Source: a virus
Length of the DNA stretch: 64,000 nucleotides
IMG/VR virus record: IMGVR_UViG_3300048598_000530
Coordinates: 28,439 to 92,438 of that record
Direction: 5' to 3' (one strand)
Shown: positions 1-64,000 of the stretch, piece by piece
How positions within the stretch are numbered: position 1 is the first letter of the stretch
Layout: every line of letters starts with the position of its first letter
Notes under the pieces: generated by a model
Database searches by the model: none
Seen by the model: only the letters and a program-made list of their open reading frames with translations
Told to the model about the DNA's origin: nothing
Position numbers and translations under genes: made by a program

Positions 1-3000
1 AGTTTGATACGCTGCAGTAGCTACAAAAATACCTTCACCATAACTAATACTTGTTATAGGTTGTGTAAAAGGCACAGTTTGTACAGACCAGTTTACACCA
101 TCAGAAGATGTAAGTAGAGAAGGATCAGAACCTATTTGAACACCACCTGCCATCACAAATTTTCCATTACCATAACATACGCCAAATATTGAAAGACTTG
201 GCACTGGAGGTGCAACAGTTGTCCATGAAGTTCCTGAAGATGATAAAAACACACGACCATCTACACAAACAATTACAAAAGTGTTATTCCCGAAACAAGA
301 AGTCGAAGGTGAGTTATCAACAGGTGGAATTAAAGATGTCCAACTGACACCATCATGAGATGTCATAAATCTGTTTCCAGGTGTATCATATGCTGCTGCT
401 ACAAAAATACCATTACCGTAAGATACAGTAACCCAACCTAATGTGTTATCCGATGCAGCTCTACGTGTCCAGTTAATACCATCAGATGATGTTAAAACTC
501 TATCATTAACACCATTTGTACTTACAGCAACAAATAATCCGTTACCATAACAAATTCCACCCCAAAAATCATCTCCAGTAATATTACGTGAAGTCCAATT
601 AACACCATCAGGTGATGTTAATAAAACATTACCTGAAGATGCTAAAGCAACAAACATGCCATTCCCATAACAACATCTCACTAAACTTAAAAGTTGATTT
701 GGAGTTCTTGTTGTCCAAGTTGTGCCTATAGTTGTATCAGCAGAAATACCAAAATATGAAGCAGGAACAGATTTTAAAATGTTAGAACCTTCTTCTTTTA
801 CAATAACACTCCCAGGAGAAGAAGACTCTTGCGTATTTAAGTCTACAGAATCAGTAAAGTAATGTAAACCATTATATTGATTAATAGATGAATTTGATTT
901 ATCTATAGAAAAGCCACTTGACATAACTCTATTGCCAGTACCACTATTTGCTACAGCTATAAAAGAACCATTACCATAACATATTGACGACCAATCATTT
1001 GTTGCTGAAGTCTTTATTGACCAAACAATACCATCAGACGATGTCATGACGCGGTCATTTGTTCCTGTATTAGATATAGCAATAAAAAGACCATTACCAT
1101 AACATACAGATTTCCAGTTATTATTTAATGCTGAAGTTCTACTTGTCCAAGTAATACCATCAGGAGAAGTCATTACACGGTTATTCGTTCCTGTATCAGC
1201 AACAGCAACAAACAAGCCATTTCCATAGCACACTGAAGTCCAATTATTGTCTATTGCTGAAGTCCTGATAGTCCAAGTAAAACCATCAGGTGATGTCATC
1301 ACTCTATTACCAGTTCCACTATTAGATACAGCAACAAATAAACCATCACCATAGCATATCGAAGTCCAACTATTATTTGCTGCTGAAACTCTAGCTGACC
1401 AGTTATTACCATCAGGTGAAGTCATTACTCTATTGTTTGAACCATTCCCGCTAGCTACAGCTACAAATAATCCATTCCCATAACAAACAGAAGACCAGTT
1501 ATTATTATTAGTAGCATTTTTTACATACCAAGTCACACCGTCACTTGAAGTTATTACTCTATTTGTTGCACCTGTATTAGCTAAAGCAACATATAACCCA
1601 TCACCATAACAAACAGCGATGTAATTGTTATCAAGAATGTTGTTTCTTGTATACCATGTACAACCATCATGAGAAGTCATTATTCTATTAAGACTTCCTG
1701 ATGTAGCTACAGCAACAAAAAGATCTTTACCATAGCATACTGAAGACCAGTTGTTATCTGCAGCACTAGTTTTACTTTCCCAATTAATTCCTGATATTAT
1801 ATCTACACCTGCAACTTCAAGATTCCCAAACATTTTAACATCGTTATTAACAAACTTATGTGTATGTTTTTCTTGTTCATATGCTTCTTCTAAATCACCG
1901 GATGTCATGACAGGAGAATAAGCACCACTACTTGCTACAGCCACAAATAATCCATTACCATAACAAACAGAACGCCACGTGTTATATTCTCTCAAATATC
2001 TTATAGTCCAAGTAATACCATCAGGAGATGTCATCACACCATCACATTTACCTCCAGATGAAAGCTGTGCAACAGCTACAAACAATCCTTTACCATAACA
2101 AACGCAAGTCCAATAGTTATCTACGGGAGTATATCTTGAAGTCCAAGTGATACCATCAGGTGAAGTCATCACACTATTATTTGTCCCTGTAGCAGACACT
2201 GCTACGAACAATCCCTTTGCATAACAAACACTAAGCCATTGATTAGGAGATGCTGGTGTTCTACTTGTCCAAGTAATACCATCAGGAGACGTCATCACAC
2301 TTCCCTCTGCAGATACTGCTACAAATAAACCATTACCATAACAGAGTCCCCACCAGCTGTTATCAGCTGCAGAAGTTCTACTTGTCCAAGTAATACCGTC
2401 AGGTGAAGTCATCACACGATTATTTGTTCCTGTTTGTGCAACAGCTACAAACAAGCCATTACCATAACATACAGACACCCACCCATTGCTTGAAGCAGGA
2501 ACTCTACTTGTCCAAGTAATACCATCAGGAGATGTCATCACAGAGCCTGGTGAGACAGCAACAAATAATCCATTACCATAACATACTGCTATCCATGCAG
2601 TATCAATAGCAGGTGTTCTGCTTGTCCAGTTTATACCATCAGGTGAAGTCATTACTTGATTATTCGACCCACTAACTGAAACAGATACAAACAAACCATT
2701 ACCATAACAGACACCAAACCAAGCATTGTTTGATGCTGCAGATCTTTTTGTCCAAGTTACTCCAGCATTGGTTGAAACACCTGATACATATAAATCATTT
2801 GTTATTGTTACTTCATTATTAATAAATCTGTGTGAATGTTGCTCTTGTTCATACATTTCTATTATTCTACCTGATGTCATTATTCTGCCCATATACTCGA
2901 CTGCAACAAAGACACCGTTCCCGTAACATACTGATGTCCAGTAACCTTGTAAAAGTTGTGTTTTTAATGTCCAAGTAACACCATCATTTGAAATCATCAC

Positions 3001-4236
3001 AACATAATCTTCATCAGTAAATGCTACGACAACAAACATCCCATTACCATAACACACAGTTTGCCAACCTGCAATAAAAGATGATGTAAGTGGAGTTATA
3101 GCTGTCCATGTAATACCATCAGAAGAATACATAAATGAATTACTATAAGTATTGTTTGCTACAGCAACAAAAACACCATTTCCATAACACACAGAAGACC
3201 AAGCATTATTATTAGGACTTGTTCTAATTGTCCAAGTGACACCATCAGGAGATGTCATTATTCTATTATTTGTCCCTGACCTTGCAACTGCAACAAACAA
3301 GCCATTTCCATAACACACACATTGCCAATCATTGTCAGCTGCACTAGCTCTAATTGTCCAGTTGATACCATCAGGAGATGTCATCACACGATTTCCAGTT
3401 CCACTCCATGCAACAGCAACAAATAATCCATTACCATAACAAATTCCAAGCCAATTATTATTTGCTGGTGCTATTCTAGTGGTCCAATTGATACCATCAG
3501 GTGATGTCATTATTCTATCGCCAGTTCCACTCCATGCAACAGCAACAAATAGACCATTACCAAAACACACACAAGTCCAAGATTGATCTGATGGTGTAGA
3601 TCTATACGTCCAATTAACACCATCAGGGGATGTCATTACAGAAGTATTTGTTTCACTAGCAGATAATGCTACGAAAGTGCCATTCCCATAACAAACACTC
3701 ATCATCATCTCATTATAAGTGCTTGATGATATTGACCAAGATTCTCCAGCTGCAGGTTGAACAATACCTGATTTTCCTGTAGCTCCTATATATCGGTAAC
3801 CAGTTATTTTAAAAGGTTTAGCAAAAGCAGATGTAGAACCGTTAAAAGTTAATATACCAGTTTGATAATCAAAAATCCAAGATGATGCGTCTGTAGGGAA
3901 TATCTCTGTGTTATTATTTTGAAAAAGTCTTATTTTATATGCTGTACCATATTTATCGCTTATCCAGTTTTTAAGACGAACACCACCGCTATAAGCATAA
4001 TAACATTGTTGATTTGCAACAGAAGTGTCTTCAGTTAAAGTAAAAAGCGTATAATCTTGAGCTACATTCATTTTTGTAGCTTCAAAGGGAGTAGGGTCAA
4101 TATTATCTGTCCACACTTCATTAATATTAATGTTTACAGTATTATCACCAATCTCTTCATAAAACCCTTTAGTGCTACTTGTTGTTCTTTTATTAATCAA
4201 CGTCTTAAAAGATCGATCTTCTTTTGACCAAGCCAC
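1..4236 (-). CDS. Large virion fibre/receptor-binding-like protein with tandem beta-propeller modules (partial, runs off the left edge)
   Basis: Absent from the ORF track because no stop lies in the window. GTG start at 4236 after AAGGAG. Frame checked at both ends and at internal points (MAWSKEDRSFKTLINK...WTSVCYGNGVFVAV...PITSISYGEGIFVATAAYQT). Product inferred from the repeats and the structural-gene context. Confidence 0.75.
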   Translation of the reverse strand, partial: MAWSKEDRSFKTLINKRTTSSTKGFYEEIGDNTVNININEVWTDNIDPTPFEATKMNVAQDYTLFTLTEDTSVANQQCYYAYSGGVRLKNWISDKYGTAYKIRLFQNNNTEIFPTDASSWIFDYQTGILTFNGSTSAFAKPFKITGYRYIGATGKSGIVQPAAGESWSISSSTYNEMMMSVCYGNGTFVALSASETNTSVMTSPDGVNWTYRSTPSDQSWTCVCFGNGLFVAVAWSGTGDRIMTSPDGINWTTRIAPANNNWLGICYGNGLFVAVAWSGTGNRVMTSPDGINWTIRASAADNDWQCVCYGNGLFVAVARSGTNNRIMTSPDGVTWTIRTSPNNNAWSSVCYGNGVFVAVANNTYSNSFMYSSDGITWTAITPLTSSFIAGWQTVCYGNGMFVVVAFTDEDYVVMISNDGVTWTLKTQLLQGYWTSVCYGNGVFVAVEYMGRIMTSGRIIEMYEQEQHSHRFINNEVTITNDLYVSGVSTNAGVTWTKRSAASNNAWFGVCYGNGLFVSVSVSGSNNQVMTSPDGINWTSRTPAIDTAWIAVCYGNGLFVAVSPGSVMTSPDGITWTSRVPASSNGWVSVCYGNGLFVAVAQTGTNNRVMTSPDGITWTSRTSAADNSWWGLCYGNGLFVAVSAEGSVMTSPDGITWTSRTPASPNQWLSVCYAKGLFVAVSATGTNNSVMTSPDGITWTSRYTPVDNYWTCVCYGKGLFVAVAQLSSGGKCDGVMTSPDGITWTIRYLREYNTWRSVCYGNGLFVAVASSGAYSPVMTSGDLEEAYEQEKHTHKFVNNDVKMFGNLEVAGVDIISGINWESKTSAADNNWSSVCYGKDLFVAVATSGSLNRIMTSHDGCTWYTRNNILDNNYIAVCYGDGLYVALANTGATNRVITSSDGVTWYVKNATNNNNWSSVCYGNGLFVAVASGNGSNNRVMTSPDGNNWSARVSAANNSWTSICYGDGLFVAVSNSGTGNRVMTSPDGFTWTIRTSAIDNNWTSVCYGNGLFVAVADTGTNNRVMTSPDGITWTSRTSALNNNWKSVCYGNGLFIAISNTGTNDRVMTSSDGIVWSIKTSATNDWSSICYGNGSFIAVANSGTGNRVMSSGFSIDKSNSSINQYNGLHYFTDSVDLNTQESSSPGSVIVKEEGSNILKSVPASYFGISADTTIGTTWTTRTPNQLLSLVRCCYGNGMFVALASSGNVLLTSPDGVNWTSRNITGDDFWGGICYGNGLFVAVSTNGVNDRVLTSSDGINWTRRAASDNTLGWVTVSYGNGIFVAAAYDTPGNRFMTSHDGVSWTSLIPPVDNSPSTSCFGNNTFVIVCVDGRVFLSSSGTSWTTVAPPVPSLSIFGVCYGNGKFVMAGGVQIGSDPSLLTSSDGVNWSVQTVPFTQPITSISYGEGIFVATAAYQT
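30..3760 (-). repeat. 27 copies of a ~42-aa coding repeat (W-x-SRT...W-x-x-VCYGNGLFVAV...RVMTSPDGxxW) in blocks of 7+7+7+6
   Basis: Counted CYG/CFG/CYA cores (ccataaca-like on +) at ~3688-2921 (7), 2702-1958 (7), 1730-973 (7) and 665-38 (6), separated by non-repeat linkers. Confidence 0.85.
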
Positions 4237-4254
4237 TTTATATCTCCTTAAAAA

Positions 4255-6099
4255 TTATGTTCCAGACACTTGCATTCTTGAAGCTTTACCCGTAGATGTA
4301 TTTCTCAATGTAACTCTCATAAAAACAACGCCACTAGAATTAGTAGATGTCATAGTTCCAAAAGACATATTCAAAGTGCTTCCAGAAGATGAACCTAATC
4401 TACATCCATTACCATCACCAAAAGCTCTACCTGCATCTAACCAATTACTTTCGCCTGGCAATCTTACTTCAAAATTAAGACTACCAGAACCAACTGCTGA
4501 TATTGCTGTATAAAGTATACCAGTAAAAACGATACTCATACTTGAGTGTGCTACTCCAATGTTAGCAGCCCAAACACCTACTTGATTACCACTGAAAGTA
4601 CTGTAATTGTTTCCTGATTGAGCAGGCAAATATCCTGAAGTAAAGTTAATATTTGGATAATCCCATACTGAATTATAAAGCATAAGATTTCCGTTCGAAA
4701 GCGCCAATGAACTGTTCCAATTACCTGTAGGATTACTATAATTCACTGGAATAACTGAAAAGTCTGTAGAAAGCAACCATCTGTAATTTTCATCAAACAT
4801 ATAGATATTTCCATTAGTACTATATGTAGACGAATAAGTGTTAATCAATCTATTTTCTGTACTTGATGTCGATGTTGCAGTTTTTGTCGATGGTTTTCTA
4901 GCAGTCACACTAAGTGTTGCATTTATACTATAAACATTACTTACTGATATTGCAACACCAGATACGCTCAAATTAAAAGCTGCATTATATGCAAATGAAC
5001 TACCATCTATAGGTACATCTACAGAAGATATTCCTGACATAACATAAGAAACTGGATTTGTAGGTCTTATAGCTTTATTAGCTAAATTTGTTATAGTACA
5101 TGAAACGTTAAAAGTATCACCATTTGAATAATATCTTATTCCTGATAAATATCTTGTACTTGATAAAGTGTTTTGAACTACAGTAGCACCTGTAGAAAAA
5201 ACTGGTGTAGGATCTTGGTCGTCATACCATACTTTTGTTATTGATGTTACTTGATTGACGCTCGTTGAAAGATATCTCATTGTATGATATTTGTAACCTT
5301 CTGTTACTTGATTGTAATTTATTCGAGCATTTGCTTTTCGCCAAATTGTATTGTAAGTAGCAACAGATAAAATTTCAATTGTATTTGTGACTCCAACACC
5401 AAGCGTAACATCTCTACTTGATAATAACACGCCATCTTCAAAATGTTGTACCGCTCCTTCATCACCACTAAATGTAGAACCAACTTTAAAGTCAGTAGAC
5501 GTGTTAGGACTAGATAAATTATATGTTCCATCAATAACATAGTCAGTTATAGAATCACCTGCAACTTTTCCATCTTGATACCATGAAGATGCTAATCCTG
5601 TAGGTAATATTGCATTGAATTTTGTTGTGTTAGATAATACAAGTGAGCCAGATAAAGCATTAGGTGGTGCAGGAGATATAGCTAACAACAATTTGTTTGT
5701 ATCATCAAGAGCATTTGCTGTTATTGTTTCTGATTCCCATGCAAAGATACCACCTGTATAACCTACACCTAAAGGCAAATCATTAGCAGAACTTACACCA
5801 GCAGCTCCTGTTACACCTTGTATTCCTGTATATCCAAAACCAGCTTGGCCTGTTATGCCTTGCAATCCTGTTGTACCCTGTAGCCCAGTTTCGCCTTGGA
5901 TACCTGTACTACCTTGATTACCTATAAAGCCCTGCAACCCAGTGGCTCCTGAGGCACCCGTCTGTCCCGAGAGACCTGTTATGCCTTGAAGACCGTTTAA
6001 ACCTGTAGCTCCTTGAATGCCTTCTAAGCCTGTTATACCCTGTAGACCAGTTGCACCATTACCAGAGCCACCAAAATTTGTTCTTAAAAAACGTGACAT
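4255..6099 (-). CDS. Collagen-like (Gly-X-Y) virion structural protein
   Basis: N-terminal GLQGITGLEGIQGATG... triplet repeat followed by a Ser/Thr-rich beta-type region. Confidence 0.7.
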   Translation of the reverse strand: MSRFLRTNFGGSGNGATGLQGITGLEGIQGATGLNGLQGITGLSGQTGASGATGLQGFIGNQGSTGIQGETGLQGTTGLQGITGQAGFGYTGIQGVTGAAGVSSANDLPLGVGYTGGIFAWESETITANALDDTNKLLLAISPAPPNALSGSLVLSNTTKFNAILPTGLASSWYQDGKVAGDSITDYVIDGTYNLSSPNTSTDFKVGSTFSGDEGAVQHFEDGVLLSSRDVTLGVGVTNTIEILSVATYNTIWRKANARINYNQVTEGYKYHTMRYLSTSVNQVTSITKVWYDDQDPTPVFSTGATVVQNTLSSTRYLSGIRYYSNGDTFNVSCTITNLANKAIRPTNPVSYVMSGISSVDVPIDGSSFAYNAAFNLSVSGVAISVSNVYSINATLSVTARKPSTKTATSTSSTENRLINTYSSTYSTNGNIYMFDENYRWLLSTDFSVIPVNYSNPTGNWNSSLALSNGNLMLYNSVWDYPNINFTSGYLPAQSGNNYSTFSGNQVGVWAANIGVAHSSMSIVFTGILYTAISAVGSGSLNFEVRLPGESNWLDAGRAFGDGNGCRLGSSSGSTLNMSFGTMTSTNSSGVVFMRVTLRNTSTGKASRMQVSGT

Positions 6100-6428
6100 T
6101 ATTCAGCCTCAAGGTTAAAATGGCCAATAATTCTTACATCAGTTGAAGTCTCACTACTTATAAGAGAGATGCCTATATCTTGTTTTATTTTTCTATCAGC
6201 AGCATAGTATTGTTTAGGATATATCGGGATTCCAGTAGAAAGTGTTGCAGTACCACCTGATATATTTAAAAAAACTGTTGCTGTTTCTGAGTTATTTGCA
6301 ATTTCAATTCCCATAACATCTTGTGAAAATTTAATAGTACTACTAGACATATTTATTAAACTTGACATATCTTCTGAGTCTGTGGGTTCATCTTGTCTAA
6401 CAGGCATTGAACGATTGAATTCTGACAT
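6099..6428 (-). CDS. Hypothetical protein (structural cluster)
   Basis: 109-aa ORF, AGGAG RBS, abuts its neighbour. Confidence 0.6.
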   Translation of the reverse strand: MSEFNRSMPVRQDEPTDSEDMSSLINMSSSTIKFSQDVMGIEIANNSETATVFLNISGGTATLSTGIPIYPKQYYAADRKIKQDIGISLISSETSTDVRIIGHFNLEAE

Positions 6429-6437
6429 ATCTTCTCC

Positions 6438-7079
6438 TTAAACTCTAGTACCTTTGTCTTCAAAATGTTTTTTCATCATGTACATAATAGCAAGAATTGC
6501 TGCATCATTTTTATTTTTTAAAGAATTCCAGATTCTATCAACAGTTATTCCCGGTACCATTATATCTGACATTTGTTTTGAGTCTTTTATTTGTTCAGAC
6601 AAAAGTTCGATTAATGCTTCTAAACGAACACTAACATTTTCAATCGATTGATTTGTTTCTTTATTTTTCTTGTTTAAGATTGCAATACTACTTCTAAAAG
6701 TATTCTGTGTTTCAACATCTTGCAACTCTTTTTTCTCATTTTCTGTTTCAAAATCTTTATGAAAGTCAACAATTTGATTCACGATTTTTTGAAGATCTTG
6801 CTTTTCTTTTTTTAATATTTCGACTTTTTCAACTAGTGATTCAATTATTTTTTGATTTTGCTTTTGTGCTATTTCAAGTCCATCGCAAGAAGTTTTTATT
6901 TTTGATATCACATCACCAGAAAGATAAGCTTCAGAAATTAGTTTTTTATCGACACCAAGTTTTTCCAAAGTCAACAAATCATTCGAAAATATTATGCCTT
7001 GAACTTGATCATAACAAAAGTTCAAAGAACGTTTAAAATAATTAACTTTAAACTTTGTTCCAACGTTACACGAAAACAT
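6438..7079 (-). CDS. Hypothetical coiled-coil protein
   Basis: 213-aa ORF with RBS and heptad-like K/E/Q/L stretches. Confidence 0.6.
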   Translation of the reverse strand: MFSCNVGTKFKVNYFKRSLNFCYDQVQGIIFSNDLLTLEKLGVDKKLISEAYLSGDVISKIKTSCDGLEIAQKQNQKIIESLVEKVEILKKEKQDLQKIVNQIVDFHKDFETENEKKELQDVETQNTFRSSIAILNKKNKETNQSIENVSVRLEALIELLSEQIKDSKQMSDIMVPGITVDRIWNSLKNKNDAAILAIMYMMKKHFEDKGTRV

Positions 7080-7101
7080 TTTTAATCTCCTTTAATTAAT
7101 C

Positions 7102-7989
7102 TTAATATGTAAAACCAAACATACTTGTTTCATATGATTGGTTTACTTTTTCATTATGTTTTACTGTAACTGTTACAGTAGATGCTGCTGAACATTGAAT
7201 TGATTTATCACTAAAATCAAAAACAACATTTCTATTATTCCAACTATTTCTTAAAGCACTTATTGTCGTACCATTTATTTTCAATTTAAACAATGCATCA
7301 GCTGTTCCTGTACATAAAATTTTCTCAATAAAAAATGAACCTGCGTTCGTATAAGTGTAAACAATAGTTTCTGTAGTTGGAACGTTAGAAGCTTCTTCAT
7401 AACTTCTAAAACGACTAATCGATGTTGGATCTTGTTTTACAACAAGTCTTCTGTCGTTATCAACAAGCAAATATTGTAATGTAGTGTTGTCAGCTAAAGC
7501 AGCTATTTTTACATTCTCAAGTGTTATGTCACCGATTTCAACATTTGCATCAACAGAAAGTTTACCATCAGGAGTTAAAAGAAATTTTTCCCAACGTTGA
7601 TTTTGTTCAACCCAACCATAATTGTGGGTGTTTGCTTCTTCAGCTTCACCTTCATGATGTGGATCAACAGTTGGTGGATAAACTGTAGCAAATGGAGAAA
7701 GGTTAATATTGCTTTCAACACTTGATGCATCTACAGCAGTGAGTTTGAAATAATATCTTGAATTAAGAGGAATTGGGACGTCAACATCTTTTACAAGAGC
7801 ACAAACTTTCCCCTTGTAAGTTTTATCTATAACATTTTGAATGCCTGATTTAAAAAGAGAATAAACACCTGCAGGAGTAGCTGAACTATAAAGATTATAT
7901 GTCTTTGCTTCAGACTTGCTTAGAGGTATCCAACCAAAAAATATGTCACCATTACGACGATACAACACTTGTAACTGTGGTACTGACAT
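7102..7989 (-). CDS. Putative virion protein with an N-terminal FN3/Ig-like domain
   Basis: YNLYSS...YYFKLTAVD pattern is typical of FN3-like domains; N-terminus resembles 8111..8533. Confidence 0.5.
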   Translation of the reverse strand: MSVPQLQVLYRRNGDIFFGWIPLSKSEAKTYNLYSSATPAGVYSLFKSGIQNVIDKTYKGKVCALVKDVDVPIPLNSRYYFKLTAVDASSVESNINLSPFATVYPPTVDPHHEGEAEEANTHNYGWVEQNQRWEKFLLTPDGKLSVDANVEIGDITLENVKIAALADNTTLQYLLVDNDRRLVVKQDPTSISRFRSYEEASNVPTTETIVYTYTNAGSFFIEKILCTGTADALFKLKINGTTISALRNSWNNRNVVFDFSDKSIQCSAASTVTVTVKHNEKVNQSYETSMFGFTY

Positions 7990-8043
7990 TTAACTTCTCC
8001 TTCGGTAAACAAAAGCGTAAAGTTCGCTATCTTTGTTAGTCCG

Positions 8044-8097
8044 AAGTTCTGAAAAAAAGGGTCAGATCATGTCCAACCCTTTTTTGTCAAAGAACTT
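8044..8097. terminator. Intrinsic terminator-like hairpin
   Basis: AAAAAAAGGGT...ACCCTTTTTT stem with A/T tails on both sides, plus an outer AAGTTCT/AGAACTT pairing. Confidence 0.6.
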
Positions 8098-8110
8098 TTT
8101 TCAAACAAAT

Positions 8111-8533
8111 TTACGGGCTGGTTATGATATTACCTACATCATCAACAGCAATTGGAATAAATTTTTGTAACTCTTTACTAAATCCATACATAACTGAATA
8201 TTCTTTGGGCACAATCATTTCAGAGCGTGGCAGAATTACTAAAGGACCCTCTTGTGCACCTTCAATATCATTAACAACTGGAGCGAGTTTGACGTAATTT
8301 CTAGTTTCATTATTCCAATTTACTAAACCATCTGTTATAAATTCGAAAACAACTTTACCTCTAGAAGCAGGAGCTATAGAAGGATTGTTTAATGTCGAAC
8401 CTATAACAGTGTAACTTCCACCTTCAGTATTTGAATAATACAAGTTGAAAGAATCGACACCTGCACGGTAATCTATAAACAGACGTACAATCTGTTTTAA
8501 ACGATAAATTATTTGAACACCTTGAATTGCCAT
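8111..8533 (-). CDS. FN3/Ig-like virion protein, paralog of the N-terminus of 7102..7989
   Basis: Shared QxxYR...NLYxSxTxxGxY...GKV...YxKLxxV pattern. Confidence 0.5.
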   Translation of the reverse strand: MAIQGVQIIYRLKQIVRLFIDYRAGVDSFNLYYSNTEGGSYTVIGSTLNNPSIAPASRGKVVFEFITDGLVNWNNETRNYVKLAPVVNDIEGAQEGPLVILPRSEMIVPKEYSVMYGFSKELQKFIPIAVDDVGNIITSP

Positions 8534-9202
8534 TTATTTTTCCTGTGAAGTTGTTTCAACTTTCTTACGTCTTTTTGCTCTTTTTTCAATTTCTTGATTT
8601 ATCTCGACTTTAGCTTCTTGCTTCTTTTCATCGAAATTAGGAGTAGATAGTTGTGAATTATCAGCACCCAAATCTTTTGCAAGATCAGCTACAACATCTT
8701 TTTTTTCAGCAACTACAACTACAGTTTCTTTCTCTTTAACTTGTACTGGACTTTTTAAAATTTCATCAGAACCTTTAGTTGTAATATCAGCCTGTCTTTC
8801 CCTCATTCGTCTCTCAGCTTCATTAAAATTAGGAATTGAAGGCTTGTCTTCATCTTTCTGTTTTTGCATTGGAGACTTCCTAAAGTTTCTTGCAGTCTGT
8901 CTAGACTCTAAACTTTTATTCATCTCCTTTGCATCAACACATGCTTTACTTGGGAGAGCTTTTTTCATTGCAATAGAAACGATTTTTTTATCTTCACTAC
9001 ACGTTTGAGGTGTCGAAATATTTTGTGATGCTTCTTCCTCTGTCACTTCTAACATCCATTTTGCTTTTAAACCAGCTTTAATAGATCTAGAAGTATCGCA
9101 CACGTGAACATCGTAATAGAAATACTCGTCAGTTTGAATCTTTCTATTTTGATCAGTTAGTCTAAAGCCACCAAGTCTATTGCACTTGAAAAAACGATAC
9201 AT
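8534..9202 (-). CDS. Hypothetical charged protein
   Basis: 222-aa ORF with GGAG RBS. Confidence 0.55.
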   Translation of the reverse strand: MYRFFKCNRLGGFRLTDQNRKIQTDEYFYYDVHVCDTSRSIKAGLKAKWMLEVTEEEASQNISTPQTCSEDKKIVSIAMKKALPSKACVDAKEMNKSLESRQTARNFRKSPMQKQKDEDKPSIPNFNEAERRMRERQADITTKGSDEILKSPVQVKEKETVVVVAEKKDVVADLAKDLGADNSQLSTPNFDEKKQEAKVEINQEIEKRAKRRKKVETTSQEK

Positions 9203-9252
9203 TTTAATCTCCCTTTAATCTTAATTTAATTTTTTATGCTTTAAACAAGTAA

Positions 9253-9759
9253 TTAGCTCTTAGCAGCTCTACCAATTTCGTCTCTAGTATCATTAAAGCT
9301 ACCAGGACCAATTGAAATCCATTCGTCATCACCCATTGATGATGGTGCAAAAGCTGCAGGATCATCTTTGTTGGGATCATGTTCAATAGGATGTGATGCT
9401 TCTTTGCCATCAGGATCTAACCACTGTTCAGTTCCCATTTCCATAGCCATAGGATCTCCACTTGTATCGTCAGTGTCGTCATCAAGCATTTCATCGACGT
9501 TTTCCTGATATTCTTCTTCCATCTTTCCCAGAGCTTCAAGTTCTCTAGAAATTCTCATAAGCTTTTTTGCAATTCTTTTCTTTCTATTTGCAATTGTTGC
9601 AGCTCTTCCAACTGCGTCTCTCTGGTCACTTCCCCAGTTGTTTGCAGGTGCAACTTCTTCTTCATGAGCTAAACCTTCTTGTGGTCCATCATAACCAATT
9701 GCTTCGCGGCATGCGCCAATTTCATCAAGATACGAAGCTGTTTTTTTAGTGTTCATCAT
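9253..9759 (-). CDS. Acidic hypothetical protein (possible internal head protein)
   Basis: 168 aa, D/E-rich, KTAS motif near the N-terminus, AGGAGG RBS. Confidence 0.55.
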   Translation of the reverse strand: MMNTKKTASYLDEIGACREAIGYDGPQEGLAHEEEVAPANNWGSDQRDAVGRAATIANRKKRIAKKLMRISRELEALGKMEEEYQENVDEMLDDDTDDTSGDPMAMEMGTEQWLDPDGKEASHPIEHDPNKDDPAAFAPSSMGDDEWISIGPGSFNDTRDEIGRAAKS

Positions 9760-9806
9760 ATTCCTCCTTAAGGGATTTTAACTTGTAAAATGTATATATA
9801 AAAGAC

Positions 9807-10100
9807 TTATCCAAACCTGTGATAATGTCTTAACCCTCTTCTTCTTTTCAACTGCATTCTATGCAATGAACGATATCTTTTCATTCTTGTTCTTAAATGT
9901 TGACGATGAGTTTTATAGTAAAACTTCCTTCTTGTCTTTGTTGTTCCACGACTCTTTCTTGGTCTTTTTATTCTAATTCTGTAACGTGCAACAACATAAG
10001 AAGCAACTTTGTCAAGAATATCTGCTAAATCAGAACGACCATGTTTATCTTCCAACTGGTCTGCGTAATCATGCAGTTTTGCTATAATAGAAAACATCAA
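9807..10100 (-). CDS. Small very basic Arg/Lys/His-rich protein
   Basis: C-terminal half is RYRIRIKRPRKSRG...KRRRGLRHYHRFG. Confidence 0.6.
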   Translation of the reverse strand: MMFSIIAKLHDYADQLEDKHGRSDLADILDKVASYVVARYRIRIKRPRKSRGTTKTRRKFYYKTHRQHLRTRMKRYRSLHRMQLKRRRGLRHYHRFG

Positions 10101-10438
10101 TCGCCCTCCATAATTTTCAACTTTGAATAATAATCAGAAATCTCAGATAGATGATCAAGAGCAATTCTCTTTGCAACATCATCGTCAGGAGTATGCTCAT
10201 GTTCAACATCAATTCCCATTTTTAATTGTTCAGCATCAACATCTTCTTCTGTAACACCAAGTTCGTTAGCTCTACCATTAGTCAAAAAAGTAACAAACTT
10301 AGTAGCAAGTTTATAAATTTCAGTTTCAGCTTTATCAACATCATAACCCATAGACTCAGCCCACGCATGTAAATCAACATCTAATGGATTTGGATTTGTT
10401 TTCAAAAAAAATATTACATCTTCTCTTAACACTGTCAC
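10097..10438 (-). CDS. DUF5661-like protein
   Basis: MGIDVEHEHT...AKRIALDHLSEISDYYSKL matches the family signature as I recall it. Confidence 0.6.
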   Translation of the reverse strand: MTVLREDVIFFLKTNPNPLDVDLHAWAESMGYDVDKAETEIYKLATKFVTFLTNGRANELGVTEEDVDAEQLKMGIDVEHEHTPDDDVAKRIALDHLSEISDYYSKLKIMEGD

Positions 10439-10622
10439 CTCTTGCTAAAAGACTATTATTGTAGTACTAATAAAAACAGTAGAATATTTAGGTTTTTCTA
10501 CAATGACTAGAATTCAGTCTAGCATATCCAAAATGTTTGTCTATATAGTTTAAAATGGTAAAAAACTAAATAAAGTCGAGGGTATAAAAAGACACTCTTT
10601 AGAAGCTCAATTATGTAGCTGT

Positions 10623-11702
10623 TTATTGTTTAATATACAATGAAGGATGTGTTCTTAAATTCTTTACACTTGTCTCCCATAAAGGAATCAAAACTGAATA
10701 TTGTTCTTCTATTTTTCTCCATTCAATTGAATCAGCGTATAAAATCTTAATTTTTGCTGTAGGATACTGTTCTCTTGTTAATTCAATTTTTCTTATATCT
10801 CTTCCCATGAAGTTCTTTGTCTCAACCCACTCATCAGTTTGCGACAAATAAAAATCTATCCAACAATTCTCTTTTCCCTTATCAGAAATCACTTCAAAAG
10901 GTTTTAACTCAAACATGTATTTGATTTTATTATAAATAAGATATCTAGCATAATTAGCTTCAAGTGTAGAACGCACACTATGTCCAATGTCGTTTCTATA
11001 ACCATGTATTGAAAATGCAGTTTTAATATCTGGCTGTTTTCCAAATCTATGGTTTTTACTTCCCATTCTACTTTCACTCATCTTGCTCTTTGTCTGTTCT
11101 GTATGTGTTCTTCCTTTATTATGATGAATGATGTTTTTTGAATTGTTTTTCTTTATTGTATCACTAATGCTTTTCCTAGATTCTTCTGAATGACATTTGC
11201 CATAAAAAGGATTTTTTTCTCCCTTGAAAATTTCTTTACTTACACTTTTGCCTGCTATAGTAGTCTTCTCTATAAAATTGTTACTATACAAAGGGTCAGG
11301 ATATTTAGAAGTATATTCTTGTTTTGTAATTTTGTGATCTATTTTTAAGTGAAAGTCTATTCTTCCTTTCCTCATCCCACATATTTTACACTCAACCCAT
11401 TCATTAGAATTTGTACTATTAAAAATCAAATGACTATGTTTAGGGTCTTTAGAATAAAAACAATGCTTATATAAAGAAGGCTGTGTTACACATGCTTCTC
11501 CACATATCTCGCACTTGAATTGTTTTGTTTCTTGATTTGTTTTTCTTCTTGAAGCTCCACGTTTCATTCTCTTTTCTTCATCAATCACATATTTAACATT
11601 AAACATTTCTTTATACTCTTGAATTGACAACTTGTGATCTAATCTAATATGCTGCTGTAGATCTCCTCTCTCTTCCTGACATCCTTCAATTAAACATTTC
11701 AT
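10623..11702 (-). CDS. Free-standing homing endonuclease-like protein (Zn fingers, NUMOD3, PD-(D/E)xK nuclease)
   Basis: CxxC...H repeats; HSEESRKSIS and HTEQTKSKMS NUMOD3-like motifs; C-terminal RSTLEANYARYL...IDFYL...VETK. ATG at 11702 follows GGAG. Confidence 0.7.
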   Translation of the reverse strand: MKCLIEGCQEERGDLQQHIRLDHKLSIQEYKEMFNVKYVIDEEKRMKRGASRRKTNQETKQFKCEICGEACVTQPSLYKHCFYSKDPKHSHLIFNSTNSNEWVECKICGMRKGRIDFHLKIDHKITKQEYTSKYPDPLYSNNFIEKTTIAGKSVSKEIFKGEKNPFYGKCHSEESRKSISDTIKKNNSKNIIHHNKGRTHTEQTKSKMSESRMGSKNHRFGKQPDIKTAFSIHGYRNDIGHSVRSTLEANYARYLIYNKIKYMFELKPFEVISDKGKENCWIDFYLSQTDEWVETKNFMGRDIRKIELTREQYPTAKIKILYADSIEWRKIEEQYSVLIPLWETSVKNLRTHPSLYIKQ

Positions 11703-11800
11703 ATTGCTCCTTTGTTTTATAGAAGTAATATAATACTTTAAATCTAACAACTTGTCAACTATATTAAACTGTTATCGCATAAAATATTATTAAGATAAAC

Positions 11801-11832
11801 AAAAAGCCCCATCTTGTTTCCAAGACAGGGCT
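11801..11832 (-). terminator. Intrinsic terminator after the major capsid gene
   Basis: Minus strand reads GCCCTGTCTTG-GAAA-CAAGATGGGGC-TTTTT. Confidence 0.75.
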
Positions 11833-11855
11833 ATAAGTTGTTGAATTGTAACTAA

Positions 11856-12734
11856 TTATGGACGAGTGACTTCAATGAGACTTACGCCTCTTGGGTTCCA
11901 TACACCAATTCCAATTTGTTCAAAAATTGACCAACCAATTAAACGATTGTCAGGATCATCAGCTGGAAGAACTGTAACATCAATTCTCTGAGGCATAACA
12001 GCAAGGAATTTCTCCTCTGTGCAAACAAAGATTGTACCAATAGGCACGACTCTGCTTACGATAATGTCTGCTCCCCAGATCTGAGCCATCAAACCAGTGT
12101 TTAACAAACTCTTCTGTGTTACTGGGTCCAACTGATCACGACCAAATTTACGAATGTCAGAGTAATCTCTAGCATTCATGAACATACGAGCAACGCGAAG
12201 GTCATGTTTTTCAACTTCTGCAAAAGCATCAGCAAGTGCATCTCTGTCAAGAGAGCCTGAAGCAGGTGTAATTGCGTTGAAAGGAAGACCTGTGTTAGGA
12301 TTGATCTGTGCTGCAGCAACCTGGAGAGCGCTGAAACCAAGATCATCTTCACTTGCCTGAATGTCCTGTTTTGCTTTGTCCTGAGCACGGTCGATCAGGT
12401 TATATCTGCGTTCTTTGATCTGTGTGAACGGAATCTTCGGGTTTGAAGCAAGTTCAAACAGAGGAACGAGAATTCTTTTACCTTTTACGATTGTCTCAGG
12501 TGTCTGACCTTCTTCACCAATAACGATTGCCGGAACATCGACGTCTCTGTCATAGTAAGGAAGAGCACCCTGTGGCAGGGGATCTACAACTGCTGCACGA
12601 CGGAACACACCTTCGTAATCAAGACGTTCACGAAGAGGATTCTGCATTGAAGCAGCAAGCTTCATCTTACCTTCTGGGGTAAGCAAGAGCTTCTCAATGG
12701 CTCTTTCTTTATCAGCTGCTGTCGTAATTTTCAT
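11856..12734 (-). CDS. Major capsid protein (HK97 fold)
   Basis: 292 aa with capsid-like features (A-domain-like stretch, terminal GIGVWNPRGV); follows the scaffold and decoration genes and ends at a strong terminator. Confidence 0.8.
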   Translation of the reverse strand: MKITTAADKERAIEKLLLTPEGKMKLAASMQNPLRERLDYEGVFRRAAVVDPLPQGALPYYDRDVDVPAIVIGEEGQTPETIVKGKRILVPLFELASNPKIPFTQIKERRYNLIDRAQDKAKQDIQASEDDLGFSALQVAAAQINPNTGLPFNAITPASGSLDRDALADAFAEVEKHDLRVARMFMNARDYSDIRKFGRDQLDPVTQKSLLNTGLMAQIWGADIIVSRVVPIGTIFVCTEEKFLAVMPQRIDVTVLPADDPDNRLIGWSIFEQIGIGVWNPRGVSLIEVTRP

Positions 12735-12813
12735 GGAAAACTCCTTAATTAACTGTTGCTTTGTTTTTGTTTTTTGTTTTAATCAATAGTTCTATTAAAT
12801 CTCACTGATGATC

Positions 12814-13308
12814 TTAGATATAAAGATCAAAACCAAGCCAAGGATCAGTAGGTGACGGAGCCTTTGAGACTCTACCAACAACTGGACATGTGGCAGAAAG
12901 ATCTTCAGATGTGAGAAGACCGAAATCACTAGCATAAAGAAGATCACCTGCAGTGTAAGTGACATCGAGTGTGTCAGCTTCATTGCGTGTCTCATAAATG
13001 TCAGTTTCAAACGATCCCATAGAACGCATGACTGTGATTTTTCCCGAAGCAACAGCCGGGGTGTTTTCGAACGGTGAGCCTGCAGCATCGTTGAGGAAGA
13101 TTCCAACAGGTGCATGAGTCGTACAAATGTCGACTTCATAATTGTCGGAATACATCGCAACCATACCTGCCAGGACTCCGTCCGGTGAGTCAGCTGTAAT
13201 TCGGTCTGACGTACAACCAGCAGCGCCAAAATTCTGACGAGTAAAAGCGCCAGGAGCCAATGTTGACAGAGAATTTCTGTCACCTGGGAACAGGATACGA
13301 AGTGCCAT
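12814..13308 (-). CDS. Capsid decoration/cement protein
   Basis: Lies between the scaffold and MCP genes; beta-rich YTAGDLLYASDFGLLT...VVGRV pattern. Confidence 0.6.
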   Translation of the reverse strand: MALRILFPGDRNSLSTLAPGAFTRQNFGAAGCTSDRITADSPDGVLAGMVAMYSDNYEVDICTTHAPVGIFLNDAAGSPFENTPAVASGKITVMRSMGSFETDIYETRNEADTLDVTYTAGDLLYASDFGLLTSEDLSATCPVVGRVSKAPSPTDPWLGFDLYI

Positions 13309-13436
13309 GGAGTAACTCCTTAAGTTAAATTGGTACTTGTTATTAACAAAACTAGCAAATCTTTAAACATTAATTCTGTGTTTATAAAAGGATTAGAAAA
13401 AACAAGGAGAATAAATTCTCCTTGTTAATATCTAAT

Positions 13437-14927
13437 TTATTCGTCCTGAGGTGCGCCTCTCCACATTTTTGAAAGAACTTCAACTTCAGGATCTCCAGAG
13501 AAATCATTTTGTTCAACCAAAGATGCATTTTTGTCGATACCAAAACTGCTATCTTCGACAGCTTCATTATCTCTCTTAAGAGGTTGATGCTTTGATGATG
13601 TAACAGTTTTTCCAGGTTCTCTTGAAGACTCTTTTGCAGGAGCTTCAGTAGATTCTTCTTCTGGAGTCTCTGCAGCTTCTTCAGCTGGTGTTTCTGCATC
13701 AGCTTTCTCTTCTTCAACAACAGGAGCAGCTGAACATTCAGCAAGTTTTTTCTCGACTTCTTCAGCATTTTCTTCAGCTGCATCACCAAGAGAGTCATGC
13801 TTATCAGCAGCACCAATATCACCTTTTGATTCAGCTTCTTCAGCTAGTTTGCGATGATGTGATGCAATCAGACGATAATTACGAGCAAGTTCAGCAAGTT
13901 TGTTTGAAGCTTCAACTGGTGTTGCAGGAGTTTCTGTCTCTACAGGTTCCGTAGCATCAGCTTTTTCTTCTTCTTTTTTTTCTTCAACTACAACAGGAGT
14001 TTCTGTTACAGGAGGAACTTGTGAAGCAGCTTCTTTCTCATCTTTTTCGACAGCAGGAGTTTCTGTAGTCTCAGGTGTTTCAACAACTTCAGGTTTCTCT
14101 TCAGTTTCTTCTTCAGCAGATTTTGTCATTGTTTCAATAACGCTCTGAATATGAGCAACTTTTGCTTCAGCTTCATCAGCTTTACCGTCAAGCATTTCTG
14201 CTTGTTCAATGTCATCATCTTCTTGTGCTTCAGCTGCAGCCTGACGATTGATTCTTACAATGCGTGACTGGCGACGGAGTTCTTTTTGTGCATCATCAAT
14301 AGAAATAAACTCATGCTCACCAGCAACTTTACGTTCAAGTCTATCAATTTCGCTATCTTCAAGTTTTACGATAGAAGCAATTTTAGATTTAATAGCTTCA
14401 TAAGAATCTTCAAGTTTTCCTTCAGCAACAAGTTGTTTTGCAATAGCAAGACCTCGACGTGCCTTACGTTCTACAACTCTATCATTACGTTCTGAAGCAA
14501 GTTTTTTCTTCAAAGATGCAACAGTATTCATAAGATTTGCATATTTTTCTTCATCATCTCCTTCAGGTACTTCTGCTTCACTTCCTTCAGTGTTTTCTTC
14601 AGAACCTTCATCGAGTTCTTCTGGTACGACTGGAGCAGCAACAGGTGCAGCACCAGCACCAGCACCTTGTGCTTGTGTTGTTACAGCATTTAATACAGCA
14701 CTTTGAAGCTCGCCTTCAGTTGTTACTGCAGGTTGTTCGCTGGGTGCACTCATTTGCGATGATGTTTTTCCAGCAAGTTCATTTACCAAGTCTTCAGCAA
14801 ATTTCTGTGCTTCAGCTGGTTCAAAAGTCTCTTTCGAAGCTTCTACGACCTTAACCAACTTTGACCCATTAAATACTGCGACTTTAGATCCACTTTTATG
14901 CACTTTTGCATGCCATGACCAACTCAT
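13437..14927 (-). CDS. Prohead scaffolding protein
   Basis: 496 aa, E/A-rich and helical, located between the protease and capsid genes. Confidence 0.6.
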   Translation of the reverse strand: MSWSWHAKVHKSGSKVAVFNGSKLVKVVEASKETFEPAEAQKFAEDLVNELAGKTSSQMSAPSEQPAVTTEGELQSAVLNAVTTQAQGAGAGAAPVAAPVVPEELDEGSEENTEGSEAEVPEGDDEEKYANLMNTVASLKKKLASERNDRVVERKARRGLAIAKQLVAEGKLEDSYEAIKSKIASIVKLEDSEIDRLERKVAGEHEFISIDDAQKELRRQSRIVRINRQAAAEAQEDDDIEQAEMLDGKADEAEAKVAHIQSVIETMTKSAEEETEEKPEVVETPETTETPAVEKDEKEAASQVPPVTETPVVVEEKKEEEKADATEPVETETPATPVEASNKLAELARNYRLIASHHRKLAEEAESKGDIGAADKHDSLGDAAEENAEEVEKKLAECSAAPVVEEEKADAETPAEEAAETPEEESTEAPAKESSREPGKTVTSSKHQPLKRDNEAVEDSSFGIDKNASLVEQNDFSGDPEVEVLSKMWRGAPQDE

Positions 14928-14940
14928 GTTTTCTCCTTAG

Positions 14941-15678
14941 TTAAAGTAAAACTTGTTTTTTCTTTATTTGTTTTTCTGTTATGACAAAAAAATTCATATT
15001 ATTTTCACTAGCATATTTTCTACCTGCTTCAAATTTTAAAATATTGCTAGTTAATGCTATATGAGATTTTGGCTTAACTTCAATTAAATCTTTTGAATTA
15101 TCAATATAAGTAATTAAAATATCAGGCCTATAACCTCTTTTTTTCTTATTTTCATCAAAATATTCAATACTCATTGCCTCAGATTCATAAAACTTTACTT
15201 TAGAAATTTGTTCCAAAATTTGATAAACTTGCAATTCCCATGATGATCTATAATGAATTTCTTTATTATTCTTGTTTGAAAAAAACATTCCTTGCTTGAA
15301 TCTTTTAGATGTATTGACGTTTCTAAACTTCCCTAATTTATGAGCTTGCGAAGTTTTTTCACTTAATTTTTCTCTACATTCTTGTGTTATAACTTTGCCT
15401 TTTCCAATTTTACTTAGTTTTTGACGAGTTTCAAGTGAAACAGTTCTTTTTCTTGATTTTTGAGCTTCACTTATCTTTCTTTTACCTTCTTCTGAAATTT
15501 TCCAGTGTGAAGAATGTTTTTTACCTTTTCTTAATAAACTCAGCTTTGCTTTAAGTTCAGGAGAATGTTTTCCTCGTTTTTTGCCAGTAAGAGATTCACT
15601 TATCTTTAATCTAGTTTCTAAAGACATTTTTCTGCCTTTTAAACTTTGACTTATTTTCTTTTTTGTCTCTTCTAACAT
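14941..15678 (-). CDS. NUMOD3-repeat, TnsA-like PD-(D/E)xK homing endonuclease
   Basis: Repeated SLETRxKIS/HSPELKAKLS motifs, then YRSSWE...YRPDILITY...LIEVKP. Confidence 0.7.
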   Translation of the reverse strand: MLEETKKKISQSLKGRKMSLETRLKISESLTGKKRGKHSPELKAKLSLLRKGKKHSSHWKISEEGKRKISEAQKSRKRTVSLETRQKLSKIGKGKVITQECREKLSEKTSQAHKLGKFRNVNTSKRFKQGMFFSNKNNKEIHYRSSWELQVYQILEQISKVKFYESEAMSIEYFDENKKKRGYRPDILITYIDNSKDLIEVKPKSHIALTSNILKFEAGRKYASENNMNFFVITEKQIKKKQVLL

Positions 15679-15679
15679 A

Positions 15680-16318
15680 TTACAATAGTTTAATTAACTG
15701 GTTACAATGTTGACAAACGACATAATTTGAAGTATAACTTGTTTTTTTGTTTTGGTCTACAAGATCATCAATAGTATAATTTTCTTCATGCTCACAGTGT
15801 TTACAAGCAACCTTCACATAAGAATTTTCTAATACAAAAGCGTTAATTTCTTTTGAAACTTTTTCTAAACTTGAAATCTTGATACGATTTATAATAGAAG
15901 TACCAAAACGCGCAGAAAAAAAATAAATTTTATCTTCTAACGAACCATTTTTAAAAACTTCTTCAAAACTTGCTGTCATTTTAGGTTCGCTGTTTCTATA
16001 CCAAACCCAACGTGCTTCATCATCTCTGAAACCACATGTCCATATATCTGATTTTTTGTTGATTTCTGTTTTTGTTTCTTCGATAGATGAAAGTTTTAAT
16101 TGCTTTAAAATTTCTAAACTTGCACGAACAGGATTTGTTGGGAATGTGTCTTTTAAACGTTGTATTGTTTTGTTTTTTGATGCATCTACAATAACAACAT
16201 CTTTTTCTAAACGAAATGCTTTCAAATTTTTTTGCAAATCTAATACTTCTTTTGCTTCTCGCTCAAGTTTTTTTATGTTTAACGAATTAAAACTGAAAAA
16301 ATTTGAAATAAACTGCAT
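15680..16318 (-). CDS. Hypothetical protein with a C-terminal Zn ribbon
   Basis: CKHC...CQHC motif pair. Confidence 0.55.
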   Translation of the reverse strand: MQFISNFFSFNSLNIKKLEREAKEVLDLQKNLKAFRLEKDVVIVDASKNKTIQRLKDTFPTNPVRASLEILKQLKLSSIEETKTEINKKSDIWTCGFRDDEARWVWYRNSEPKMTASFEEVFKNGSLEDKIYFFSARFGTSIINRIKISSLEKVSKEINAFVLENSYVKVACKHCEHEENYTIDDLVDQNKKTSYTSNYVVCQHCNQLIKLL

Positions 16319-16326
16319 AATTATCC

Positions 16327-18102
16327 TTAACTTTTTCTTTTATTGACATAAGACAGAGGCATGTAAAAATCTTCACCTGTCTCTGTAATAAATAAACCGT
16401 ACTCACCGTTATCAACAGAAGCAATAAATGTTACTTTCTCACCTTTAGTTATAACTGAATTCCCTTGTTCGTCAAACCAATATGTTCCTTCATCGTTTTC
16501 AACTGGAATATCTTGCGAAACAACAAAAATACTTGATTTTTTTGTTTCTACTTTTTCAACGTTAAGATCATTAGGTGTTTTCCAAACAGTCTTTCCATTT
16601 TCAAGTTTAACAATTGCAAGAGGACCACGTAAAGAAACAATAACTCCCTTTTGTCCTTTTTCTTTTCCTTTATTGATTTCAACTTTATCTTTGGGTTTTA
16701 CTTTTATTTTTGATGCTGTTTTGTAGAGAGATTCTTCTGCGGAATAAAAACATCGTGGACATTCAAGAACAGATGTTTGTCCTGCATCTATTGTAGATGC
16801 TTTCACTTTCCAAAGATCAGTTTTAAATCCACATTTTATACATTCAAATTCATCAACTCTAGATATAACAGAAGTATTTGATGTAGGTTTTATTTCAAGA
16901 ATAACAATTGGTTGTTGTGGCTTGAGCTCTAAATAAGTAGTTTTTGTATCTTCTAAACCTGCTTCATCTTTAATATCATGCGGGTTGTTATATGGAATAT
17001 CTGTGTAATCATGATCTGAAATAGAGAAGTCTTTATTTCCAGATTCGTTTTGTATAGGGTGCGTTGCTTGTTTTTTTCCAAACATTTTTTCGAAAATACT
17101 TTCAAGTGAAAAACTTGATTTTTGTTGTGGCACAAATGCACAAATACTTTCTATTTCTTCTTTAGAAAGAACTTCACTTGCTTTAAATGTTTGTTTAAGT
17201 GCTTGATTTGAAGTATTGATTTCAATTGAACCATCTTCTTTAATTGAAATGTTAGCAACATCATTGTTCTTAGAAGCAGCTTTTAAGACTAAACCGTCAT
17301 CTTTATACATAGCTTCAATTTTTGAATTAAGAATATTTGCAAGTAGATGATTACTTACTTCAGAAGAAGACAGGATTTTTCTAAAAACAGCACCTGCAAA
17401 AGCAGGATTTGCAACTAGTGAAACATCAAAAAAAGTATTGTTTTTACAAATTTCTGCAGAACGTCTTTTTGTTCCATCAGCAAGAGTAAAAGTACTTCCT
17501 TTATTTCCTCTTTTTAAATGGTCGCAATAAGTTGTTGGATCATTTGCTGTATTACCACAAATGCTACAAACTGTTTGTGCTGTAGTGCAACCCATAGAAA
17601 CAGCATTGATAATTCCATTTTCAATGTTAGCAACAAGATCTTTATGACGTTTGTCTACAGAAAACAAAACGTCAATAAGTAGTGTATCACCCATATCTCT
17701 TGCTATAACATCAATGCATTTCCCTTTTGCATTTTCAAGACGTTGATCATGCTCAACAAACGTTGTTGCTCTCTTAAACGATTTATAATCTTTTAAGAGA
17801 TCGTTACAAGTCCAAGCATCATGGTTGTCGTTTATAAACTTTTCAGATTCAGCAGTTATATTAAACCCGTTTTCTTCAGTTTTTACGCCTGCCATAATAG
17901 TAGTATGAATATAAATAAATTTTTCGGGATCAATAGTAGCAACAACTTGAAAATCAGCTTCTTTTTCAACAGCTTCTTTTTTTGATTCTTCAGCTAATAC
18001 TGGTTTGTTTGCTTTTTTGCATAGAACATCCCAATTCTTTAAATTCCCTCCCAGGATTTCTATTTTTGCTGTCTTAAGCATCCCAGTTTTCGTAAATGAC
18101 AT
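16327..18102 (-). CDS. Prohead maturation protease-like protein with Zn-finger inserts and a C-terminal KOW-like domain
   Basis: FVEHD...VSMGC...VSLVANPAF fits the His/Ser herpes-assemblin/HK97 protease pattern; position in the head module; ATG at 18102 after GGGAGG. Confidence 0.6.
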   Translation of the reverse strand: MSFTKTGMLKTAKIEILGGNLKNWDVLCKKANKPVLAEESKKEAVEKEADFQVVATIDPEKFIYIHTTIMAGVKTEENGFNITAESEKFINDNHDAWTCNDLLKDYKSFKRATTFVEHDQRLENAKGKCIDVIARDMGDTLLIDVLFSVDKRHKDLVANIENGIINAVSMGCTTAQTVCSICGNTANDPTTYCDHLKRGNKGSTFTLADGTKRRSAEICKNNTFFDVSLVANPAFAGAVFRKILSSSEVSNHLLANILNSKIEAMYKDDGLVLKAASKNNDVANISIKEDGSIEINTSNQALKQTFKASEVLSKEEIESICAFVPQQKSSFSLESIFEKMFGKKQATHPIQNESGNKDFSISDHDYTDIPYNNPHDIKDEAGLEDTKTTYLELKPQQPIVILEIKPTSNTSVISRVDEFECIKCGFKTDLWKVKASTIDAGQTSVLECPRCFYSAEESLYKTASKIKVKPKDKVEINKGKEKGQKGVIVSLRGPLAIVKLENGKTVWKTPNDLNVEKVETKKSSIFVVSQDIPVENDEGTYWFDEQGNSVITKGEKVTFIASVDNGEYGLFITETGEDFYMPLSYVNKRKS

Positions 18103-18178
18103 GGAACCTCCCAAGTATCCCCGAATTGATACAAAATTTTGATAAAAGTTTCAGATTATAAAAACTTTAGAAAAAATA

Positions 18179-18652
18179 TCACCACTTCAATTTGACTCGC
18201 ATCCAGCCATTAAGGTCGCTGGGTAATGCAGCAACAACTCCAACACAATCTCCACCACCATTGACATTTGTGACAAGGCCATTAGCACTTGCATAAAGTT
18301 TTTGATTGTATGTATAAACAAGATTTTCATAAGCATTTTTGTTTAAATCAAACATACCATCATCAGACAGCATGACGACTTTATGACTTCCATTTACAGG
18401 ATTGTTTTCATACCGATAAGGTCGAATTGGAGCTGCAAGTCCATCCATATCTTTAAAGTTATAAGGCTTTCCATCATAGTCTTCAAGTTTATAACCATTT
18501 ATAAGAACACCTGCAACATCAGTAGGTGTCGCTTTTTCAACGATCATATTTCCGACAAATTTAACTATTTGTCCACCATACCAACCAGTTCTAAGAAGTT
18601 CAGGTCCAGGGTAAACATTTATTCCCCAGTATCTAAAATGAATTTTTATCAT
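18179..18652 (-). CDS. Second capsid decoration-like protein (paralog of 12814..13308)
   Basis: YTYNQKLYASANGLVT...VGVVAALPSDLNGW aligns by eye with YTAGDLLYASDFGLLT...VGRVSKAPSPTDPW. Confidence 0.5.
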   Translation of the reverse strand: MIKIHFRYWGINVYPGPELLRTGWYGGQIVKFVGNMIVEKATPTDVAGVLINGYKLEDYDGKPYNFKDMDGLAAPIRPYRYENNPVNGSHKVVMLSDDGMFDLNKNAYENLVYTYNQKLYASANGLVTNVNGGGDCVGVVAALPSDLNGWMRVKLKW

Positions 18653-19374
18653 GGTTTTTGTCCTGGTCTGATAGGTCCAATTTTTGTTGGCCTAACTGTT
18701 TGAGGTTGTTTGACTTTACTAGGTCCTATCTGAGGTGTTCTTAATTGTCTTAACAAAGGTTTTTTCTCGACAGGTTGCTTTTCAGTAGGTTGCTTTTTCT
18801 CTGGAACAACAGGTGTTTTAGGTTTTAATTTAGGTGGAGTTATTTTTTTAGGTTCAGGTTCTTTAAAACCCTCAGGTACAATGAATTTCTTAAACAAAGG
18901 AATACTTGCAGCAACATGTTTGCAAATCAAATATCTTCTTTGTGGATCTCTTTTGTTTGGAGGTTGTCCATCAGAGTATTGTCGTTCTGAATAGTCTTTA
19001 TCTAAAGCGTTAAAGTCAGCACCGTTATATTTCCAAGCATTACAATTACAAGAGACTTCAACTTCTCTACCTAGCATTCCTTGTGTTTTGCTTCCTTTTC
19101 CTGGAACTAACTTAAATCTTACATCATAAGGACCTTTACTCCAGTTTTGATTGCATCTCACACTGAAAGCCCATCTGCCATTTTTAGGGTCATTTCTTTT
19201 TGTTGTTGATATACAACCTTTTGCATATTTTATCGAACGTTGATTTGTTCTAAAAATCAACTCTCCTGCTGTCATTGCTATTTTTGCAAAAGGATGTTCG
19301 AACAATTCATCTACTTCAATAGTTCTTGTAGATAGAATTTCATTAGCTAATTTTTTTATAAAATCTTTATTCAT
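18649..19374 (-). CDS. SWIM zinc-finger protein with a Pro/Lys-rich tail
   Basis: VSCNCNAW...ICKHVAA (CxC...CxH). Confidence 0.65.
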   Translation of the reverse strand: MNKDFIKKLANEILSTRTIEVDELFEHPFAKIAMTAGELIFRTNQRSIKYAKGCISTTKRNDPKNGRWAFSVRCNQNWSKGPYDVRFKLVPGKGSKTQGMLGREVEVSCNCNAWKYNGADFNALDKDYSERQYSDGQPPNKRDPQRRYLICKHVAASIPLFKKFIVPEGFKEPEPKKITPPKLKPKTPVVPEKKQPTEKQPVEKKPLLRQLRTPQIGPSKVKQPQTVRPTKIGPIRPGQKP

Positions 19375-19772
19375 TAGTAATCTCTTGCGTTACCTGTTAT
19401 TGTACCTAACGTTCTTGCTTCATTCCACTCAGGTATTGCACCTAACTTTTCTTCACTTGTTTTTAAAATTTCTTCATAAAGTTTTTTAGAAGGGAAAATA
19501 TAAGCAGAACCTGAACGATATACATCTGAATCAATATACTTGTCATTTAAATCGAAAATAATTTCAAACTTTATTTTCCAATGTTGATAAGGTTGTTTTG
19601 TTTTATCTTCAGAAAAACTTGTACTAATTAAGTTTAATTTTACAAGACTAGATTTAATAGAACTTACAAAACTACTTGCCTTTGTTTCGAAATCTGTCTT
19701 ATCAACAAATTTTTGTTTCGAAACAGTCCTTACACTACTCAATATTTCATTTAAGACAAGTTTAACATTCAT
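19374..19772 (-). CDS. Hypothetical protein
   Basis: 132-aa ORF overlapping both neighbours. Confidence 0.55.
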   Translation of the reverse strand: MNVKLVLNEILSSVRTVSKQKFVDKTDFETKASSFVSSIKSSLVKLNLISTSFSEDKTKQPYQHWKIKFEIIFDLNDKYIDSDVYRSGSAYIFPSKKLYEEILKTSEEKLGAIPEWNEARTLGTITGNARDY

Positions 19773-22032
19773 TGTTGTTCTCTAAAAAAGTATTTTTTAG
19801 TGTTTCACGTATTACATTTTTTATCTTGCTGATATCATGAGTCTCACTTAATTTCGACTCAAGTTCAAAAGTTATTTTTGAAATATTTTCTGAATAGAGT
19901 TCTTTTGCAGCACTTACTTTTTCAGAAATAGGAATATCTTCCTTGATTTTTGAAGCAAAAATCTGGGGAATATATTTTACCATTGTTTCAATTCTTGTCT
20001 TACTACTTGATGTTCCGTTTAATGTCAATATTTCGTTTTCTAAATTAAGAGCAGCTCTTCTAGCATTTTGTGAAAACTTTAAGTCGTTAAGCATTAAATC
20101 AGACCATGCTTTTTTCGAATTCTCTTCGACAATAACTTTAGCACCTATTTGTTCAGCTTTATCTGGATCAACAAATGGAATATCAGGTATTTCTACTTTA
20201 TTTTCTGTTTCAGCAAAAAGCTTGACTTTTTTTACATCAGTTCTTTCTGGTTTTTGTCTTTTTTGAAGAGGAACTTCTAGTTCTTCAACGTCATTTTCTC
20301 TTTCTTTATCTTTTGCGTTCTCTTGTCTTTCATAACGTCTTTGTTCTCTTGTCTCACTTGTTTTAACTATCTTTTCGTCTTTTTTTGCAAACATTTCAGT
20401 TGAAGCATCAGGTATATATTTTAAACCCAACTCTTTTGCTCTAATTTCAGCAATTGCTGGAGCAAGAGTTCTACCTGCTTCAGTAGATGCACCATTCATC
20501 ATTGCAAAATAATTAATATCAAGGGGTGTACCCTCAAATTTCTTAAGACGATCTTTAACAGTTTCAGCATCAAGGCCAAAACATTCAAGCCAAGTTTGCA
20601 TATCAACTTGACCTTGTGTAACCATCTGAGCAAGCATTTGCTTATGTGCTGTATCATCAACAAAATTGAGTCTATTCCATTTTATTCTTGGATATAACCA
20701 TCTAACTTTCTTATCTTTTTTAGCTGTTCCTTCTTCATACTCTGCCCAGTCGTTTCTTTTAGCCATTGGAAGAAACAAATTTTGAATTACATAACTTTCG
20801 ATTCTTTCACGATAGATAGAGTATTTCTGATTCATAACTTCAAGAACTGTCTGACCATTTGCATAAGAACCTTCTCCTAACAAAAAGCTCTTATTAATCA
20901 TTAACCCTATCAACAATTCTTCGTTTATCCAGTTCCATTCTGACTCAAGTTGCATAAGACCTTGACTTGTACCTATAAGATCCCAATGTAACTCATAGTT
21001 TGTAATAATTGCATAGTCAGGATCAGCAAAAGCATTATCGATTTGCTCTCTTATTTGGTTAAGATCAGCCATTCCTGCAGCTTCTGTCCAAATCAAGTGT
21101 TTTGGTGTCAAATGTCTTGCTGCAATAGCATCTTGTGATTGTCTTAATCTGTCTTTATAAATAAGAGTTTTAAAATTTCTTTCAATAATTCCAGTACCTA
21201 CAAGATCATAATCAGCCATTTTATAAGCAACATGTGCAACATGGCTTCCATGATTAGGATCAGTGTTTAATGGAATTTTTTTCCCAGCTTGTATAAGTTC
21301 AATTACATCTTCAGGTATAGCTTTAAAAAGCGTACCTGTTTTGGGATTATCAGGACCATTATTAACAATTTTTTTCATTTGCTCGTTAGGAAGCAAATCT
21401 ACACGCATAATATCAGTAAATTGTAATTTTTCAAGTTCTATATAATCAGGATCTAAAAGAGTAAGTTTTGACCATCTATTTTTTGTTTCACTCCAACGAG
21501 CAAAAGGAAAGATATTTCCTAATTTATAGTATTCAACACCCATTTGCAGAAGTTTATTAAATAAATCAATACCTTCTGTTGAACACATCTCTTCATACTC
21601 TTCTTGAATTTTTCGCGTCTTAATCTTGTCTCTGCTTGGAGGTAATGTCATTCTTATACTTGATATAGGCAGTTCAGCATGACAATCTATAGCAGTACTT
21701 ACAAGAGGATCATATTTATAAAAATATCTACACCACGCATTTATTTCTCTATAATCTCTAGGTAATAATATTGAGCTTGGTTCAAATTCAGGATGATAAA
21801 ATCCTGGCATCGAATTTTTTACGCTTGCACCACCACCACAAACATTTGCTGTCTTGTTCATAGTTTTCGACATTTGATCTACAACATGAAGCAAACGTTT
21901 GTTATATTTACGAGGCTTTCCCTGGTAAAATTCTGAATCTATAATTGTAGTGTCATTTCCAAACTTAATTGTAGCGCCATTTTTTTTCATACCGCTAGTA
22001 TCAAGTTCAGAAAGTTTTTTTCTTTTTATCAT
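19762..22032 (-). CDS. Portal protein
   Basis: 756 aa, YKYDPLVSTAID portal-like stem motif, lies between terminase and protease. Confidence 0.7.
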   Translation of the reverse strand: MIKRKKLSELDTSGMKKNGATIKFGNDTTIIDSEFYQGKPRKYNKRLLHVVDQMSKTMNKTANVCGGGASVKNSMPGFYHPEFEPSSILLPRDYREINAWCRYFYKYDPLVSTAIDCHAELPISSIRMTLPPSRDKIKTRKIQEEYEEMCSTEGIDLFNKLLQMGVEYYKLGNIFPFARWSETKNRWSKLTLLDPDYIELEKLQFTDIMRVDLLPNEQMKKIVNNGPDNPKTGTLFKAIPEDVIELIQAGKKIPLNTDPNHGSHVAHVAYKMADYDLVGTGIIERNFKTLIYKDRLRQSQDAIAARHLTPKHLIWTEAAGMADLNQIREQIDNAFADPDYAIITNYELHWDLIGTSQGLMQLESEWNWINEELLIGLMINKSFLLGEGSYANGQTVLEVMNQKYSIYRERIESYVIQNLFLPMAKRNDWAEYEEGTAKKDKKVRWLYPRIKWNRLNFVDDTAHKQMLAQMVTQGQVDMQTWLECFGLDAETVKDRLKKFEGTPLDINYFAMMNGASTEAGRTLAPAIAEIRAKELGLKYIPDASTEMFAKKDEKIVKTSETREQRRYERQENAKDKERENDVEELEVPLQKRQKPERTDVKKVKLFAETENKVEIPDIPFVDPDKAEQIGAKVIVEENSKKAWSDLMLNDLKFSQNARRAALNLENEILTLNGTSSSKTRIETMVKYIPQIFASKIKEDIPISEKVSAAKELYSENISKITFELESKLSETHDISKIKNVIRETLKNTFLENNNEC

Positions 22033-22081
22033 TTTATTACCTTTATAAAAAGTATTAATCTGATTAATTCTTTAGAAAAAA

Positions 22082-22765
22082 TTAATCTAAAATATTCCAA
22101 TCAATGACAGAAGATTCATGGGGTCCATGTCTATGACGAAATCTAAATTCAGAATTTCTAATATAATCAATTATGTCTTGTTCATTTGCTCCTGTACTAG
22201 ATGCTATATCTGCTGCTATCTCTTGAAAAGACATAGTTGGATGTTGCTCAAGTTTTAAATTTATTTCAGTCTGTTGTTCTCCAGTAAGTGATGTTTTCTT
22301 AAGTTGATAACGTCTAATTGCTCTCTTAATATAATTTATTTGAGTTGATGCAGACTGGTTCAAACTATCGTTTAAGTCAGCATCATCAAGTGTTTGAAGA
22401 TTATCTAGTCTCTTTTTCAATATTTCTATTTGACCTTCCATGTCATAATCAGATTGCAAATCTTCAAGTTGCTTTTTCAAATCATCAATTTCAGTTTGCA
22501 TGTTGTCGACAGCACTTGTGTCTACAGGCTCAGTACCCGTATCAACAGATTCTGTTCCTATATCACTAAGAGGATCAGACTGAGTAATGTCTTGTGCAAG
22601 ATCAGGATTAGGTTGATCATCTGGATTAGCAGAATCAGCTGGCACATCAACAGGTTCGTTTGTTCCAGTAGCTTCGTCAGGAAGTGTGTCTTCAACAGGT
22701 GGTTCTAAAGGCATATCTTCAGGTGCTGCATGCATAACAAATTTATCAAGCCATGGATATTCCAT
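22082..22765 (-). CDS. Acidic hypothetical protein
   Basis: 227 aa with a D/E/P-rich N-terminal half and a coiled-coil centre. Confidence 0.55.
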   Translation of the reverse strand: MEYPWLDKFVMHAAPEDMPLEPPVEDTLPDEATGTNEPVDVPADSANPDDQPNPDLAQDITQSDPLSDIGTESVDTGTEPVDTSAVDNMQTEIDDLKKQLEDLQSDYDMEGQIEILKKRLDNLQTLDDADLNDSLNQSASTQINYIKRAIRRYQLKKTSLTGEQQTEINLKLEQHPTMSFQEIAADIASSTGANEQDIIDYIRNSEFRFRHRHGPHESSVIDWNILD

Positions 22766-22766
22766 A

Positions 22767-23009
22767 TTATCTCTCCTTTTTTCTTTTTAGTCTTTCTAAT
22801 GAACTTTTTTTGTATTCATAAAGTTTTACTTGTTTTTCCATTGCATTTAAAAGATCTAAAGCTTGCAATGAAAGTTTTTTTAAGCATAAAATATGAAAGT
22901 TTGTCGATATTTCTTCTTCTTTTTTTAAAGAACTAACATTTGAATTTAACTCTTGCGAATTTCTTTTCAATCTTTCTAATGCGTTTTTTACTTGCTCAAT
23001 CTCTTTCAT
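22767..23009 (-). CDS. Small coiled-coil protein
   Basis: 80-aa ORF abutting the terminase gene. Confidence 0.5.
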   Translation of the reverse strand: MKEIEQVKNALERLKRNSQELNSNVSSLKKEEEISTNFHILCLKKLSLQALDLLNAMEKQVKLYEYKKSSLERLKRKKER

Positions 23010-24875
23010 TTAGCGGGACCTTAATTGTGTTACTCTTTGCAAGTTTGTCACTGTTTTATGTGTTATTAAACGTCTTTTGTAAGCTTGATGACTAGATACT
23101 CTATCACCAGTAGCTACATAAGTTTGACTACCGTTTGTTCCAATAATACTTGCAGCACTAAAACCAAGTTCATTTCCTGTTGCAATATAAGAAGCATTTG
23201 CTAGAACATCACATAAGTCGTCTGTTGTTACCTCACCTTGTGTAGGTGCTTCAATAACAAATTGTTTTTTCCCGACTTTTTTCTCTTGCAAATTCTTAAG
23301 TTCTTTAATTCCTCTTTCAAGATAAAACAAGTCTAATCTTTCATCATAAATCAAATCTCTTAAATTTTTAAAGATTTTCGTATTATAGTGTCGACTAAAT
23401 GGTGTTTTTGATGCATTCACACCCATTTTTTTAAATTTCATTACAGCTGCTGTACTGTCAAACTGGTCATAAACAATTTTTACAACTCTAAATCTTTGAC
23501 ACAAACCCTCAATATATTCATGAATAATATCTTCATCTATATAAGGCAATCCTTCAAACTCAGGATCTTTTAACGACCATACTTTCCATCTGTCTAGAAC
23601 AACTATTGCTTTCTTTTCTTTTTTCTCTTTGCCATCTACAAGTCTTGTTCTTTCACGTTGTTCAACATGAACCATTGCTAGTGCGTAACCATTATGAGAA
23701 GAAGATGGATCGACAGCGATATAATGACCAGAATTATTATTGGGAGCTGTAGTTTCTGAATCTCTTTGTATGCAAGTGTCTATCTTTTCAGGATATCTAA
23801 AAAACCCAGATACAACAGAAGAAAATTCAGCACCAAACTCAGAGTCAAAAGACTCTGGGTTTCTTTTCTTTTCAGACTCTAAAAACTCGAAAGTGATTGT
23901 TTCGTTCATTTCCCAAGTTGGGATTCTGAACATTGCTTTGTTATGATCACCTTCTTCGTTTTCTCTTCCTACAGCATCTAAATACAGATCGTAAAAAATT
24001 CCTGCTTTAATATAAGGAGATGAAATACAAAGGATTTTGCCATCTGCACCAAAAGTAGCAATAGATGGAGTGAGCGCTTCATAAATCTGATCACCAGATC
24101 TATTTCCTTCATTATCAATATAATGTGCTATTTCATCAAGAATACCAATAATGATGTTTCCACCACGAATACCACGAGCTGTACAAGGCATTGCTTGAAT
24201 CTTTAGAGAAACATGAGGGTCTAGAGCTTTTCCGTGTATTCGCATTTCTTGAGTATAAAGTTCAAGGTCGCGTTTTGTCCTTAAACGAATCTCAGATTGA
24301 TTTTTACCTTCAAGATAAGGTGTAAACCATTTTGAATTAAGAATTCTGTTTTGTGTTGCTTTTGCTAAAATAAGTGCTTGATCTGTAGTACTAGCAATGT
24401 TGACAATACGTATTTCTTCACCTTGAGGCAATTTATAGTGTTTTTGAGGATCTACTTTTAAGATTAATTTATAAGCTTCATATGAAGAAATAACAGACGC
24501 AATAAAAGTTTTTCCAGAACGTCGACCACAAATAAGAACAAGTTCTATAAACTGTTTAGGTGTTAAATTTTTGATATTAGTTCTTGATTGTTGCATGAGA
24601 TAGTTAAGGTAACCAACTTCAGTAAAATGTTTACCTTCTCTATCAAAAGGAAAAGATCTAATTTTTATAGATTTTTCAGTATCATCTAAAGGAAGCCCAT
24701 AATAAATTTTTAAAACAAATTTTTCTACTGAATGTAATGGTTGGTCTAGATAAAATGGGTGCTCGCAAAAAGTGATAATATCAACTTCTTGTTCAGAATC
24801 ATCAATGAGTCCCTTTGTTGCTTCAGCAAAAAGGGACTCAAACGTGAATGAAGTGTCTAATGAATCAATTGGCAT
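23010..24875 (-). CDS. terL: Terminase large subunit
   Basis: Walker A GRRSGKT, Walker B ILDEIAH, RNase H-like HYIAVDPS and DDLCDVLA. Confidence 0.9.
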   Translation of the reverse strand: MPIDSLDTSFTFESLFAEATKGLIDDSEQEVDIITFCEHPFYLDQPLHSVEKFVLKIYYGLPLDDTEKSIKIRSFPFDREGKHFTEVGYLNYLMQQSRTNIKNLTPKQFIELVLICGRRSGKTFIASVISSYEAYKLILKVDPQKHYKLPQGEEIRIVNIASTTDQALILAKATQNRILNSKWFTPYLEGKNQSEIRLRTKRDLELYTQEMRIHGKALDPHVSLKIQAMPCTARGIRGGNIIIGILDEIAHYIDNEGNRSGDQIYEALTPSIATFGADGKILCISSPYIKAGIFYDLYLDAVGRENEEGDHNKAMFRIPTWEMNETITFEFLESEKKRNPESFDSEFGAEFSSVVSGFFRYPEKIDTCIQRDSETTAPNNNSGHYIAVDPSSSHNGYALAMVHVEQRERTRLVDGKEKKEKKAIVVLDRWKVWSLKDPEFEGLPYIDEDIIHEYIEGLCQRFRVVKIVYDQFDSTAAVMKFKKMGVNASKTPFSRHYNTKIFKNLRDLIYDERLDLFYLERGIKELKNLQEKKVGKKQFVIEAPTQGEVTTDDLCDVLANASYIATGNELGFSAASIIGTNGSQTYVATGDRVSSHQAYKRRLITHKTVTNLQRVTQLRSR

Positions 24876-24877
24876 AA

Positions 24878-25867
24878 TTAACTATGTTGTGCAACAATTT
24901 CAAAAACCATATCTTCAGTTGTTTTATATTTTGACATAGCAACTTTGACAAGTACTTTTATCATACTTGCTGTATAGAGTTCTTTAAGCTTAGGACTTTC
25001 TCTTAATTTCTCTCTACCAATTGCAATCCAATGTCGAACCATACGTTCAGTAAACGAAGGATCGACTTCTTTTTGTAGTTTTTCTGCAAGTTGATTGCTT
25101 GTCAACATATCAGCATTAGGATCGTCAGGATGATAATACATCATTAAAACTTTTTGTTCTCTTTCAGGAAGTTTTTTAATTTCATTCATAAAAACTTGCA
25201 TAATCTGTTTATTTCTTAAAACTTCATCTGGCAAAGGTTCATTGCTCTTAAGAGTGTCCATAAGAGTTATTGCATCACCACCTTTGTCGTCGCCACCAAT
25301 TTCCTCAGACATACTTTTTATTGTGTCAGAACCAAATAGCTTAAGAACTTCTAAAACTTTATCGACAGGCATCCTGATAATTTTAGCAAACTCTTCTAAA
25401 TCTGCTTTATTTTCATTTCCTTCGTCATCAACATTGTTAAATTCTGGCATTCTCTTGTTTTTTTCATAAAATGCTCGAAGAGCATTCTTAAATCTAATCT
25501 TGTACTTGTTGATATCAGAAACAATTTCGCCTTTTCCCAAAAGATTTCTAATAGAATGTTTATTAACTTTTGTGTTAAAAGCTTTAGCTATATAGCCTAC
25601 AATTTCGCCTGCAGACTTTGGTGTGAGATCCATGAGAATTTCAAGAAAACTTGTTTCAATGTGGTGTCTTATTTCGTTTCTCTCTTTAGTATTTGAAGCA
25701 AGTTCAGAAACAGACTTCATCTTTTTACCAATAAGACCACCAAAAGTCTCTCTTAAGTCTTCAAACGCTGTGTTTTTCTCTCTCCTTGAACTTTTAGAAT
25801 CCTGCAAAATTTTCACTGCATTTACAAGATCTTCATTTTCGAGTTTTTTTGATTTTAACCAGAACAT
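24878..25867 (-). CDS. Phage RNA polymerase sigma-70-like factor
   Basis: Region 3/4-like DAITLMDTL and IKKLPEREQKVLMMYY...QLAEKL helix-turn-helix. Confidence 0.7.
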   Translation of the reverse strand: MFWLKSKKLENEDLVNAVKILQDSKSSRREKNTAFEDLRETFGGLIGKKMKSVSELASNTKERNEIRHHIETSFLEILMDLTPKSAGEIVGYIAKAFNTKVNKHSIRNLLGKGEIVSDINKYKIRFKNALRAFYEKNKRMPEFNNVDDEGNENKADLEEFAKIIRMPVDKVLEVLKLFGSDTIKSMSEEIGGDDKGGDAITLMDTLKSNEPLPDEVLRNKQIMQVFMNEIKKLPEREQKVLMMYYHPDDPNADMLTSNQLAEKLQKEVDPSFTERMVRHWIAIGREKLRESPKLKELYTASMIKVLVKVAMSKYKTTEDMVFEIVAQHS

Positions 25868-25868
25868 C

Positions 25869-26123
25869 TTATGCTCCTTCTGTTTGTTTTGCTTTTCGTT
25901 TTTCTTTTCGTTTCTCTAAAATCCCTCTGCGCTTATCAGCATCTTCGCCAACTACACAATCAAGTAACCTATGTTCACTTCCTTTAACAACCCCTGAAAA
26001 CATCGACATAAGTTTTTCAACTTCACCTTTACACTCAGGACATTCAGGAATTGGTGAACTTACATGCAAATAATCTTCAAATTTATGTTTGCATTTTTTA
26101 CACAAAAACTCATAAATAGGCAT
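25869..26123 (-). CDS. FmdB-family zinc-ribbon protein
   Basis: MPIYEFLCKKC...CPEC signature. Confidence 0.85.
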   Translation of the reverse strand: MPIYEFLCKKCKHKFEDYLHVSSPIPECPECKGEVEKLMSMFSGVVKGSEHRLLDCVVGEDADKRRGILEKRKEKRKAKQTEGA

Positions 26124-26155
26124 AGACTACTCACTTTTTTAATTTCATTTAATTT

Positions 26156-26326
26156 TTAAACGTATACGCGTATCTTTTGACGCTCTTTGTAACGTTTTTT
26201 AATACATTCAACACAAATGACTTCACCATACATCGTTTCAATTATTTCTCTTGACTTTTTATCTATAATCTCTACTTTAATACGTGCATAATCTTCTTTT
26301 TCTAGATTGCAATTCGAGCAATGCAT
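26156..26326 (-). CDS. Small Cys-motif protein (56 aa, not in the ORF track)
   Basis: Hand translation MHCSNCNLEK...VICVECIKKRYKERQKIRVYV*; fills the gap between the FmdB genes. Confidence 0.6.
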   Translation of the reverse strand: MHCSNCNLEKEDYARIKVEIIDKKSREIIETMYGEVICVECIKKRYKERQKIRVYV

Positions 26327-26343
26327 CGTTTAATCCCTGTTAA

Positions 26344-26613
26344 TTATTTTATGTCAGACATTTTTGTCGTGCCTTCTCCAGATCTTTCTCTATCAATCAT
26401 TTTCGTCTTCATTCTTGCATTCTTTTTAAGCATTTGATCTTTCAATTTGAAACTCTGACTTGGACCATCACATATAAAGTTTGTTGTTGGTGTAAAAATT
26501 TTCTCACAAGTTCCTTTGCAAACTTCACAACTTACTTCTGGTGTAGATGCCATTGAATGAAATGCTTCCTGAATGTTCATACAAGATTTGCACTGGTATT
26601 CATACGTCGGCAT
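26344..26613 (-). CDS. FmdB-family zinc-ribbon protein
   Basis: MPTYEYQCKSC...CEVC signature. Confidence 0.85.
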   Translation of the reverse strand: MPTYEYQCKSCMNIQEAFHSMASTPEVSCEVCKGTCEKIFTPTTNFICDGPSQSFKLKDQMLKKNARMKTKMIDRERSGEGTTKMSDIK

Positions 26614-26830
26614 ATATTAATCCCCTTTAATTTTAATTTAATTTGTTTGTACTACTAAATTATATCTTGTTTTCAAGACTCTTGTTCTTTAAGTTGCAAG
26701 AAAACACAATATAGTCTCATAGCTTATTAGAAGAAGCGAGTATAAAAACTATAGAAATGAGAAATAATCTAATCTAAAGATGAGTTTGTAGAAGCATTGT
26801 TTTGAAGTTAAAATCCAAATGTTTCTTGAA

Positions 26831-27082
26831 TTATTTGAGTGTTAAATATTTGTCGATTAGTTTATGAATTTTGCTGTTGAAAGTGAAGCCAAGTTGATGA
26901 AAGAAGAAATGTAAAAATTCGTGAAATAGAATAAATAAGTTTTGATCATTTCTTATATAGATAGTATTAGATGCAGGATGATAAGCAGCTCTGTCGCTTT
27001 CGACTATCCATTGTGGTAGTTCTTTGCAAGTGACAATTTTGGGTAGTTTTATAAGTTTTAAAATATTTTTTCTTGATAACAT
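26831..27082 (-). CDS. Small HExxH (zincin-like) protein
   Basis: AAYHP...IYIR...LFHEFLH. Confidence 0.45.
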   Translation of the reverse strand: MLSRKNILKLIKLPKIVTCKELPQWIVESDRAAYHPASNTIYIRNDQNLFILFHEFLHFFFHQLGFTFNSKIHKLIDKYLTLK

Positions 27083-27999
27083 AAAACAGACTTTAAAAAA
27101 GTGACAACAAATTGTGAAATTCCAGGCGATGTTTGCTCACTATTACCTGCAATATTTAATGTTTTTATAGTATTACATTTTAACCAACTAACAAATTGTT
27201 TTTGTTGAAGCTCTAAATTTTTATTTATATCAACATCAAAATAAGGTTTATCATATTGTGTAATTGCTTTTAAAGTACATTTTTCGCCAGAAGAATCAAA
27301 GTTTGTAGCAAATCTAACTGTCCCATCAGACTCTTTTACGTTTTGAAAAGTTCTTGGTGGATAATAATATGAAGAATGCTCTTGCATTCCATACAAACTT
27401 TTAAACTCGTGTTTTCTTCCTTCTTGTGTTCTAAAACTTGCTGGCATCCAACCTCCTGTTTGTAATCCAAGAGATTTTGCTGCAATTAATCCAGCTTCAT
27501 TAGCTCCTGTTTGTCCACCTGATATAATTTTCTCTACTTGAATTTTGTACCAGTCAATTGTACTTGGAATACTTTTTGTTTCTCTTGCATAATCTAATTT
27601 TACAATTAAATCAGGTCTATGAATTTTGACCATTTTGCCGATAAGTGTCGTATGACAAAAAAAATTCCCATCACGTTCAATTTGCTCTTTTGATGAAGAA
27701 CTACTTGGGCACCAACAACAAAGTATGTATTGTTGATTTTTGTCTAAACTCTCAAGCCAAGCTTCTATAGTGTCCCAACGATCTGAATAACTTTCTCTTA
27801 AAACATTTATGTATTCATCGACAGAACTGTTACAATTTCCAAGTCTAATTCGAATTCCATTTATGTCTAAAGGAAATAAAAAATCTAGTTCTTTATATTT
27901 GCACCATTCAGGCTTCCAGCAAGCAACACTAAACTTATTGTCTAGTTCGTATTTTTTTGCTTCAAAAAACGATGTAAGTAAAATATTGAATTCTAACAT
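27058..27999 (-). CDS. Unknown N-terminal domain fused to a SLOG-superfamily (putative molybdenum-carrier-like) domain
   Basis: KIISGGQTGANEAGL...GGWMP...RTFQNVKESDGT...LNIAGN. Confidence 0.7.
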   Translation of the reverse strand: MLEFNILLTSFFEAKKYELDNKFSVACWKPEWCKYKELDFLFPLDINGIRIRLGNCNSSVDEYINVLRESYSDRWDTIEAWLESLDKNQQYILCCWCPSSSSSKEQIERDGNFFCHTTLIGKMVKIHRPDLIVKLDYARETKSIPSTIDWYKIQVEKIISGGQTGANEAGLIAAKSLGLQTGGWMPASFRTQEGRKHEFKSLYGMQEHSSYYYPPRTFQNVKESDGTVRFATNFDSSGEKCTLKAITQYDKPYFDVDINKNLELQQKQFVSWLKCNTIKTLNIAGNSEQTSPGISQFVVTFLKSVLCYQEKIF

Positions 28000-28053
28000 A
28001 GAACTTTATATACAAAAAGAGCTGACAAGAAATTTATTTGTCAGCTCTTTGTT

Positions 28054-28473
28054 TTAATTTATATGTTTATGAATCTGAATTACACGCTCTTGACCTAATG
28101 CTTTTTCTTTTGTGGGATGTCTACCCAATAATCTATCTTCATCATGTGTATATAAACACCATTGTTGCTCAGAATCAGGTCTTTCATCTTTATCTTTTTT
28201 AGGACATCTTTTAATTATTGCTATTTTGCTAGAACTATCTATAGCATCACTATTCGTATTCAATCTAGAAACCAATTGACTTATAAAGGATGTCAAATCT
28301 AGATAACTCGCGTTTTCTCTAAGTTTGAACTGTTTGATTAGTTCCTTAGACAGTTTTTTCTTTTTATAAAGAATTTCAGCATTTTGCTCTAACATGTCTT
28401 TGCCATTTTGAGCGTAATCGCGTCTTTCTTTTAAAGGTTCTAAGATTTGTGCAATAATTTTCTCTGTATTCAT
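28054..28473 (-). CDS. Hypothetical protein
   Basis: 139-aa ORF; C-terminal WCLY...LLGRHPTKEKA. Confidence 0.55.
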   Translation of the reverse strand: MNTEKIIAQILEPLKERRDYAQNGKDMLEQNAEILYKKKKLSKELIKQFKLRENASYLDLTSFISQLVSRLNTNSDAIDSSSKIAIIKRCPKKDKDERPDSEQQWCLYTHDEDRLLGRHPTKEKALGQERVIQIHKHIN

Positions 28474-28802
28474 CTTAAAACTTCAAACCTGAAATGTTTT
28501 TTTAAAATCTCGTTTTTTAAATTATTTTCAAACTGTGTTGCTGTTGTTTTTAAACTTGGATTAATTCCAATTGTGAAAGTTATTATAGGCGGTTTAGCAG
28601 CAAAATTTGCAGGTAGTTTTTCTTCAATTGAAGCAAACCCTTTTGTTTGACGGATAGTTTCAAGCAAAATTTTTAAACTTTCAGCAGTCAAACCTAAGCT
28701 TATTGACGTGCTAATCTCTTTAGTATTTTGACCAGGATCAGTTGGTAAAATAGCTTCTTTTAAAATTTCATTTGCTATTTTCTTGACTTGCTTCTGTTTC
28801 AT
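28470..28802 (-). CDS. Hypothetical protein with a shared N-terminal motif
   Basis: MKQKQVKKIANEILKEA. Confidence 0.5.
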   Translation of the reverse strand: MKQKQVKKIANEILKEAILPTDPGQNTKEISTSISLGLTAESLKILLETIRQTKGFASIEEKLPANFAAKPPIITFTIGINPSLKTTATQFENNLKNEILKKHFRFEVLR

Positions 28803-29049
28803 TAACTTCTTCTACTTCTTCTTCTATTTGTTGATTATTTGATACTCTTTTTTTTATAGCAGCATGACCCAAACCTAAAGCTGAAAGCAAAAATCCAAAA
28901 ATTGTTACAGCTTTATAAAAATTTAACGCAAAGCCCTCAGGAAATCCATTAGGCCAAATAACCAACATACTTGGAACAAGAACAGACCAATAGAGAAGCG
29001 CAATTGTTCTTTTTTTGCCATTAAGAGTTTGCCAAAAACTTTTTAGCAT
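28768..29049 (-). CDS. Holin-like two-TM membrane protein
   Basis: Two hydrophobic segments and a charged C-tail, near the endolysin gene. Confidence 0.45.
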   Translation of the reverse strand: MLKSFWQTLNGKKRTIALLYWSVLVPSMLVIWPNGFPEGFALNFYKAVTIFGFLLSALGLGHAAIKKRVSNNQQIEEEVEEVNETEASQENSK

Positions 29050-29067
29050 AAGTACCCCCTCCAGATC

Positions 29068-29325
29068 TTATCGACTTTTGTATTTCCAAACTGAGTAATT
29101 ATACTCAGTCTTCATGGTTGTAGGAAATAATTTAAAAATTTCTTTGATTTTATCTGCTGATAAACCAGCTTCTTGTGCATAAAAAAGCGTGTCATGAAGT
29201 CTAGAAAGTTGTTGTTCTGTGTGATCTTCAGGAGGACTTTGATCTGTTGTGCCCATGGGTTTATCTGGCACACCTTCTTTAATACTTGTTTTTAAAATTT
29301 TATCAGCAACTGCTTGCACATTCAT
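29068..29325 (-). CDS. Hypothetical protein with a shared N-terminal motif
   Basis: MNVQAVADKILKTS. Confidence 0.5.
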   Translation of the reverse strand: MNVQAVADKILKTSIKEGVPDKPMGTTDQSPPEDHTEQQLSRLHDTLFYAQEAGLSADKIKEIFKLFPTTMKTEYNYSVWKYKSR

Positions 29326-29771
29326 TATGATTCCTCCGTTGTTTCACCATCAAACTCTTCATCATCTTCTAAAGCATCTTTTTTTGTTTTATGAATTGTC
29401 TTATCTTTATGATGAGGTGGTGAATATATACTATACATTTTTAAATCTTCTTTACCAGTATTTACTATGTTGTGTGTTGCACCTGCAGGAACTACTACAG
29501 CTGATCCATTTTTTAAAGCATAAGAAGCACCATTAATTATTGCTTTACCTGAACCAGAATCAACTCTAAAAAATTGATCAACATCATGTACTTCTTCGCC
29601 AATATCTTCACCAGATTTTAACGACATCAAAACAAGTTGACAATTTTCAGCTGTATAAAGGACTTTTCTAAAATTCGTATTATCTACTGTATTTTTTTCA
29701 ATATCAGTAACAAATCCTTTTGCTTTTGATTCCTTAAATAAATTGCTAAAAACATTTGACTCGTATCTCAT
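29325..29771 (-). CDS. Cupin-domain protein
   Basis: NFRKVLYT...QLVLMSL...IGEEVH...VVVPAGATHNIVNTG; ATG at 29771 after AAGGA. Confidence 0.85.
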   Translation of the reverse strand: MRYESNVFSNLFKESKAKGFVTDIEKNTVDNTNFRKVLYTAENCQLVLMSLKSGEDIGEEVHDVDQFFRVDSGSGKAIINGASYALKNGSAVVVPAGATHNIVNTGKEDLKMYSIYSPPHHKDKTIHKTKKDALEDDEEFDGETTEES

Positions 29772-29781
29772 TTTTATTTCC

Positions 29782-30270
29782 TTATACAACTTCAGAATCT
29801 TCAAAATGTGGATAATCCTTGAAATTTTTCCAAGAACCTCCCCAAACAAGACCAACACTTTCTCCAATTTTACCAGCTTCAAAATAATCGCATATTTCGT
29901 TTTGGTTTACATTAACTTTCAAATCCCAAGTTGCTTTTCCATCTTTTGTGATAGCTATATCGAAAGCTCTTGATTTGTCGTTTTCTGTAACACTATCATC
30001 TAAATCTATTAAATGTTTACTTTTTAACGTTGATGTCACTTTATTTTGTGCTTCAGAAGCAGAAATTGGAGCAAGACCAGCAATTTTTCTGATAATATTT
30101 ACTCTATCTGGAGGTTGACGACCTTGCGCATACAACGCTTGCTGTTCTTTCACTGTTCTTGCTGTACATGTAACAACAAAAGGTATCTTAGCAGCGTCCA
30201 TCTTTTCTTTAAAAAGAGCAAATTTCTTCTGCATTGACAATGTTAAATCTTCTATTTTTCTTGATGCCAT
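29782..30270 (-). CDS. Endolysin, M15 family L-Ala-D-Glu peptidase
   Basis: RTVKEQ...SKH...AFDIA...WGGSW...DYPHFE zinc-peptidase motifs. Confidence 0.85.
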   Translation of the reverse strand: MASRKIEDLTLSMQKKFALFKEKMDAAKIPFVVTCTARTVKEQQALYAQGRQPPDRVNIIRKIAGLAPISASEAQNKVTSTLKSKHLIDLDDSVTENDKSRAFDIAITKDGKATWDLKVNVNQNEICDYFEAGKIGESVGLVWGGSWKNFKDYPHFEDSEVV

Positions 30271-30272
30271 AG

Positions 30273-31700
30273 TTATGCTACCTGATAAGAATCAATTGAC
30301 ACGCCTTCATTTTTCTGAAATTGCTTTTGTATTTTATTACTATCTGCTTTAGAATTAAGTTGTTGGAGAGCAAGCAATGCATCTTCCCAATATATCCCTT
30401 TGTCAATCAAAGTTTTAAGTTCACTAACAAGTTTGTCATAGTCTGTAGAATTTCTTGTTTTTACAAGTTTTTTTATTTCTTCTCGATTCAAAGCAATAAT
30501 TTGACTTGCAACTTTCTTAATGTTATTGTTTAAAACAGATGCAGTTTTGATTTGTGCTTTTTCCATAAAATGTTTTTGTACTGAAGCTTTAATTTCGATT
30601 GTCGTTTGACCAGGAAAGAAATTTTCACGAATAATTTCGCATGCTTCTTTTAAACAATCAATAGTTTCTTTGTTTTCGTTTGTTGCAAGAATTTTAGCAG
30701 TATTTACAGTTTCAACAACATGAGAACCAGTAAAATCTTTTGAAAGGGAAATAATATCATCATCAACATTCTTACTCAGATGTTTAAAATACATCATTTT
30801 TAAATTTTCAGCATTTGGTAGACCAATTTCAATTCTTCTATCAAAACGACAAGGTCTTGAAGATAAAGCAGAATCAAGCATCTCGATTTTGTTCGTAGAA
30901 GCCATAACTACAAGTGGTTCTCCAAATTTTCTCATACCATCAAGATTTGTAAGGAGATCACCAAGTTGATTTGATGCTGTAAAATTATCTCTATTACCAC
31001 TCATAAAATCTATATCTTCAAAAGCTAGAACTGTTGGTCCAAGATAAGCAAGAAACTCAAATAATTTGCTTACAGCCATATATCTAAAAGATTCAGCTGT
31101 AACATAAATTCTACTTACATTTTTCTTATCAAGATCATTAAAAACAGCTTTAACTATCGATGTTTTACCTGTTCCAGGAGGACCATACATAACAAGTCCT
31201 CGCTTATTTACTCCTGAAGCAGCAAATTTTGAATTTCCTAGAAAATCAGAAGTATTTAAACGAATATCTTTTTTTGCTTTTTCAGAAAGAACTACATCGT
31301 CCCAAGATACTTTAGGAACATCTTTAAAAAACATAGTTTCTTTCTCAGAATACAAACATTTTCCTCTATACTGGTTTTTCTTAACCATATCCATTTCAAA
31401 ATTATCAATCCATTGTTTTGCTTCTTCACGTGATTGAGCAAAACAATTTACATTGAAACTTCCATATTGCATATAAGCAGTTATAATTTTGTTATCATAA
31501 ACAGCTGAAATATTTTCAATTGCAGGCATTGTCTCATACACATCAATTTGCAAATCGTCAACAGCAGGTTTTTTTCCAAAATCTACGCTTGTAGCAATTT
31601 TTGGAGCTTGCTCTTTTATCAAATTTGTTAATGTATACTTTGCTATTGGAACTAGTAAACCATCATATGCTCGTGATACTGCTGTGAGTCCAAGAATCAT
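30273..31700 (-). CDS. AAA+ ATPase
   Basis: GPPGTGKT, LAFEDID, SRH STN...RPCRFDR. Confidence 0.9.
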   Translation of the reverse strand: MILGLTAVSRAYDGLLVPIAKYTLTNLIKEQAPKIATSVDFGKKPAVDDLQIDVYETMPAIENISAVYDNKIITAYMQYGSFNVNCFAQSREEAKQWIDNFEMDMVKKNQYRGKCLYSEKETMFFKDVPKVSWDDVVLSEKAKKDIRLNTSDFLGNSKFAASGVNKRGLVMYGPPGTGKTSIVKAVFNDLDKKNVSRIYVTAESFRYMAVSKLFEFLAYLGPTVLAFEDIDFMSGNRDNFTASNQLGDLLTNLDGMRKFGEPLVVMASTNKIEMLDSALSSRPCRFDRRIEIGLPNAENLKMMYFKHLSKNVDDDIISLSKDFTGSHVVETVNTAKILATNENKETIDCLKEACEIIRENFFPGQTTIEIKASVQKHFMEKAQIKTASVLNNNIKKVASQIIALNREEIKKLVKTRNSTDYDKLVSELKTLIDKGIYWEDALLALQQLNSKADSNKIQKQFQKNEGVSIDSYQVA

Positions 31701-31729
31701 AAGTCAAACTCCTATTTTAGTTAATTTAT

Positions 31730-32119
31730 TTACGGCGCAGATATAACATCATGTCTATCAAGTTTTTCTTCAACAGGTTGTTTCTTTAACTTCAAATTTG
31801 TTATGTGATGTTCTTCAATTGGAAAAGCTTTTATTCTTTTTAAAACATCTATTACTTTCTGTTCACTTTTAGCATCTGATCTAATTTCGAGTTCAAGTAA
31901 GTTTTTACCTTTAAATGTTGGAAATTCTTCATCATTTATATCGTAAACTCTTAACTCGACAACAAGTTTGCTTAAATGACGTTTTAATTCATCAAGTTTT
32001 GATTCGTCAATTCCCCAAGAACCAAGATCTTTAGGGTATTTTGTTGAACCTAAATGAATACTAGGGTCAATAGATGCAGCTGTTTTTAAAAGAATATCAG
32101 CCATTTCTTTTGAATTCAT
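31730..32119 (-). CDS. Hypothetical protein with a shared N-terminal motif
   Basis: MNSKEMADILLKTAAS. Confidence 0.5.
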   Translation of the reverse strand: MNSKEMADILLKTAASIDPSIHLGSTKYPKDLGSWGIDESKLDELKRHLSKLVVELRVYDINDEEFPTFKGKNLLELEIRSDAKSEQKVIDVLKRIKAFPIEEHHITNLKLKKQPVEEKLDRHDVISAP

Positions 32120-32222
32120 ATTTTCTCCCGTGTGTGCACAATAAAAAACTTTTACTCAATATATAAAAGTTTAGTATGTAAAATATTTCGAAATAAAAAC
32201 TATAGAAAAAATCTATCTTAAA

Positions 32223-32612
32223 TTAAGAACTTGAGTCTAACTCATCTAAGATTTTTTTAAGATCATACTTTGGTTTTAGTTTGTATTTGTGATGTGTTTC
32301 GTCATATTCAAGAAGGGGATGTGGTGATGTTGTATCGACAAACATTTTTATAAAATTTTCACCACCTCGAAGCAAGTCATCTCTGCTTATTGTTTTTGCA
32401 GGATTTTTAATATGATATTTCCCAACTTGACCAAAGTCAGGCAACTCTATAGTGGGTTTATCGTCACTTGTCAAGTCTTTAAGAATTTCTTTTTTTTCTT
32501 TGGGCTCAAGAAACTCAAAATATAAATCAGCGCCACCTTTCTCTTTTAAAAGAACATGTGGCATTGCTTCTTTAAGAATTTCATCGACAATTTTATGCAA
32601 CTTTAAATTCAC
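32223..32612 (-). CDS. Hypothetical protein with a shared N-terminal motif
   Basis: MNLKLHKIVDEILKEA. Confidence 0.5.
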   Translation of the reverse strand: MNLKLHKIVDEILKEAMPHVLLKEKGGADLYFEFLEPKEKKEILKDLTSDDKPTIELPDFGQVGKYHIKNPAKTISRDDLLRGGENFIKMFVDTTSPHPLLEYDETHHKYKLKPKYDLKKILDELDSSS

Positions 32613-32655
32613 GTTATTCTCCCATTTAATAAAGAATAACGTGAGAATAAAAACA

Positions 32656-32811
32656 TTATAAAACTTGAAATTCTTCTAATTGAACATGTACTGGTTGCAA
32701 ACAGTTTACCTTTTCCCAACACTCAAACGAGCAAAAACCATCATCAGCGTCAGTATCTTCAACGTGATACGTTTTATTACAATCAGGATTTGAGCATTTT
32801 GATTGAGACAT
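32656..32811 (-). CDS. Small Cys-rich (zinc-binding) protein, 51 aa
   Basis: Hand translation MSQSKCSNPDCNKTY...FCSFECWEKVNC...; GGAG RBS. Confidence 0.6.
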   Translation of the reverse strand: MSQSKCSNPDCNKTYHVEDTDADDGFCSFECWEKVNCLQPVHVQLEEFQVL

Positions 32812-32838
32812 GTTTACTCCTTGTTAAAGTTTGTATTT

Positions 32839-35800
32839 TCAACCGCATCCTGAATAGTCAGCGCAATCAATGCACTTGAAACATCCAGCCTGCATTACTA
32901 CTCTACCACCACATTGCGGACATTTTAAACCTTTTAATTCAATACCATCACTTAATGTTTGTGATAAAAACTTTCTAACTGCTGTTAATAATGTAGAAAT
33001 ATTATCTCCATCAATTCCCATAAGAGAAACAAGAATATCTTCTCTTGGAATATTATGTCGCAAACACAACGATATCATTCTACCAAGTCTGTTGTGAGGA
33101 TAGTCAATATTTGCTTTACCAACTGTCTCTTTTACAATTTCATCAGAGACACCACAAGATAAAGCAAGTTTAGTTAAATTACGAGATGCTTTGTTACAAA
33201 CTTTAAGTTCTTCGCCACCATATTGAGAATTCGTATAAATCCAGATACAAATAGGAAATTCTTTACGAGAATCTTCAGGCAAATAAGAGAAATGCAAATA
33301 AAACTTCTTGCCTTCTCTCTTAATTATATGAGTATCACCATTTATAAAAACATCAGGAAGTTTAATATCTTTTGCAATAATTTCTCGTTTTTCAGCTTTA
33401 CCTATGTCTGATAAAACAGATTCCATAGAGCCTTCTCTATAAGTAGTAAAACCATTAAGGCCTAACTTCCAAGCTTTCAAATAAAGCTGTTTAAAATCTT
33501 CAAACGGATATTCATTTGGAAGGTTTGCTGTTTTACTAGTACTTTGATTATTATAAAACTGAACTACAGCTTGAATTGCAAGATGGTCATCAATATTCAA
33601 ATCTTTAGTAGTAATTAAATATTTAGAATGATCTTGTTCTGGAAAATTATCAAGTAACCATTGGTAACCATAATCTCTAACAATATTTATTTTACACAAA
33701 CCTCGGTTATGAGGTTCATAGTAATATTCATAGTCACCAAATCTCCCTCTCCAATATTCATAATCTTTTTCTTTATAATGTTTAAGAATTTGTTTAACAT
33801 TATCTTGACTCAAATCTTCTGGCCATGTTTGACAAACAACTTTCCTCTCATACTCGATTAAATAAACAGGCTCAATCCCGTTACTTGTAACATCAGATAA
33901 AATAGAACTATTACCAAGAGGTGGTACTGTTGTTGTTTTTGCATTTCTTGCACCATATTTTTTTAACAATTCGCGTGTTTCATCTGTTATTCTAGAAGAA
34001 TTAAAAAATTCTGTTGCTTCAAATTGTTCTTTTATATATGCTCCAAAAACACCCTTTTCTTTTGCAAGTAATGCTGATGTTTGCCAAGTAAGGTTTTCTT
34101 TCAATTGACAGATTTTTTTTGCAAATTCTACAGCTTCTTTACTGTTGTAAGGGATTCTTAACATCATCAACGCTGAACCAAGTCCATTAATACCCATACC
34201 TATTTGACGTAGATTGTCTATAACCCATTGATAACTTGGAAGTGGTGCATAAGTCAAATCATTAACGTTGTCTAACATTCTTGTAAAAATTCTAATATCT
34301 TCAATATACTCGTCAAAATCAAAATAAGTAGTTCCATCAGTTTTAATTCTGACATATTGTGTTAAATTCAAAGAACCAAGGAGACAAACAGTCCCTATAC
34401 TTGCAATACCAGGAACTTCCCCACAATTATTAACACATATTCCACTACTTCTTAAGAATTTATCGTCATTCCAAGAAGTAAGAACGATATAATTGTGATT
34501 GTCATCAACGGTTATATTGTAAACGTCTTCGTAACCATGAAACTCTACTTTCTTGACTTTATGATTGAAAAATGCTTCTGTTTCAAGTAAATTAGAAAAT
34601 TCAGTATAATTGCTACAATTAAATTCTTTTTGTCTAAATTTTTGCGGATATGGTAAGTTATTTGATTTACAAAATCCAAATAATTCTTGTCTTTTAGGTT
34701 TTCTTCCTATGCTTCTAGTAAAACCTACAAAATGCGATAAAAGCTCTTTTGATGTTATTTCATATGCTCTACCATTTTTTAAGCCTGATGTAGCTTTACT
34801 CATATTTTCACGATATTTCTGCTTATCTCGTAATCTATACATAGGATTGTTTTTACCAGATATATCGTGAAAACTTTGATGTTCTTGCTTTGTACACTTG
34901 ACAAGGAACTCAGGTCTATCATCTAAAGAATTAAAATTACTATGATGAATTCTATCGTCTTTAGTTATCTCTATATCTGGATTAAAAAATTCAAATATTA
35001 ATCTGTATTGTCTTCTACTTAATCTTAAACCATTTGAGCGTTTTTTGTTTGAAGTATAAGAAATTTGACGATAACCATTACTTTCATGTGAATTAAAAGG
35101 AAGAAGACTTTCTCCTGGTTTTAAGTTTTTTAACTCGACATCACCCTTATATCTTGTAGGTATTTTATGGTCGGGTGTTGCAATAAAAACTGAATCATCA
35201 TCGAGTGTAAGCTTCCAAACTTCTCTTTGTTCACCAGTAATTCTTGGGTTTCTACCCATCTTAATTTCAACTTTATCTGTGAGTTTATTTCTTGAATAAA
35301 CTGGTAAATCTTTTCCTTCTTGCGCCAATTGCTTGATTGACACGCCATTTCTGCCATCAGCTGTAGCAATAATTGAACTACCTATTATGCAAGGGTTTGT
35401 CGCTGTTACTCGACCAAGATAAGCAATAGGATTGTTCCTCATCATATTGTCAGCAAATAAAACACCAGGTTCAGCTCTATCATAACACGATAGCATTATC
35501 AAGTCGTAAAGTTCTCTTGCTTTTATTCTCTTGAAAACTTTTCCATTAAAACTTTGTTCAAAAAAATCATCATTCTCTACAGCTTTCAAGAAATCATCAG
35601 TTAAAACAACAGAAATATTGAATTTTGTAAGTTCACCAGAAGTTTGTTTTGCTCTAACAAATTCTTCACAGTCAGGATGTGTAACGCTTAAAGCAGCAAG
35701 CATTGCTCCTTTTCGTATTGCATTTTTTATAACTGTTTTTGCTTCTTGAAATTTATCGTCGCCTAAATAATTTTTGATTTTATCTACATAACCATCAGCA

Positions 35801-36354
35801 TCACCTTGAACAATACATTGCGAAACGGCATCCCATATTTTCATATAAGCAACAACGCCAGGGTGCTTGATACCAGTTCCTTTTATAATAGAACTTCGAG
35901 GCCTAATAAAATCAAAACTTAATCCGTAACCACCTTCTGATGCAAGTGTTTTTGCTTGCTCTACAATAGTCAAAAATATGTTTATTAAATCATCAGGGGT
36001 ATCATCAGTTTCATATTCAATTGGAAACTTGATTAAGCCATTGTCAGTTTCACGCTTGTATGAGACTTTAGCATTACTAATGGGAGCAGCAACAAAACAA
36101 TTTAACAATGTTGCTTTCTCGAAAATTGTACCTACGTTAGCAGTTATTCTACCACCAGTTGTACATTTAAGACCTACAGGTTCGTTTTCAATAGTACGAA
36201 CTAAAGTGTTAAAAAACTTATCTACCCAATCTTCAGGTTTTTTTTCAACAGAAGCAAGTGCTTGAGCAACTCTAAAAAAAGTTTCTTTAGGTGTTTCATT
36301 GTTATATCTGTATTTTGATGTCCAGATTTCTCTAGCAAGTTCAGTTTTGAACAT
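32839..36354 (-). CDS. nrdJ: Class II (adenosylcobalamin-dependent) ribonucleotide reductase, intein-containing
   Basis: GGRITAN, LLNCFV, RKGAML, EPGVLF, NP[intein]CGE, LDNVND, TVPPLG, KGFTTYR-like motifs and a terminal CPQC...CxxC Zn ribbon; probable start MFKTELA at 36354. Confidence 0.9.
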   Translation of the reverse strand: MFKTELAREIWTSKYRYNNETPKETFFRVAQALASVEKKPEDWVDKFFNTLVRTIENEPVGLKCTTGGRITANVGTIFEKATLLNCFVAAPISNAKVSYKRETDNGLIKFPIEYETDDTPDDLINIFLTIVEQAKTLASEGGYGLSFDFIRPRSSIIKGTGIKHPGVVAYMKIWDAVSQCIVQGDADGYVDKIKNYLGDDKFQEAKTVIKNAIRKGAMLAALSVTHPDCEEFVRAKQTSGELTKFNISVVLTDDFLKAVENDDFFEQSFNGKVFKRIKARELYDLIMLSCYDRAEPGVLFADNMMRNNPIAYLGRVTATNPCIIGSSIIATADGRNGVSIKQLAQEGKDLPVYSRNKLTDKVEIKMGRNPRITGEQREVWKLTLDDDSVFIATPDHKIPTRYKGDVELKNLKPGESLLPFNSHESNGYRQISYTSNKKRSNGLRLSRRQYRLIFEFFNPDIEITKDDRIHHSNFNSLDDRPEFLVKCTKQEHQSFHDISGKNNPMYRLRDKQKYRENMSKATSGLKNGRAYEITSKELLSHFVGFTRSIGRKPKRQELFGFCKSNNLPYPQKFRQKEFNCSNYTEFSNLLETEAFFNHKVKKVEFHGYEDVYNITVDDNHNYIVLTSWNDDKFLRSSGICVNNCGEVPGIASIGTVCLLGSLNLTQYVRIKTDGTTYFDFDEYIEDIRIFTRMLDNVNDLTYAPLPSYQWVIDNLRQIGMGINGLGSALMMLRIPYNSKEAVEFAKKICQLKENLTWQTSALLAKEKGVFGAYIKEQFEATEFFNSSRITDETRELLKKYGARNAKTTTVPPLGNSSILSDVTSNGIEPVYLIEYERKVVCQTWPEDLSQDNVKQILKHYKEKDYEYWRGRFGDYEYYYEPHNRGLCKINIVRDYGYQWLLDNFPEQDHSKYLITTKDLNIDDHLAIQAVVQFYNNQSTSKTANLPNEYPFEDFKQLYLKAWKLGLNGFTTYREGSMESVLSDIGKAEKREIIAKDIKLPDVFINGDTHIIKREGKKFYLHFSYLPEDSRKEFPICIWIYTNSQYGGEELKVCNKASRNLTKLALSCGVSDEIVKETVGKANIDYPHNRLGRMISLCLRHNIPREDILVSLMGIDGDNISTLLTAVRKFLSQTLSDGIELKGLKCPQCGGRVVMQAGCFKCIDCADYSGCG
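34426..35391 (-). mobile_element. Intein (322 aa) with an HNH homing endonuclease, inserted in the RNR catalytic NPCGE motif
   Basis: Begins CIIGSSIIATADG, has the block B FIATPDH, an internal IHHSNFNSLDD HNH and the block F DVYNITVDDNHNY, and ends CVNN before the C+1 of CGE. Confidence 0.9.
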
Positions 36355-36373
36355 GATTAGTTTTTCCTTAGCG

Positions 36374-36556
36374 TTAATAGCGTTCAAATTCTTTTATGTG
36401 AGTGGAGAGTAATTCCGAAGTAAAAATTAATGCTTGAAGCTCTTTGTTAGTGAACTTAAATCGTTCTACTTTTTCATTAGAACCTTCAATGATATTTCCA
36501 ATATGTTCTAATGCATTAATGAAATCTTGTTTTTTTTCTAAAAGTTTGTCATTCAT
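36374..36556 (-). CDS. Small hypothetical protein
   Basis: 60-aa ORF directly upstream of nrdJ. Confidence 0.45.
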   Translation of the reverse strand: MNDKLLEKKQDFINALEHIGNIIEGSNEKVERFKFTNKELQALIFTSELLSTHIKEFERY

Positions 36557-36843
36557 GATAAAGATTCTTCGTGTATGTTTAATATATCTTTATGCTCATA
36601 ACCACAGTTTAAACAAATAGAGACTTTCAATACTTTTTGAAAGTCTCCTTCAACATTTTTTGTATCGACTTTAATTTTTGAAGAACCGCATTTTGCACAT
36701 GTTTTCATTTTTTAATCTCCTTTAATATTTCTATAAAAAGGAGCAATAAAAACACTAAAAAAACAAGTCTTTTGTTTATCAAAAGTAATAAGAAAAGAGA
36801 ACTACGTTATGTCTGGAAGTGAATATTAGAAGCTAAAAGAAGA

Positions 36844-37419
36844 TTAATCTACATCAATTCCTTGCTCAACAAGTTTTTTTGCAGCTAAAAATTCTTGCGG
36901 ATTATAACCTTTGAGTTTCTCTAACCAATTCTCGTTATCTGGCAGTTTTTGCATTATTGTATATAATTCATCAAAACTAATAGGCATAAAACTATTGTTA
37001 TCTACACCTACGTCATAAGATTTTCCCAAAGATGCTAATTCACCATGTGAGTGTCCATAACAATGCCAAGAATTAAAATGTGATTTTTCCCAAACGCGCA
37101 TTGCAAAATGACAAAGAACTATAGTAGTTTTTTCTATTACAATAGTTTTCATCTTATGAACACTACTAAATCCTGTTAAATCACCTTTGTCGTGATTCCC
37201 TTCAATCAGAATAATGTTCCCGTTTAATCTTCTTAAATAAATCAAAGGGTTCTTAAAGGAGAAATCTCCAAGGTGATAGACTGTGTCTGTCTTACTCACA
37301 ACAGAATTCCAATTTTTTATTATTGTCTCATCCATTTCATCGACAGAAGCAAAAGGACGGTTACAATATCTAATTATATTATCATGACCAAGATGTGTAT
37401 CAGCTGTAAAAAAAAACAT
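36844..37419 (-). CDS. Calcineurin-like metallophosphoesterase
   Basis: ADTHLGH, HLGDF, GNHD, CH, GHSH motifs. Confidence 0.9.
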   Translation of the reverse strand: MFFFTADTHLGHDNIIRYCNRPFASVDEMDETIIKNWNSVVSKTDTVYHLGDFSFKNPLIYLRRLNGNIILIEGNHDKGDLTGFSSVHKMKTIVIEKTTIVLCHFAMRVWEKSHFNSWHCYGHSHGELASLGKSYDVGVDNNSFMPISFDELYTIMQKLPDNENWLEKLKGYNPQEFLAAKKLVEQGIDVD

Positions 37420-37434
37420 AAAACCTCATAAAAA

Positions 37435-40122
37435 TTATTTTAAAGCACTTCTATTATCTACTAGAACTTTATTATACAAAAATTCACCTAAAACTTCTTC
37501 AGCTATACGAGGTCGTCTTTTAAAATCTGAAATTGTTTTTATTCCTTCTTCAAATAACTTACGTACTCTTACACCACCAATACCTTTTAAAAGACAAAGC
37601 TCTGTTTGCTCGTTTGTTATTTCATATTCAATTCTTAATTGTAATCTATTCCAAAACTCAAACTTGTTCCAATGTGAATACATTTTATCGATCATTTCTA
37701 GAGCTGAACACATTCTTTCTGAATCGAATTTCACTTGTCTTTTTTGATGTTCAGCAATTTCCTCTGAAAAAGAAAGGCATCCGTGAAATAAAACACCAAT
37801 TGATGCACAAGCTTCTGATATAACTAAATTCCTGTTTCGACATGATGTAACAAATCCTTTAACAAGATCTTGCATATCGCGTCCAGCAAAATTGTCACTA
37901 TTATCAGGAATATTTGACAATGCCCAACTTATCGAATAGTCGTCAAGTCTATCCTCAGCAAACAATCTATTAAAATTAAAATACCATCCAGCAATAGTAT
38001 ATGGGCTATAGTATAAATAAGCAGCAACTTTCCCGAGTTTAGTTACACTATACTTGTTTGCTATTTTCTCTATAACTTTTATTTTTTCAAGTTTTGTAAG
38101 AAGCTCTTCAGCGTCAACTCGATCTAAATAATTAGATTGAAAAGCAGCAAGACTTCTATTATACCATTCCATTAAAGTAGTAATATCATAAACTTCACCT
38201 TCAGAAATCTCTGAAATTATGTGAAAAGCAAGCACATTTGGATCGTTCATTGTAGACATAATGGGTGGAATATTTTGACACCAATTTTTATACCGCGTAA
38301 ATTTTGTTTGAGGAAGAAGAACATGAGCATCACCTCTTGGGTCTAAACCAACACGCCCAGCTCTTCCAACCATTTGTTTTATGTCTAAAGGTTCAACTTC
38401 ACTTATACCTCTATGCACTCCTACTACAATACATCTTCTTGCAGGCAAATTTATTCCCCAAGCAAGCGTAGATGTTGCAACTATAATTCTTACACCATCT
38501 TTTTCTTTAAAAGCATTAGGAATTCTAACTCTATCTTCAAGAGTGAGTTCTGAACTGTGAAGTTCTACTTTCTCGTTCATTTGTTTAAGCTTATTAAAAA
38601 TGACTTTGCCCATATTTTTTGAATGGACAAACACAATAAATTTATCTTCTTTGAATTGCTGCGTAATTTCTACAGCTCTATTTACTTTATTTGTTTCAAC
38701 AGCTTGATATTTTCCATAATCATCATATTGCTCATAATGAATATCTAAAATACAAGGCCTGTAGTTAGAATTTATAAGTTCAGATTTTTTTCCATTTAAA
38801 CTAGAAAGCCATCTTGAAAGTTCATCGACATTTTGCATTGTTGCTGATAAAAAAACAATTCTACAAGAAGGATTTTGTTTTGTAAAACGCATTATAGCAC
38901 TTTCAGCTTTATCACCTCTACCTTTAATGCATAAAAGGTGTGCTTCATCTTGAACTATAGTTCCTGCTTCTAAAAGCCAACTATTCGATTCAATTGTTAT
39001 ACGACGTGTTCTGCTATCTAGCATTTCTGTCGTCATAATTATTATATTTGCATCATTAAGTTCTTTAACTCTTTCTTCAGTTAATTGATAGTCTCCTGTA
39101 ACAATGCTTATGTTTAGTTTACTCCAATCATGTTTTGGATCAGTCCAATCTTGATATTTTTCTTGAGAAACAGCTTTTAAAGGTGATAGAAAAATAGCTT
39201 TTCTACCATTCGCAATAGAATCAGACATAAACATTTCTGCAACAGTTGTTTTTCCTGCTGAAGTAGATGCTGCAACTACGCAATTAACATCCTTATTGTA
39301 ATATTGAAAAACTTCAGATTGTACTGGATTAAAATTTTCAAATTTGAATTTCATGTGCGGGAAACTTGAAGTTTTCACTATCTCAATTTGTTTAGTTGGT
39401 GCTGCCGGTGCTTCAGCTTCTTTTTTTTGTTGTTCTTTTTTTACTTGAGGCATTTCAAATTCAAGTTTAAGTTGTGGTTCGTCTTCAATTCCTTGGCCAT
39501 AAATCTCAACATCTCTTACTTCACGAACACCTTTGCACCCTGTTTTGAAAAAATTAGAACACCCATAAAATTCACCTTTTCTACCTGAGCGTTTTTGCAT
39601 CAATGCATCACATTCAGGACAATGAACAATTTCATTTTGTGATTCAGAAGTTAAAGCTGTTTTTGAATGAAATTCGCCAAACAAATTCATTGTAGATTTG
39701 CAAGTAGGATATGAAAGACAACCATAAAATGGTCCCTTTGTACCTTCTCTTAAAACCATTGCACTATTGCATGTCTTACATATTTCTATTTTTTTGACTT
39801 CTTGTTTAAGTTCATCAAGTTTTTCTTTAAGACGTTCTCTCCAATTTGTCATTCTGTGAGTTCTTTTTGCTTTGTCAATTGTTTTTTGACTTATAAAATC
39901 AACAAGAACACATCTTATAGCATCTTCACCAATCAATCTTGAAGAATTTACGAATTTATCTATTGATGAATAAATTCGAATATTGATAGTAGGTTTTTCT
40001 GTAGGAATCTCATATATAAGTTCATTTGCATTTTGCTGTTCAAAAACTGTAGGAACTTTTGATGAATATGAAGTAAGAAAACTTTCAAAATCTTTTATTG
40101 AAATCGTCACAAATTCAGACAT
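37435..40122 (-). CDS. Ski2/Hel308-like SF2 helicase with N-terminal topoisomerase-type Zn ribbons
   Basis: TSAGKT, DEAH, SAT, QMVGRAGR; two CxxC...GPFYGC/GEFYGC zf-C4 motifs; C-terminal HhH (LKGIGGVR). Confidence 0.9.
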   Translation of the reverse strand: MSEFVTISIKDFESFLTSYSSKVPTVFEQQNANELIYEIPTEKPTINIRIYSSIDKFVNSSRLIGEDAIRCVLVDFISQKTIDKAKRTHRMTNWRERLKEKLDELKQEVKKIEICKTCNSAMVLREGTKGPFYGCLSYPTCKSTMNLFGEFHSKTALTSESQNEIVHCPECDALMQKRSGRKGEFYGCSNFFKTGCKGVREVRDVEIYGQGIEDEPQLKLEFEMPQVKKEQQKKEAEAPAAPTKQIEIVKTSSFPHMKFKFENFNPVQSEVFQYYNKDVNCVVAASTSAGKTTVAEMFMSDSIANGRKAIFLSPLKAVSQEKYQDWTDPKHDWSKLNISIVTGDYQLTEERVKELNDANIIIMTTEMLDSRTRRITIESNSWLLEAGTIVQDEAHLLCIKGRGDKAESAIMRFTKQNPSCRIVFLSATMQNVDELSRWLSSLNGKKSELINSNYRPCILDIHYEQYDDYGKYQAVETNKVNRAVEITQQFKEDKFIVFVHSKNMGKVIFNKLKQMNEKVELHSSELTLEDRVRIPNAFKEKDGVRIIVATSTLAWGINLPARRCIVVGVHRGISEVEPLDIKQMVGRAGRVGLDPRGDAHVLLPQTKFTRYKNWCQNIPPIMSTMNDPNVLAFHIISEISEGEVYDITTLMEWYNRSLAAFQSNYLDRVDAEELLTKLEKIKVIEKIANKYSVTKLGKVAAYLYYSPYTIAGWYFNFNRLFAEDRLDDYSISWALSNIPDNSDNFAGRDMQDLVKGFVTSCRNRNLVISEACASIGVLFHGCLSFSEEIAEHQKRQVKFDSERMCSALEMIDKMYSHWNKFEFWNRLQLRIEYEITNEQTELCLLKGIGGVRVRKLFEEGIKTISDFKRRPRIAEEVLGEFLYNKVLVDNRSALK

Positions 40123-40234
40123 AATATTTCTCCTTGAGGTATTATATCTTAAAAACTGTCTAATAAAGCCAATTATAAAAACAAAAAAGGGCTTAGATAT
40201 TCATCTAAACCCTATAAACTTTATTTTGAGAAAA

Positions 40235-40762
40235 TTAATTTTGTTCTTTTTCCTGTTTTTCTTTCTCGAGTGTGCCTTGCGTACCAAAAGTATTATACAA
40301 TCTACGTTCAGTAGTTAAAAGACGTTTGAATGCAGGTATACCATTGACAACACCAAAGTTTAAAATCTCTTTTAAAAGTTTTACAGCTGGGTATCTATCA
40401 ACAGCAGTATATCTCATCAAAATTCTTTTAAGATCCATAATTGTTTGAGCAACATCTTTAGGGACTACCTGTTCGTCTTTTTTTCCTTGTTCAAGAGTAA
40501 GTAAAATTGCATTTCTTGCTTTTTTCAATCTTGGATTATCAAAAAGCGGATTTAATTTTGCAAAAATTTTATCATTACCCTTAGGTTGTAAAAATTTCCT
40601 AATGAATGTTACATAAGCTTGAATTTCTTTTCCTATTCTCTTCTTTTCTTTATCATCAATAAGAATTTCATCTTTTGGATCTTGTTCTGGATTCTCAACT
40701 TCAGCTACAAGTTGTCTTGCAGTTTTTTTGATTTCATTCGCAAACAAAAATAAATCATTCAT
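40235..40762 (-). CDS. Hypothetical protein with a shared N-terminal motif
   Basis: MNDLFLFANEIKKTA. Confidence 0.5.
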   Translation of the reverse strand: MNDLFLFANEIKKTARQLVAEVENPEQDPKDEILIDDKEKKRIGKEIQAYVTFIRKFLQPKGNDKIFAKLNPLFDNPRLKKARNAILLTLEQGKKDEQVVPKDVAQTIMDLKRILMRYTAVDRYPAVKLLKEILNFGVVNGIPAFKRLLTTERRLYNTFGTQGTLEKEKQEKEQN

Positions 40763-41021
40763 GTATTATCTCCTTTGAAATTTTCTCATACTCAATTAAA
40801 ATTTTTTCTTGAATTGTTTTTCTAAACTCTGTATTAAGGGGATGAACTAAATCTTTGAATTTCTCTCCAGATCGTTTAGAAGGCATTGCTACAAAAATAC
40901 CTTTTACTCCATCTAAAACTTTAATCCCGTGAATGACAAGCATGTCATCAAAAGTTATGCTTACAAAAGCTTTGACTTTTTTGTCATTAGAAGGAGAGAC
41001 ACGTACTTCAGTTATTTCCAT
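40755..41021 (-). CDS. spoVG: SpoVG-family nucleic-acid-binding protein
   Basis: MEITEVRV...KAFVSITFDD...IHGIKV...GIFVAMPS...FKDLVHPLN. Confidence 0.9.
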   Translation of the reverse strand: MEITEVRVSPSNDKKVKAFVSITFDDMLVIHGIKVLDGVKGIFVAMPSKRSGEKFKDLVHPLNTEFRKTIQEKILIEYEKISKEIIHE

Positions 41022-41054
41022 AACCAAGAGTGTTTAAATAAATACTTTAGAAAA

Positions 41055-41585
41055 CTAGATACTAAAACCTGTAATAAGAGTTTCGCCCGTATGTTTGTTA
41101 ATACGATACTCTCGTTTGTAGATAGGTAGTGAAAAAAGCTTTGAACCTCGTTCTGTGAGATAAATAACTTCTTGATTACTTGAACCTTTCCATTGAGATT
41201 CACATTTCTTGTCAATGTCAAAAGGTCCTGAACAAAGAAAGTCAATAGAAGACAAGATATCTTTATATTTTGTTGATATTATGTCATATGAATAACCTGA
41301 GCATAAAAAAATATCTTTATATGCAAAAACTCTTTTTGTTAGCTCTAAAACAGAATCAAATTGGTCTAAAGGTTCACCACCAGTAATTGTCAAACTAAGA
41401 TCTGATTTTATGATTTGTGATGCAAGAGAATCTATATCTTGAAGATATCCAGCAGAAAAATCCCAAGTATCAATATTTATGCAGTTTTTGCAATGAATAC
41501 TACAGCCCTGTACCCATACAGTAAAACGTTCACCAGGACCTTGGACTTTACTTTTCTCAATAATATGGTTTAATCTTAAATTCAT
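41055..41585 (-). CDS. NrdG-like radical SAM (anaerobic RNR activase-like) protein
   Basis: WVQGCSIHCKNC (CxxxCxxC), TGGEP, LCSGPF, GSSNQ. Confidence 0.8.
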   Translation of the reverse strand: MNLRLNHIIEKSKVQGPGERFTVWVQGCSIHCKNCINIDTWDFSAGYLQDIDSLASQIIKSDLSLTITGGEPLDQFDSVLELTKRVFAYKDIFLCSGYSYDIISTKYKDILSSIDFLCSGPFDIDKKCESQWKGSSNQEVIYLTERGSKLFSLPIYKREYRINKHTGETLITGFSI

Positions 41586-41882
41586 TTACTCTAAAAAACT
41601 ATCAACTATTTTTATTATCTCTTCAATTAATTCTTTTTTCTTCATTGTTTTTGTAAAATCTTTTTCAGAAGTTTTTGTTCCTGGCAAAACAGATTTTACA
41701 ACTTCATAATTACTTTTCTTTTTCCAAACATCGAGAGTCATTGAACTATTTGATAAAGAAAAACATGGTTCTTCGATATGGCTAGATTTAGAAGATAAAA
41801 TTTGTTCAGCAATAAAAGATTCAAAATCAGAATCATTCATTGCATGAAGTTCTTCTGCGATTTTCTTTATGTTTTTTTTCAT
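41586..41882 (-). CDS. Hypothetical protein
   Basis: 98-aa ORF; MKKNIKKIAEEL. Confidence 0.5.
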   Translation of the reverse strand: MKKNIKKIAEELHAMNDSDFESFIAEQILSSKSSHIEEPCFSLSNSSMTLDVWKKKSNYEVVKSVLPGTKTSEKDFTKTMKKKELIEEIIKIVDSFLE

Positions 41883-42259
41883 ATTTTTTCAACTTTACTT
41901 AAAGGCACTTCATCCATAACAGAAATTGCATTTGACTGAACATGTGCTTCAACATTAGCTAAAGTCTGATCTGGTAAAATTACATCAAACCAAACTTTCA
42001 CTCTATCTTCTGTTCTGTCAGGTATGATTTCTTTAACGACTCCTTCAGAATTCATAGCCAATGCGCCATAAGTTTCTATTAACCTAACCCTATCATTAAC
42101 TGCTATTTCTATATCATAAATATAATCTGATGAATCAATATTTAAACAAACAGGTTGGTCGAGGACAGTAAATTGAATTGTGCCTCGACCATCAGACTCA
42201 ATGACAAGTTTAGCAGAATTTACGAGTATAGAAATCGGGTCGTTTAAAAGAACATTCAT
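41879..42259 (-). CDS. Hypothetical protein
   Basis: 126-aa ORF with ATGA overlaps. Confidence 0.5.
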   Translation of the reverse strand: MNVLLNDPISILVNSAKLVIESDGRGTIQFTVLDQPVCLNIDSSDYIYDIEIAVNDRVRLIETYGALAMNSEGVVKEIIPDRTEDRVKVWFDVILPDQTLANVEAHVQSNAISVMDEVPLSKVEKI

Positions 42260-42483
42260 CTCCTTGAACCAGGTCTTCTTTCACCATCAGCAATGCTCAG
42301 GTTCTTTTCTCTCTGACCACCAATAACACCCATATTGTAAGTGAAAACCATATTCACAGTTTCAACAATATGTCCAGGTGTCAACGGTACACTCGTTAAG
42401 CGACCACCCTGGTCGTTAATTTCGTACAGATCTTTTGGTGTTGCTACTCCTGCATCAAACATGATTTTTTGTTTAATACCCAT
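42256..42483 (-). CDS. Hypothetical protein
   Basis: 75-aa ORF, AGGAGG RBS. Confidence 0.5.
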   Translation of the reverse strand: MGIKQKIMFDAGVATPKDLYEINDQGGRLTSVPLTPGHIVETVNMVFTYNMGVIGGQREKNLSIADGERRPGSRR

Positions 42484-42539
42484 TTTATTCCTCCTTAAAG
42501 TTTTTTTGTCAAGACTTTTAAAGAAGATATAGATAAAAA

Positions 42540-43259
42540 CTATAGAAAATTACTTTCTTTTGTAACTAAATCTATAAGAACTTTCATGTTTCCTGTTTTT
42601 ATATTTTTCAAAAATCTTTTTTCTTTCTCTAAACGCTCTTCTGATTTTAACCAAATCTTATCTAAAATAATAAAATCATTATGTTTTAAAAAAGAAACCA
42701 TACCAATATTTGTACAATCATGTTCTATAACATAACATAAAAGTTTTGCATTGTCTTTTTTACATTCATAAAATAAATGTTTTTTAGAAACAAAAAACTC
42801 TTGATTGCAAAACTTAAAAGACTTAATTCCTGCACCATTGATTTTCACTTCTTCATTAGATAAATTTCTTGAAATATCAATTGCTTGCATTATAAAAAAG
42901 TCGTAAATGTTTCTGTTAAATTCTATTTCATTTGAGATTTTGATTAGACGCATACTTTCTAAAATAGAACTGCAATGCGTACAAGAACATAAATGCGTTA
43001 AAACAAGGTCTTTTTGATACTGAGGCATATAATCTAATTGTTTTTCTTTATTATCTGAATCAACAATTAGCATTTCTAAATATGGTTTTGTTATGTGTTT
43101 GTGCTCAAAAATATTTGAAATTAGCTCAGATTTACTTGCACATACTGGACAAACAAAAACAAACGTTTGTATATCTTCAAACCAAAAATTATCATCGACA
43201 TTGTATATAGATAAAGGTAAATCACATTGTTTGCATTTCATCTTTACCCCGAATACCAT
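42540..43259 (-). CDS. Hypothetical Zn-finger protein
   Basis: CKQC...CPVC and HxCxCxHC motifs. Confidence 0.5.
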   Translation of the reverse strand: MVFGVKMKCKQCDLPLSIYNVDDNFWFEDIQTFVFVCPVCASKSELISNIFEHKHITKPYLEMLIVDSDNKEKQLDYMPQYQKDLVLTHLCSCTHCSSILESMRLIKISNEIEFNRNIYDFFIMQAIDISRNLSNEEVKINGAGIKSFKFCNQEFFVSKKHLFYECKKDNAKLLCYVIEHDCTNIGMVSFLKHNDFIILDKIWLKSEERLEKEKRFLKNIKTGNMKVLIDLVTKESNFL

Positions 43260-43965
43260 ATTTTTTACTGAGAGAATCTTTTACATTTTTTGCTTCACTC
43301 GTTGTTGTTTTTTGAAATTCAATCAATGAAACAGGTCTTCTTTCTTTGGGTCTTGTGTGACTCGAACCGCAACCTTGATTATGATATTTTATTGCTTTTT
43401 CTATGTTTGATGTTGCACCAACATAGAATGTCTCGTCTTTACACTTTAAAACAAAAACAAAAAAGTCATTTTCAGAGAAACAATCGCTAGACATTACATT
43501 ACTTATTGTATTTTGTTCTATTGAAGGTGTAATTACTTCTGAGTTTTGAATTGTTTCTGGCATTAAAGGTAGTTGTTGAATAGTTTCAACTTCTGAAGTT
43601 TGTTGTATTGTTACTAAAGTAGAAACTTGTTCAAGAGGTTTTGTGTCTAATTCTGTCTGTTGTGAGACAGGTATAGTTGTAGGTGTAGTAATACCAACAT
43701 CTTGGAAAATTGAAACAAACTCAGTTTCTTTTGTTTGCGAATTGTTTTTTGCTAAACCATGAAGTTCAGCTTGAATTCCTAAAATTTTCGCACATTTCGA
43801 GCAAAGAAAAGTAGTGTTATTCACTTTAAGAATAGAGTTACCTATATCGTTTTGTTTGTATGCTTCTTGACATCCCCTTGTACAATAAACATATTTCTTT
43901 ATTTGATCACCGTCTCTATAAAAATATTTTCTCATAATTTGATTAATGTGGAAACTGAATTCCAA
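43222..43965 (-). CDS. Protein with a C-terminal GIY-YIG (UPF0213-like) nuclease domain
   Basis: FVFVLKCKDETFYVGATSNIEKAIKYHNQG...RPV. Confidence 0.7.
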   Translation of the reverse strand: MEFSFHINQIMRKYFYRDGDQIKKYVYCTRGCQEAYKQNDIGNSILKVNNTTFLCSKCAKILGIQAELHGLAKNNSQTKETEFVSIFQDVGITTPTTIPVSQQTELDTKPLEQVSTLVTIQQTSEVETIQQLPLMPETIQNSEVITPSIEQNTISNVMSSDCFSENDFFVFVLKCKDETFYVGATSNIEKAIKYHNQGCGSSHTRPKERRPVSLIEFQKTTTSEAKNVKDSLSKKYGIRGKDEMQTM

Positions 43966-44858
43966 GCTTTCTGTTTAAGAAGTAATGCGCTCCCCCAAAA
44001 TAAAGACTCAAGATGGTTTGAGACTCTTTCTAAATTATCTTTACCTTTTGACAACCTTTCGTAATCTATAAAATTAACAATAGAATTGAACCATGCCCAA
44101 GCAGAATCTGCTGATGATGGGAATGTAGTAATTTCTTTTTCGTATTGTGTTTTTATTTTTTCAAAAGTGTTTTTAGTTCTTGTAGAATCAAAACTGTAAT
44201 TTTCAAAACTATTTGAAAGAAATAAATCTACTTTTTTTGTGCTAAATTTCGATTTATATAAATTGTTCACTGCATCTTCAAATTTTTCATAAAAAATTTC
44301 TGATAATTTAAAAATCTTTGAAGCTTCATCTATTCTTGTTTTGACATTTCCTACATGACGCATTTGAATTCCCTGTTCAACTCTTTTTCCGAAAGAAATA
44401 TTCAATGCTGTCTCAGTTTTTGAACGTAAGGGAAAAAAATACGCTCTAATTGCACCTCTCCCATCATGAGCATTTGAAAATAAAATAAATTTTTGTATTG
44501 TATCGTTTGAAGGAAGTGAAATATCTTTGTTTAGTTTTAAAAGCAACCAAATTTTTTCACCTTTGCCTATATAACCAGCAGCATAAAATGTAGCATCACC
44601 TCGTTGAACTATATGATCTAAAAACGAAAAAACTTGCGTATTTTGAATACTTTTATATGTTGATGTTACAATACCTAAAGGTTGATTTGTATCTTTTCTT
44701 ACTATTGCAACTTTTCCGTCTATAACCTGACCATCTACAATTTGAATTTGTCGTGATTCGACTTCCCAAGAAAGATTTGCTTTTTGCATTGCTGCTAACG
44801 AAGTTTTTGTTGTTTTAGGAACAAAACTCCCAAAATTATACCAAATTTTTTTACTCAC
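43932..44858 (-). CDS. DUF932-family protein
   Basis: LSWEV...VRKDTNQPLGIVTSTYKSIQN...NAHDG...RHVG...AWAWFNSIVNFID. Confidence 0.8.
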   Translation of the reverse strand: MSKKIWYNFGSFVPKTTKTSLAAMQKANLSWEVESRQIQIVDGQVIDGKVAIVRKDTNQPLGIVTSTYKSIQNTQVFSFLDHIVQRGDATFYAAGYIGKGEKIWLLLKLNKDISLPSNDTIQKFILFSNAHDGRGAIRAYFFPLRSKTETALNISFGKRVEQGIQMRHVGNVKTRIDEASKIFKLSEIFYEKFEDAVNNLYKSKFSTKKVDLFLSNSFENYSFDSTRTKNTFEKIKTQYEKEITTFPSSADSAWAWFNSIVNFIDYERLSKGKDNLERVSNHLESLFWGSALLLKQKAWNSVSTLIKL

Positions 44859-44970
44859 TGTTGGTCCTTTTCTAACTATTTATATCTAAAACTATCTTTA
44901 TATCGTACTATTTTTTTAAACAACCAACAGATAATAAACGTACAACTAAAATACCAACAAGTGTTTTTTA

Positions 44971-45108
44971 TTATTCCCGAGATTCTTCGTCATCAAAATG
45001 TTCTTCAGAATCAAAACACAAACCATCTTCTGTTGTTCCAAACTTTTTTTCATCTTCATCGAAATCATCATCAAAAAGAAACTTATAAATATCATCTTCT
45101 TCTAACAT
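44971..45108 (-). CDS. Very acidic 45-aa peptide (not in the ORF track)
   Basis: MLEEDDIYKFLFDDDFDEDEKKFGTTEDGLCFDSEEHFDDEESRE*; GGAGG RBS upstream. Confidence 0.65.
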   Translation of the reverse strand: MLEEDDIYKFLFDDDFDEDEKKFGTTEDGLCFDSEEHFDDEESRE

Positions 45109-45237
45109 AAACATACCTCCTTAAAAAAAAGATATAAAGTATAGAAAAATCTAGCCACTGATAGACAAAATTTTGCATTGTGTTTATTATTGTCTTAATT
45201 TAAAATTAATTGATATTAGATTTCATAAAGAGATAAA

Positions 45238-45519
45238 ATGACACAGATTAATAATGTAAAAGATATCAGTGTTTCTTCATTTAAAACATCTTGCTGCTTC
45301 ACAGGCGCGCTCCTTGACGATTCTCTAGAGCAAAAGCTAATACCAATAAAAAAACGTTTAGTAAAACGAGCTTTACGTCAATATAAAACAATTTCAGCAT
45401 GTACACCAATTTGCTTTCAAGTTTATGAACAAAAACTTTTGTTCTGGTTCAATAGCAACGAAACCACAAAAACTCTTTCTCAATCAATTAACGAATCTAT
45501 CGCTATTTCGACTTATTAA
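45238..45519 (+). CDS. Hypothetical protein
   Basis: First ORF of a three-gene plus-strand island. Confidence 0.4.
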   Translation: MTQINNVKDISVSSFKTSCCFTGALLDDSLEQKLIPIKKRLVKRALRQYKTISACTPICFQVYEQKLLFWFNSNETTKTLSQSINESIAISTY

Positions 45520-45557
45520 AAATAGAAACTTGATTAAAAAAGTTTTAAAATTAAAAC

Positions 45558-46310
45558 ATGAAATGTACATCATGTAATTGGATAGGAAGTAGAGGCGAAT
45601 TAGTCATAGATAGACGTCTTGGTCAAAACTGTTTAGACGAGAATTTCTTTAAACTTACAAACTGGAACTGTTGTCCAAGATGTAATCGGACTTTAATAGT
45701 AAAAGATTCACATAATGAAATAAGTTTAGCTTTCAACAATTCTGTGTTTTGTATTGACTCTCCCTTACACAATAAACCAACTCATATTCATTTATGCAGG
45801 ATTTTAGATTTTTCTGTCTCACCTTTTGGTATTTCGTTTTTAGGTTATAAAACACCTGCACATTTAGCACAAACTTTTAAACTAACTGTACTTTTAAACG
45901 GATTCGAAGATCATAAATTTGAATCTTTAATAATTTTAAAAATGCTTTATGAAGCTCATAAAAATAAATATCGTTGTGTAAGCAAAGACTATAATGGCTA
46001 TAAATTGTTTGGAAATGAAGGAGGCATACCTTCAGGCATATATCCTTTTATAAAGTGCTCCTTTTGTGCAAGATACTATGAATACACAACAAATCAAAAA
46101 AATGGTTGGCCCTTATCTATTGCTGAAATAGAAAAAATCAAAACAAATAAAGTACGAAAACTTTTAGACTCTGTATCTCCTCGAAGTAATAACAAGTTTT
46201 CAATGTTGTTTGGTTCTAAAGAAATTGAAGAAGAACAAACAATTTGTTGTTGTAATGAAATCTCTAACACATTAGATTGTGCATTTCACAAACCTACAAA
46301 GTTACAATAA
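45558..46310 (+). CDS. Hypothetical Cys-rich protein
   Basis: 250 aa with several CxxC motifs. Confidence 0.55.
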   Translation: MKCTSCNWIGSRGELVIDRRLGQNCLDENFFKLTNWNCCPRCNRTLIVKDSHNEISLAFNNSVFCIDSPLHNKPTHIHLCRILDFSVSPFGISFLGYKTPAHLAQTFKLTVLLNGFEDHKFESLIILKMLYEAHKNKYRCVSKDYNGYKLFGNEGGIPSGIYPFIKCSFCARYYEYTTNQKNGWPLSIAEIEKIKTNKVRKLLDSVSPRSNNKFSMLFGSKEIEEEQTICCCNEISNTLDCAFHKPTKLQ

Positions 46311-46611
46311 AATGTCATCTACAATGTTATTTAAAAATATGAAGATAGGTCAATTATTCTATTGCTTTGGCGATGAAGTTCTAAATTATAACTATCCTAA
46401 AATTTGTTTGATGATCAAGCGCGATGAAAAAAGTGCTACAGAATTAGATGATCATTGGGAAAATCAATGTTTTGGTTGTTCTACATTAATGGATGAAAAT
46501 GAAAAATGTGATGTTTTTGATGAGAAAGATATTGAGAATATTGAAGAACATGATCTTATTAAGAAAAATATAGCTTCTTTGTATGCTAGATATCTAAAAT
46601 TCAAAACTTAA
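46279..46611 (+). CDS. Hypothetical protein
   Basis: 110-aa ORF; true start possibly downstream. Confidence 0.45.
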   Translation: MHFTNLQSYNKMSSTMLFKNMKIGQLFYCFGDEVLNYNYPKICLMIKRDEKSATELDDHWENQCFGCSTLMDENEKCDVFDEKDIENIEEHDLIKKNIASLYARYLKFKT

Positions 46612-46650
46612 CTATGATAACGAATTTTCTATCATAGTTAAGCAATTGAA

Positions 46651-47532
46651 TCAGTACAAATTATTTTTCAAAGCATACTCATAAACATTCATATCCATAT
46701 ACTTCCTTATTTCAACATATTGTTCTTCAGTAAGTTTATGTTCTCTTACAAGATCGCGTAAATAGGTGGAAGAAATACACACAGGAGGATCATCAGGATC
46801 AAGGTATCTATGAGGAGCTTGTAAACACCAGTCAGCTTTAAATTCTACAGCTTGACGCTTTACTACAACAAAAGGCACCATTTTTAGCAAATCTTCATAG
46901 TTTGACCATTGCTCTATAGTATTTGCATTATCAAGACCAATAATCAAACTAAAAGAGTATTTATCTTTGAATTCTGCATCATTCATCAGTTTTTTCATAA
47001 AATGATACGTTTCGCCTTGAAACTCATTTTTTATTTCATAATCAAAGATCTTAATGCGTGCATCAGCTTTTGCAGCAATCCTACACATCTCTAAACGATG
47101 CTGCGCATCAGTAAGTTTTTTGCCATATAAATGCTGAAAACAAGGAGTAATCCATACTTCATCATAATCGCTGCTATGATTCAAAACAATTTTAGAAACA
47201 CTAATATGACCATTATGGATCATATCAAATGCTCCTCCATATATTGCAACTCTACGTTTTCTTCCAAGTGTATGGTATTGCTTTTTCCGTCTATTTATTT
47301 TTATTAGGGTCTCTTGAACGACTTCTTCTACAGTCCATCCATTTTCAGAACATGATTGAATCGCAGAACATAAAAGATCGCCTGTCTCTTCTTTCAAACC
47401 TCTGATATCGACGCTTCTTGTAAGCTCAATGGCTTCATTAAGAATATCAGCATGTCTTTCACGTAATGAACTGTGTCCAAAAGCATCTACGAAAACATCG
47501 TTCACACTCTTTTGAAGATCATTAGTATCCAT
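46651..47532 (-). CDS. nadD: MazG-like NTP pyrophosphohydrolase domain fused to a nicotinate/nicotinamide-nucleotide adenylyltransferase
   Basis: N-terminal EAIEL...EETGDLL (MazG ExxE...ExxD); C-terminal YGGAFDMIHNGH, IIGLDN, ISST. Confidence 0.8.
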   Translation of the reverse strand: MDTNDLQKSVNDVFVDAFGHSSLRERHADILNEAIELTRSVDIRGLKEETGDLLCSAIQSCSENGWTVEEVVQETLIKINRRKKQYHTLGRKRRVAIYGGAFDMIHNGHISVSKIVLNHSSDYDEVWITPCFQHLYGKKLTDAQHRLEMCRIAAKADARIKIFDYEIKNEFQGETYHFMKKLMNDAEFKDKYSFSLIIGLDNANTIEQWSNYEDLLKMVPFVVVKRQAVEFKADWCLQAPHRYLDPDDPPVCISSTYLRDLVREHKLTEEQYVEIRKYMDMNVYEYALKNNLY

Positions 47533-47541
47533 TTTACTTCC

Positions 47542-47970
47542 TTAGAGATTATGTTTAGAATTAACTAGACTGTCAAAGAATGAATTTAAGATAGACCAAT
47601 CAGTTTCAGGCTCAAAACCCGCACGATCATCAAACAAAACATTAAAATAAAACTTCTTTGAAAAATCTCCAGTCTTATTACTTTTACACTCGGGATTTGC
47701 ATTCAAATGCTTAAAAACAATATCGTTTTGCAAACACCATGCAAAAAAAGGTGCAAGATCTTTTTCATAAGATGAAGTAAAAAGAATTAATGTAATATCT
47801 GGAATTTTTGAAAGCTTTTGCAAAACTTCTTTCGCAAAAGGGTAAACTTTAATCTCATTGCCTGTGTATCTTTCAATAACAGTTCCATGAAGATCGACAG
47901 CAAAATAAAGCATTTCCCAGTTTCGCTGTTTCTTTTCTTCGTACGCTGTCAAAACAGATTTTAATATCAT
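47542..47970 (-). CDS. HAD-superfamily protein
   Basis: AVDLHGTV, LILFTSS, VLFDDRA motifs. Confidence 0.65.
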   Translation of the reverse strand: MILKSVLTAYEEKKQRNWEMLYFAVDLHGTVIERYTGNEIKVYPFAKEVLQKLSKIPDITLILFTSSYEKDLAPFFAWCLQNDIVFKHLNANPECKSNKTGDFSKKFYFNVLFDDRAGFEPETDWSILNSFFDSLVNSKHNL

Positions 47971-47977
47971 AACTTAC

Positions 47978-48391
47978 CTACGATTTTGTTGGCCAAACGT
48001 ATTCTAAATCTATAGACTCTGTCCAACCAAACTGCTTATAATAATCAAACTTCTTTCTTAGCAAATTACTACGATGAGAAGCATGAAAATTATCATCACC
48101 TAACCATGATGGATAAATAACGCTCTCAACTTCATTAATTGCCATAGTATTATTGTATCCTCGTTCAATCCATTCTTGGATACAAACATTCATATACTCT
48201 TTTAGTGCTGCTTCGTAAGTCTCCCATTGAAGCACAACAGGATGATTCACCCAACCTCTTTTAATGTTTTGTTTTCTAGCTTCAAGAGCAATTAAAATTT
48301 GCTTACATTCTACTCTTTGTTTACCTAAACGTCTATAATCTAAACATTTTGCTGATTTAACAAAATCAGAATAAGGTAAGAAAGTTTGCAT
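47978..48391 (-). CDS. Pyrimidine-dimer DNA glycosylase-like (DenV/MSMEG_6728 family) protein
   Basis: MQTFLP...LDYRRLGKQRVE...NHP...SHRSNLLRK...YVWP. Confidence 0.8.
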   Translation of the reverse strand: MQTFLPYSDFVKSAKCLDYRRLGKQRVECKQILIALEARKQNIKRGWVNHPVVLQWETYEAALKEYMNVCIQEWIERGYNNTMAINEVESVIYPSWLGDDNFHASHRSNLLRKKFDYYKQFGWTESIDLEYVWPTKS

Positions 48392-48464
48392 ATCTTAGTT
48401 TCTAAAGAAAAAACAAAACAAGCTAGACACAAAACATTGACATTTTTTCAAAACTAGTTTTTAG

Positions 48465-48716
48465 TTAACGTCTTGGAGAGTTTTCTCTTTCTCTAGCAGG
48501 AGTCACAGTGATGCTACGACCATTCATAGAAGTATTATTAGCAGACAATGCACTATCTGAATTAGCCATCTCAACAAAACCAAAACCGCGTGATCTTCCA
48601 GTGTCTCTGTCTTGAATAATTCTCACTGAAGCAACAGGGCCATACTTCTCAAAAAATGCTTTCAGTTCGTCTTCAGAAGTTTGAAACGGAAGATTACCTA
48701 CATAAAGTTTACCCAC
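48465..48716 (-). CDS. RRM (RNP-1) RNA-binding protein
   Basis: RNP2 LYVGNL and RNP1 RGFGFVEM. Confidence 0.92.
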   Translation of the reverse strand: MGKLYVGNLPFQTSEDELKAFFEKYGPVASVRIIQDRDTGRSRGFGFVEMANSDSALSANNTSMNGRSITVTPARERENSPRR

Positions 48717-48850
48717 AAGAAACCTCCATATAAAAAAATAAAAACTCCAAACAATAGGAGTCGAGTTTTGTAATTATATATCTGCGCACGTGTTGTTTGA
48801 TTTTTTTTATTGATGAAGCATACAATAATACTTGTATCGTCTTAAAAAAA

Positions 48851-48924
48851 TACCCTGGGAGAGAATTGAACTCCCAACAGCAAAATTAGAAATTTTGTAC
48901 TCTATCCATTTGAGTTACCAGGGC
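48851..48924 (-). tRNA. tRNA-Arg(UCU)
   Basis: GCCCTGG/CCAGGGT acceptor, loop TTTCTAA, TTCAATT T-loop; CCA not encoded. Confidence 0.9.
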
Positions 48925-48972
48925 AAGATATTGAATTATATTATTGTCTCTGCATTATTGTCACAATATGTA

Positions 48973-50022
48973 TCATGTAATTTCTTTGATAACTTTATGC
49001 TTATTACTCCACAAACTATTCTGTTTCAAGACTGTAACAATTACTCTTTCATAAACATTACATCTTTTAGCAAGTTCTTCAATCGAGATAAAATATTTAT
49101 GAAATTCTTTAATTATTTTATTTATTATTTGTTTGTTTCTTATTTTTGAACATGCTAAAGTGTGTCTTTTAAATGTCGATTCATTATGTAAAACTTTTCC
49201 ACAAACACAAGTCTTTCTAGTTATACATTCGTTTGGAAAATGCTTATTAAAAAATCTCTTGACAAAATGTTTTGTTTTCTTCCATTTTTTTGATAGTTTT
49301 AAACTAATATTATCGCTACCTAAAAATAAACTTGCATCATTTAAGTATTTGTCTAATTTACTCTTAACTTTGCTTTCTTTAAATTTCAATTCTTTTAACT
49401 TTTTTTCTTGTTCAACTTTAAGACGTCTACATTGATACAAAGTATAATCTTCAACACAAATTTCAGTTTGTTTTGTATTAGACAAAATTTTTAAAATTTG
49501 TTTTATTCTTGTTTTAGGTGTTTTAATAAAATCTTTCCAAACTATACGTAATACTTTTACACCTTGTTTATTTATATACAAATCTTTTTTTGTATCGAAA
49601 TTTTTTCTTTTTTCATGTTGTTTCCCATCAATTTCAACAGCTAGTTTTAATTTAAAAAAATAAAAATCAACACGATAAAAACTAAAAGGAAATTCTCTAA
49701 AAAAATCTTTATCTTTTTCATAACCATTATTAATTAAAATTTTTTCAAAAAACTCTTCAGCATAAGAAAATCTATTCCAACCCTTTGATCTTCCTATCAT
49801 TATCTCAGATTGTGTTCTTTGAATGTCTTTAAGAATTTCATCAAGTTTTGCTTTTGTACACCATTTTTCTTTGTAAAGTTGTTTTTTTGTTGCTCCCTCA
49901 AGATATCTTTTTCTTACTTCATTTATTTTTATTTGCTCAATACAAGCTTTAAAATGTCTAGAATAACTTGATATGCGAATTTCTTTACCACATTTTTCAC
50001 AATTTTTATAATTCATAAGCAT
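48973..50022 (-). CDS. DUF559/Vsr-like endonuclease with Zn fingers (putative homing endonuclease)
   Basis: REFPFSFYRVDF...AVEIDGKQH. Confidence 0.75.
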   Translation of the reverse strand: MLMNYKNCEKCGKEIRISSYSRHFKACIEQIKINEVRKRYLEGATKKQLYKEKWCTKAKLDEILKDIQRTQSEIMIGRSKGWNRFSYAEEFFEKILINNGYEKDKDFFREFPFSFYRVDFYFFKLKLAVEIDGKQHEKRKNFDTKKDLYINKQGVKVLRIVWKDFIKTPKTRIKQILKILSNTKQTEICVEDYTLYQCRRLKVEQEKKLKELKFKESKVKSKLDKYLNDASLFLGSDNISLKLSKKWKKTKHFVKRFFNKHFPNECITRKTCVCGKVLHNESTFKRHTLACSKIRNKQIINKIIKEFHKYFISIEELAKRCNVYERVIVTVLKQNSLWSNKHKVIKEIT

Positions 50023-50033
50023 CTTATTAAAAA

Positions 50034-50105
50034 TACTCCTGCCAGGAATTGAACCTGAATCTTGCGATTCGTAATCGCGTACTTTATCCTTTAAGCTACA
50101 GGAGC
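50034..50105 (-). tRNA. tRNA-Arg(ACG)
   Basis: GCTCCTG/CAGGAGT acceptor, loop TTACGAA. Confidence 0.9.
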
Positions 50106-50110
50106 GAAAA

Positions 50111-50182
50111 AGCGGTAGAGCAGATTCGAACTGCTGACATCTTCTTTGGCAAAGAAGGATTCTACCTCTGAACTACTACCGC
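50111..50182 (-). tRNA. tRNA-Gly(GCC)
   Basis: GCGGTAG/CTACCGC acceptor, loop TTGCCAA, U73. Confidence 0.9.
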
Positions 50183-50481
50183 ATAACTTGTCGTTTTTCG
50201 TTTGCTAATTTATTTACATACAAATCAACTGCATTGTGACCCAAAATTCTTTTTGATTCGAATTCATCATAATTTTGATCTGCAACTTCTATTAACCACG
50301 GATACGTTTTAATAATTTTCATTAAAATTAACAACTCAGGACTTGGATCTTCAGTACTTAATGAACCCATTTGAAGATCAAGTGCTCTTTCAACACTCGC
50401 TTGTGTATATCCGTAATTTGCATTCAATTCAACTAAAAATTCTTCTATAAATGTCATATAAACTTTCATAAAAATAAGCAA
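50176..50481 (-). CDS. Hypothetical protein between tRNA genes
   Basis: 101-aa ORF; exact start uncertain. Confidence 0.5.
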   Translation of the reverse strand: MLIFMKVYMTFIEEFLVELNANYGYTQASVERALDLQMGSLSTEDPSPELLILMKIIKTYPWLIEVADQNYDEFESKRILGHNAVDLYVNKLANEKRQVMR

Positions 50482-50547
50482 CCGATCAGATTTGAACTGA
50501 TGACTTCGCTTTGGAAGAGCAAGATGTTTCCACTACAACACGGTTGC
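50477..50547 (-). tRNA. tRNA-Gly(UCC)
   Basis: GCAACCG/CGGTTGC acceptor, loop CTTCCAA, U73; weak D-stem. Confidence 0.85.
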
Positions 50548-51427
50548 AATAATATTCTTTCCAATCTAAACCTTGATATTTTTTACTTCCTGTTCTTTTT
50601 TTAATATATGTTTGTTTATCAATATCAGGGAAGTTTAAACGTAAAAATTTTCTGATACTAGTTCCAGATATTCCTAATTTATTTTTTGCTTCTTTAAGCC
50701 ATCCTCGTTTAGACATATCAATAGTTTTAAGAATTTCTAATTTGTTTTTAATTTCTTCTTGTCTTTTATCTTCTTTTTGTTTTTTCTTAAAATTTTCTCG
50801 TTTAATTATTTCATCTAACAAGTTTAATGTCTTCAATTGTGTTTTTGTCAACTTATTTATTTCTATTTCTTGTTCTTTTTCGTTTTTTAAAACTCTTAAA
50901 GTTTCTTCTAATATTTGTTTTGTATTATTGAATAACACTTTAAAAGAAATTCTTAACACCTTATAACCTAAAGATTTTAATAATTCGTCCTTAGATTTAT
51001 CTGAAATTTGTCTATTTTTATATTTATAATGTTGTTGTCCATCTATCTCAATTGCAAGTTTTAATTTTAAGAAAAAGAAATCAATTCTATATTTTGAAAC
51101 TTGAAACTCTCTAACATAATCAATATTTGTTTCAAACCCGTTATTTATCAAAAAATTTTCAAAAAACTCTTCTGCATAAGAACGATTTTTCCAGCCTTTA
51201 CCTTTTGACAATTTCATTGCTTCACTTGCTGTTCTAAATTTACCTTTTAATGCGTAACTTACAAGACTATAAGTGAAACCTTTTTCTACTATTTCTCTAC
51301 TGCACAAGCCTTGGTCATAAAATAAACATATTTGTTCGCGCTCGTTTTGTGTTATGCACACATGATTTGAAAAACTTTGCTTTATAATAGTACGTAAACA
51401 ACGAGAACATGTTTGTGTTTTTGACAT
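50486..51427 (-). CDS. DUF559/Vsr-like endonuclease (putative homing endonuclease); 3' end runs through tRNA-Gly(UCC)
   Basis: REFQVSKYRIDF...AIEIDGQQH. Confidence 0.75.
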   Translation of the reverse strand: MSKTQTCSRCLRTIIKQSFSNHVCITQNEREQICLFYDQGLCSREIVEKGFTYSLVSYALKGKFRTASEAMKLSKGKGWKNRSYAEEFFENFLINNGFETNIDYVREFQVSKYRIDFFFLKLKLAIEIDGQQHYKYKNRQISDKSKDELLKSLGYKVLRISFKVLFNNTKQILEETLRVLKNEKEQEIEINKLTKTQLKTLNLLDEIIKRENFKKKQKEDKRQEEIKNKLEILKTIDMSKRGWLKEAKNKLGISGTSIRKFLRLNFPDIDKQTYIKKRTGSKKYQGLDWKEYYCNRVVVETSCSSKAKSSVQI

Positions 51428-51447
51428 AAATTACCAAATCAAAAAAA

Positions 51448-51537
51448 TGGCTGACAGGGAGGGACTTGAACCCCCACAGAGTTTCACCTCGTACGCCACA
51501 TTAACAGTGTGGTCACTTGCCATTAGTGTACCTGTCA
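51448..51537 (-). tRNA. tRNA-Asn(GUU) with an atypical 20-nt variable arm, CCA encoded
   Basis: TGACAGG/CCTGTCA acceptor (U1-A72), G73, loop CTGTTAA, variable region CGTACGAGGTGAAACTCTGT. Confidence 0.8.
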
Positions 51538-51554
51538 GTAAAAGAATATTTAAA

Positions 51555-51626
51555 CGGAACATAGGGGAATTGAACCCCTGTCGTCAGATTGACAGTCTGG
51601 CATCCTAACCACTAGACGAATGCTCC
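51555..51626 (-). tRNA. tRNA-Asp(GUC)
   Basis: GGAGCAT/ATGTTCC acceptor, loop CTGTCAA, G73. Confidence 0.9.
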
Positions 51627-51634
51627 ATATTTTT

Positions 51635-51707
51635 CAGATAGAAAGGGATTTGAACCCCTAATCAACTGGTTAACAGCCAGTCCGCTTGCCAATTTGCGTA
51701 CCTATCT
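51635..51707 (-). tRNA. tRNA-Asn(GUU)
   Basis: AGATAGG/TCTATCT acceptor, loop CTGTTAA, G73. Confidence 0.88.
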
Positions 51708-51725
51708 ATAATTCAAAGAACTAAA

Positions 51726-51798
51726 TGGAGCCAGAGAGGCTTGAACTCTCAACCCCTGGCTTGCAAAGCCAGTGCTCTTCCAATTGAGCTATGGTCCC
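51726..51798 (-). tRNA. tRNA-Ala(UGC)
   Basis: G3:U70 identity pair, loop TTTGCAA, A73. Confidence 0.92.
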
Positions 51799-51808
51799 AA
51801 AATTTTTT

Positions 51809-52066
51809 CTAATCTAATTCTGAAAAACTATCGTTATGTTTTCTTTCTTGCAAAGATAAACCATAAACTTTTCTTTGATTACCGCACATAATACAAGAAC
51901 AAAGTTTAGTTGTATTTCGTCTTTTTCTTGACGCCATCAACAAACGTTCTTCTCTTTCTTTCGGATCTTTTTCAAAATAAAATCCATTCCAATAACGATA
52001 ACCTCGTTTTTTGCCTTTGGTATCTCCAACGACAAAACGTTCTAACCGATTTCTCGGATGTGACAT
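51809..52066 (-). CDS. Small basic hypothetical protein with a Cys motif
   Basis: 85 aa, CSCIMCGN; AAGGAG RBS. Confidence 0.6.
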   Translation of the reverse strand: MSHPRNRLERFVVGDTKGKKRGYRYWNGFYFEKDPKEREERLLMASRKRRNTTKLCSCIMCGNQRKVYGLSLQERKHNDSFSELD

Positions 52067-52139
52067 AATGACTCCTTACTGCATCCTCTGGTGGGATGCT
52101 ATTGTTTGGATGCCATTATATCCTCCTTTGTTAAATTAA

Positions 52140-52221
52140 TAGGAACGGCGGGATTTGAACCCACATTTACAACATACCAGTTACGATTATCCACCTTATA
52201 AGAGTGGCTCGGTACATTCCT
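52140..52221 (-). tRNA. Non-canonical tRNA-Ile(UAU)-like RNA (D-loop-like element 3' of the anticodon arm)
   Basis: AGGAATG/CGTTCCT acceptor, GTGGG-TTCAAAT-CCCGC T-arm, CCACT-CTTATAA-GGTGG anticodon arm, no D-arm at the normal position. Confidence 0.7.
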
Positions 52222-52227
52222 GTAAAA

Positions 52228-52304
52228 TCTTCTCGATTGGAGTTGAACCAATATGTCACCAATTACCCTTTCTACACCGTATCAGAGTGAGGGGATACGA
52301 GAAG
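52228..52304 (-). tRNA. Non-canonical tRNA-Ile(GAU)-like RNA (same rearranged topology)
   Basis: CTTCTCG/CGAGAAG acceptor, ATTGG-TTCAACT-CCAAT T-arm, CACT-CTGATAC-GGTG anticodon arm. Confidence 0.7.
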
Positions 52305-53291
52305 TTGTTTGCTATAATAAGTTTTCCAGTCGCAATTTTGATATTTCTTAACACTTGTTCTTGGTTTGAAATATGTTTGTTTGTCAATTTCAGGAAAATT
52401 CAATCGTAAAAACCTTCTTATATAAGTACGCGATACTTTAAGTTTTTTTGATAAACTAGTTATCCAACCCCTTTTAGTAATATCTGAATTTTCTAAAATC
52501 ATTTGGAGTTTCTTTTTTATTGTTTCTTCTTTTAGTTTTTTAATTATTTGTTTTTCTTTTAACTTCTGTTCTTGATCTTGTTTTTCTTTAATTTTTTTGA
52601 ATTTATAATATTCAATTACACATTCAGAAAAATTATATAATTTAGGTTGTAAATCAAAACTATCAAGATATTCTAAAAATTGTTTTTCAATTTGTTCAAA
52701 TTCATTTTTTAATTTAAACCCAGGAATTCTAAAAACTTTCCAACCTAATTTTATCAGTTTTTCATTTCTTTTGATATCAATTTGTTTTTGACGCTCACAA
52801 AAAATGTGTTGTGAACCATCAATTTCTACATCAAGTTTTATATTTAAGAATGCAAAATCTAAATAATAAGGAAAAATGCTATATTCTCTTATTATATCGA
52901 ATTTTTCAGAAAGACTGTTTCTTTCAATGATATCTGAAAATATCTTTTCAATATAAGTTTGTTTATTTCTTCGCCATTCGTTTGTACGTTGCATTGACAT
53001 ATATTTTTTTCTGCCATCACGTATTCTTTGTCTTGTTTGTTCTGAAACTTTTCTTGAGTTCTTATGATAAAAAATCTTCATTTGTTGTGATAAACTTCTC
53101 TTATTGTTTTTTATCAAGTACTCTACTGTAGATTTATTGTAGCCCATCTTAATTATTTTACCTGCACTCAATAAATCTTCATAGTATAATTTTAAAATTT
53201 CTTTATTTTCTTGCTCATTGCATTTTTTAATATGATGTGCATAGTTAGATTTTGTTTTAAAAACTTTTCCACAAATTTTGCAATTCCACAT
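52272..53291 (-). CDS. DUF559/Vsr-like endonuclease with an N-terminal C2H2 finger; 3' end overlaps the Ile(GAU)-like RNA
   Basis: CKICGKVFKTKSNYAHH; REYSIFPYYLDF...DVEIDGSQH; ATG at 53291 after AAAGGAG. Confidence 0.75.
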   Translation of the reverse strand: MWNCKICGKVFKTKSNYAHHIKKCNEQENKEILKLYYEDLLSAGKIIKMGYNKSTVEYLIKNNKRSLSQQMKIFYHKNSRKVSEQTRQRIRDGRKKYMSMQRTNEWRRNKQTYIEKIFSDIIERNSLSEKFDIIREYSIFPYYLDFAFLNIKLDVEIDGSQHIFCERQKQIDIKRNEKLIKLGWKVFRIPGFKLKNEFEQIEKQFLEYLDSFDLQPKLYNFSECVIEYYKFKKIKEKQDQEQKLKEKQIIKKLKEETIKKKLQMILENSDITKRGWITSLSKKLKVSRTYIRRFLRLNFPEIDKQTYFKPRTSVKKYQNCDWKTYYSKQLLVSPHSDTV

Positions 53292-53412
53292 TTGAACTCC
53301 TTTAGTAGCGTCAGACAAGCACTCTAATCTAGCTTATTGATAAAAGGAGTACAAATAGTTTTCAAAACACTAAATTTCAAAGAGCAAAATTCAAGCATAA
53401 TAAACTTGAAAA

Positions 53413-53484
53413 TACTCCTACCGAGAATCGAACTCGGATGCCAACAGTGAAAATGTTGTGACTTAGCCATTGGTCTATAGGAGC
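53413..53484 (-). tRNA. tRNA-Glu(UUC)
   Basis: GCTCCTA/TAGGAGT acceptor, loop TTTTCAC. Confidence 0.88.
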
Positions 53485-53499
53485 AATTTTATTTTAAAA

Positions 53500-53572
53500 A
53501 GCCCAGGACAGGGATCGAACCCGCGACATCTACATTACAAGTGTAGCGCTCTACCAACTGAGCTACCTGGGC
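53500..53572 (-). tRNA. tRNA-Thr(UGU)
   Basis: GCCCAGG/CCTGGGC acceptor, loop CTTGTAA. Confidence 0.93.
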
Positions 53573-53588
53573 AAAATTTAAAAGAGCT

Positions 53589-53623
53589 AAAAAGAAACGG
53601 ACCCTGAATTTCTTCAAGGTCCG
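53589..53623 (-). terminator. Attenuator terminator upstream of the tRNA operon
   Basis: CGGACCTTGAA-GAAA-TTCAGGGTCCG (11 bp, one G.U) followed by TTTCTTTTT. Confidence 0.9.
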
Positions 53624-53658
53624 CATCCTAAATTTTATTTTTATATTAGGATGCGGAC
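53619..53658 (-). promoter_or_regulatory. Antiterminator hairpin overlapping the terminator 5' arm
   Basis: Perfect 13-bp inverted repeat GTCCGCATCCTAA / TTAGGATGCGGAC sharing 53619-53623 with the terminator stem. Confidence 0.85.
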
Positions 53659-53659
53659 A

Positions 53660-53737
53660 TTACCCTCCTGTTTCGTCATTACCGTTTATGGTAATACGAT
53701 TTTCGCGGGCTCTGTTTGCTATCCTTGTTGTTTTCAT
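53660..53737 (-). CDS. Leader peptide MKTTRIANRARENRITINGNDETGG (25 aa) of the tRNA operon
   Basis: Hand translation; the stop codon abuts the antiterminator and the codons mirror the downstream tRNA set. Confidence 0.85.
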   Translation of the reverse strand: MKTTRIANRARENRITINGNDETGG

Positions 53738-53743
53738 GTTTTT

Positions 53744-53772
53744 AATATAACAAATAAAAATGTAAATGTAAA
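53744..53772 (-). promoter_or_regulatory. Sigma70-type promoter giving a leaderless leader mRNA
   Basis: TTTACA (53772-53767), 17 nt, TATATT (53749-53744) with an upstream TG; the A of ATG is 7 nt downstream. Confidence 0.7.
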
Positions 53773-53793
53773 GGTTTTTTTATAAAAAATATT

Positions 53794-54003
53794 ATGACAT
53801 TTACAAAACAACTTGATGAAGCAAAATTTTGTATTGAAACAATGAAAACAATCGGTACTTTTCAAAACCATAAAATTGGAATTGTTAATATAGGAAAAGA
53901 TACGTTAACTTTAATAAATGGAAGAGTTTGTCTTTATAGAGAAGATGGTAATACACTGACAACAGAATATGCTCATAGTAAAAAAAGATTGAAGAGAATT
54001 TAA
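53794..54003 (+). CDS. Hypothetical protein (possibly frameshifted; alternative end 54101)
   Basis: 69-aa ORF; adding one A in the A7 run at 53980-53986 extends it by about 37 codons. Confidence 0.4.
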   Translation: MTFTKQLDEAKFCIETMKTIGTFQNHKIGIVNIGKDTLTLINGRVCLYREDGNTLTTEYAHSKKRLKRI

Positions 54004-54521
54004 GAAAAAACAATTTACTGACAACATATTCTACTTGCGTTTGTGTACCTAAGAAACATATAATTCCTTTTCGTTCGAAATACGAAAAAATATTTGGCTG
54101 AAAAACATAAAGAATCGATTTATATAATAAGGAAACAAATAAAAATGTTTGGCAATAAACTTAAAAACATTCGATATTCACTCAAAATTCAGCAAGGAGG
54201 TGTTTAAAACTCAAAAAAGCATTTAGATCTTTCTATGTTGACTGTCAAAGCAGTAGCATTATAGTACATTAGTTAGTGAAAAAAACAAAAGTTTGTGTTT
54301 GTACTGAGAAAGTTCTAAACAATATCTCACCTAAAATTACTGCTTTCTGATTTGAATATCAAATTCAAATCAAACTACAACTTTGCACTTGTTATCTAAG
54401 ACTAAGGTCTGAAAAACACAAGTCTCCTGTAGTTACAAAGCGGGTCCGTTATACTGAGGAAAAAATCGGTATAAAGATGTACTCGTTGTGTAATGTTTAA
54501 CTACAAAAAAGGAGACTTAGA

Positions 54522-54833
54522 ATGAACTTCAAACGTACATATTCTGGTGAATTGACATTGTCTGTTTCAGAAAACAATGCTGGTGTAATTATTGAAATTA
54601 GCAAACAAAAAACAGTAGTTGGATGTATTCAAAAAAGAAAATGGACTTGGTGCCAAAAAACTCAAATTTGCAACATAAAAGAGTTAATGTCAACTGGTCC
54701 AGTGAAGCTGCAAGAGTTATATCATGTTATGAGTGCAAATAATGAATCGAAAAAAGCAAGTATTCGAGGATCGATCTATCATAACTTAGATCAATTCCAA
54801 AAAGTGAATCGTGGTTGCTGGCGGTTGAAGTAA
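54522..54833 (+). CDS. Small protein with a possible C-terminal winged-helix
   Basis: AGGAG RBS; GPVKLQELY...SIRGSIY...RGCWRLK. Confidence 0.55.
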   Translation: MNFKRTYSGELTLSVSENNAGVIIEISKQKTVVGCIQKRKWTWCQKTQICNIKELMSTGPVKLQELYHVMSANNESKKASIRGSIYHNLDQFQKVNRGCWRLK

Positions 54834-54837
54834 AACG

Positions 54838-54862
54838 AGTCGAGAGCGTTATGCTCTCGACT
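54838..54862. terminator. Hairpin between convergent genes
   Basis: AGTCGAGAGC-GTTAT-GCTCTCGACT, perfect 10 bp. Confidence 0.7.
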
Positions 54863-55951
54863 TTATAATAATCTATTAGTTTTGATTATTTTGTAAAGAA
54901 TTTCGACAAATTCTGTATCAAATTCAATAGATCTTCCTTCAAATAAAACTTGTAAAGCAAATTCTATACTTTGTGCTTTTCTATAGGGTCTGTTTGAGAC
55001 TAAAGAATCGAATGTGTCAGCAACAGCAAGAATTCTTGCACCTGTAGGTATTGCTTTTTCTTTTAGTTTATGCGGATAACCTTTTCCATTCCATCTTTCA
55101 TGATGATGTAAAACATAGTCGCTGATCTTACCTACATTATCGACAGGTTTAATTATTTTATAAGACAGTTCAGAGTGTTTTTTGATTAATTCGTATTCTT
55201 CATCTGTAAGTTTGTCTTTTTTAAAAAGAATCTCGTCTTTAACACCAATTTTGCCTATATCATGTAAACGTCCAGCTATAGCAACGTCTTCAATAAATGC
55301 TTCATCATCAGTGTATTCTAAACAAATTTTCTCAGAAAGTTCGCCGACTTTTTCAGAATGATTTTTTGTATACTCATCTCTTTGTTCTAAAGCATTTGTT
55401 AAAGAAGTAAGCGTATTGAAAAAAATCTTATCTCTTTCTTTTTGAATTACAACAATTTTTGCTCTTAAATTCTCAGCTAAATGTGAATTTCTTCTTAAAT
55501 TTTTTGTGTTTCTAGAAGCTTGTAACAATAATAAACCCAATGTTGTTAATTGAAAAGGTTTATTTAAGAATGCATATATATTCTTTTTTATAATTGTTGT
55601 GATAAATTCATCTGTATTAAAACCTGTCATTAAAATAATAGTAAGCTCTGGATCGATTTTATTAGCTTCATCTACAAAATCAAAACCTGTACACCCATCA
55701 TCAAGAAAAATGTCGCAAATAACTACATCAAACTGGTGACTTTCTACAAGGTTTATAGCTTTAGTTAGATTTTCAGCTGTAAAACAATATCCACCATGAT
55801 TTTCTATAAAAGTTTTAAGAAGATCAAGTTGTATATTATCATCATCAACAACAAGAACTGTCAAGTTCATTAAAATAGATGTGTGTTGTATATCTATAAT
55901 GTTCATTATTTTACCTTTAAACTTGACAATGCATATTGAATCAAAATACAC
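54863..55951 (-). CDS. Response regulator receiver fused to an HD-GYP cyclic-dinucleotide phosphodiesterase
   Basis: REC motifs VLVVDDD, VICDIFL, NKP; HD-GYP motifs YTKNHS, LHDIGKIG, HHERWNGKGYP, AVADTFD, RPYRKA. Confidence 0.92.
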   Translation of the reverse strand: MYFDSICIVKFKGKIMNIIDIQHTSILMNLTVLVVDDDNIQLDLLKTFIENHGGYCFTAENLTKAINLVESHQFDVVICDIFLDDGCTGFDFVDEANKIDPELTIILMTGFNTDEFITTIIKKNIYAFLNKPFQLTTLGLLLLQASRNTKNLRRNSHLAENLRAKIVVIQKERDKIFFNTLTSLTNALEQRDEYTKNHSEKVGELSEKICLEYTDDEAFIEDVAIAGRLHDIGKIGVKDEILFKKDKLTDEEYELIKKHSELSYKIIKPVDNVGKISDYVLHHHERWNGKGYPHKLKEKAIPTGARILAVADTFDSLVSNRPYRKAQSIEFALQVLFEGRSIEFDTEFVEILYKIIKTNRLL

Positions 55952-56054
55952 TTATACCCTTGTTTATATTATACCAACGCGTATTAAAAATAATGACAAC
56001 AAAAAAAATTTTTAAAAAAAATATCACTTTTGCTAACTTTGATATATATTTCTC

Positions 56055-56200
56055 TAGAACAATGCTCTTTTAACAGTGATTGCTTACATTACTTTATAGC
56101 TCAGTTGGTTAGAGCGACCGCCTTAAAAGCAGTAAGTCTCAGGTTCGAATCCTGAAAAAGTAGCCAAAATCTAGCATTTACAACTCAGAGTATTGTTCTA
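56055..56200 (+). ncRNA. Y-RNA-like cassette 1: conserved scaffold enclosing a full tRNA-like cloverleaf (56090-56166, UAA loop, CCA)
   Basis: Closing stem TAGAACAATGCTC/GAGTATTGTTCTA; motifs TTTAAC..TGCTTACA and TAGCA..AACTC. Confidence 0.75.
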
Positions 56201-56222
56201 ATTTTAATAACATGAAAATTAT

Positions 56223-56375
56223 TAAAACTGCTCTTTAACAACAGGTGCTTACACATGGTTTAAGTTAGTCCGAAAGACTAATGAAGACGTTCGAATCGTC
56301 TATTCCCCGTTAAGGAAATTTAAGTTTCTTTAACGGGGAATAAAAAGTTCAGCACGTGAAACTCGAGCAGTTTTA
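56223..56375 (+). ncRNA. Y-RNA-like cassette 2: scaffold enclosing a short hairpin, a T-arm and a 17-bp acceptor-like hairpin
   Basis: Closing stem TAAAACTGCTC/GAGCAGTTTTA; AGACG-TTCGAAT-CGTCT T-arm. Confidence 0.75.
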
Positions 56376-56389
56376 TTTTTTGAAATAAT

Positions 56390-56520
56390 CAAGTGTTCTT
56401 TAACTTTAAATGCTTACATGCTTTTTAGCTCAATGGTCGAGCAATTATTTGGGTATAATGGGTTCTTGGTTCAAGTCCAAGGGAAGCGACAAAAAATAGC
56501 ATTTTGAACTCGAACACTTG
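56390..56520 (+). ncRNA. Y-RNA-like cassette 3: scaffold enclosing a degenerate tRNA-Pro-like cloverleaf
   Basis: Closing stem CAAGTGTTC/GAACACTTG; GCTC/GAGC D-arm; CTTGG-TTCAAGT-CCAAG T-arm. Confidence 0.75.
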
Positions 56521-56537
56521 TTTTTTATAAAGGAAAT

Positions 56538-56688
56538 AAAGTCGTGTCTTTTAACGCTGAAAGCATACATTTTTTTCGTCAGTTCAAATCTGACTATCTC
56601 CTCGGTGAGGGGATATGGCCGAGCGGTTTAAGGCAACCAACTGCTAATTGGAACACAAAAATAGCTCTCAAAACTCAGACATGACTTT
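56538..56688 (+). ncRNA. Y-RNA-like cassette 4: scaffold enclosing a circularly permuted tRNA-Ser(GCU)-like module
   Basis: Closing stem AAAGTCGTGTC/GACATGACTTT; arm order T-arm, closed acceptor, D-arm, anticodon arm. Confidence 0.75.
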
Positions 56689-56717
56689 TTAGTTAAATAG
56701 TTTGGTGGTAAGTTAAA

Positions 56718-56743
56718 GGGGCTCAGTTAAAGAGCCCCTTTTT
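56718..56743 (+). terminator. Intrinsic terminator ending the ncRNA array
   Basis: GGGGCTC-AGTTAAA-GAGCCCC-TTTTT. Confidence 0.9.
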
Positions 56744-56818
56744 GTTTAAATTTTATTTTGTATCTTGTAATTAAAAAACTATAGAAATAAAACATAATTC
56801 TAATGAAAGGAATGAACT

Positions 56819-57073
56819 ATGTCAATTATCCATGTAGCATACGGTGGAAGAAATGAAGATCTTGAGTTTGACGATGTATTTCGTGAAGACAGACTTCATT
56901 CTCTGGGTATGACGACAAAACCTTTGTCACAATCAACAAATCCCGAAACAGTGAAGCGTGCACTTGCAATTCACTATGATGTAAGTTATGACGAGTTTGA
57001 CTCGCATTTTGTTGAAGTCAATCCAAACGGGAACATTACAGTACGTCCCAATGCAAAATGGGGAAGAGGCTAA
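56819..57073 (+). CDS. Putative ubiquitin-like (beta-grasp) modifier
   Basis: 84 aa ending ...NGNITVRPNAKWGRG*; first gene of an operon with E1, JAB and E2-like genes. Fold is inferred. Confidence 0.55.
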   Translation: MSIIHVAYGGRNEDLEFDDVFREDRLHSLGMTTKPLSQSTNPETVKRALAIHYDVSYDEFDSHFVEVNPNGNITVRPNAKWGRG

Positions 57074-57074
57074 A

Positions 57075-58625
57075 ATGGCAACAACACAAAAAACAGAAGA
57101 AGATGTACGTGTTAAAATCTTGAATTCGTTTATGACATGTCCTCATAGAGACACAAACGAATTAAAGGTTATACATGCTGAAATGAGAGAAAAAGATCCT
57201 GTTTTTTACGCACATCTTGCTGCATGGTATAAAAAGAATGGTGAACTTCGTGATCATAACGAAGTTTTTACTGCAATGCTTTTAACAGATCCTTATTTAC
57301 AGAACCGTGAAACAGGTATTGCTCTTTTTCAACAGCAAGCTCCCTTTATGAAAGCAAAAATTATTGGTTTCATAAAAGGTAAAAAAATTATTCTAAGAGA
57401 GAAAACAGGTAAGAAAACTCAACGAGGAAAGAAACTCGTCGATGACATTAAAAACACTGAGAAAAAAGTAGGTCTTGAAAAATCAATTCCAGGTCTTTTG
57501 AAAACAGAGATCACAAAATATCTCAGATGGCTTGAAGCTGATAATGAACGTTTTGATACTGTCGCCTTGAAAAATTTTAAAGAGTTAAAATCTCTTTATG
57601 CAGGAAAGGGCACACAAGTAAAACCAAGTCCAAGAGCGCAAGCTATTCTTTTTGATGAAAAAATTCCTGAAGATAGTAAGCTTTCTGTTTTCAAAAAAAT
57701 AACTAATGCAAAGACTCCTGAAGAGGCTGCACTTCTTATTGTTGAAAATAAAATACCTTACACTATCGCGATAGGTTTAATTGAAAAAATTACGCCTTCA
57801 ATTCTTATTGCTTTAGTTAATAGTATGTCATCACAGGAAATTATTAACAACATTGCATCTTTACAAGAAAAAGGAGCAATGGACAATCCTGGTCTGAAGA
57901 AACTCATCACAGATAAACTTGAGACAGCAAAAACTGCAAAAAATGTTACAGCTCTAAAATCAAAAAGAGCAAAAGCAACAGGAAGAGTTACTGATGAAGC
58001 TGTTGTAAAACAACTCGACGAAATTGCTGACAAACAAATTAAAAAATCAGGAACAATTAAAAGTTCTACAGCAATTCTTGTCGATAAATCAGGTTCTTTA
58101 GCTGTCGCAATTGAAGCAGGAAAACAAATTGCAGCTGCAATTTCAGGTACAATGGAAGCTGATCTTCATGTTATTGCTTATGATACTATTGCTAGATCTA
58201 TTAAAGCAAAAGATAATACTCTTACAGCATGGGAAGAAGCATTTAAACCAATTAAGTCTGATGGAGGAACATCAGCAGGTTGTGCCCTTGAATTTATGTT
58301 GAGATATAAATTGTTTGCTGAACAACTTATTATTGTCACTGATGAAGAAGACAGACATACTCCAAAGTTCTACGACATTTTTCCGAAATATGTTGAAGAA
58401 ATGAAAGTTACTCCACATATTGTTATCGTCAGAGTTGGTAATGTTAATCCTATTTTAAGTACTGAACTTAAAGCAAAAGGAATTGCTTTCGATATTCATG
58501 AGCCTAAAGGAAGTGATTACTATGGAATTCCAGGACTTATTCCTTTGATTTCAAGAAAATCAAAACTTGACTTGGTTTATGAAATTATGGACTTTCCATT
58601 ACCAAAAAGAAAGTCATATGTCTGA
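57075..58625 (+). CDS. TROVE/Ro60-like protein with a C-terminal vWA domain
   Basis: DPVFYAHLAAWY...LRD and MSSQEIINNIASL resemble TROVE helical motifs; MIDAS-like ILVDKSGS...T...VTDEE; probable start MATTQK at 57075. Confidence 0.7.
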   Translation: MATTQKTEEDVRVKILNSFMTCPHRDTNELKVIHAEMREKDPVFYAHLAAWYKKNGELRDHNEVFTAMLLTDPYLQNRETGIALFQQQAPFMKAKIIGFIKGKKIILREKTGKKTQRGKKLVDDIKNTEKKVGLEKSIPGLLKTEITKYLRWLEADNERFDTVALKNFKELKSLYAGKGTQVKPSPRAQAILFDEKIPEDSKLSVFKKITNAKTPEEAALLIVENKIPYTIAIGLIEKITPSILIALVNSMSSQEIINNIASLQEKGAMDNPGLKKLITDKLETAKTAKNVTALKSKRAKATGRVTDEAVVKQLDEIADKQIKKSGTIKSSTAILVDKSGSLAVAIEAGKQIAAAISGTMEADLHVIAYDTIARSIKAKDNTLTAWEEAFKPIKSDGGTSAGCALEFMLRYKLFAEQLIIVTDEEDRHTPKFYDIFPKYVEEMKVTPHIVIVRVGNVNPILSTELKAKGIAFDIHEPKGSDYYGIPGLIPLISRKSKLDLVYEIMDFPLPKRKSYV

Positions 58626-59463
58626 TGTTTTAAATCTAATCAAACAAATGGGAGAGAAAGAAGCAGCAATGAGCAATTTTATCTCTCCCGTTTTTTTCAA
58701 TGAATTTGTTACTACAAAACTTGATGGTGTAGTTTACAAATTCAAAATTTCACAAAAAACTCCTGGTTGGTATAAAGTAAAGCCAATCAACACAAAACAA
58801 GCAAAAACTGTTTGTAATGCTGAACTTCACGAAATTGATGATTACTTAAAAAGACTTGCAAAAATTCGTTTGATTTTTGTAATGAGAAAAGATAATGTTT
58901 TTTTAGCTATACCTGAAAAAAACAATAATCTAAATCTTCCTATAGATCAATTAATCTCTGTTTTTTTATTTGATGATACTGTTCTTGATTTTGACAAAGT
59001 TATTTGTCGTTTTGATGGTGCAAATTTTTGGTATCATCAAAACGATCCTTCAAGCGATCCTTCAAAATCTATGTATTTGAGAGAGCAATTACATAAAGTA
59101 ACTGACCCTAAAAAAATTACTTTTCTGGGTTTAACAACAGAAGAAAAAATTGCTTATACTTTAAGAGTAACTATAGACAAAAGTCTTATTATTGATAGAA
59201 AAAAAGAATCATTAAAAAATGATGTTGAACATGCAGGTGGTAAATTCATAGATTTTATAGAAAAAAATGATCATTTTAGCGTGACATATACTGTAGATGG
59301 TGATTCATACACAAGCAATGTAAGTAAAAACGAAACACACAGCGTAATAACAGCAGGAATTTGTTTGTCTGGTGAAGATAGAAAATACGATTTAAAAAGT
59401 TTGATTACCGTAATGAGAGAGGGTCAACGTGAGCGGAGAATTTATAGAACACATAACGTTTAA
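58618..59463 (+). CDS. Putative prokaryotic E2-like conjugating protein
   Basis: C-terminal alpha/beta domain with AGICLSGED, resembling the UBC catalytic GxICL; operon position between TROVE and JAB. Confidence 0.45.
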   Translation: MSDVLNLIKQMGEKEAAMSNFISPVFFNEFVTTKLDGVVYKFKISQKTPGWYKVKPINTKQAKTVCNAELHEIDDYLKRLAKIRLIFVMRKDNVFLAIPEKNNNLNLPIDQLISVFLFDDTVLDFDKVICRFDGANFWYHQNDPSSDPSKSMYLREQLHKVTDPKKITFLGLTTEEKIAYTLRVTIDKSLIIDRKKESLKNDVEHAGGKFIDFIEKNDHFSVTYTVDGDSYTSNVSKNETHSVITAGICLSGEDRKYDLKSLITVMREGQRERRIYRTHNV

Positions 59464-59845
59464 AGAACGTTGTTGGATTGTTTATGGTTTTTGGATTGGT
59501 CCTTTTGTCATAGGTAGATTGAAATATCTTTCTGAAGGAGAAACTTGTTCAGTAAATTTTGATTGGCAAAAAGGTCTTTCAAAATATGTTCTTGGCTGGT
59601 TTCATACACATCCAGAAAGTGTTTCTCTTAGTCCAAGCAACGAAGATATAAAAACTATGAAATCTTGGGTTAGAACTTTAGAACGACCTTTGATTTGTGG
59701 CATCATGTATGACAATAAAAAACTGAAGAGAGACTTTCTTTGGAGAAATTGTTATTTGTTTAAACGTTGGCCCGATAAAAAAATTTACTATCAACCAATT
59801 ATGAAAGATAAGCTTTTTAAAAACTTCTACATCGGAAAATTATGA
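59429..59845 (+). CDS. JAB/MPN metallopeptidase (deconjugase)
   Basis: E...GWFHTHP...SPSNED (HxH-x7-S-x2-D). Confidence 0.85.
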   Translation: MSGEFIEHITFKERCWIVYGFWIGPFVIGRLKYLSEGETCSVNFDWQKGLSKYVLGWFHTHPESVSLSPSNEDIKTMKSWVRTLERPLICGIMYDNKKLKRDFLWRNCYLFKRWPDKKIYYQPIMKDKLFKNFYIGKL

Positions 59846-60477
59846 AAACTTTAAAGCATGAAGAACTTTATAGATCAGCTGATCTAATGACAAAAATGGC
59901 AAATCTTGACATTGTTATGTGTGGAATTGGAGCAATTGGCTCAAATCTTGTCGAGAATCTTGTACGTCAAGGTTTTAAAAAAATCACTGCAATTGATTTT
60001 GATAGAATTGAAGAACATAACAGACATACACAAATCTGGTATGCTCGAGATGTTGGTCAGTTAAAAGCAACAATGCTTAAAAACAGAATATTCGACATAA
60101 TGAATATTCCTATTGAAGTTGTGCCCAAAAAATTAGAAGAAGCAAATTCAAAAAAAATACTCAACACTCAGGGAGTTGTAATTGATGGATTTGACAATGT
60201 TGCAAGTAGAAAATTTGTTACTGAGTATTGCTCTATATACAAAACAAACTGCTTACATATTGGATTATTTAAAGATTATGCTGAAATAATATGGAATGAA
60301 AGATACAGAGTTCCTGACGATACTAAAAATATAGATGTTTGTGAATATCCTTTAGCGAGAAATATCATTTTATTGGCTGTTGCTGTAGCGACAGAGATAT
60401 TAATAACATATTTAGAAAAAAAAGAAAAACAGAACTGCATTATAACATTAAAAGATCTGAAAATCACGAGGATATAA
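59842..60477 (+). CDS. ThiF/E1-like adenylating enzyme
   Basis: CGIGAIGS, IDFDRIEEHN, KA, VIDGFDN, distal Cys (DVCEYP). Confidence 0.9.
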   Translation: MKTLKHEELYRSADLMTKMANLDIVMCGIGAIGSNLVENLVRQGFKKITAIDFDRIEEHNRHTQIWYARDVGQLKATMLKNRIFDIMNIPIEVVPKKLEEANSKKILNTQGVVIDGFDNVASRKFVTEYCSIYKTNCLHIGLFKDYAEIIWNERYRVPDDTKNIDVCEYPLARNIILLAVAVATEILITYLEKKEKQNCIITLKDLKITRI

Positions 60478-60968
60478 TGGAAGAACTTTGGTTTACAATG
60501 CTTATCGGTATCCCAGGTTGTGGCAAAAGCACATATATAAGTCTTCAACCAAAATCAAAATTTGGTAGCATCATTTGTCCTGACTCAATAAGACGATCTC
60601 TCACAGGAGATATTTCAGATCAAAGCCAAAATCAACTTGTTTGGCAGATTGCTCAATATACCACGAAATGGGCGCTTATAAATTTGTTGTCTGTTACTGT
60701 AGATGCAGTCAATACTGATACATATTTAAGAAGAGATTTTTTACAAAAACTGAAAAATTCAGGCGTTTATGGAGGATTTAAAAAGCGTGCAATTGTTTTC
60801 GAAATAGATCCAGATGAAGCAATTAAGCGTGTTGAAAAAAGGTTTAACAGACCTCCTGTACCACCTGAAAGAATCTACAAAATGTACGGAGAGTTTTTAT
60901 ATACAAAAAAAGTCTTACATGAAGAAGAATGGGATTCTATCCAGTTTATAGGAGAAAAAAATGGCTGA
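60477..60968 (+). CDS. AAA_33 / polynucleotide-kinase-like P-loop kinase
   Basis: GIPGCGKST, ICPDSIR, VDAVN, RxxxR lid (AIKRVEKRFNRPPVP). Confidence 0.8.
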   Translation: MEELWFTMLIGIPGCGKSTYISLQPKSKFGSIICPDSIRRSLTGDISDQSQNQLVWQIAQYTTKWALINLLSVTVDAVNTDTYLRRDFLQKLKNSGVYGGFKKRAIVFEIDPDEAIKRVEKRFNRPPVPPERIYKMYGEFLYTKKVLHEEEWDSIQFIGEKNG

Positions 60969-62373
60969 AAAACTCTTAAAATCAAGAAAAGTAGCATCAC
61001 ATCAAAACGACGGTTTTGTAAAAACTTTAAAACATAAAGTTTTGTTTTGTGGAAATCCTGAAGGCAATAATAACAAGTTCTACTCAATAGAGCTTCAAGT
61101 AAATCCCAAAGACGAACATCGTCTTTTTACTCATTATGGCCGTCTCGGAAAAACAGATGTTTATGAAGTTCGTGATGAATATCTTGGGAAGACTCTTGAT
61201 TTTACTACAGCCGATCGTGAATTCGAAGTTATCCTTGCAAGTAAACTCAAAGGAAAGAAAAAAGAAAGTGAACTTGGAGGAACACGCGAAGAAAAATACG
61301 AACTTGTCGAAACATTCGCTCCGACTGTTGGTTCTGTAAACGTCAGAGGAAAAAACGCTATTATCCAAGTCACAACTATTGCAAAAGACGTAGTTAGTTC
61401 ATATTCTGACCCTGAAGTTTCGAGAATCATACGTCAAATCGTCGATGAAAATATACATAATATCTCTTCAATGACTTCTTTGAAACTCACTTCAAACGGA
61501 TTTGAAACACCACTTGGTCCTGTAACTAAAGAGCATGTGCAACGAGCTAGAGAACCTTTAATGGCTCTTAAAAAAATAATGATCAATGACGAAATCAACC
61601 CTGATACACAAATAACACGTGATTATAACGCAAAATATTTCTCTTTGATACCTCATTCTTTCGGTCACAAAATAACTCAAGAAGATTGGATTTTAACTGC
61701 TGCAAAACTTGCTGAAGAACTTGAACTTCTTGACAACCTTGAATCTGCAGTCCAAATGGGTGCTGCTCTACAGAATGCATCAAAACAAAAACAAGCAATT
61801 GGTACAGACATTGAAGTTCTTACTGATTCGGTAGAGTTCAATAGAATTGCAAAATATATTACAGACTCAAAAGCAGGTAACCATAGAGGTTCTGATGTTT
61901 GGAATTGGAAACCCAAAAACATCTATAAAATCAAAATTCCTACAGAACGTACTCGTTATGAAAAAACCGAAAAACAATTTGGCAACAAACATGAACTTTT
62001 TCATGGCTCAAAAAACAGTAACATTTTAAGTATCCTTAAAGGTGGTCTGATTATTCCCGCAGTAAATGCTGGTTTTGTAACAGGTAGAATGTTTGGTGAT
62101 GGCCTTTATTTTGCAAATAACTCAACAAAATCACTGAATTACTCTACAGGATTTTGGGGAGGCAAAGCAAACAAATACACAAATTCTTTTTTGTTTTTAG
62201 CAAATGTTAACATGGGAAAAACATTTGTTTCTCATGATCCAAGATATTCAGGTGCTCCTCATGGCTATGACTCTATTCATGCTCAAAAAGGAAGATCACT
62301 CCATAACGATGAATTTATTGTTTTCAAACTACAACAAGCGACTTTAACATATTTGGTCGAAATGTCAAAATAA
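60961..62373 (+). CDS. WGR-domain poly(ADP-ribose) polymerase-like protein
   Basis: FYSIEL...HYGRLG (WGR), YFSLIPH (regulatory domain), FHGS / GLYFA / NDEF catalytic H-Y-E triad. Confidence 0.9.
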   Translation: MAEKLLKSRKVASHQNDGFVKTLKHKVLFCGNPEGNNNKFYSIELQVNPKDEHRLFTHYGRLGKTDVYEVRDEYLGKTLDFTTADREFEVILASKLKGKKKESELGGTREEKYELVETFAPTVGSVNVRGKNAIIQVTTIAKDVVSSYSDPEVSRIIRQIVDENIHNISSMTSLKLTSNGFETPLGPVTKEHVQRAREPLMALKKIMINDEINPDTQITRDYNAKYFSLIPHSFGHKITQEDWILTAAKLAEELELLDNLESAVQMGAALQNASKQKQAIGTDIEVLTDSVEFNRIAKYITDSKAGNHRGSDVWNWKPKNIYKIKIPTERTRYEKTEKQFGNKHELFHGSKNSNILSILKGGLIIPAVNAGFVTGRMFGDGLYFANNSTKSLNYSTGFWGGKANKYTNSFLFLANVNMGKTFVSHDPRYSGAPHGYDSIHAQKGRSLHNDEFIVFKLQQATLTYLVEMSK

Positions 62374-62383
62374 AGGAGTTTTT

Positions 62384-62974
62384 ATGTCATCAACAATTAT
62401 TCAAGCTCAGTTTGAAAAGTTTGTTGCAGCTGATGCTATGTTTACGTCAGTTGACATCGGGAATGCTATCAAAGAAAACGGTACATGGATCAAAAACAGC
62501 GATGTTTCAATCTGGCTCCGAAATAATGCACTTACAATTGCTTCCAATTATTGTTCAACATTAATAAGCGTCTTGAATAATACGCAGAAAACTTTCCTTT
62601 ATCATCCTGCTGGCACAAATCCCGATGATTATCAAACCAGAGATCAAGCTGCACTTCCGCCAAATCCGAATATGAAATCTGTGACAGTGTCGACATGTCC
62701 TGCATCGTGTCCTGCAAGTACAACAGTCAAAACAAAACTCAGGTCTGATAGTAGAGCAAGACTTCGAATTCCTGCAATACTTGTTCGTCAACTTGGATTA
62801 AATCCTGGCGATATCGTTGATTTCTCAAAAATCCTTTTTCACAAACAACCTGATAATGACCTTATTGTTTACAAAGATGGCAGAATATCGTTCTCCCGCA
62901 ATTGTCTCAGTTTTGGTGATGGTCCTGTTCTTGCTTTCATCGAAAATGGTTGTTTGAACTTTGAAAAACCATGA
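62384..62974 (+). CDS. Hypothetical protein with a C-terminal AbrB/SpoVT-like domain
   Basis: DSRARLRIPAILVRQLGLNPGD. Confidence 0.55.
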   Translation: MSSTIIQAQFEKFVAADAMFTSVDIGNAIKENGTWIKNSDVSIWLRNNALTIASNYCSTLISVLNNTQKTFLYHPAGTNPDDYQTRDQAALPPNPNMKSVTVSTCPASCPASTTVKTKLRSDSRARLRIPAILVRQLGLNPGDIVDFSKILFHKQPDNDLIVYKDGRISFSRNCLSFGDGPVLAFIENGCLNFEKP

Positions 62975-63675
62975 AACAATTTGAATTCTTATATAACAAC
63001 CAGACTGTCAAAATATGGTTGTATGAAGACGATGATTCAATAAGTGTTTCTGTTCAAAAAAACAAAACGTTTTATGAATCAGAAATACTTGAATTCCTTT
63101 TAAAAAACTTTCCCATACATGAAGTTATTTTTGACGTAGGTGCAAATATTGGGAATCATACTTTGTTTTTTTCAAAGTACTTATCATACAACCATATACA
63201 TAGTTTCGAACCTCATCATTTAAATTTTCAAATTCTTCAAAAAAACACTGAAGACTTAAAGAATTGTTCAATATATCCTCTTGCTTTAAGTGACTACATA
63301 GGTTCATGTTCGTTGACTACAGAAACATATACAAAAGTTCAACTTAGACGAAACTTACCTCCTATGTTTTTTAAAAATATGGGTATGTTTGGTATAAAAT
63401 CGAAAACAGGCGATATACCTGTAAAAACAATAGATTCATTAAGAACTGAAACTCAAAAAATCACTTTGTTAAAAATAGATGTCGAAGAACATGAAATAGA
63501 AGTGCTTTCTGGTGCTTATAAAACTATAACACAAGATAAACCTGTACTTATTATAGAAGCACATGAAAGTAAAAGAGAACAATACAACAAGTTTCTTTTA
63601 GAAAAATTCAATTATAAATGTATGAAATTTTGGTATATACAAGATACAGGAATTTATGTCTATGCAAAAAATTAG
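62971..63675 (+). CDS. FkbM-family SAM methyltransferase
   Basis: IFDVGANIG, SFEP, LLKIDVEEHE. Confidence 0.9.
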   Translation: MKQFEFLYNNQTVKIWLYEDDDSISVSVQKNKTFYESEILEFLLKNFPIHEVIFDVGANIGNHTLFFSKYLSYNHIHSFEPHHLNFQILQKNTEDLKNCSIYPLALSDYIGSCSLTTETYTKVQLRRNLPPMFFKNMGMFGIKSKTGDIPVKTIDSLRTETQKITLLKIDVEEHEIEVLSGAYKTITQDKPVLIIEAHESKREQYNKFLLEKFNYKCMKFWYIQDTGIYVYAKN

Positions 63676-64000
63676 TGTTTTAGAAAATCAAGATGTTTCA
63701 TATCTTGACAATATTTTGTTTGAAAACAACCTTCTAAAAGTCGTTTCATCAGAATGTTTATCAAAAATACCACAAATACACCTTACTTTGTTTGGTCATA
63801 AAAAAGGTATTTATTGTTTTCCTACTCTTGAACTTGCTGACTGGCTTACGCAAAACTTTGATATAAACAACATGATCGAGATAGGTTCAGGAAATGGTGC
63901 ACTTGCAAGACATTTAAAAATACCAGCAACAGACTCAAAACTTATGCAAGATAGTGCTATCAGCGCTTTGTATACTTTAATGGGTCAACCTATTACAAAA
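63662..64000 (+). CDS. SAM-dependent methyltransferase-like protein (partial)
   Basis: Hand translation MQKISVLE...MIEIGSGNGALAR...; open at the right edge. Confidence 0.6.
   Translation, partial: MQKISVLENQDVSYLDNILFENNLLKVVSSECLSKIPQIHLTLFGHKKGIYCFPTLELADWLTQNFDINNMIEIGSGNGALARHLKIPATDSKLMQDSAISALYTLMGQPITK

Follow-up and report, generated by a model that had tools for sequence, protein, structure and literature searches.

Two adjacent genes in the window, that is, the whole 64,000-nt stretch of viral DNA analysed here, probably serve the phage as working elongator tRNAs for isoleucine, with a core that is rewired. tRNA2, with the anticodon GAU, would serve AUU and AUC, and tRNA1, with the anticodon UAU, would serve AUA. 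The rewired gene may be described as a tRNA gene in which the anticodon arm, together with a 3-bp extension, has been moved from its place between positions 26 and 44 into the D-arm, on the 5' side of the D-loop. This reading is drawn from sequence comparison, with compensatory base changes among 84 genes of the same layout and bases that follow the amino acid identity of the genes.

Anatomy of the two genes

An earlier reading of the letters of this DNA (the sequence-only reading) had described two tandem tRNA-Ile-like RNAs with a D-loop motif placed after the anticodon arm, and had listed 7-bp acceptor stems, T arms, A73 and isoleucine anticodon loops among their features. All of this is borne out for both genes, which lie on the minus strand (Table 1).

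Table 1. Features of tRNA1 and tRNA2 in window coordinates.
Feature	Positions	Strand	Details	Basis
tRNA1, rearranged-core tRNA-Ile, 82 nt	52221-52140	minus	anticodon UAU (52200-52198), discriminator A at 52140	sequence reading
tRNA2, rearranged-core tRNA-Ile, 77 nt	52304-52228	minus	anticodon GAU (52283-52281), discriminator A at 52228	sequence reading
Spacer UUUUAC (6 nt) between tRNA1 and tRNA2	52222-52227	minus		
tRNA1 stem H1, 5' strand CGA	52209-52211	minus	pairs with UCG at 52184-52186	family covariation
tRNA1 stem H1, 3' strand UCG	52184-52186	minus		family covariation
tRNA1 relocated D-loop UAACUGGU	52176-52183	minus	U-A (A14-like), A41 (R15-like), G44 G45 (G18 G19-like), U46 (position-20-like)	
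tRNA1 U57, partner of A41, last base before T stem	52165	minus		15-48-type covariation
tRNA1 C10	52212	minus	pairs with G49 (52173); remnant of D-stem 10-25 pair	family counts
tRNA2 stem H1, 5' strand CCC	52292-52294	minus	pairs with GGG at 52266-52268	register set by subtype relatives
tRNA2 stem H1, 3' strand GGG	52266-52268	minus		register from relatives
tRNA2 relocated D-loop UAAUUGGU	52258-52265	minus	A42 (52263) R15-like; partner U52 (52253) just before T stem	

From its 5' end, tRNA1 reads as one strand of the acceptor stem (AGGAAUG/CGUUCCU), U8, A9 and C10, followed by CGA, a single G, the anticodon arm CCACU-CUUAUAA-GGUGG, the linker AUAA and UCG. Then come UAACUGGU, AU, G, UUGUAAA and U, and the gene ends with the T arm GUGGG-UUCAAAU-CCCGC, the second acceptor strand and the discriminator A73. 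In tRNA2 the acceptor stem (CUUCUCG/CGAGAAG) is followed by U8, A9 and U10, then by CCC, a single C, the anticodon arm UCACU-CUGAUAC-GGUGU, the linker AGAAA and GGG; UAAUUGGU and GACAU lead to the T arm AUUGG-UUCAACU-CCAAU and A73.

The conventional parts of the two molecules are intact. The acceptor stem has 7 of 7 pairs next to A73 in both genes, and this stem covaries across the family described below. Each anticodon arm has a 5-bp stem and a 7-nt loop with U33 and a purine at position 37 (A37 in both), the loops being CU-UAU-AA in tRNA1 and CU-GAU-AC in tRNA2; the outermost pair of the anticodon stem of tRNA2 is U-U. Each T arm has 5 bp, a loop of the UUCRANY type (UUCAAAU and UUCAACU, respectively) and the G53-C61 pair. 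CCA is encoded by neither gene.

No D-arm is present between positions 9 and 26 of either gene, and none can be drawn there, because the gap between A9 and the anticodon stem is 5 nt. The stretch from the anticodon arm to the T arm is 26 nt long in tRNA1, where it contains GUAACUGGU, and 21 nt long in tRNA2, where it contains GUAAUUGGU. The two genes represent different sub-designs. That of tRNA1 combines a linker of 4 nt with a long connector (UUGUAAAU), and that of tRNA2 has the U-U-closed anticodon stem, AGAAA as its 5-nt linker and UGACAU as its 6-nt tail.

A family of rewired tRNA genes in phages

BLAST with tRNA1 as the query picked out a copy of 82% identity in LR756502.1, the record of a huge phage; the acceptor stem of this copy is wholly different in sequence from that of tRNA1, yet fully paired. 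A search of IMG/VR with a pattern of the shared core returned more than 119 loci, and about 55 tRNA-shaped, complete genes were found among 119 viral loci. All fetched loci were then scanned by structure only, the conditions being that acceptor stem and T arm are present and that the anticodon arm begins 4-9 nt downstream of the acceptor. The hits that passed a motif filter were 84 distinct genes of the same layout from 49 loci, which comprise phage contigs, named phages and the window. By identity they are 36 Ile (GAU and UAU), 5 CAU, 42 Arg and 1 UGU genes, and their anticodons are GAU (19), UAU (17), CAU (5), UCU (22), UCG (10), ACG (8), CCU (2) and UGU (1).

One parse fits all 84 genes. 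It consists of the 5' acceptor strand, U, A and N10 (with N11 in most Arg members), the 3-nt 5' strand of a stem termed H1, one base, the anticodon arm, a linker of 3-5 nt, the 3-nt 3' strand of H1, U-A-R-N(1-2)-G-G, a tail, the T arm, the 3' acceptor strand and N73. The feature that marks the class, a 3-bp stem that encloses the anticodon arm and stands directly before U-A-R-N(1-2)-GG, is present in both tRNA1 and tRNA2.

Most of the loci were fetched by a pattern that fixes CCGAG, UCGUA and GG, and the filter required UA-R-N0-3-GG, so that the invariance of the CCGAG, UCGUA, GG and UA letters is partly built into the sample. The covariation signal comes from neighbouring genes and BLAST hits that differ. 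An alignment of all 84 genes (A1, MAFFT) placed the Arg and Ile members off by one base relative to each other and was set aside; the anchor-based parse was used together with a MAFFT alignment (A2), which is restricted to the 46 genes whose 5' junction is 7 nt long and carries the covariation statistics.

The sampled carriers include phages of Streptomyces and Maribacter as well as huge phages from metagenomes. Relatives of tRNA2 (79-85% identity over 61 nt) occur in 77 Streptomyces phage records (Stanwilliamsviridae), and tRNA2 also matches bajarodcaudo virus 1. The Streptomyces phage homologue stands immediately behind a nucleotidyltransferase gene. Hits of tRNA2 in Flavobacterium and Prevotella phages proved to be chance matches of 22-23 nt and are not homologues. 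The same pattern gave at least 120 hits in 596 Gb of prokaryote genome contigs, none of them tRNA-shaped among the matches listed, where the chance expectation for the class pattern was estimated at thousands of hits. As these hits are no more than chance would give, the class is phage-borne among the sample examined; rare copies in prophages may exist beyond the matches listed.

The Arg members and tRNA1 have in common the core UA-N-CCGAG...UAWUCGUA-R..GG, as well as H1, a pair formed by N10 and a pair of the 15-48 type; for Arg and Ile members at large the common core is UA-(N)-CCGAG...UAWUCGUA-R..GG...UGAAAAY. This shared core points to a single origin followed by anticodon switching, not to repeated invention. 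The Arg, Ile and CAU tRNAs probably form one phage-borne family, whose design was inherited, not invented, by the present phage.

The relocated D-loop and the identity bases

The motif that follows H1 had been called D-loop-like in the sequence-only reading, and across the family it behaves as a true D-loop, with the invariant UA, a purine of the 15-48 type, GG and a next base that is linked to identity. The purine after the invariant UA and the last base before the T stem are A-U in 59, G-C in 20, G-G in 4 and A-C in 1 of the 84 genes, and one-sided changes of this pair are absent within the 46 sequences of A2. Covariation of this kind is what marks the Levitt 15-48 tertiary pair in canonical tRNAs. 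Both window genes have such a pair; in tRNA2 it is A42-U52, while the U10-A49 pair of the same gene is consistent only, both letters being invariant in the tRNA2 subtype.

The base after GG is A in all 42 Arg members, U in 31 of the 36 Ile members and U in all 5 CAU members. A73 is present in 36 of 36 Ile members, and A37 in every member of the family. In bacterial identity sets, A20 is the main determinant for ArgRS, and the determinants listed for Ile include U20 and A73 (PMC9976931). tRNA1 and tRNA2 have all the Ile identity features considered, namely the anticodon NAU, A37, A73 and U after GG.

The 15-48 covariation, the bases at positions 20, 73 and 37 and the canonical T-loops together argue that the L-shape keeps its elbow and core contacts, and also that synthetases read the family RNAs in the usual way. 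The earlier description of the RNAs as a topological isomer of tRNA thus stands on comparative evidence as far as the arm order and a tRNA shape are concerned, and the L-shape itself would follow from these features by inference.

The record and its decoding needs

The source is a viral record of 119 kb with about 31% G+C, which IMG/VR classes as a provirus with an estimated completeness of 52%. The tRNA cluster occupies about 48.8-53.6 kb of the window, and tRNA1 and tRNA2 lie on its minus strand. Three paralogous DUF559-type endonuclease-like ORFs, 33-40% identical to one another, are located in the cluster, each just upstream of a tRNA, and one of them runs into tRNA2. Only one of the three ORFs adjoins a rewired gene, and therefore no specific link between the endonucleases and the rewiring is seen here. 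RNA-repair and quality-control genes and tRNA-like Y-RNA modules also occur near the pair in the window. The sequencing runs that hold the region do so as low-share DNA-type contigs only, from wastewater and sludge.

The 13 tRNAs that ARAGORN calls in the record are two each for Arg, Gly and Asn, one each for Asp, Ala, Glu, Thr and Leu, one unclassified tRNA-like gene and one with a CUA anticodon. In the 119-kb record there is no canonical tRNA-Ile by ARAGORN, and there are exactly two rewired genes; with the record about 52% complete, a canonical tRNA-Ile could lie elsewhere in the genome. Isoleucine codons account for 614 of 8351 codons (7.4%) in 15 large ORFs, with ATT used 353, ATC 70 and ATA 191 times. 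AUA thus makes up 31% of the Ile codons (191/614), or 23 per thousand, and is a common codon in these ORFs. A UAU anticodon that reads AUA would bypass the TilS/lysidine route. The sequence-only reading had also taken the codons of a leader ORF as a sign of function; two ATA and one ATT are indeed present there, and they say little about function.

No IleRS is encoded in the record, and charging would therefore fall to the host enzyme. A weak, sub-threshold match to a nucleotidyltransferase is found elsewhere in the record. GAU and UAU rewired genes occur together, often with a CAU gene, in other phage contigs as well (L009, L038, L060, L086, L088 and L123).

These data bear on whether the RNAs decode at all. 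They might be non-decoding tRNA-like RNAs, serving either as decoys for host tRNA-directed nucleases or as regulators sensed by a leader or T-box-like element, an explanation that we consider improbable. The unusual core could make poor ribosome substrates, the repair genes and Y-RNA modules mentioned above are close by, and 7 of the 19 rewired GAU genes share their locus with a canonical GAU tRNA, so that a rewired gene is not always the sole decoder. However, the anticodon loops are fully canonical (U33, A37), the anticodons are limited to a few sense-codon families, and A73, U20 and A20 obey the synthetase identity rules (PMC9976931). The record holds no other Ile tRNA, and none of the 17 rewired UAU genes shares its fetched locus with a canonical UAU tRNA. 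A decoy would not require all these decoding features. As working elongator tRNAs, the pair would supply Ile decoding during infection, with the UAU tRNA reading the frequent AUA codons of the phage without lysidine.

Covariation of the secondary structure

The proposed pairs are 96.5% paired on A2, versus 60.0% in shuffles, and the covariation score is 0.936 versus 0.230, a value reached in none of 500 shuffles, in a test that is inflated by the relatedness of the sequences. When the partners are slid by 1-3 columns, pairing falls to 33-42%. Double changes are found in the acceptor, anticodon and T stems and in H1, which is 92.8% paired and shows both-sided changes at all three of its pairs.

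Among the 84 genes H1 takes nine complementary forms, namely CGA/UCG (55), CAG/CUG (3), CAG/UUG (2), CCC/GGG (3), CUC/GAG (2), CGC/GCG (2), CGU/ACG (2), CGG/CCG (1) and ACC/GGU (1). In twelve genes H1 has two of three pairs, and two genes are misparsed at this step. N10 pairs with a base a few nucleotides 3' of GG. In A2 (columns 10-51) this pair is C-G in 24, G-C in 5, U-A in 3, U-G in 2 and A-U in 1, with 5 unpaired. In the Arg branch N11 is paired as well (C-G 33, U-A 2, A-U 1).

Of the enclosing stems that the sequence-only reading had proposed, CGA/UCG of tRNA1 holds, with compensatory changes at three pairs, and CCCT/AGGG of tRNA2 is one register off. The latter register is slightly favored by energy in the one sequence of tRNA2 (-16.2 versus -14.2 kcal/mol for CCC/GGG), yet it fails in relatives. 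The members of the tRNA2 subtype have ACC/GGU (Streptomyces phages EGole and StarPlatinum), CGC/GCG and CUC/GAG (CAU members) and CCC/GGG (bajarodcaudo virus 1), and H1 of tRNA2 is taken as CCC/GGG because the CGC/GCG and CUC/GAG stems of its closest relatives fit only that register. Thermodynamics is neutral, in that the folding energy of tRNA1 is -18.2 kcal/mol whether H1 is formed or not, and the z-scores of the whole molecules tRNA1 and tRNA2 are weak (-1.1 and -0.4).

A further helix of 4 bp, in which U8·G and A9-U pairs are formed with the UUG after the N10 partner, was considered and dropped. It shows no covariation because all four letters are invariant, and this UUGA is instead paired with UCAA in those relatives that have an inserted hairpin.

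The same comparison bears on a second alternative, in which the RNAs are D-armless tRNAs with a long variable arm like that of class II tRNAs and the resemblance to a D-loop is accidental. The best RNAfold structure of tRNA1 does contain an 8-bp hairpin after the anticodon arm (-20.1 kcal/mol), and some relatives have a true inserted hairpin (UUGA-loop-UCAA) further downstream. The tRNA1 hairpin, however, is 59% paired across 46 homologues, versus 60.2% in shuffles, and its covariation is 0.052 versus 0.070; it is H1, the N10 pair and the 15-48-type pair that covary instead. This alternative is therefore highly improbable. That the genes are decaying pseudogenes, which lost the D-arm by deletion and gained a nearby insertion, perhaps through the neighbouring endonucleases, is scarcely credible, for although DUF559-type ORFs are interspersed in the cluster, one running into tRNA2, and gene finders reject both genes, the same arrangement is found in 84 genes, every stem of which shows compensatory changes, the acceptor stems of members stay intact though their sequences have nothing in common, and members occur in Streptomyces and Maribacter phages and in huge metagenomic phages.

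The claim of a selected structure rather than decay is thus upheld by the 84 genes, their compensatory changes and a covariation that no shuffle reached. The sequence-only reading had named, as results that would speak against a rearranged tRNA, homologues that lose the enclosing stem and a cloverleaf that fits equally well. The homologues examined keep H1 and change it on both sides, and neither cloverleaf nor long-variable-arm folds fit.

Detection by gene finders and covariance models

Whether standard programs miss the pair had been raised as a point to check, and neither tRNA1 nor tRNA2 is among the ARAGORN calls, which number 12 for the window and 13 for the full record. The Rfam tRNA model (RF00005) gives tRNA1 35.8 bits against a gathering score of 29, by an alignment that skips the D-arm and inserts 23 nt at the variable position; for tRNA2 the same model gives no match even at E ≤ 10. 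A covariance model (R1), for which 44 members from other genomes were used (alignment A3) and the window was left out, gives 85.1 bits (E 6e-21) for tRNA1 and 61.0 bits (E 2.7e-14) for tRNA2, the E-values of R1 being rough. The best canonical tRNA of the window reaches 29.5 bits under R1.

The tRNA2 homologue is absent from the annotation of nearly all the listed Streptomyces phage records and is labeled tRNA-Leu in phage EGole, and an Arg member in Maribacter phage Panino lies under a 'hypothetical protein' CDS. The class is widespread in phages, mostly unannotated and missed by standard gene finders. Consequently, tRNA repertoires and analyses of codon supply in phages are incomplete for Ile and Arg.

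Proposed structure and implications

The chain runs through N10, H1, the anticodon arm, H1 again and the D-loop, by which order the anticodon arm sits within the remainder of the D-arm and the D-loop comes after it. The D-loop (U-A-R-N1-2-G-G-N20) is followed by the N10 partner, a connector ending in a pyrimidine and the T arm. One or two pairs of the D-stem (10-25 and 11-24) are left in the rewired core. The N10 pair, H1 and the anticodon stem may stack as one arm of about 10-12 layers, and the D-loop, as an 8-nt bulge, would dock on the T-loop via G18 and G19 while R15 pairs with Y48, resulting in the L-shape.

The rewiring may be an adaptation in a conflict over tRNAs, in which the surfaces used by IleRS, EF-Tu and the ribosome are kept and the geometry of D-arm and anticodon arm that nucleases see is removed. 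The nucleases in question would be tRNA-directed enzymes of the host, or the phage's own enzymes that degrade host tRNAs, and the Ile and Arg decoding of the phage would survive the cutting of canonical tRNAs. We regard this idea as rather unlikely.

To our knowledge, the arm order of the cloverleaf is treated as universal in cytoplasmic tRNAs, and the known exceptions shorten or lose arms and never reorder them. If the RNAs are charged and decode, they would represent a natural case in which the L-shape of tRNA is reached through a different chain topology. They would then also raise the question of how shape, and not connectivity, is recognised by RNase P, synthetases, EF-Tu and the ribosome, and engineered or orthogonal tRNAs could be built on them as a new scaffold. 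The openly searchable literature yielded no account of this arm order, and a 2020 review of non-canonical tRNAs makes no mention of phages or of reordered arms (PMC7609411).

Comparison with known systems

Canonical bacterial and phage tRNA-Ile(GAU) (RF00005) shares with the rewired pair the 7-bp acceptor stem, the 5-bp anticodon stem with its 7-nt loop (U33, A37), A73, the 5-bp T stem with a UUCRANY loop, the U after G18 G19 and the covariation of the R15-Y48 type. In contrast to it, the pair lacks a D-arm between positions 9 and 26, carries its D-loop downstream of the anticodon arm, which is itself surrounded by a new 3-bp stem, and retains one pair of the D-stem (two in the Arg members). 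Class II tRNAs differ from the pair in another respect, as no conserved hairpin lies between its anticodon arm and T arm, the hairpin of tRNA1 being no better than shuffles.

In bacteria without TilS, such as Mycoplasma mobile, a tRNA-Ile(UAU) reads AUA without lysidine and is an ordinary cloverleaf. tRNA1 has the same UAU anticodon, and it is the Mycoplasma mobile type that keeps the cloverleaf.

Metazoan mitochondrial tRNA-Ser(AGY) and nematode mitochondrial tRNAs resemble the pair in having no D-arm at the usual place (PMC7609411). The metazoan mitochondrial D-armless tRNAs are functional in translation, but their D-loop and G18 G19 are gone and they depend on flexibility (PMC7609411). Unlike them, tRNA1 and tRNA2 keep a D-loop motif with GG, a canonical T-loop and the 15-48-type covariation, relocated in the chain. 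Allo-tRNAs, which have 8/4 or 9/3 acceptor/T branches and often a UAU anticodon, come from metagenomes and phages, and the paper that describes them contains no description of the present arm order (PMC5389517). Both groups are non-canonical, but allo-tRNAs alter the lengths of stems and keep the order of the arms, whereas the rewired pair has the standard 7/5 branch and a changed order.

Circularly permuted tRNA genes, known from Cyanidioschyzon merolae and some archaea, give transcripts that are processed back to a normal tRNA. The order of segments in these genes, as in the rewired ones, is not that of the textbook. Unlike the permuted genes, however, tRNA1 and tRNA2 have the acceptor strands at both ends of the gene, and the mature RNA must therefore carry the new order.

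Genes around and within the tRNA cluster

The features described here are collected in the table, with coordinates of the window unless stated otherwise. The three endonuclease-like ORFs of the tRNA cluster are paralogues with identities of 33-40%, and are probably homing endonucleases. Two of the three read through into a tRNA: the final 11 codons of the ORF at 52272-53318 form the first 33 nt of the rewired tRNA-Ile(GAU), and the ORF at 50486-51427 overlaps a tRNA-Gly(UCC).

In one contig of a related activated-sludge phage (run X1), position 52138 is joined to position 53570, so that both rewired tRNAs, an endonuclease ORF and a tRNA-Glu are skipped or replaced. Seen in one contig only, with just 31 nt on its short side, this junction hints that the block is a variable cassette.

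The sequence-only reading had described a leader peptide with two ATA codons and one ATT codon, and these codons are indeed present in the short ORF MKTTRIANRARENRITINGNDETGG.

Features of the phage in and beyond the window
Feature	Position	Strand	Remark
Endonuclease-like ORF (DUF559/MTES_1575 type)	52272-53318	-	directly upstream of tRNA gene
Endonuclease-like ORF (DUF559/MTES_1575 type)	50486-51427	-	directly upstream of tRNA gene
Endonuclease-like ORF (DUF559/MTES_1575 type)	48973-50022	-	directly upstream of tRNA gene
Short leader ORF	53589-53772	-	upstream of tRNA operon
tRNA-Asn(GUU), 90 nt, long variable region	51448-51537	-	adjoins normal tRNA-Asn(GUU)
tRNA with anticodon CUA	G000:C1:115081-115153 (whole 119-kb record; outside window)	-	labelled tRNA-Pyl by ARAGORN
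Four tandem small-RNA units	56055-56743	+	each 3' of a repeated promoter-like motif

Variants and annotation in other phages

A subset of the rewired Ile and Arg tRNAs (L060:13235, L068:4102, L086:2803, L088:4368, L123:936 and others among the collected phage loci) has an additional hairpin (UUGA-loop-UCAA) in the connector that leads to the T arm; this hairpin resembles a small variable arm. A further non-canonical tRNA-like design occurs in phage contigs at L027:3706, L068 (minus strand, about 7442 on the reverse complement) and L088:2633; its acceptor stems covary, its 5' junction (ACAG) is short, and it has a loop containing CCA (Trp type).

Rewired tRNA genes are misannotated in public records. 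The Ile(GAU) gene of Streptomyces phage EGole (L124:2496-2572) is labelled tRNA-Leu (UUA), and the Arg(UCU) gene of Maribacter phage Panino (L247:1488-1567) lies partly beneath a 'hypothetical protein' CDS.

Other unusual RNAs of the window's phage

The tRNA with the CUA anticodon is a possible amber suppressor and hints that TAG may serve as a sense codon in some of the phage's genes.

Immediately downstream of the four small-RNA units is an ORF that was taken for a TROVE/Ro60 gene from sequence alone. The motif preceding every unit is TGYTCTTTAAC-N8-9-GCTTACA. The units contain a complete tRNA-Leu(UAA)-like gene, a T-arm with a long hairpin, a tRNA-like gene whose anticodon loop is short, and a module resembling a circularly permuted tRNA-Ser(GCU). 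These small RNAs look like Y-RNA/YrlA-type RNAs.

Follow-up and report, generated by a model that had tools for sequence, protein, structure and literature searches.

A putative codon-sampling leader-peptide attenuator ahead of a phage tRNA operon

tRNA genes are usually thought to be controlled through their promoters, by growth rate and the stringent response, and it is still debated why phages carry tRNA genes and how these are used. We asked what governs a phage tRNA array that follows a promoter, a very short reading frame and two overlapping hairpins. The array lies in the window, which is the whole 64,000-nt stretch of viral DNA analysed here (IMG/VR virus record IMGVR_UViG_3300048598_000530, positions 28,439 to 92,438). 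From the sequence and from folding models, we consider it likely that the leader of this array is a ribosome-mediated (leader-peptide) transcription attenuator that gates the phage tRNA operon.

The record holding the window is 119 kb long, has ~31% G+C and is estimated to be 52% complete; portal, terminase and major head genes are encoded in this virus. We searched for cultured close relatives with blastn against 50,697 phage records and found matches to tRNA genes alone, and a neighbouring 69-aa gene used as an anchor in IMG/VR gave no match. Among GTDB genomes, the only TerL match is a 4-kb contig, L034 (JAKQQL010000317.1), at 49% identity; the bin of this contig, a Candidatus Cloacimonadota MAG, is a weak lead to the host of the window phage. 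Two further records served for comparison: G001 (424 kb, 98% complete), whose terminase is 83% identical to that of the window, and G006 (416 kb), whose terminase is 49% identical.

An amber-suppressor-type tRNA(CUA) is encoded in G000, the genome of the window (C1:115082-115152, outside the window; L033:1582-1654), and in G001 (L032:1278-1350), in both directly after a protein gene. We looked for a leader before this suppressor tRNA in G000 and G001 and found none. The tRNA(CUA) gene raised the idea of TAG recoding in G000, which was rejected because the long ORFs become no longer when TAG is read as sense. TAG is the stop codon of one of the leaders described below, G006-E.

The leader of the window lies on the minus strand, and its elements, in the order of transcription, are the following:

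53744-53772, minus strand: promoter, with -35 TTTACA (53772-53767), a 17-nt spacer and an extended -10 TGtTATATT (53752-53744)
53660-53737, minus strand: leader ORF of 25 codons plus TAA (53662-53660), with its ATG at the predicted transcript start
53705-53725, minus strand: segment 1, from the 5' part of the ORF; it forms an imperfect pairing with segment 2 and is a candidate anti-antiterminator
53646-53658, minus strand: segment 2, the 5' arm of a 13-bp hairpin, beginning 2 nt past the stop codon
53619-53631, minus strand: segment 3, the 3' arm of the 13-bp hairpin, whose last 6 nt are shared with the terminator
53589-53624, minus strand: intrinsic terminator, with a stem-loop (53624-53597) and a U-tract (53596-53589)

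An earlier note, made from the letters alone, had proposed this succession of promoter, ORF, two hairpins, U-tract and tRNAs, and we found every element where it had been placed. The promoter matches the sigma70-type consensus at 10 of 12 positions and adds the TG extension. Its motif, TKTACA-N17-TATATT, has 13 matches in three genomes, six of them directly upstream of tRNA leaders. The ATG at 53737 is the seventh base after the -10 element (a 6-nt gap), and the same gap between the -10 element and the ATG recurs in an independent leader, G001-B. Because the ATG coincides with the predicted transcript start, the mRNA is predicted to be leaderless, and leaderless initiation is assumed for the window leader from here on.

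Segments 2 and 3 form a 13-bp hairpin (53658-53646 with 53631-53619; -21.2 kcal/mol, z -9.6). The earlier note had let this hairpin begin at the stop codon itself, and the true start is 2 nt further on; a ribosome positioned on the stop codon covers segment 2. Six nucleotides of segment 3 (53624-53619) double as the base of the 5' arm of the terminator. The terminator has a 12-bp stem including one G-U pair, a GAAA loop and a stability of -19.3 kcal/mol (z -7.0), and is followed by TTCTTTTT; its loop, U-tract and overlap with the preceding hairpin had been described correctly, and its stem had been given as 11 bp. tRNA-Thr begins at 53572, 24 nt beyond the terminator. The whole ORF also folds back onto segment 2 (-28.4 kcal/mol, z -5.5), and the fold of the entire leader (165 nt) has -52 kcal/mol (z -7.1). 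The ORF upstream is divergent, on the plus strand. Hence, the terminator is not that of an upstream gene.

Just upstream of the divergent region, a minus-strand gene at 54863-55951 encodes a fusion of a response-regulator receiver domain with an HD-GYP-type HD domain, and the terminator at 54862-54838 belongs to that gene. Within the leader, a micro-ORF of four codons (53660-53646, minus strand) has an ATG that overlaps the leader TAA, follows GGAGGG and lies exactly on segment 2; since it is identical in all three homologues of the leader, its conservation is uninformative. We found no match to T-box or to the curated Rfam leader families (His, Trp, Thr, Leu and others) by cmscan of positions 47000-58000 at E <= 1. 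The homologous region of G001, at E <= 5, gave tRNA matches and chance-level matches only, with no Rfam leader family.

Downstream of the terminator, the unit that would be regulated comprises the following features:

48850-53572, minus strand: regulated unit, from ARAGORN, Rfam and ORFs
53318-52272, 51427-50486 and 50022-48973, minus strand: three DUF559/Vsr-like endonuclease ORFs that interrupt the tRNA array
48743-48762, minus strand: terminator-like hairpin with a T-run, following the last tRNA

The array reads Thr(UGU), Glu(UUC), two non-canonical Ile-like genes (GAU, UAU), Ala(UGC), Asn, Asp, Asn, Gly(UCC), Gly(GCC), Arg(ACG) and Arg(UCU), with small ORFs also interspersed. Of the 12 tRNA genes first counted here, 10 are canonical by ARAGORN on this strand, and the two Ile genes are non-canonical; one of the latter corresponds to a weak Rfam tRNA match at 52140-52221 (35.8 bits). 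The hairpin after the last tRNA is the probable end of the transcription unit as judged from its sequence. A consensus promoter-like site at 48964-48935 precedes the last tRNA; hence, not every gene of the array need depend on the leader.

Several features of the array concern the history of its genes. In the Ile-like pair (UAU and GAU; 52140-52304, minus strand), the D-arm region is displaced and a long insert follows the anticodon arm, and the pair stands in place of the canonical Ile tRNAs of L022, an activated-sludge contig with a homologous leader. The UAU gene recurs with hardly a base changed in the distant phage G006 (L028:15265-15340), which indicates a real RNA type and not decay. 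A tRNA-Asn(GUU) gene at 51448-51537 (minus strand) is 90 nt long with a long variable region and adjoins a normal tRNA-Asn. The three DUF559/Vsr-like ORFs are paralogous (313-349 aa), and one has a C2H2 zinc finger; they are missing from the otherwise collinear L022 array, and G001 has a different ORF between leader and tRNA-Thr. These ORFs resemble mobile endonucleases of the homing type that invade the tRNA operon.

The leader is not alone in its design. Before two more tRNA blocks of G001 and four of G006 there is likewise a small ORF followed by a terminator; these six leaders are non-homologous to that of the window, which we call the A type. An intrinsic terminator is present in all seven leader types. 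By sequence prediction, a Shine-Dalgarno (SD) site precedes the ORF in G001-A (the G001 homologue of the window leader), G001-C, G006-B, G006-C, G006-D and G006-E.

The elements suggest the following mechanism for the window leader. RNA polymerase would start at the strong sigma70-type promoter, with the transcript beginning at or next to the AUG, and a ribosome would translate the 25 codons and thereby sample all 11 isoacceptors encoded downstream. If all 11 were decoded fast, the ribosome would reach the UAA and cover segment 2, the 3:4 pairing would give the full 12-bp terminator, and the transcript would be released 24 nt before tRNA-Thr. If any sampled aminoacyl-tRNA were scarce, the ribosome would stall within the ORF with segment 1 occupied and segment 2 free; the free segment would enter the 13-bp 2:3 hairpin, which would compete for the terminator base and allow more read-through into the tRNA genes. 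With no translation at all, the ORF would fold on itself (1:2) and the terminator would form. The outcome would be a negative feedback loop on decoding capacity. Since the ORF lies inside the 1:2 fold, a stall almost anywhere in it should free segment 2, which fits informative codons that are spread along the whole leader. The transcript start, the translation, the termination, the sign of the regulation and its physiological trigger are what we infer from the sequence.

We folded each leader at equilibrium with a 28-nt stretch masked as if by a ribosome. With the mask on the stop codon, the terminator probability was 0.8-0.9 or higher. With the mask on the matched codons, it was close to 0 in G006-B and G006-C; G001-B (codons 10-14) and parts of G001-C and G006-D had low values. 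With this pattern, most units behave in the folding model as a trp/his-type attenuator does. At least five of the seven leader types have, at the 3' end of the ORF, a segment complementary to part or all of the terminator 5' arm; in the A type, this segment sits just after the stop codon. Mutual exclusion of antiterminator and terminator is clear in G001-B, G006-B, G006-C and G006-E and partial in G006-D and G001-C.

The window unit itself responds less. At equilibrium, a 10-bp terminator persists at any ribosome position, and only the bottom 2 bp are affected, their probability falling from ~0.9 to 0.3-0.5. The 2:3 hairpin shares only 6 nt with the terminator; hence, the switch may be graded, and the model suggests that the switch of this unit may be weak, graded or dependent on co-transcriptional kinetics. 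For the free RNA (no ribosome), the window has a terminator probability of 0.48; in G001, with its 1:2 pairing of 9 bp, the value is 0.96.

The same elements might also act by another logic, in which translation of the leader affects tRNA output without competition between the 2:3 and 3:4 pairings. Translation could shield the nascent transcript from Rho, the leader could alter precursor stability or processing, or the terminated 150-nt leader RNA could be a trans-acting small RNA, and tRNA shortage might then evoke a response of another sign or size. That the window antiterminator removes only 2 bp of the terminator at equilibrium speaks for such a logic, as does the fact that untranslated tRNA transcripts could be Rho targets. 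What speaks against it is the segment complementary to the terminator 5' arm in at least five of seven leader types, which is the hallmark of classical attenuation, and the strong intrinsic terminator with its U-tract in each unit. We regard this other logic as unlikely and keep ribosome-mediated attenuation as the preferred reading.

Evidence for this reading comes from what the leader encodes. All 23 codons after Met-Lys specify Thr, Arg, Ile, Ala, Asn, Glu, Gly or Asp, which are the eight amino acids of the array. This had been claimed before, together with the sampling of each of the 11 anticodons, and both statements held: under strict wobble rules, 21 of the 23 codons have a cognate tRNA in the array, and no anticodon goes unsampled (11 of 11). 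In the long ORFs of the same phage, background windows have on average 44% cognate codons and sample 6.1 anticodons.

We compared this match with three nulls (p < 5e-6). No shuffle of the 69 nt kept all 23 codons in the set (0 of 200,000 with mononucleotide composition preserved and 0 of 200,000 with dinucleotide composition preserved). The joint statistic, which combines cognate codons and anticodons sampled, was reached by none of 31,741 equal-length windows in the phage's own long ORFs and by none of 200,000 draws from phage codon usage. The ORF frame has a cognate fraction of 0.88, and the other five frames have 0.12-0.38. Hence, the match exceeds chance, as the earlier note had estimated crudely (~1e-7), with shuffles, gene windows and codon draws all giving zero.

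The chief new evidence comes from comparison: we found the same correspondence between leader and block in the six further units, each with a different set of tRNAs. G001-B (L025, ORF 2110-2036) has the TTTACA-17-TATATT promoter, the 6-nt gap and the leaderless ATG of the window; its run QQPQPQQPR (CAA CAG CCG CAA CCA CAA CAA CCC AGG) samples 6 of 6 anticodons, those of Pro (UGG, CGG, GGG), Gln (UUG, CUG) and Arg (CCU). G001-C (L026, 12825-12682) samples all 17 anticodons of a block of 19 tRNAs. G006-B (L027, 1370-1435) samples 6 of 6 with a Gln/Pro/Arg run in which Arg is CGA, CGT and CGG, and its block carries tRNA-Arg(UCG) and tRNA-Arg(GCG). G006-C (L029, 6710-6570) samples 10 of 12 and adds Glu, Gly, Asp and Tyr codons that match its block. 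G006-D (L030, 4908-4822) samples 3 of 3, with FSSFCF before Phe, Ser(GCU), Cys and Cys; its Ser codons are all AGY, which match tRNA-Ser(GCU). G006-E (L028, 10891-10811) has Val, Met, Ile, Thr and Ala codons before Met, Thr, Ala, Ile and Val tRNAs. Even the synonymous choice co-varies, with Arg AGG accompanying tRNA-Arg(CCU) and CGA, CGT and CGG accompanying tRNA-Arg(UCG, GCG).

The joint statistic was run against background for G001-B, G001-C, G006-B, G006-C and G006-D. For the first three, no background gene window or codon draw reached the observed value, and for G006-C and G006-D it was reached by at most 0.4% of the background. The true assignment of leaders to blocks gave the highest total match of all permutations in both genomes (1 of 6 in G001 and 1 of 24 in G006). 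Hence, the trivial reading, that phage ORFs merely use the codons that phage tRNAs read, is excluded. The earlier note had named the agreement between leader codons and tRNA content in relatives as a check, and across six units, in the permutations and down to synonymous codons, the two co-vary. The trp/his-type reading that the note had offered is thereby supported in silico, by independent co-varying units and by mask folding in most of them.

The match is not complete everywhere. The longer C-type leaders have 20-40% non-matching codons, the G006-D leader is rich in Asn codons though no Asn tRNA follows, and G001-A has no GAG despite the tRNA-Glu(CUC) of its block. In that same block, and in the other tRNA loci of G001 that were fetched, there is no tRNA-Ala, and the leader keeps GCA and GCC. 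In G006-D, a TGTACA-N17-TATATT promoter stands ~190 nt upstream of the ATG with a G+C-rich hairpin in between (L030:5150-5020, minus strand), which could be an extra control element.

The A-type leader has three known copies, in the window, G001 and L022. The exact hairpin pattern, searched in JGI/ENA metagenomes, was found in G001 and L022 only, and a degenerate DNA pattern written from the peptide at the ORF end matched G001 alone. L022 differs from the window leader by 1 change in 165 nt, in a surrounding 1.6 kb that is 89.8% identical, and its compact array has 12 canonical tRNAs, including Ile(GAU) and Ile(UAU), without endonucleases. The G001 leader is ~94% identical to that of the window, in a neighbouring gene region of ~79% identity. 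The terminator sequence is identical in all three copies, and the hairpin arms of G001 are identical to those of the window, with two changes that fall in a loop. Behind the near-identical leaders, the tRNA-Thr(UGU) genes of the window (53500-53572) and L022 (1597-1668) differ markedly in sequence; blastn identity runs ~55 nt into tRNA-Thr and ends at window position 53517. From these sequences, tRNA genes appear to be exchanged as cassettes.

The G001 ORF differs from that of the window by seven nucleotides in six codons, of which three are synonymous and three swap Thr, Ile or Ala; codon 16 is Thr, Ile or Ala across the three copies. All seven codon changes among the three homologues (7 of 7) remain within the eight-amino-acid set, for which random single-base changes would give 56.5%. 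Three substitutions near the 5' end in G001 extend the contiguous 1:2 pairing from 5 to 9 bp. Since several changes preserve or extend RNA pairing, constraint on peptide codons and constraint on structure are inseparable in three homologues, and three copies are too few and too similar for a helix covariation test. A 12-nt insertion in G001 places an AAGGA SD site 7 nt before the ATG, and around this insertion the promoter hexamers alone are conserved, with a diverged spacer. The gain of an SD site argues, at the sequence level, that the leader ORF is translated.

It is very improbable that a chance reading frame in a structured 5' leader explains these data, with hairpins that act as an ordinary terminator, processing signal or stabiliser and a codon match due to coincidence or composition. 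With 30 A and 8 T among its 69 nt, the ORF stretch has a composition, rich in A and poor in T, that favours some of the eight amino acids, and the codon statistic had been chosen after the data were seen. Nevertheless, none of the composition-matched shuffles reaches the match and the signal is frame-specific; these shuffles and the frame test rule out composition bias as its source. The six non-homologous leaders with different amino-acid sets and the best score of the correct assignment in both genomes count against a chance frame too, as does the SD site gained in G001. Least probable is that the small ORFs are functional micro-proteins (e.g. regulators of tRNA processing or charging) whose composition reflects that function, since the A-type peptide is indeed well conserved among three phages but from block to block the peptides share neither sequence nor length (21-47 residues), their composition tracks the anticodons of each block down to synonymous codons, codon 16 varies among close relatives, and RNA pairings also explain the nucleotide conservation.

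Attenuation by codon sampling thus is the reading we carry forward. Because the leader codons match the array and six blocks own matching leaders, we read the locus as on-demand expression: the phage probably turns on a tRNA set only when its ribosomes run short of that set. These giant phages would divide a nearly complete tRNA complement into three or four regulons, each with a codon-sampling leader. We lean, with less assurance than for the attenuator itself, towards a scheme in which each of three or four feedback regulons is monitored by a test strip of one codon per isoacceptor, and in which only the limiting tRNA sets are replenished after host mismatch, host shut-off or an anticodon-nuclease defence.

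If true, this scheme would amount to a general principle of tRNA gene control that has so far gone undescribed. Translation itself could then feedback-control tRNA supply, phage tRNAs may be produced on demand and not constitutively, and large phages would partition the genetic code into separately sensed regulons. The design recurs in the unrelated leaders of G001, G006 and the window phage. Through such leaders, it would become directly testable which tRNAs become limiting in infection, and the leaders could serve synthetic biology as natural, compact, codon-specific sensors of tRNA availability.

Among known systems, the pheST (pheM) leader of E. coli is an attenuator of an aminoacyl-tRNA synthetase and, like the phage leader, controls a component of the translation apparatus; unlike it, the pheM leader senses Phe codons alone, controls a protein gene and is cellular. 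The T-box riboswitch shares with the phage leader a cis-acting choice between terminator and antiterminator that follows tRNA status. However, in a T-box a single uncharged tRNA is bound directly and translation plays no part, and its targets are synthetase or amino-acid genes, whereas the phage leader is an ORF.

Mycobacterial leaderless polycysteine short ORFs are described as Cys-responsive attenuators (bioRxiv 10.1101/834739). They are the nearest parallel to its leaderless form and resemble the phage leader in being leaderless ORFs whose translation speed reportedly controls a downstream operon, and differ from it in sensing one amino acid, controlling protein-coding operons and not requiring an intrinsic terminator switch.

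The mechanism of the classical leader-peptide attenuators (trpL, hisL, pheL, leuL and the multivalent thrL and ilvL) has been reviewed (PMC1183508). In common with them, the phage leader has a promoter-proximal short ORF with putative regulatory codons, candidate alternative 1:2, 2:3 and 3:4 hairpins and an intrinsic terminator before the regulated genes. In the classical attenuators, a ribosome on the stop codon leads to termination and a stalled ribosome to read-through, and we propose the same for the phage leader. The phage leader has no sequence or Rfam similarity to the classical leaders and belongs to a viral system. Classical attenuators control biosynthetic enzymes, whereas the phage leader precedes tRNA genes, and in full-text literature searches we found no prior description of an attenuator or leader peptide before tRNA genes. 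Leader-peptide attenuation is known, and it is the tRNA gene targets, the single codon per isoacceptor and the viral setting that differ from known cases. Closest in logic are the multivalent thr and ilv leaders. Classical leaders repeat one or two codons, whereas the phage leaders sample up to 11-17 isoacceptors with about one codon each; because so many isoacceptors are sampled, a phage leader would sense the decoding capacity for its whole tRNA set.

What the first reader, a model, noticed from the sequence alone, without database searches (positions are those of the whole stretch)
56055..56743. Array of four Y-RNA-like cassettes: one conserved scaffold, four different tRNA-like cargos
There are four tandem 131-153-nt units, each closed by its own unrelated 9-13-bp terminal stem. 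All carry the same internal-loop motifs, 5' TTTAAC-N6-(T/A)GC(T/A)TACA and 3' (T/C)AGC-N-AACTC. The inner helix covaries: TGCT/AGCA, GTGCT/AGCAC, AAATGCT/AGCATTT, GAAAGC/GCTCTC. The cargos are a full tRNA with CCA, a T-arm plus 17-bp hairpin, a degenerate Pro-like tRNA, and a permuted Ser-like tRNA. One strong terminator ends the array, and a TROVE/Ro60-like gene follows 330 nt later. Established: bacterial Ro60 (Rsr) genes are flanked by Y RNAs, many being tRNA mimics that tether Ro60 to effectors. The motif here does not match the Ro60-binding consensus as I recall it. Inference: a new Y-RNA class with a modular protein-binding handle and exchangeable tRNA-mimic heads, possibly decoys or sensors for tRNA-targeting defences.
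Basis: partly seen in the sequence, partly recalled or inferred. Interest (0 to 1): 0.9.

Follow-up and report, generated by a model that had tools for sequence, protein, structure and literature searches.

The report
Ro60-partner RNA array with tRNA-like heads
A huge phage encodes four tandem small RNAs that share one conserved "handle" but carry different tRNA look-alikes. They sit next to an unannotated Ro60-shaped protein gene, a pairing repeated in about a hundred phage and bacterial loci and not described in anything I could search.

Summary
Window 56055-56688 contains four tandem units of 131-153 nt. Each has its own 9-14 bp closing stem and a shared handle: an internal loop 5' UUUAAC / 3' AACUC, an inner helix with a G-C/C-G core, and a UACA junction. 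Each carries a different tRNA-derived head.

- **Neighbouring gene:** the 516-aa product has no Pfam, NCBIfam or PHROG hit, but its predicted structure matches full-length Ro60 (TROVE ring plus vWA).
- **Independent model:** a covariance model built only from other loci ranks the four units as the top four hits in the surrounding 10 kb. It found 119 units in 100 homologous loci (every one I located lies upstream of the gene) and none in 0.7 Mb of unrelated viral DNA.
- **Whole genomes:** a broader model built from those hits matched two 8-9 Mb bacterial genomes only beside this gene.
- **Structure:** 16 of 17 handle pairs covary.
- **Known families:** the RNAs match no Rfam family and lack the YrlA/Yrl CGAA motif.
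- **Heads:** they fall into canonical, circularly permuted and partial tRNA types, with erratic anticodons.

Best reading: a new Y-RNA class partnering a divergent Ro60, inside a conserved ubiquitin-like/E1/JAB operon. Protein binding and the decoy idea remain untested. This scan noted the same system earlier on other DNA (e1-1919706, e1-370529).

The parts
56026..56048 (+). Conserved upstream element (ACTTTTGCTAACTTTGATATATA), a putative promoter for the array
   Evidence: Unique in the window. Conserved in relatives L001, L015 and L085 just 5' of the first unit. Not a canonical sigma-70 match. Promoter function is inferred.
56055..56200 (+). Unit 1: handle plus a canonical-order tRNA-like head (56090-56166, anticodon UAA, encoded CCA)
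   Evidence: R2 score 21.4 bits.
56223..56375 (+). Unit 2: handle plus a partial head (7-bp hairpin, T-arm, 17-19 bp hairpin)
   Evidence: R2 score 15.1 bits.
56390..56520 (+). Unit 3: handle plus a tRNA-like head with a 6-nt anticodon loop (56419-56490)
   Evidence: R2 score 35.8 bits.
56538..56688 (+). Unit 4: handle plus a circularly permuted tRNA-like head (T-arm, closed acceptor hairpin, D-arm, anticodon arm)
   Evidence: R2 score 15.7 bits with filters off.
56715..56745 (+). Intrinsic terminator ending the array
   Evidence: 10-bp stem with 6 G-C pairs, followed by a T-tract.
56819..57073 (+). 84-aa protein with a C-terminal glycine (candidate ubiquitin-like protein)
   Evidence: Conserved directly upstream of the Ro60-like gene in 89 of 118 loci. 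C-termini end in G, or in G plus 1-2 residues. Weak structural neighbours are Prok_Ub, Ufm1 and ubiquitin, TM 0.44-0.52.
57075..58625 (+). 516-aa Ro60-fold protein (TROVE-like helical ring plus vWA with a DxSxS MIDAS motif)
   Evidence: AF2 model pLDDT 83.8. The Foldseek top 13 hits are all Ro60/Rsr, E 4.5e-12 to 3.5e-9. D337, S339 and S341 are invariant. No Pfam, NCBIfam or PHROG hit.
58618..59463 (+). About 280-aa protein with an OB-fold domain and a C-terminal domain carrying an invariant Cys (AGICL)
   Evidence: Conserved in 88 of 118 loci.
59429..59845 (+). JAB/MPN-type peptidase (weak profile matches only)
   Evidence: Conserved in 53 loci.
59842..60477 (+). ThiF/E1-like adenylyltransferase
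   Evidence: Pfam ThiF 1.3e-26. Conserved in 46 loci.
60477..60968 (+). Polynucleotide-kinase-like P-loop kinase (present in close relatives only)
   Evidence: AAA_33 5.7e-10; Pnkp 5.6e-7; phrog_505 polynucleotide kinase 2.7e-12.
60961..62373 (+). WGR + PARP_reg + PARP catalytic protein (present in close relatives only)

Best explanation
The array encodes four members of an undescribed class of Y-RNA-like partner RNAs for a divergent Ro60-type protein.

Shown:
- The region sits between a conserved upstream element and a single terminator, so it looks like one transcription unit of about 690 nt.
- It contains four units. Each is closed by its own long stem and carries the same handle: the top of the closing stem, an asymmetric internal loop 5' UYUAAC / 3' RACUY, an 8-9 bp inner helix with a G-C/C-G core, and a UACA junction.
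- The handle's helices covary across more than 100 units.
- The handle occurs only beside this protein gene, in phages and in whole bacterial genomes.

Inferred:
- The closing stems let a double-strand-specific nuclease separate the units.
- The handle docks on the outer face of the Ro60-like ring, as Y RNA stems do on Ro60.
- The heads (a full tRNA shape with CCA, a T-arm/hairpin half-molecule, a defective tRNA, and a permuted tRNA in the YrlA arm order) present tRNA surfaces that recruit or compete for tRNA-recognising proteins. This would couple those proteins to the ring and to the co-encoded ubiquitin-like/E1/JAB/OB-Cys module.
- In this phage clade a polynucleotide-kinase-like enzyme and a PARP are appended, which points to RNA damage or repair during infection.
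For: Protein:
- The predicted structure matches full-length Ro60/Rsr, and all of the top 13 PDB hits are Ro60/Rsr.
- The vWA MIDAS residues are invariant.

Handle structure:
- RNAalifold on 16 units from other loci recovers the closing stem and inner helix.
- On 108 distinct units, 85.5% of cells pair, against 58% in shuffles and 32-42% in slid controls. 16 of 17 pairs show double changes.

Linkage to the gene:
- 119 model hits in 100 homologous loci (691,517 bases). Every one I located lies upstream of the gene, and 115 are on its strand.
- 0 hits in 697,368 bases of unrelated viral contigs.
- In an approximately 9-Mb and an approximately 8-Mb bacterial genome, the only matches genome-wide are the units next to the gene.
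- An independent scanner found 175 units against 13 in shuffles; 162 of the 170 units outside this window are upstream of the gene.

The handle, not the head, is the constant part:
- A natural unit with no head exists in L085.
- Heads fall into 47 canonical, 44 permuted and 83 other.
- Handle loops are uniform within a locus (3.6 of 13 differences) but differ between loci even for the same head class (6.6), with 0 of 1000 permutations as extreme.

Heads are not ordinary decoding tRNAs:
- Anticodons switch between close relatives: GCU to UCU at 99% protein identity, and UAA to AUU.
- 19 of 75 anticodons start with A, and 16 of 91 anticodon loops are the wrong length.
- Ordinary tRNAs in the same genome lack the handle.

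Precedent:
- Ro60 genes with adjacent tRNA-like Y RNAs (PMC4201824).
- A phage Ro60 that binds two upstream Y-like RNAs (PMC12135203).
Against: - No binding or expression data. The only RNA-type run holding the exact sequence has two low-depth 151-nt contigs that span unit boundaries, and it may be DNA.
- The known Ro60-contact motifs (GNCGAA/CGAA; GGUCCGA) are absent, and no Rfam Y RNA family matches.
- Four other proteins always co-occur, so the binder could be one of them, for example the OB-fold protein.
- Many heads are complete tRNAs with CCA and could be released by RNase P and 3' processing.
- The alignment used for pair counts was fitted to the model's structure, which favours that structure.
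Confidence: 0.68

Rival explanations
1. The units are expression and processing cassettes for phage tRNAs. The closing stem and handle are a maturation signal, like the RNase III processing stems that loop out rRNAs. The functional products are the released tRNAs, and the link to the Ro60-like gene reflects quality control of these precursors.
For: - Units 1 and 3 pass Rfam's tRNA threshold, and unit 1 has a 6-bp acceptor stem, a discriminator base and encoded CCA.
- 47 of 174 heads are tRNAs callable by ARAGORN, many followed by CCA.
- The array is polycistronic and needs cleavage.
- Long perfect stems are plausible RNase III substrates (inference).
Against: - The 11 ordinary tRNAs at 48.8-53.6 kb of the same genome have no handle.
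- About three quarters of heads are permuted, partial or not tRNA-like at all, and one natural unit has no head.
- Anticodons change identity between near-identical relatives, and many are non-standard.
- The handle internal loop is sequence-conserved and uniform within a locus, which a simple double-strand cleavage site would not require.
Confidence: 0.12
2. The handle is recognised by another product of the conserved operon rather than by the Ro60-like ring. The best candidate is the OB-fold/Cys protein, or the ubiquitin-like/E1 pair. The RNAs would be substrates or scaffolds of that machinery, for example for a tRNA-type modification delivered by a ubiquitin-like sulfur carrier, as in the Urm1/Uba4, SAMP/UbaA and TtuB/TtuC systems (established knowledge).
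For: - The Ubl, OB/Cys protein, JAB and E1 co-occur with the Ro60-like gene, and hence with the array, across phages and bacteria.
- The roughly 280-aa protein has an OB-fold domain of the S1/CSD/IF1 type and an invariant Cys.
- A T-arm is the head element seen most often.
Against: - No PP-loop or other tRNA-thiolation enzyme was detected in the operon.
- The OB-fold matches are of middling strength (Z about 7).
- Ro60-type proteins are the only members with an established habit of binding stem-loop RNAs encoded next to them (PMC4201824, PMC12135203).
Confidence: 0.12
3. One reading: the heads are decoys or sensors for host tRNA-targeting defences such as anticodon nucleases. The Ro60-like ring would capture or report the cleaved mimic. 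This is a claim about function and could hold together with the best explanation.
For: - Anticodon loops are the fastest-changing part between close relatives.
- A polynucleotide-kinase-like gene follows the operon in this clade.
- Phage RNA-repair modules that include TROVE proteins have been discussed (PMC7824862).
Against: - Fast change in anticodon loops fits a lack of constraint equally well.
- The system is also chromosomal in Planctomycetota, Chloroflexota and other bacteria, where a counter-defence role is less obvious.
- No RNA ligase was seen in the operon.
- The kinase and PARP are confined to close relatives.
Confidence: 0.15

Closest known systems
Bacterial Rsr (Ro60) with YrlA-type Y RNAs (Chen et al. 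2014, PMC4201824)
   Same: - Small RNAs encoded next to a Ro60-fold gene.
- The 5' and 3' ends pair into a stem interrupted by a loop.
- The distal module mimics tRNA.
- Unit 4 has the same arm order as YrlA (T-arm, acceptor-like hairpin, D-arm).
- Several copies per locus occur.
   Different: - No GNCGAAN0-1G motif and no Rfam match.
- A different conserved handle (UYUAAC/RACUY loop, GC inner helix, UACA).
- Heads of several classes, including whole tRNAs with CCA and an intact anticodon arm.
- Arrays of up to 6 units by my strict scanner (seven in L003 by the looser scan), under what appears to be one promoter and terminator.
- The protein is too divergent for the Pfam TROVE model.
- The operon carries Ubl/E1/JAB instead of RtcB/RtcA.
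Thermus phage phiLo phiRo60 with Yrl1/Yrl2 (PMC12135203; PDB 9KOP, 9L5Y)
   Same: - A phage-encoded Ro60 with Y-like RNA genes directly upstream.
- The only weak sequence-profile link of this protein to any solved structure (E 0.037).
- A good fold match.
   Different: The phiLo RNAs were found through their CGAA motif and have no tRNA-like heads described. Here the motif is absent, the heads are tRNA-derived, and there are four units.
Metazoan Ro60-Y RNA particles (PDB 1YVP and others)
   Same: A ring-shaped TROVE+vWA protein, and an RNA with a terminal stem plus an internal loop or bulge as the presumed docking site.
   Different: No similarity to the GGUCCGA bulged helix was detected by Rfam. 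The heads are tRNA mimics rather than pyrimidine-rich loops. The genes are clustered in an operon.
Processing stems that loop out rRNAs or tRNAs in polycistronic precursors (RNase III type; established knowledge)
   Same: Each functional RNA is enclosed by a long helix formed from its flanks, within a multi-unit transcript.
   Different: The enclosing element here carries a conserved internal loop and a second helix. It is found only beside one protein gene, and it persists without any enclosed RNA.

Membership tests
YrlA / bacterial Y RNA | Encoded within a few kb of a Ro60 (TROVE+vWA) gene | tested here: met
   The array ends 330 nt upstream of a gene whose product has the Ro60 fold. Across loci the median distance is 978 nt.
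YrlA / bacterial Y RNA | The 5' and 3' ends pair into a stem interrupted by an internal loop or bulge | tested here: met
   Closing stem, internal loop and inner helix are seen in MFE folds and in RNAalifold. Covariation supports them.
YrlA / bacterial Y RNA | Ro60-contact motif GNCGAAN0-1G (CGAA) near the 5' end (PMC4201824, PMC12135203) | tested here: not met
   The 5' handle strands read C-UUUAAC-N-helix-UACA. No CGAA occurs in any handle.
YrlA / bacterial Y RNA | Match to a curated covariance model (any Rfam Y RNA or YrlA family) | tested here: not met
   Only tRNA matches were found at E up to 10 in 55700-57000, and only tRNA-type, tmRNA or intron matches in 14 related loci. I did not confirm independently which accession Rfam uses for YrlA.
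YrlA / bacterial Y RNA | tRNA-like module with the arm order T-arm, acceptor-like hairpin, D-arm | tested here: met
   Met for unit 4 and for 44 of 174 family units, which ARAGORN calls only after circular rotation. Not met for units 1-3, which are canonical-order or partial.
YrlA / bacterial Y RNA | Physical association with the Ro60 protein | not testable with these tools
   Needs pull-down or gel-shift experiments.
Ro60 / TROVE protein family | Pfam TROVE profile match | tested here: not met
   No Pfam family at E up to 10, and no NCBIfam or PHROG family.
Ro60 / TROVE protein family | Helical-repeat ring followed by a vWA domain (fold level) | tested here: met
   The Foldseek top 13 hits are Ro60/Rsr over 520-580 columns, TM about 0.6, E down to 4.5e-12.
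Ro60 / TROVE protein family | vWA MIDAS motif DxSxS | tested here: met
   D337, S339 and S341 are invariant in 29 homologues.
Decoding tRNA | Cloverleaf scoring above Rfam's tRNA threshold | tested here: met
   Unit 1 scores 58.6 bits and unit 3 scores 40.6 bits. Unit 4's halves score 22.7 and 19.8 bits, below the threshold of 29. Unit 2 has no hit.
Decoding tRNA | A standard 7-nt anticodon loop whose anticodon is kept among close relatives | tested here: not met
   - Unit 3 has a 6-nt loop.
- Unit 4 is GCU here and UCU in L015.
- Unit 1 is UAA here and AUU in L001.

The most novel reading that the evidence does not exclude
The Ro60-like ring, its array of tRNA-shaped RNAs and the ubiquitin-like/E1/JAB/OB-Cys module form one machine. 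The shared handle loads interchangeable tRNA mimics onto the ring, and the ubiquitin-like system then acts on the particle or on proteins captured by the mimics. This would couple a Ro/Y RNP directly to ubiquitin-like conjugation in prokaryotes and their viruses.
Probability: 0.2. Interest if true: 0.9.

Novelty: new variant of a known kind. Interest (0 to 1): 0.75.

Why it matters
What the tRNA-like domains of bacterial Y RNAs do is still an open question. This family offers a natural experiment. One constant handle carries several distinct tRNA-derived heads, and natural head-less and decayed variants exist. The family spans huge phages and a cultured bacterium, Dictyobacter alpinus.

It also gives a first functional lead for a large, unannotated protein family (more than 400 members). 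It links a Ro60-type protein to a ubiquitin-like activation module, a link I found in no paper held here. Finally, it provides a covariance model that marks these RNAs, some of which ARAGORN and Rfam score as tRNA genes.

Tried and rejected
- **Model R1** (built from whole units with tRNA heads) also hit ordinary tRNAs, so I replaced it with handle-centred models R2 and R3.
- **Reverse test by DNA pattern** (CTTTAAC-N3-9-GCTTACAT) in viral contigs returned single matches. None proved to be a unit when searched with R2, so I take them as chance. I reused those loci as a negative control.
- **Expression** could not be settled. All runs are assembled contigs, and one possible cDNA run holds two exact 151-nt contigs at depth 3 that cross unit boundaries.
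- **Sequence profiles** (Pfam, NCBIfam, PHROGs, PDB by sequence) do not identify the 516-aa protein. Only a profile of homologues gave a weak hit (E 0.037) to phage phiLo Ro60.
- **The E2-like reading of the roughly 280-aa protein** was neither confirmed nor excluded. Fold searches saw only its OB-fold part.
- **A fifth unit** flagged by my scanner in L015 (962-1081) is a false positive. The near-identical window sequence scores nothing with R2.
- **A resemblance of the handle to Dictyostelium Class I RNAs**, raised in earlier notes of this scan, was not tested. The paper text held here gives the architecture but not the motif sequence.

Full report
**What is in the window.** Reading 55800-57300 shows four tandem units on the + strand: 56055-56200, 56223-56375, 56390-56520 and 56538-56688.
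- Each begins and ends with a perfect stem of 9-14 bp whose sequence is unrelated to the others.
- Inside every stem the same elements recur. On the 5' side: UUUAAC, 3-6 nt, a short helix strand, then (U/A)UACA. On the 3' side: the partner strand, 2-5 nt, then AACUC.
- Minimum-free-energy folds of the single units reproduce this layout (closing stem, internal loop, inner helix, head), with z-scores of -2.1 to -6.5.
- A strong intrinsic terminator (56715-56741 plus a T-tract) follows the fourth unit.
- A 23-nt element that is unique in the window (56026-56048) precedes the first unit. It is conserved in relatives. I take it as a promoter by inference only; it is not a canonical sigma-70 site.

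**The heads.**
- ARAGORN and Rfam call unit 1 a tRNA (58.6 bits, anticodon UAA, encoded CCA). They call unit 3 a tRNA with a defective anticodon loop (40.6 bits).
- Unit 2 has a T-arm flanked by hairpins.
- Unit 4 gives two sub-threshold tRNA half-matches. ARAGORN calls it a tRNA only after circular rotation, as Ser GCU. Its arm order is T-arm, closed acceptor hairpin, D-arm, anticodon arm.
- No Rfam family other than tRNA matches, even at E up to 10.

**The neighbouring genes.**
- Downstream lie an 84-aa ORF and then a 516-aa ORF (57075-58625). The 516-aa product has no Pfam, NCBIfam or PHROG match.
- It has more than 400 homologues, mostly unnamed, many on contigs of 130-470 kb classed as viral.
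- A profile of 29 homologues gives only a weak hit (E 0.037) to the Ro60 of Thermus phage phiLo.
- An AlphaFold2 model (pLDDT 83.8) matches full-length Ro60/Rsr structures as its top 13 PDB hits (E 4.5e-12 to 3.5e-9, TM about 0.6). The vWA MIDAS residues are invariant.
- After it come a roughly 280-aa protein, a weak JAB match, a ThiF/E1, a polynucleotide-kinase-like kinase and a WGR-PARP.
- In 118 fetched loci, tblastn finds the 84-aa protein in 89, the roughly 280-aa protein in 88, JAB in 53 and E1 in 46. Many loci are truncated. The kinase and PARP occur only in close relatives.
- The small protein ends in Gly, or in Gly plus one or two residues. It has weak beta-grasp structural neighbours.
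- The roughly 280-aa protein has an OB-fold domain (Z about 7) and a C-terminal domain with an invariant Cys. I could not classify that C-terminal domain.

**Is the scaffold conserved near homologous genes?** Yes.
- The closest relative outside the window's own lineage (L001, 74% protein identity) has the same four units in the same order.
- More distant loci have 1-6 units by my strict scanner (seven in L003 by the looser scan). Their loops vary (UCUAAC, AUUAC, UUACA, CCAACGG, UCUCAC) and the 3' motif is RACUY.
- My structural scanner finds 175 units in 99 non-redundant loci plus the window, against 13 per shuffle. Of the 170 units outside this window, 162 lie upstream of the gene (median distance 978 nt) and 137 of those are on its strand.

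That scanner requires UACA and RACUY, so I also ran a test that does not.
- RNAalifold on 16 short-headed units from other loci recovered the closing stem and a 5+4 bp inner helix.
- The covariance model built from that alignment (R2) contains no sequence from this window or its close relatives.
- In the whole 64-kb window its only hits are units 3, 1 and 2.
- With filters off over 50-60 kb, the four units are the four best hits at 35.8, 21.4, 15.7 and 15.1 bits. The next hit scores 7.7 bits, and no ordinary tRNA is hit.
- Over 100 homologous loci (691,517 bases) it finds 119 full-length matches at E <= 0.01. Every one I located against the gene positions lies upstream of the gene.
- In 697,368 bases of unrelated viral contigs it finds none at E <= 1.
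- A broader model (R3) searched over whole bacterial genomes matches only the units directly upstream of the gene. It finds two in the roughly 9-Mb genome of Dictyobacter alpinus and three in a roughly 8-Mb Chloroflexia genome. It finds none in a third genome whose units are more diverged. Only 150 first-look candidates per genome were scored.

**Structure support.** On the 108 distinct matched units:
- 85.5% of cells form standard pairs, against 58.1% in shuffles and 32-42% when the partners are slid.
- 16 of 17 pairs show changes on both sides.
- The covariation score is 0.729 against 0.227, reached by 0 of 500 shuffles.
- Caveat: the alignment is fitted to the model's structure.
- Among the scanner's 162 distinct units, 132 different 8-mers adjoin the loop in the closing stem.

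**Handle versus head.**
- Of 174 units, 47 carry canonical-order tRNA-like heads and 44 carry circularly permuted ones. The other 83 carry something else: a T-arm plus a hairpin, two hairpins, or very short inserts.
- In 23 of the 29 multi-unit arrays that contain a permuted head, it is the last unit transcribed.
- Anticodons behave unlike those of decoding tRNAs. 19 of 75 start with A, and 16 of 91 loops have the wrong length.
- Anticodons also switch between near relatives. Unit 4 is GCU here and UCU in a locus with 99% identical protein, while the handles there are essentially unchanged. Unit 1 is UAA here and AUU in L001.
- In L085 (74% protein identity) the array has decayed. One unit remains as a handle with almost no head.
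- Handle loops are much more alike within a locus, even between units with different head classes (3.6 of 13 positions differ), than between loci for the same head class (6.6). This was reached in 0 of 1000 label shuffles. Closing stems within a locus are close to random.
- That pattern fits a shared, locus-encoded reader of the handle. It does not say which protein that is.

**Comparison with what is known.**
- Ro60 genes flanked by tRNA-mimicking Y RNAs are established in bacteria and some phages (PMC4201824).
- A phage Ro60 has been shown to bind two upstream Y-like RNAs and host PNPase (PMC12135203).
- TROVE proteins in jumbo phages have been noted as part of RNA-repair gene sets (PMC7824862).
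- The present RNAs share the architecture and the genomic habit of those Y RNAs, and unit 4 shares YrlA's arm order.
- They lack the GNCGAA/CGAA motif and match no curated model. They have their own conserved handle and carry several head classes, including whole tRNAs with CCA. They come as arrays in what looks like one transcription unit, inside an operon with ubiquitin-like activation genes.
- I therefore file them as a new variant of the Ro60/Y RNA kind, not as members of YrlA.
- I found no held paper describing this system.
- Earlier notes of this scan describe the same system on other DNA (e1-1919706, e1-370529).

**What remains open.**
- Binding of the handle by the Ro60-like protein, processing into four RNAs, and any biological role are all inferred.
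- The sequencing runs available are assembled contigs. One possible cDNA run holds two exact low-depth contigs (56121-56270 and 56247-56398) that cross unit boundaries. That would fit a precursor or DNA carry-over.
- The rivals that cannot be excluded are tRNA processing cassettes and recognition by the OB/Cys protein or the ubiquitin-like machinery. The decoy/sensor idea is an untested claim about function.

Noticed in passing
L085:3330-3625: In a relative with 74% identical protein the array is decayed. Units 1-2 are reduced to a 3' remnant. Unit 3 has AACAC instead of AACUC. Unit 4 survives as a handle with almost no head.
   Followed up: partly
window 56819-57073, and L001, L003, L004: The small protein's C-terminus ends in Gly (WGRG*, VFG*) or in Gly plus extra residues (WGGH*, VFGK*). 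This is what one expects of a ubiquitin-like protein trimmed by the co-encoded JAB peptidase.
   Followed up: partly
window 60477-62373: A polynucleotide-kinase-like kinase and a complete WGR + PARP_reg + PARP protein overlap the end of the operon, but only in close relatives (4-5 of 118 loci). A TROVE protein, small RNAs and a PARP together recall the vault component set.
   Followed up: partly
window 54863-55951 (- strand): A response-regulator receiver fused to an HD-GYP-type phosphodiesterase domain lies next to the array. It is kept in that position in close relatives (L015, L085).
   Followed up: no
window 52140-52221 (- strand): Rfam calls a tRNA (35.8 bits) that ARAGORN does not report, inside the ordinary tRNA cluster. 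These ordinary tRNAs carry no handle.
   Followed up: no
L070:8333-8934: A relative's locus carries a tmRNA gene (87.4 bits). Its 3' end (8690-8725) overlaps the start of a group I intron match (99.1 bits, 8690-8934), downstream of the operon.
   Followed up: no
L100:500-2950: A Phycisphaerae contig has about 20 ordinary tRNA genes without handles immediately upstream of four handle-bearing units and the Ro60-like gene.
   Followed up: partly
window 57378-57470 (protein residues 103-132): The Ro60-like model has a long beta-hairpin inserted among the N-terminal helices of the ring. I did not compare it with solved Ro60 structures.
   Followed up: no

Follow-up and report, generated by a model that had tools for sequence, protein, structure and literature searches.

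A recurrent five-gene set of huge phages associates a divergent Ro60 homologue with a candidate ubiquitin-like protein, a ThiF-type E1 and a JAB peptidase

Five adjacent genes (g1 to g5) at positions 56819–60477 of the window, i.e. the whole 64,000-nt stretch of DNA analysed here, encode a candidate ubiquitin-like protein (Ubl), a divergent Ro60 homologue, a cysteine protein of a new family, a JAB/JAMM metallopeptidase and a minimal ThiF-type E1. We consider, with a probability of about 0.6, that they constitute one functional module organised around a phage Ro60-type ribonucleoprotein, in which the Ubl would be trimmed, activated and transferred. The window is phage DNA with genes for a portal, large terminase, head protease and tail fibre, and belongs to a 119-kb IMG/VR record estimated to be 52% complete. 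Its g2 protein occurs a second time on a 427-kb contig. The preliminary description had proposed a phage-side conjugation operon with the core of Bil/CBASS-type systems. This interpretation is supported in part: the E1, the JAB, the TROVE-vWA protein and the Ubl candidate are retained, whereas the E2, the ‘phage-side’ label and Bil/CBASS membership are not.

All five ORFs lie on the + strand and are, as initially noticed, tightly coupled. g1 (56819–57073) encodes 84 aa ending in AKWGRG, and the true start of g2 (57075–58625, 516 aa) is an ATG at 57075, 1 nt past the g1 stop. g3 (58618–59463, 281 aa) overlaps g2 by 8 nt, g4 (59429–59845, 138 aa) uses a GTG start, and g5 (59842–60477, 211 aa) overlaps g4 at an ATGA. 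Terminator-like sites on the + strand were absent from 56819–62400. Examination of gene neighbourhoods recovered the same g1-g2-g3-JAB-E1 order in ~30 loci, mostly on huge-phage contigs, with g3 identity as low as 27–33%. The families common to the 21 loci compared are exactly these five and no others, a recurrence far beyond chance. Since the plasmid pAfl69 of Dolichospermum flos-aquae CCAP 1403/13F, a cultured cyanobacterial strain, also carries the module, without JAB and with a tail-less g1, describing the pathway as phage-side is too narrow. g1 was not found in loci L018–L020.

Searches of Pfam and PHROG with g1 gave no match. Its ESM Atlas model (pTM 0.72) resembles unnamed bacterial clusters (TM 0.71–0.75) and, among named structural neighbours, Prok_Ub (TM 0.44), Ufm1 (0.46/0.49) and ubiquitin/Rad60-SLD (0.52). 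A putative beta-grasp fold of g1 comes from this predicted model, and TM values of only 0.44–0.52 to named Ubl clusters speak against the module reading.

Residues H5, G10, R76 and G82 are invariant across g1 orthologues, and the conserved end is an aromatic residue followed by Gly, (W/F/Y)G, in 28 instances. In the window this Gly82 (57062–57064) precedes an Arg-Gly tail and the stop codon. Past the conserved Gly there is nothing in 13/28 instances, 1–4 variable residues in 12/28 and an in-frame fusion to g2 in the remaining 3/28, with the junction exactly past the invariant Gly and unconserved or absent residues downstream of it. One of the fusion proteins was encoded on contigs of two independent runs. 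JAB is present in all complete loci with a g1 tail or fusion, while in both JAB-less versions (L017 and pAfl69) g1 is tail-less; g1 itself strictly co-occurs with E1. As judged from these sequences, the presence of no tail, a tail of 1–4 aa or a fusion past the Gly fits a ubiquitin-like candidate with an exposable C-terminal Gly that would need trimming. The original guess that JAB could remove the terminal RG to expose ...KWG is supported by the tails of 0–4 aa and the fusions.

The candidate processing enzyme, g4, carries a complete motif composed of E13 (59465–59467) and H59-T-H61...S70..D73 (59603–59647). These JAMM residues are invariant in 17 of 17 orthologues. Pfam Prok-JAB and JAB models matched g4 at E ~1e-3, with 19.1 bits, below the cut-off of 25, but the L011 orthologue reached 32.6 bits, above the Prok-JAB cut-off. 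PADLOC JAB models gave E-values down to 5e-6, the closest being Cap3-type and 6A-MBL. By its motif, the assignment of g4 as a JAB/JAMM peptidase holds, as had been proposed. The same is true for g5 as a ThiF-type E1, which matched Pfam ThiF with 93.6 bits (cut-off 28.1; 1.3e-26), NCBIfam thiF_fam2/PRK08644 at 8e-24 and Cap2 E1 domains at 2e-13. Its GxGxxG (59923–59940) is invariant in 15 orthologues, together with R42, D52, N60, Q64, K75, D115, D118, N119 and R123. The distal Cys already noticed in g5 corresponds to Cys167 in CEYP (60340–60342). It is conserved in 15/15 orthologues and is the putative Ubl-carrying residue.

The TROVE-vWA assignment of g2 was missed by HMMER with Pfam and recovered by profile-profile comparison. 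Pfam TROVE had no match in g2, in the whole record (E<=1) or in four related phage genomes that are 98–100% complete, and PF25045 vWA_Ro60 matched 8/44 g2-family members. In contrast, hhalign of the g2-family profile against the canonical TROVE+vWA_Ro60 profile gave a probability of 97.5% (E 4.9e-12, 381 columns), aligning query 20–474 to template 42–468, i.e. both the TROVE and vWA parts. A PDB profile search matched only 9KOP and 9L5Y (both phage Ro60; E 0.5), and Atlas feature neighbours were TROVE clusters. In the protein, a helical part resembling TROVE is combined with a vWA domain, whose MIDAS residues D337, S339, S341, T399 and D423 (DxSxS at 58083–58097) are invariant in 48 sequences. 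On these comparisons, g2 (516 aa) is a genuine homologue of Ro60, although a highly diverged one.

g3 had been described as E2-like and as containing GICL. This motif is present in the 281-aa protein and its Cys is near-universal: Cys249 (59362–59364) is conserved in homologue sets of 46 and 69 and in 147/148 representatives, in the context (A/S)G-x-C-L-x-G-x-D. An HPN motif upstream is not conserved, and a His 8 residues upstream alternates with Arg. The family comprises 971 clusters at 50% identity and has no Pfam model. No UBC/Prok-E2 match was obtained at E<0.1 in Pfam, PADLOC or NCBIfam. hhalign against Prok-E2_A gave a probability of 0.75%, in a comparison with a single fragment from genomes of one cellular phylum, where Cap2 was not found. 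Structure prediction of 58618..59463 (AF2 models of the whole protein and of the C-terminal domain alone, pLDDT 87 and 88) yielded an N-terminal helix, two OB-like barrels (~residues 20–150) and a C-terminal domain predicted to contain a helix, a 4-strand meander, the Cys249 loop and a helix. Searches with the whole model were swamped by OB-fold matches, including RNase II, S1, CSD and Mpa/PAN. Foldseek returned no E2, and VIA searches gave Ubc9 and RWD domain matches at noise level only. No clear fold emerged from five fold searches with the C-terminal domain alone. The sole PDB profile matches of this domain, to RTX-adhesin repeats, were rejected as spurious, as was an Atlas feature match to DUF4747/RexA, whose score of 0.85 is at noise level. 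g3 represents a new family. Neither its fold nor its profile could be assigned to the UBC enzymes in these searches, and the E2 assignment could not be upheld.

Beyond the module itself, the region upstream of g1 provides a context for the Ro60-like gene. A + strand array at 56060–56686 contains four Y-RNA-like cassettes (56060–56195, 56224–56374, 56390–56520 and 56540–56686). Each of them combines a tRNA-like insert with an inner helix, a shared internal loop and a closing stem of 9–10 bp, and all four fold with one common closing-stem architecture. There are 4 copies of the 5′ motif TCTT(1-2)AAC(5-8)GCWTACA where 0.05 would be expected, and L001 also has 4 copies in the same position. tRNA or tRNA-like matches in the array are located at 56090–56166, 56419–56490 and 56609–56669. 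A strong + strand terminator-like hairpin (56715–56741; 10-bp stem with 6 GC pairs followed by a T run) separates the array from g1, and a promoter-like site lies at 56771–56798, between the hairpin and g1. In an RNA-seq run, the array was covered by read-length contigs only. Same-strand tRNA-like genes adjoin the module in ~13/19 loci.

Downstream, two + strand genes encode a PNK-like P-loop kinase (60477–60968) and a WGR-PARP_reg-PARP protein (60961–62373), as judged from Pfam, PHROG and NCBIfam matches. The two genes (60477..62373) are translationally coupled to E1. Apart from the window, L001, its closest relative, is the only locus where both were found; the kinase is present in L026 too. 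The pair is a lineage-specific add-on.

Taken together, these features suggest the following pathway. g1 would be produced as a ubiquitin-like precursor, and JAB would cleave past the aromatic-Gly, removing Arg-Gly here and freeing g1 from the Ro60-like fusion in some relatives. The minimal E1 would then adenylate the exposed Gly and probably take g1 onto Cys167, from where the Ubl may pass to Cys249 of g3, a putative E2-like carrier in function with no recognisable UBC domain, or straight to the target. The likeliest targets would be components or clients of a particle in which the Ro60-like ring associates with the OB-domain protein g3 and with the Y-RNA-like/tRNA-like RNAs encoded nearby, and JAB may also be able to reverse the mark. 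Such a modification could control a particle that handles RNA, or its assembly, for the benefit of the large tRNA set of the phage. Further observations count against the module reading: neither fold nor profile identifies g3 as an E2, the E1 is closest to the sulfur-carrier ThiF enzymes, and g1 was not found in L018–L020.

Sulfur-carrier proteins such as ThiS, MoaD, CysO, TtuB, SAMP and Urm1 have Gly-Gly ends, and the CysO precursor is trimmed by Mec+. The five genes could represent an E2-less system of the SAMP/TtuB/Urm1/CysO type, in which g1 is adenylated by the E1 and becomes a thiocarboxylate via a persulfide, the OB domains of g3 bind tRNA-like RNA while its Cys249 passes on sulfur for RNA thiolation, and JAB only trims. 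Such a role would agree with ThiF family 2 sulfur-carrier adenylyltransferases being the best E1 matches, with the failure to find an E2 fold for g3 and with the tRNA and tRNA-like genes surrounding the module. In addition, while the preliminary remark that no sulfur genes are adjacent is true at the window locus, an Aminotran_5 gene of the cysteine-desulfurase type (E 7.7e-70) lies directly upstream in L018 and L020. However, this link concerns just 2 of ~30 loci, and g1 is undetected in both. Moreover, g1 ends in aromatic-Gly rather than Gly-Gly, and PP-loop thiolase, rhodanese and sulfur donor are absent from the conserved families and from the window, so that neither the end nor the neighbouring sulfur donor/user genes of a sulfur-carrier system are found here. 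We regard this interpretation as unlikely.

Two further explanations were ranked low. g1 might simply belong to the Ro60-like protein as an accessory subunit or N-terminal domain that is split off in most lineages and is not activated at its C-terminus, with E1 and JAB acting elsewhere. The constant position of g1 directly upstream of g2 and the fusions in three lineages are in line with this, but a junction placed exactly past the invariant Gly, its unconserved or missing downstream residues, the strict association of g1 with E1 and the co-occurrence of tails with JAB make it very improbable. We give even less credit to a phage counter-defence role, where JAB would strip host Bil/CBASS-type conjugates and E1 with g1 would be a decoy for host ubiquitin-like immunity. 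The proximity of JAB to Cap3-type/6A-MBL models and the match of E1 to Cap2 E1 domains speak for it; these matches are nevertheless generic and at the domain level, the module is found, without JAB, on a cyanobacterial plasmid, and its constant partners are a Ro60 homologue and RNA genes, not defence-related targets.

Among known systems, E2-less prokaryotic Ubl pathways include those of archaea (SAMP/UbaA/HvJAMM1) and of Thermus (TtuB/TtuC, with a JAMM peptidase). The phage module resembles them in that a small Ubl candidate ending in Gly is accompanied by a MoeB/ThiF-type E1 and a JAMM peptidase, in the lack of a recognisable UBC E2 and in a link to tRNA biology. It differs by its aromatic-Gly end, by an E1 of only 211 aa without rhodanese or zinc tetrad, and by an obligatory Cys protein (g3) and Ro60 homologue with no thiolation enzyme. 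In the Atg8/Atg12/Ufm1 systems, with Atg4/UfSP and Atg7/Uba5, the aromatic- or aliphatic-Gly end of the Ubl is covered by a short tail, which a dedicated protease takes off, and the E1 is of a compact homodimer type. g1 similarly has an aromatic-Gly end with a short tail and is encoded with a peptidase and a compact E1, and Ufm1 is among its structural neighbours; however, sequence homology was not shown, the phage protease is a JAMM metalloenzyme instead of a Cys protease, and no Atg3/Ufc1-type E2 was detected.

As in Bil (BilA-D), type II CBASS Cap2/Cap3 and Bub, the Ubl candidate, E1 and JAB are encoded in a single operon, and g5 and g4 match Cap2 E1 and Cap3-type JAB, respectively, at the domain level. 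In Bub, the peptidase-E1 fusion BubCD cleaves BubAB, freeing the Ubl from a fusion protein (PMC11601596), and by analogy a peptidase may be needed to release g1 from the g1-g2 fusions. In contrast to these systems, g3 matches neither their E2 parts, UBC folds nor the Prok-E2_A fragment, the partner is an RNA-binding ring instead of a CD-NTase or phage tail target, and the carriers are mostly phages, not defence islands. Since g3 has no E2 match, the likeness to the Bil/CBASS core is an analogy, not membership.

Ro60-Y RNA particles are represented by Ro60 of Thermus phage phiLo with Yrl1/Yrl2 (PDB 9KOP/9L5Y, PMC12135203) and by bacterial Rsr with YrlA/YrlB. g2 resembles them by its TROVE and vWA parts with intact MIDAS and by the neighbouring genes for structured RNAs that combine a tRNA-like module with a long closing stem. 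It differs in being too divergent for Pfam TROVE detection and in its constant linkage to Ubl/E1/JAB/g3, of which the phiLo paper makes no mention. A jumbo-phage survey lists TROVE and PARP separately, and no Ubl link emerged from a term search of it. No paper describing protein tagging coupled to a Ro60 RNA-surveillance particle was found.

Ro60 has a known role in RNA quality control, but the role of its vWA/MIDAS site has been stated to be unclear (PMC12135203); a conserved genetic linkage with the activation and trimming of a Ubl would make regulation or assembly of Ro60-type particles by a covalent tag a testable hypothesis. The module would also add a large prokaryotic Ubl family with an aromatic-Gly end and no UBC-type E2, whose signature protein g3 (971 clusters) could represent a carrier of a novel type. 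Because it adjoins huge-phage tRNA arrays and tRNA mimics, the module may help to sustain translation in infected cells. We also entertain, as a long shot, that the Ubl is attached to the particle RNA and not to a protein lysine: g3 would hold tRNA-like/Y-like RNA via its OB domains while Cys249 carries the Ubl to the RNA end, possibly a 5′ phosphate ADP-ribosylated by the kinase and WGR-PARP pair of this lineage. In that case, nature would have a ubiquitin-like system that conjugates protein to RNA and in which a Ro60 ring acts as the gate.

Megablast against deposited phages gave zero matches, and tblastn with g2 gave a single one, an unannotated 595-kb uncultured phage. Scanning of genome contigs retrieved one MAG contig only, which says little on cellular distribution because one peptide pattern was used. 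Relatives were present in contigs of sequencing runs from sludge, wastewater and soil, and the pAfl69 copy in the cultured Dolichospermum strain offers an experimental entry point.

The region from 56819 to 60477 carries five ORFs in one orientation, with junctions that are either a 1-nt gap or overlaps of 4 to 35 nt. Located on the + strand, they encode a small ubiquitin-like (Ubl) candidate of 84 aa with the C-terminus AKWGRG (g1, 56819-57073), a Ro60-like protein of 516 aa (g2, 57075-58625), a protein of 281 aa carrying Cys249 (g3, 58618-59463), a JAB candidate of 138 aa (g4, 59429-59845) and an E1 candidate of 211 aa (g5, 59842-60477). The g2 start was placed at the ATG at 57075, common to homologues; a longer frame from 56988 would overlap g1. 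Upstream of g1, a strong hairpin resembling a terminator (56715-56741) is accompanied by a promoter-like site, and no + strand terminator was found inside the run. The surrounding DNA is that of a phage, with genes for portal, large terminase, head protease, tail fibre and RNR. The source viral record is 119 kb, with an estimated completeness of about half, and the g2 protein is also encoded on a 427-kb contig.

All-against-all ORF clustering across 21 loci identified these five as the only shared families. HMM scans recovered the same order, g1-g2-g3-JAB-E1, in about 30 loci with occasional insertions, mainly on viral contigs of 100-570 kb. The module range extends beyond phages to a plasmid, pAfl69 of Dolichospermum flos-aquae CCAP 1403/13F, where the order is a tRNA-like gene, g1 (with a YG end), a second tRNA-like gene, g2, g3 and E1 (identities of 41%, 31% and 47% for the last three), with no JAB. 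The phage-side pathway of the preliminary description was thus too narrow. A term search of a jumbo-phage survey, which names TROVE and PARP, returned no Ubl link. Such a link was also absent from an NAD/ADPr survey and from the paper on Thermus phage phiLo Ro60 (PMC12135203), and further literature searches for it found nothing.

No family match was found for g1. The ESM Atlas model of g1 reaches a pTM of 0.72; among its structural neighbours, those with a name are without exception ubiquitin-like (Prok_Ub, Ufm1, ubiquitin/Rad60-SLD). Their TM scores are only 0.44-0.52. Comparison of the g1 end across relatives provides stronger evidence. This end is conserved in 28 instances as ...(I/L)T(V/L)RPxAx(W/F/Y)G. 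The protein stops at the conserved Gly in 13 of them, 12 carry 1-4 unconserved residues after it (RG in the window; GH, K, TR, SK, KS, NG, KIET, IA, G or GI elsewhere) and the remaining 3 are in-frame fusions to the Ro60-like protein with the junction directly after Gly. One such fusion protein is identical on contigs of two independent runs. JAB is present in every complete locus with a g1 tail or fusion, and in both JAB-less versions (locus L017 and pAfl69) g1 has no tail. From sequence comparison, this pattern looks like that of a precursor form of a Ubl that its cognate peptidase trims, and the variation after Gly together with the co-occurrence of JAB supports the earlier guess that JAB may trim RG from g1. 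A precedent exists in Bub operons, where a peptidase frees the Ubl from a fusion (PMC11601596).

The g5 protein matches Pfam ThiF (1.3e-26), short ThiF equivalogs (8e-24) and the E1 half of CBASS Cap2 (2e-13). Among 15 orthologues, GxGxxG, R42, D52, N60, Q64, K75, D115, D118, N119, R123 and Cys167 (CEYP) are invariant. Alone, g4 is a weak JAB match; E13, H59, H61, S70 and D73 are unchanged across 17 orthologues, and one orthologue passes the Prok-JAB cut-off. The proposed assignments, a ThiF/E1 with a distal Cys and a JAB protease with an intact motif, are both upheld.

A Pfam search of g2 gave no match, and the Pfam TROVE model detected nothing in the source record nor in four related phage genomes of 98-100% completeness. 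In PDB, the sole matches of a g2-family profile were the Thermus phage Ro60 structures (E 0.5); PF25045 vWA_Ro60 was touched by 8 of 44 family members, and TROVE clusters were protein-language neighbours of g2. We then built a canonical TROVE+vWA_Ro60 alignment and compared it profile-to-profile with the g2 family, obtaining a probability of 97.5% (E 4.9e-12) over 381 aligned columns with both domains collinear. The MIDAS residues are also invariant. By these alignments, g2 is therefore identified as a true, very divergent Ro60 homologue, and the TROVE-vWA protein missed by Pfam is borne out.

The family of g3, the proposed E2, is large and has no Pfam model; it includes 209 close homologues and, at 50% identity, 971 clusters. 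In the AlphaFold model of g3 (pLDDT 87), an N-terminal helix and two OB-like barrels are joined by a C-terminal unit composed of a long helix, a four-strand meander, the Cys249 loop and a helix. In the model, this order recalls the UBC core without establishing homology to it. The Cys lies in the motif (A/S)G-x-C-L-x-G-x-D-x-x-F-D-L and is invariant in sets of 46 and 69 sequences. No E2 match was obtained in Pfam, PADLOC or NCBIfam, no E2 was returned by Foldseek against PDB, AFDB clusters and Swiss-Prot, and hhalign against the sole Prok-E2_A fragment obtained was negative. Thus, while conservation of the GICL Cys was upheld (147 of 148 representatives), membership of the E2 family was not, and we classify g3 as a new OB-plus-Cys protein with a possible carrier role. 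Many g3 homologues (e.g. P0017, P0048, P0381, P0416, P0507), though not the window copy, have an acidic C-terminal tail such as ...DDDDYED or ...DDEDDW, some with an aromatic last residue.

In the best reading, with a probability of roughly 0.6, JAB would expose the g1 Gly and the E1 would activate it; Gly-ended g1 would then pass via Cys167, and perhaps g3 Cys249, to a target that is part of the Ro60-like particle or close to it. The main rival, a sulfur-carrier pathway, would fit an E1 of ThiF-like type, the lack of an E2 and the presence of a desulfurase-type gene ahead of the module in L018 and L020. However, the g1 end is not Gly-Gly and no thiolation enzyme is found among the conserved genes, and we regard this pathway as unlikely. 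In these two divergent loci, a class-V aminotransferase of cysteine-desulfurase type (E 7.7e-70; L018 1-1131, L020 3224-4375) lies directly upstream of the module, followed in g1's place by an unrelated 81-82 aa protein.

Upstream of g1, four RNA cassettes (56060-56686) share a fold and a 5' motif (4 occurrences against 0.05 expected), which recurs at the equivalent place in L001, the closest relative. Each fold combines a closing stem of 9-10 bp with an internal loop common to all four, an inner helix and a tRNA-like insert. About 13 of 19 relatives have tRNA or odd tRNA-like genes next to the module on the same strand. This arrangement resembles that of Ro60 with YrlA-type RNAs. ARAGORN reports tRNA-like genes upstream of g1/g2 in L001, L004, L006, L007, L010 and L013; their odd anticodons (Asn-ATT, Ile-AAT, Ile-TAT, SeC-TCA) suggest mimics instead of decoding tRNAs. 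The fourth cassette contains an apparent circularly permuted tRNA (56572-56660; kept in L001, about 4932-5072), with the T-arm and 3' acceptor strand preceding the 5' acceptor strand, D-arm and anticodon arm. In a wastewater RNA-seq run, read-length contigs near-identical to the window covered the cassettes (56121-56398) and almost none the protein genes, a hint of RNA-level abundance that such contigs cannot prove. Phage tmRNA genes occur shortly downstream of E1 in L007 (14057-14405) and L020 (13132-13531).

On the - strand of the window, divergent from the RNA array, a gene at 54863-55951 joins a response-regulator receiver to an HD_5 domain, and L026 has this gene in the same position. There, it adjoins the gene for a 122-aa protein (479-847, - strand), in front of a module version with fused Ubl. 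This 122-aa protein matches DUF6527 weakly (E 1.2e-4, just below cut-off); another tool labels this family BubE. Downstream, a P-loop kinase of PNK-like type and a complete WGR-PARP_reg-PARP protein (60477-62373) are translationally coupled to E1 by overlapping start/stop codons; this pair follows E1 only in the window and L001, and a kinase without PARP does so in L026. The gene after PARP (62384-62974), kept in L001, has a product of 196 aa whose C-terminal segment is SpoVT/AbrB-like (MazE_antitoxin).
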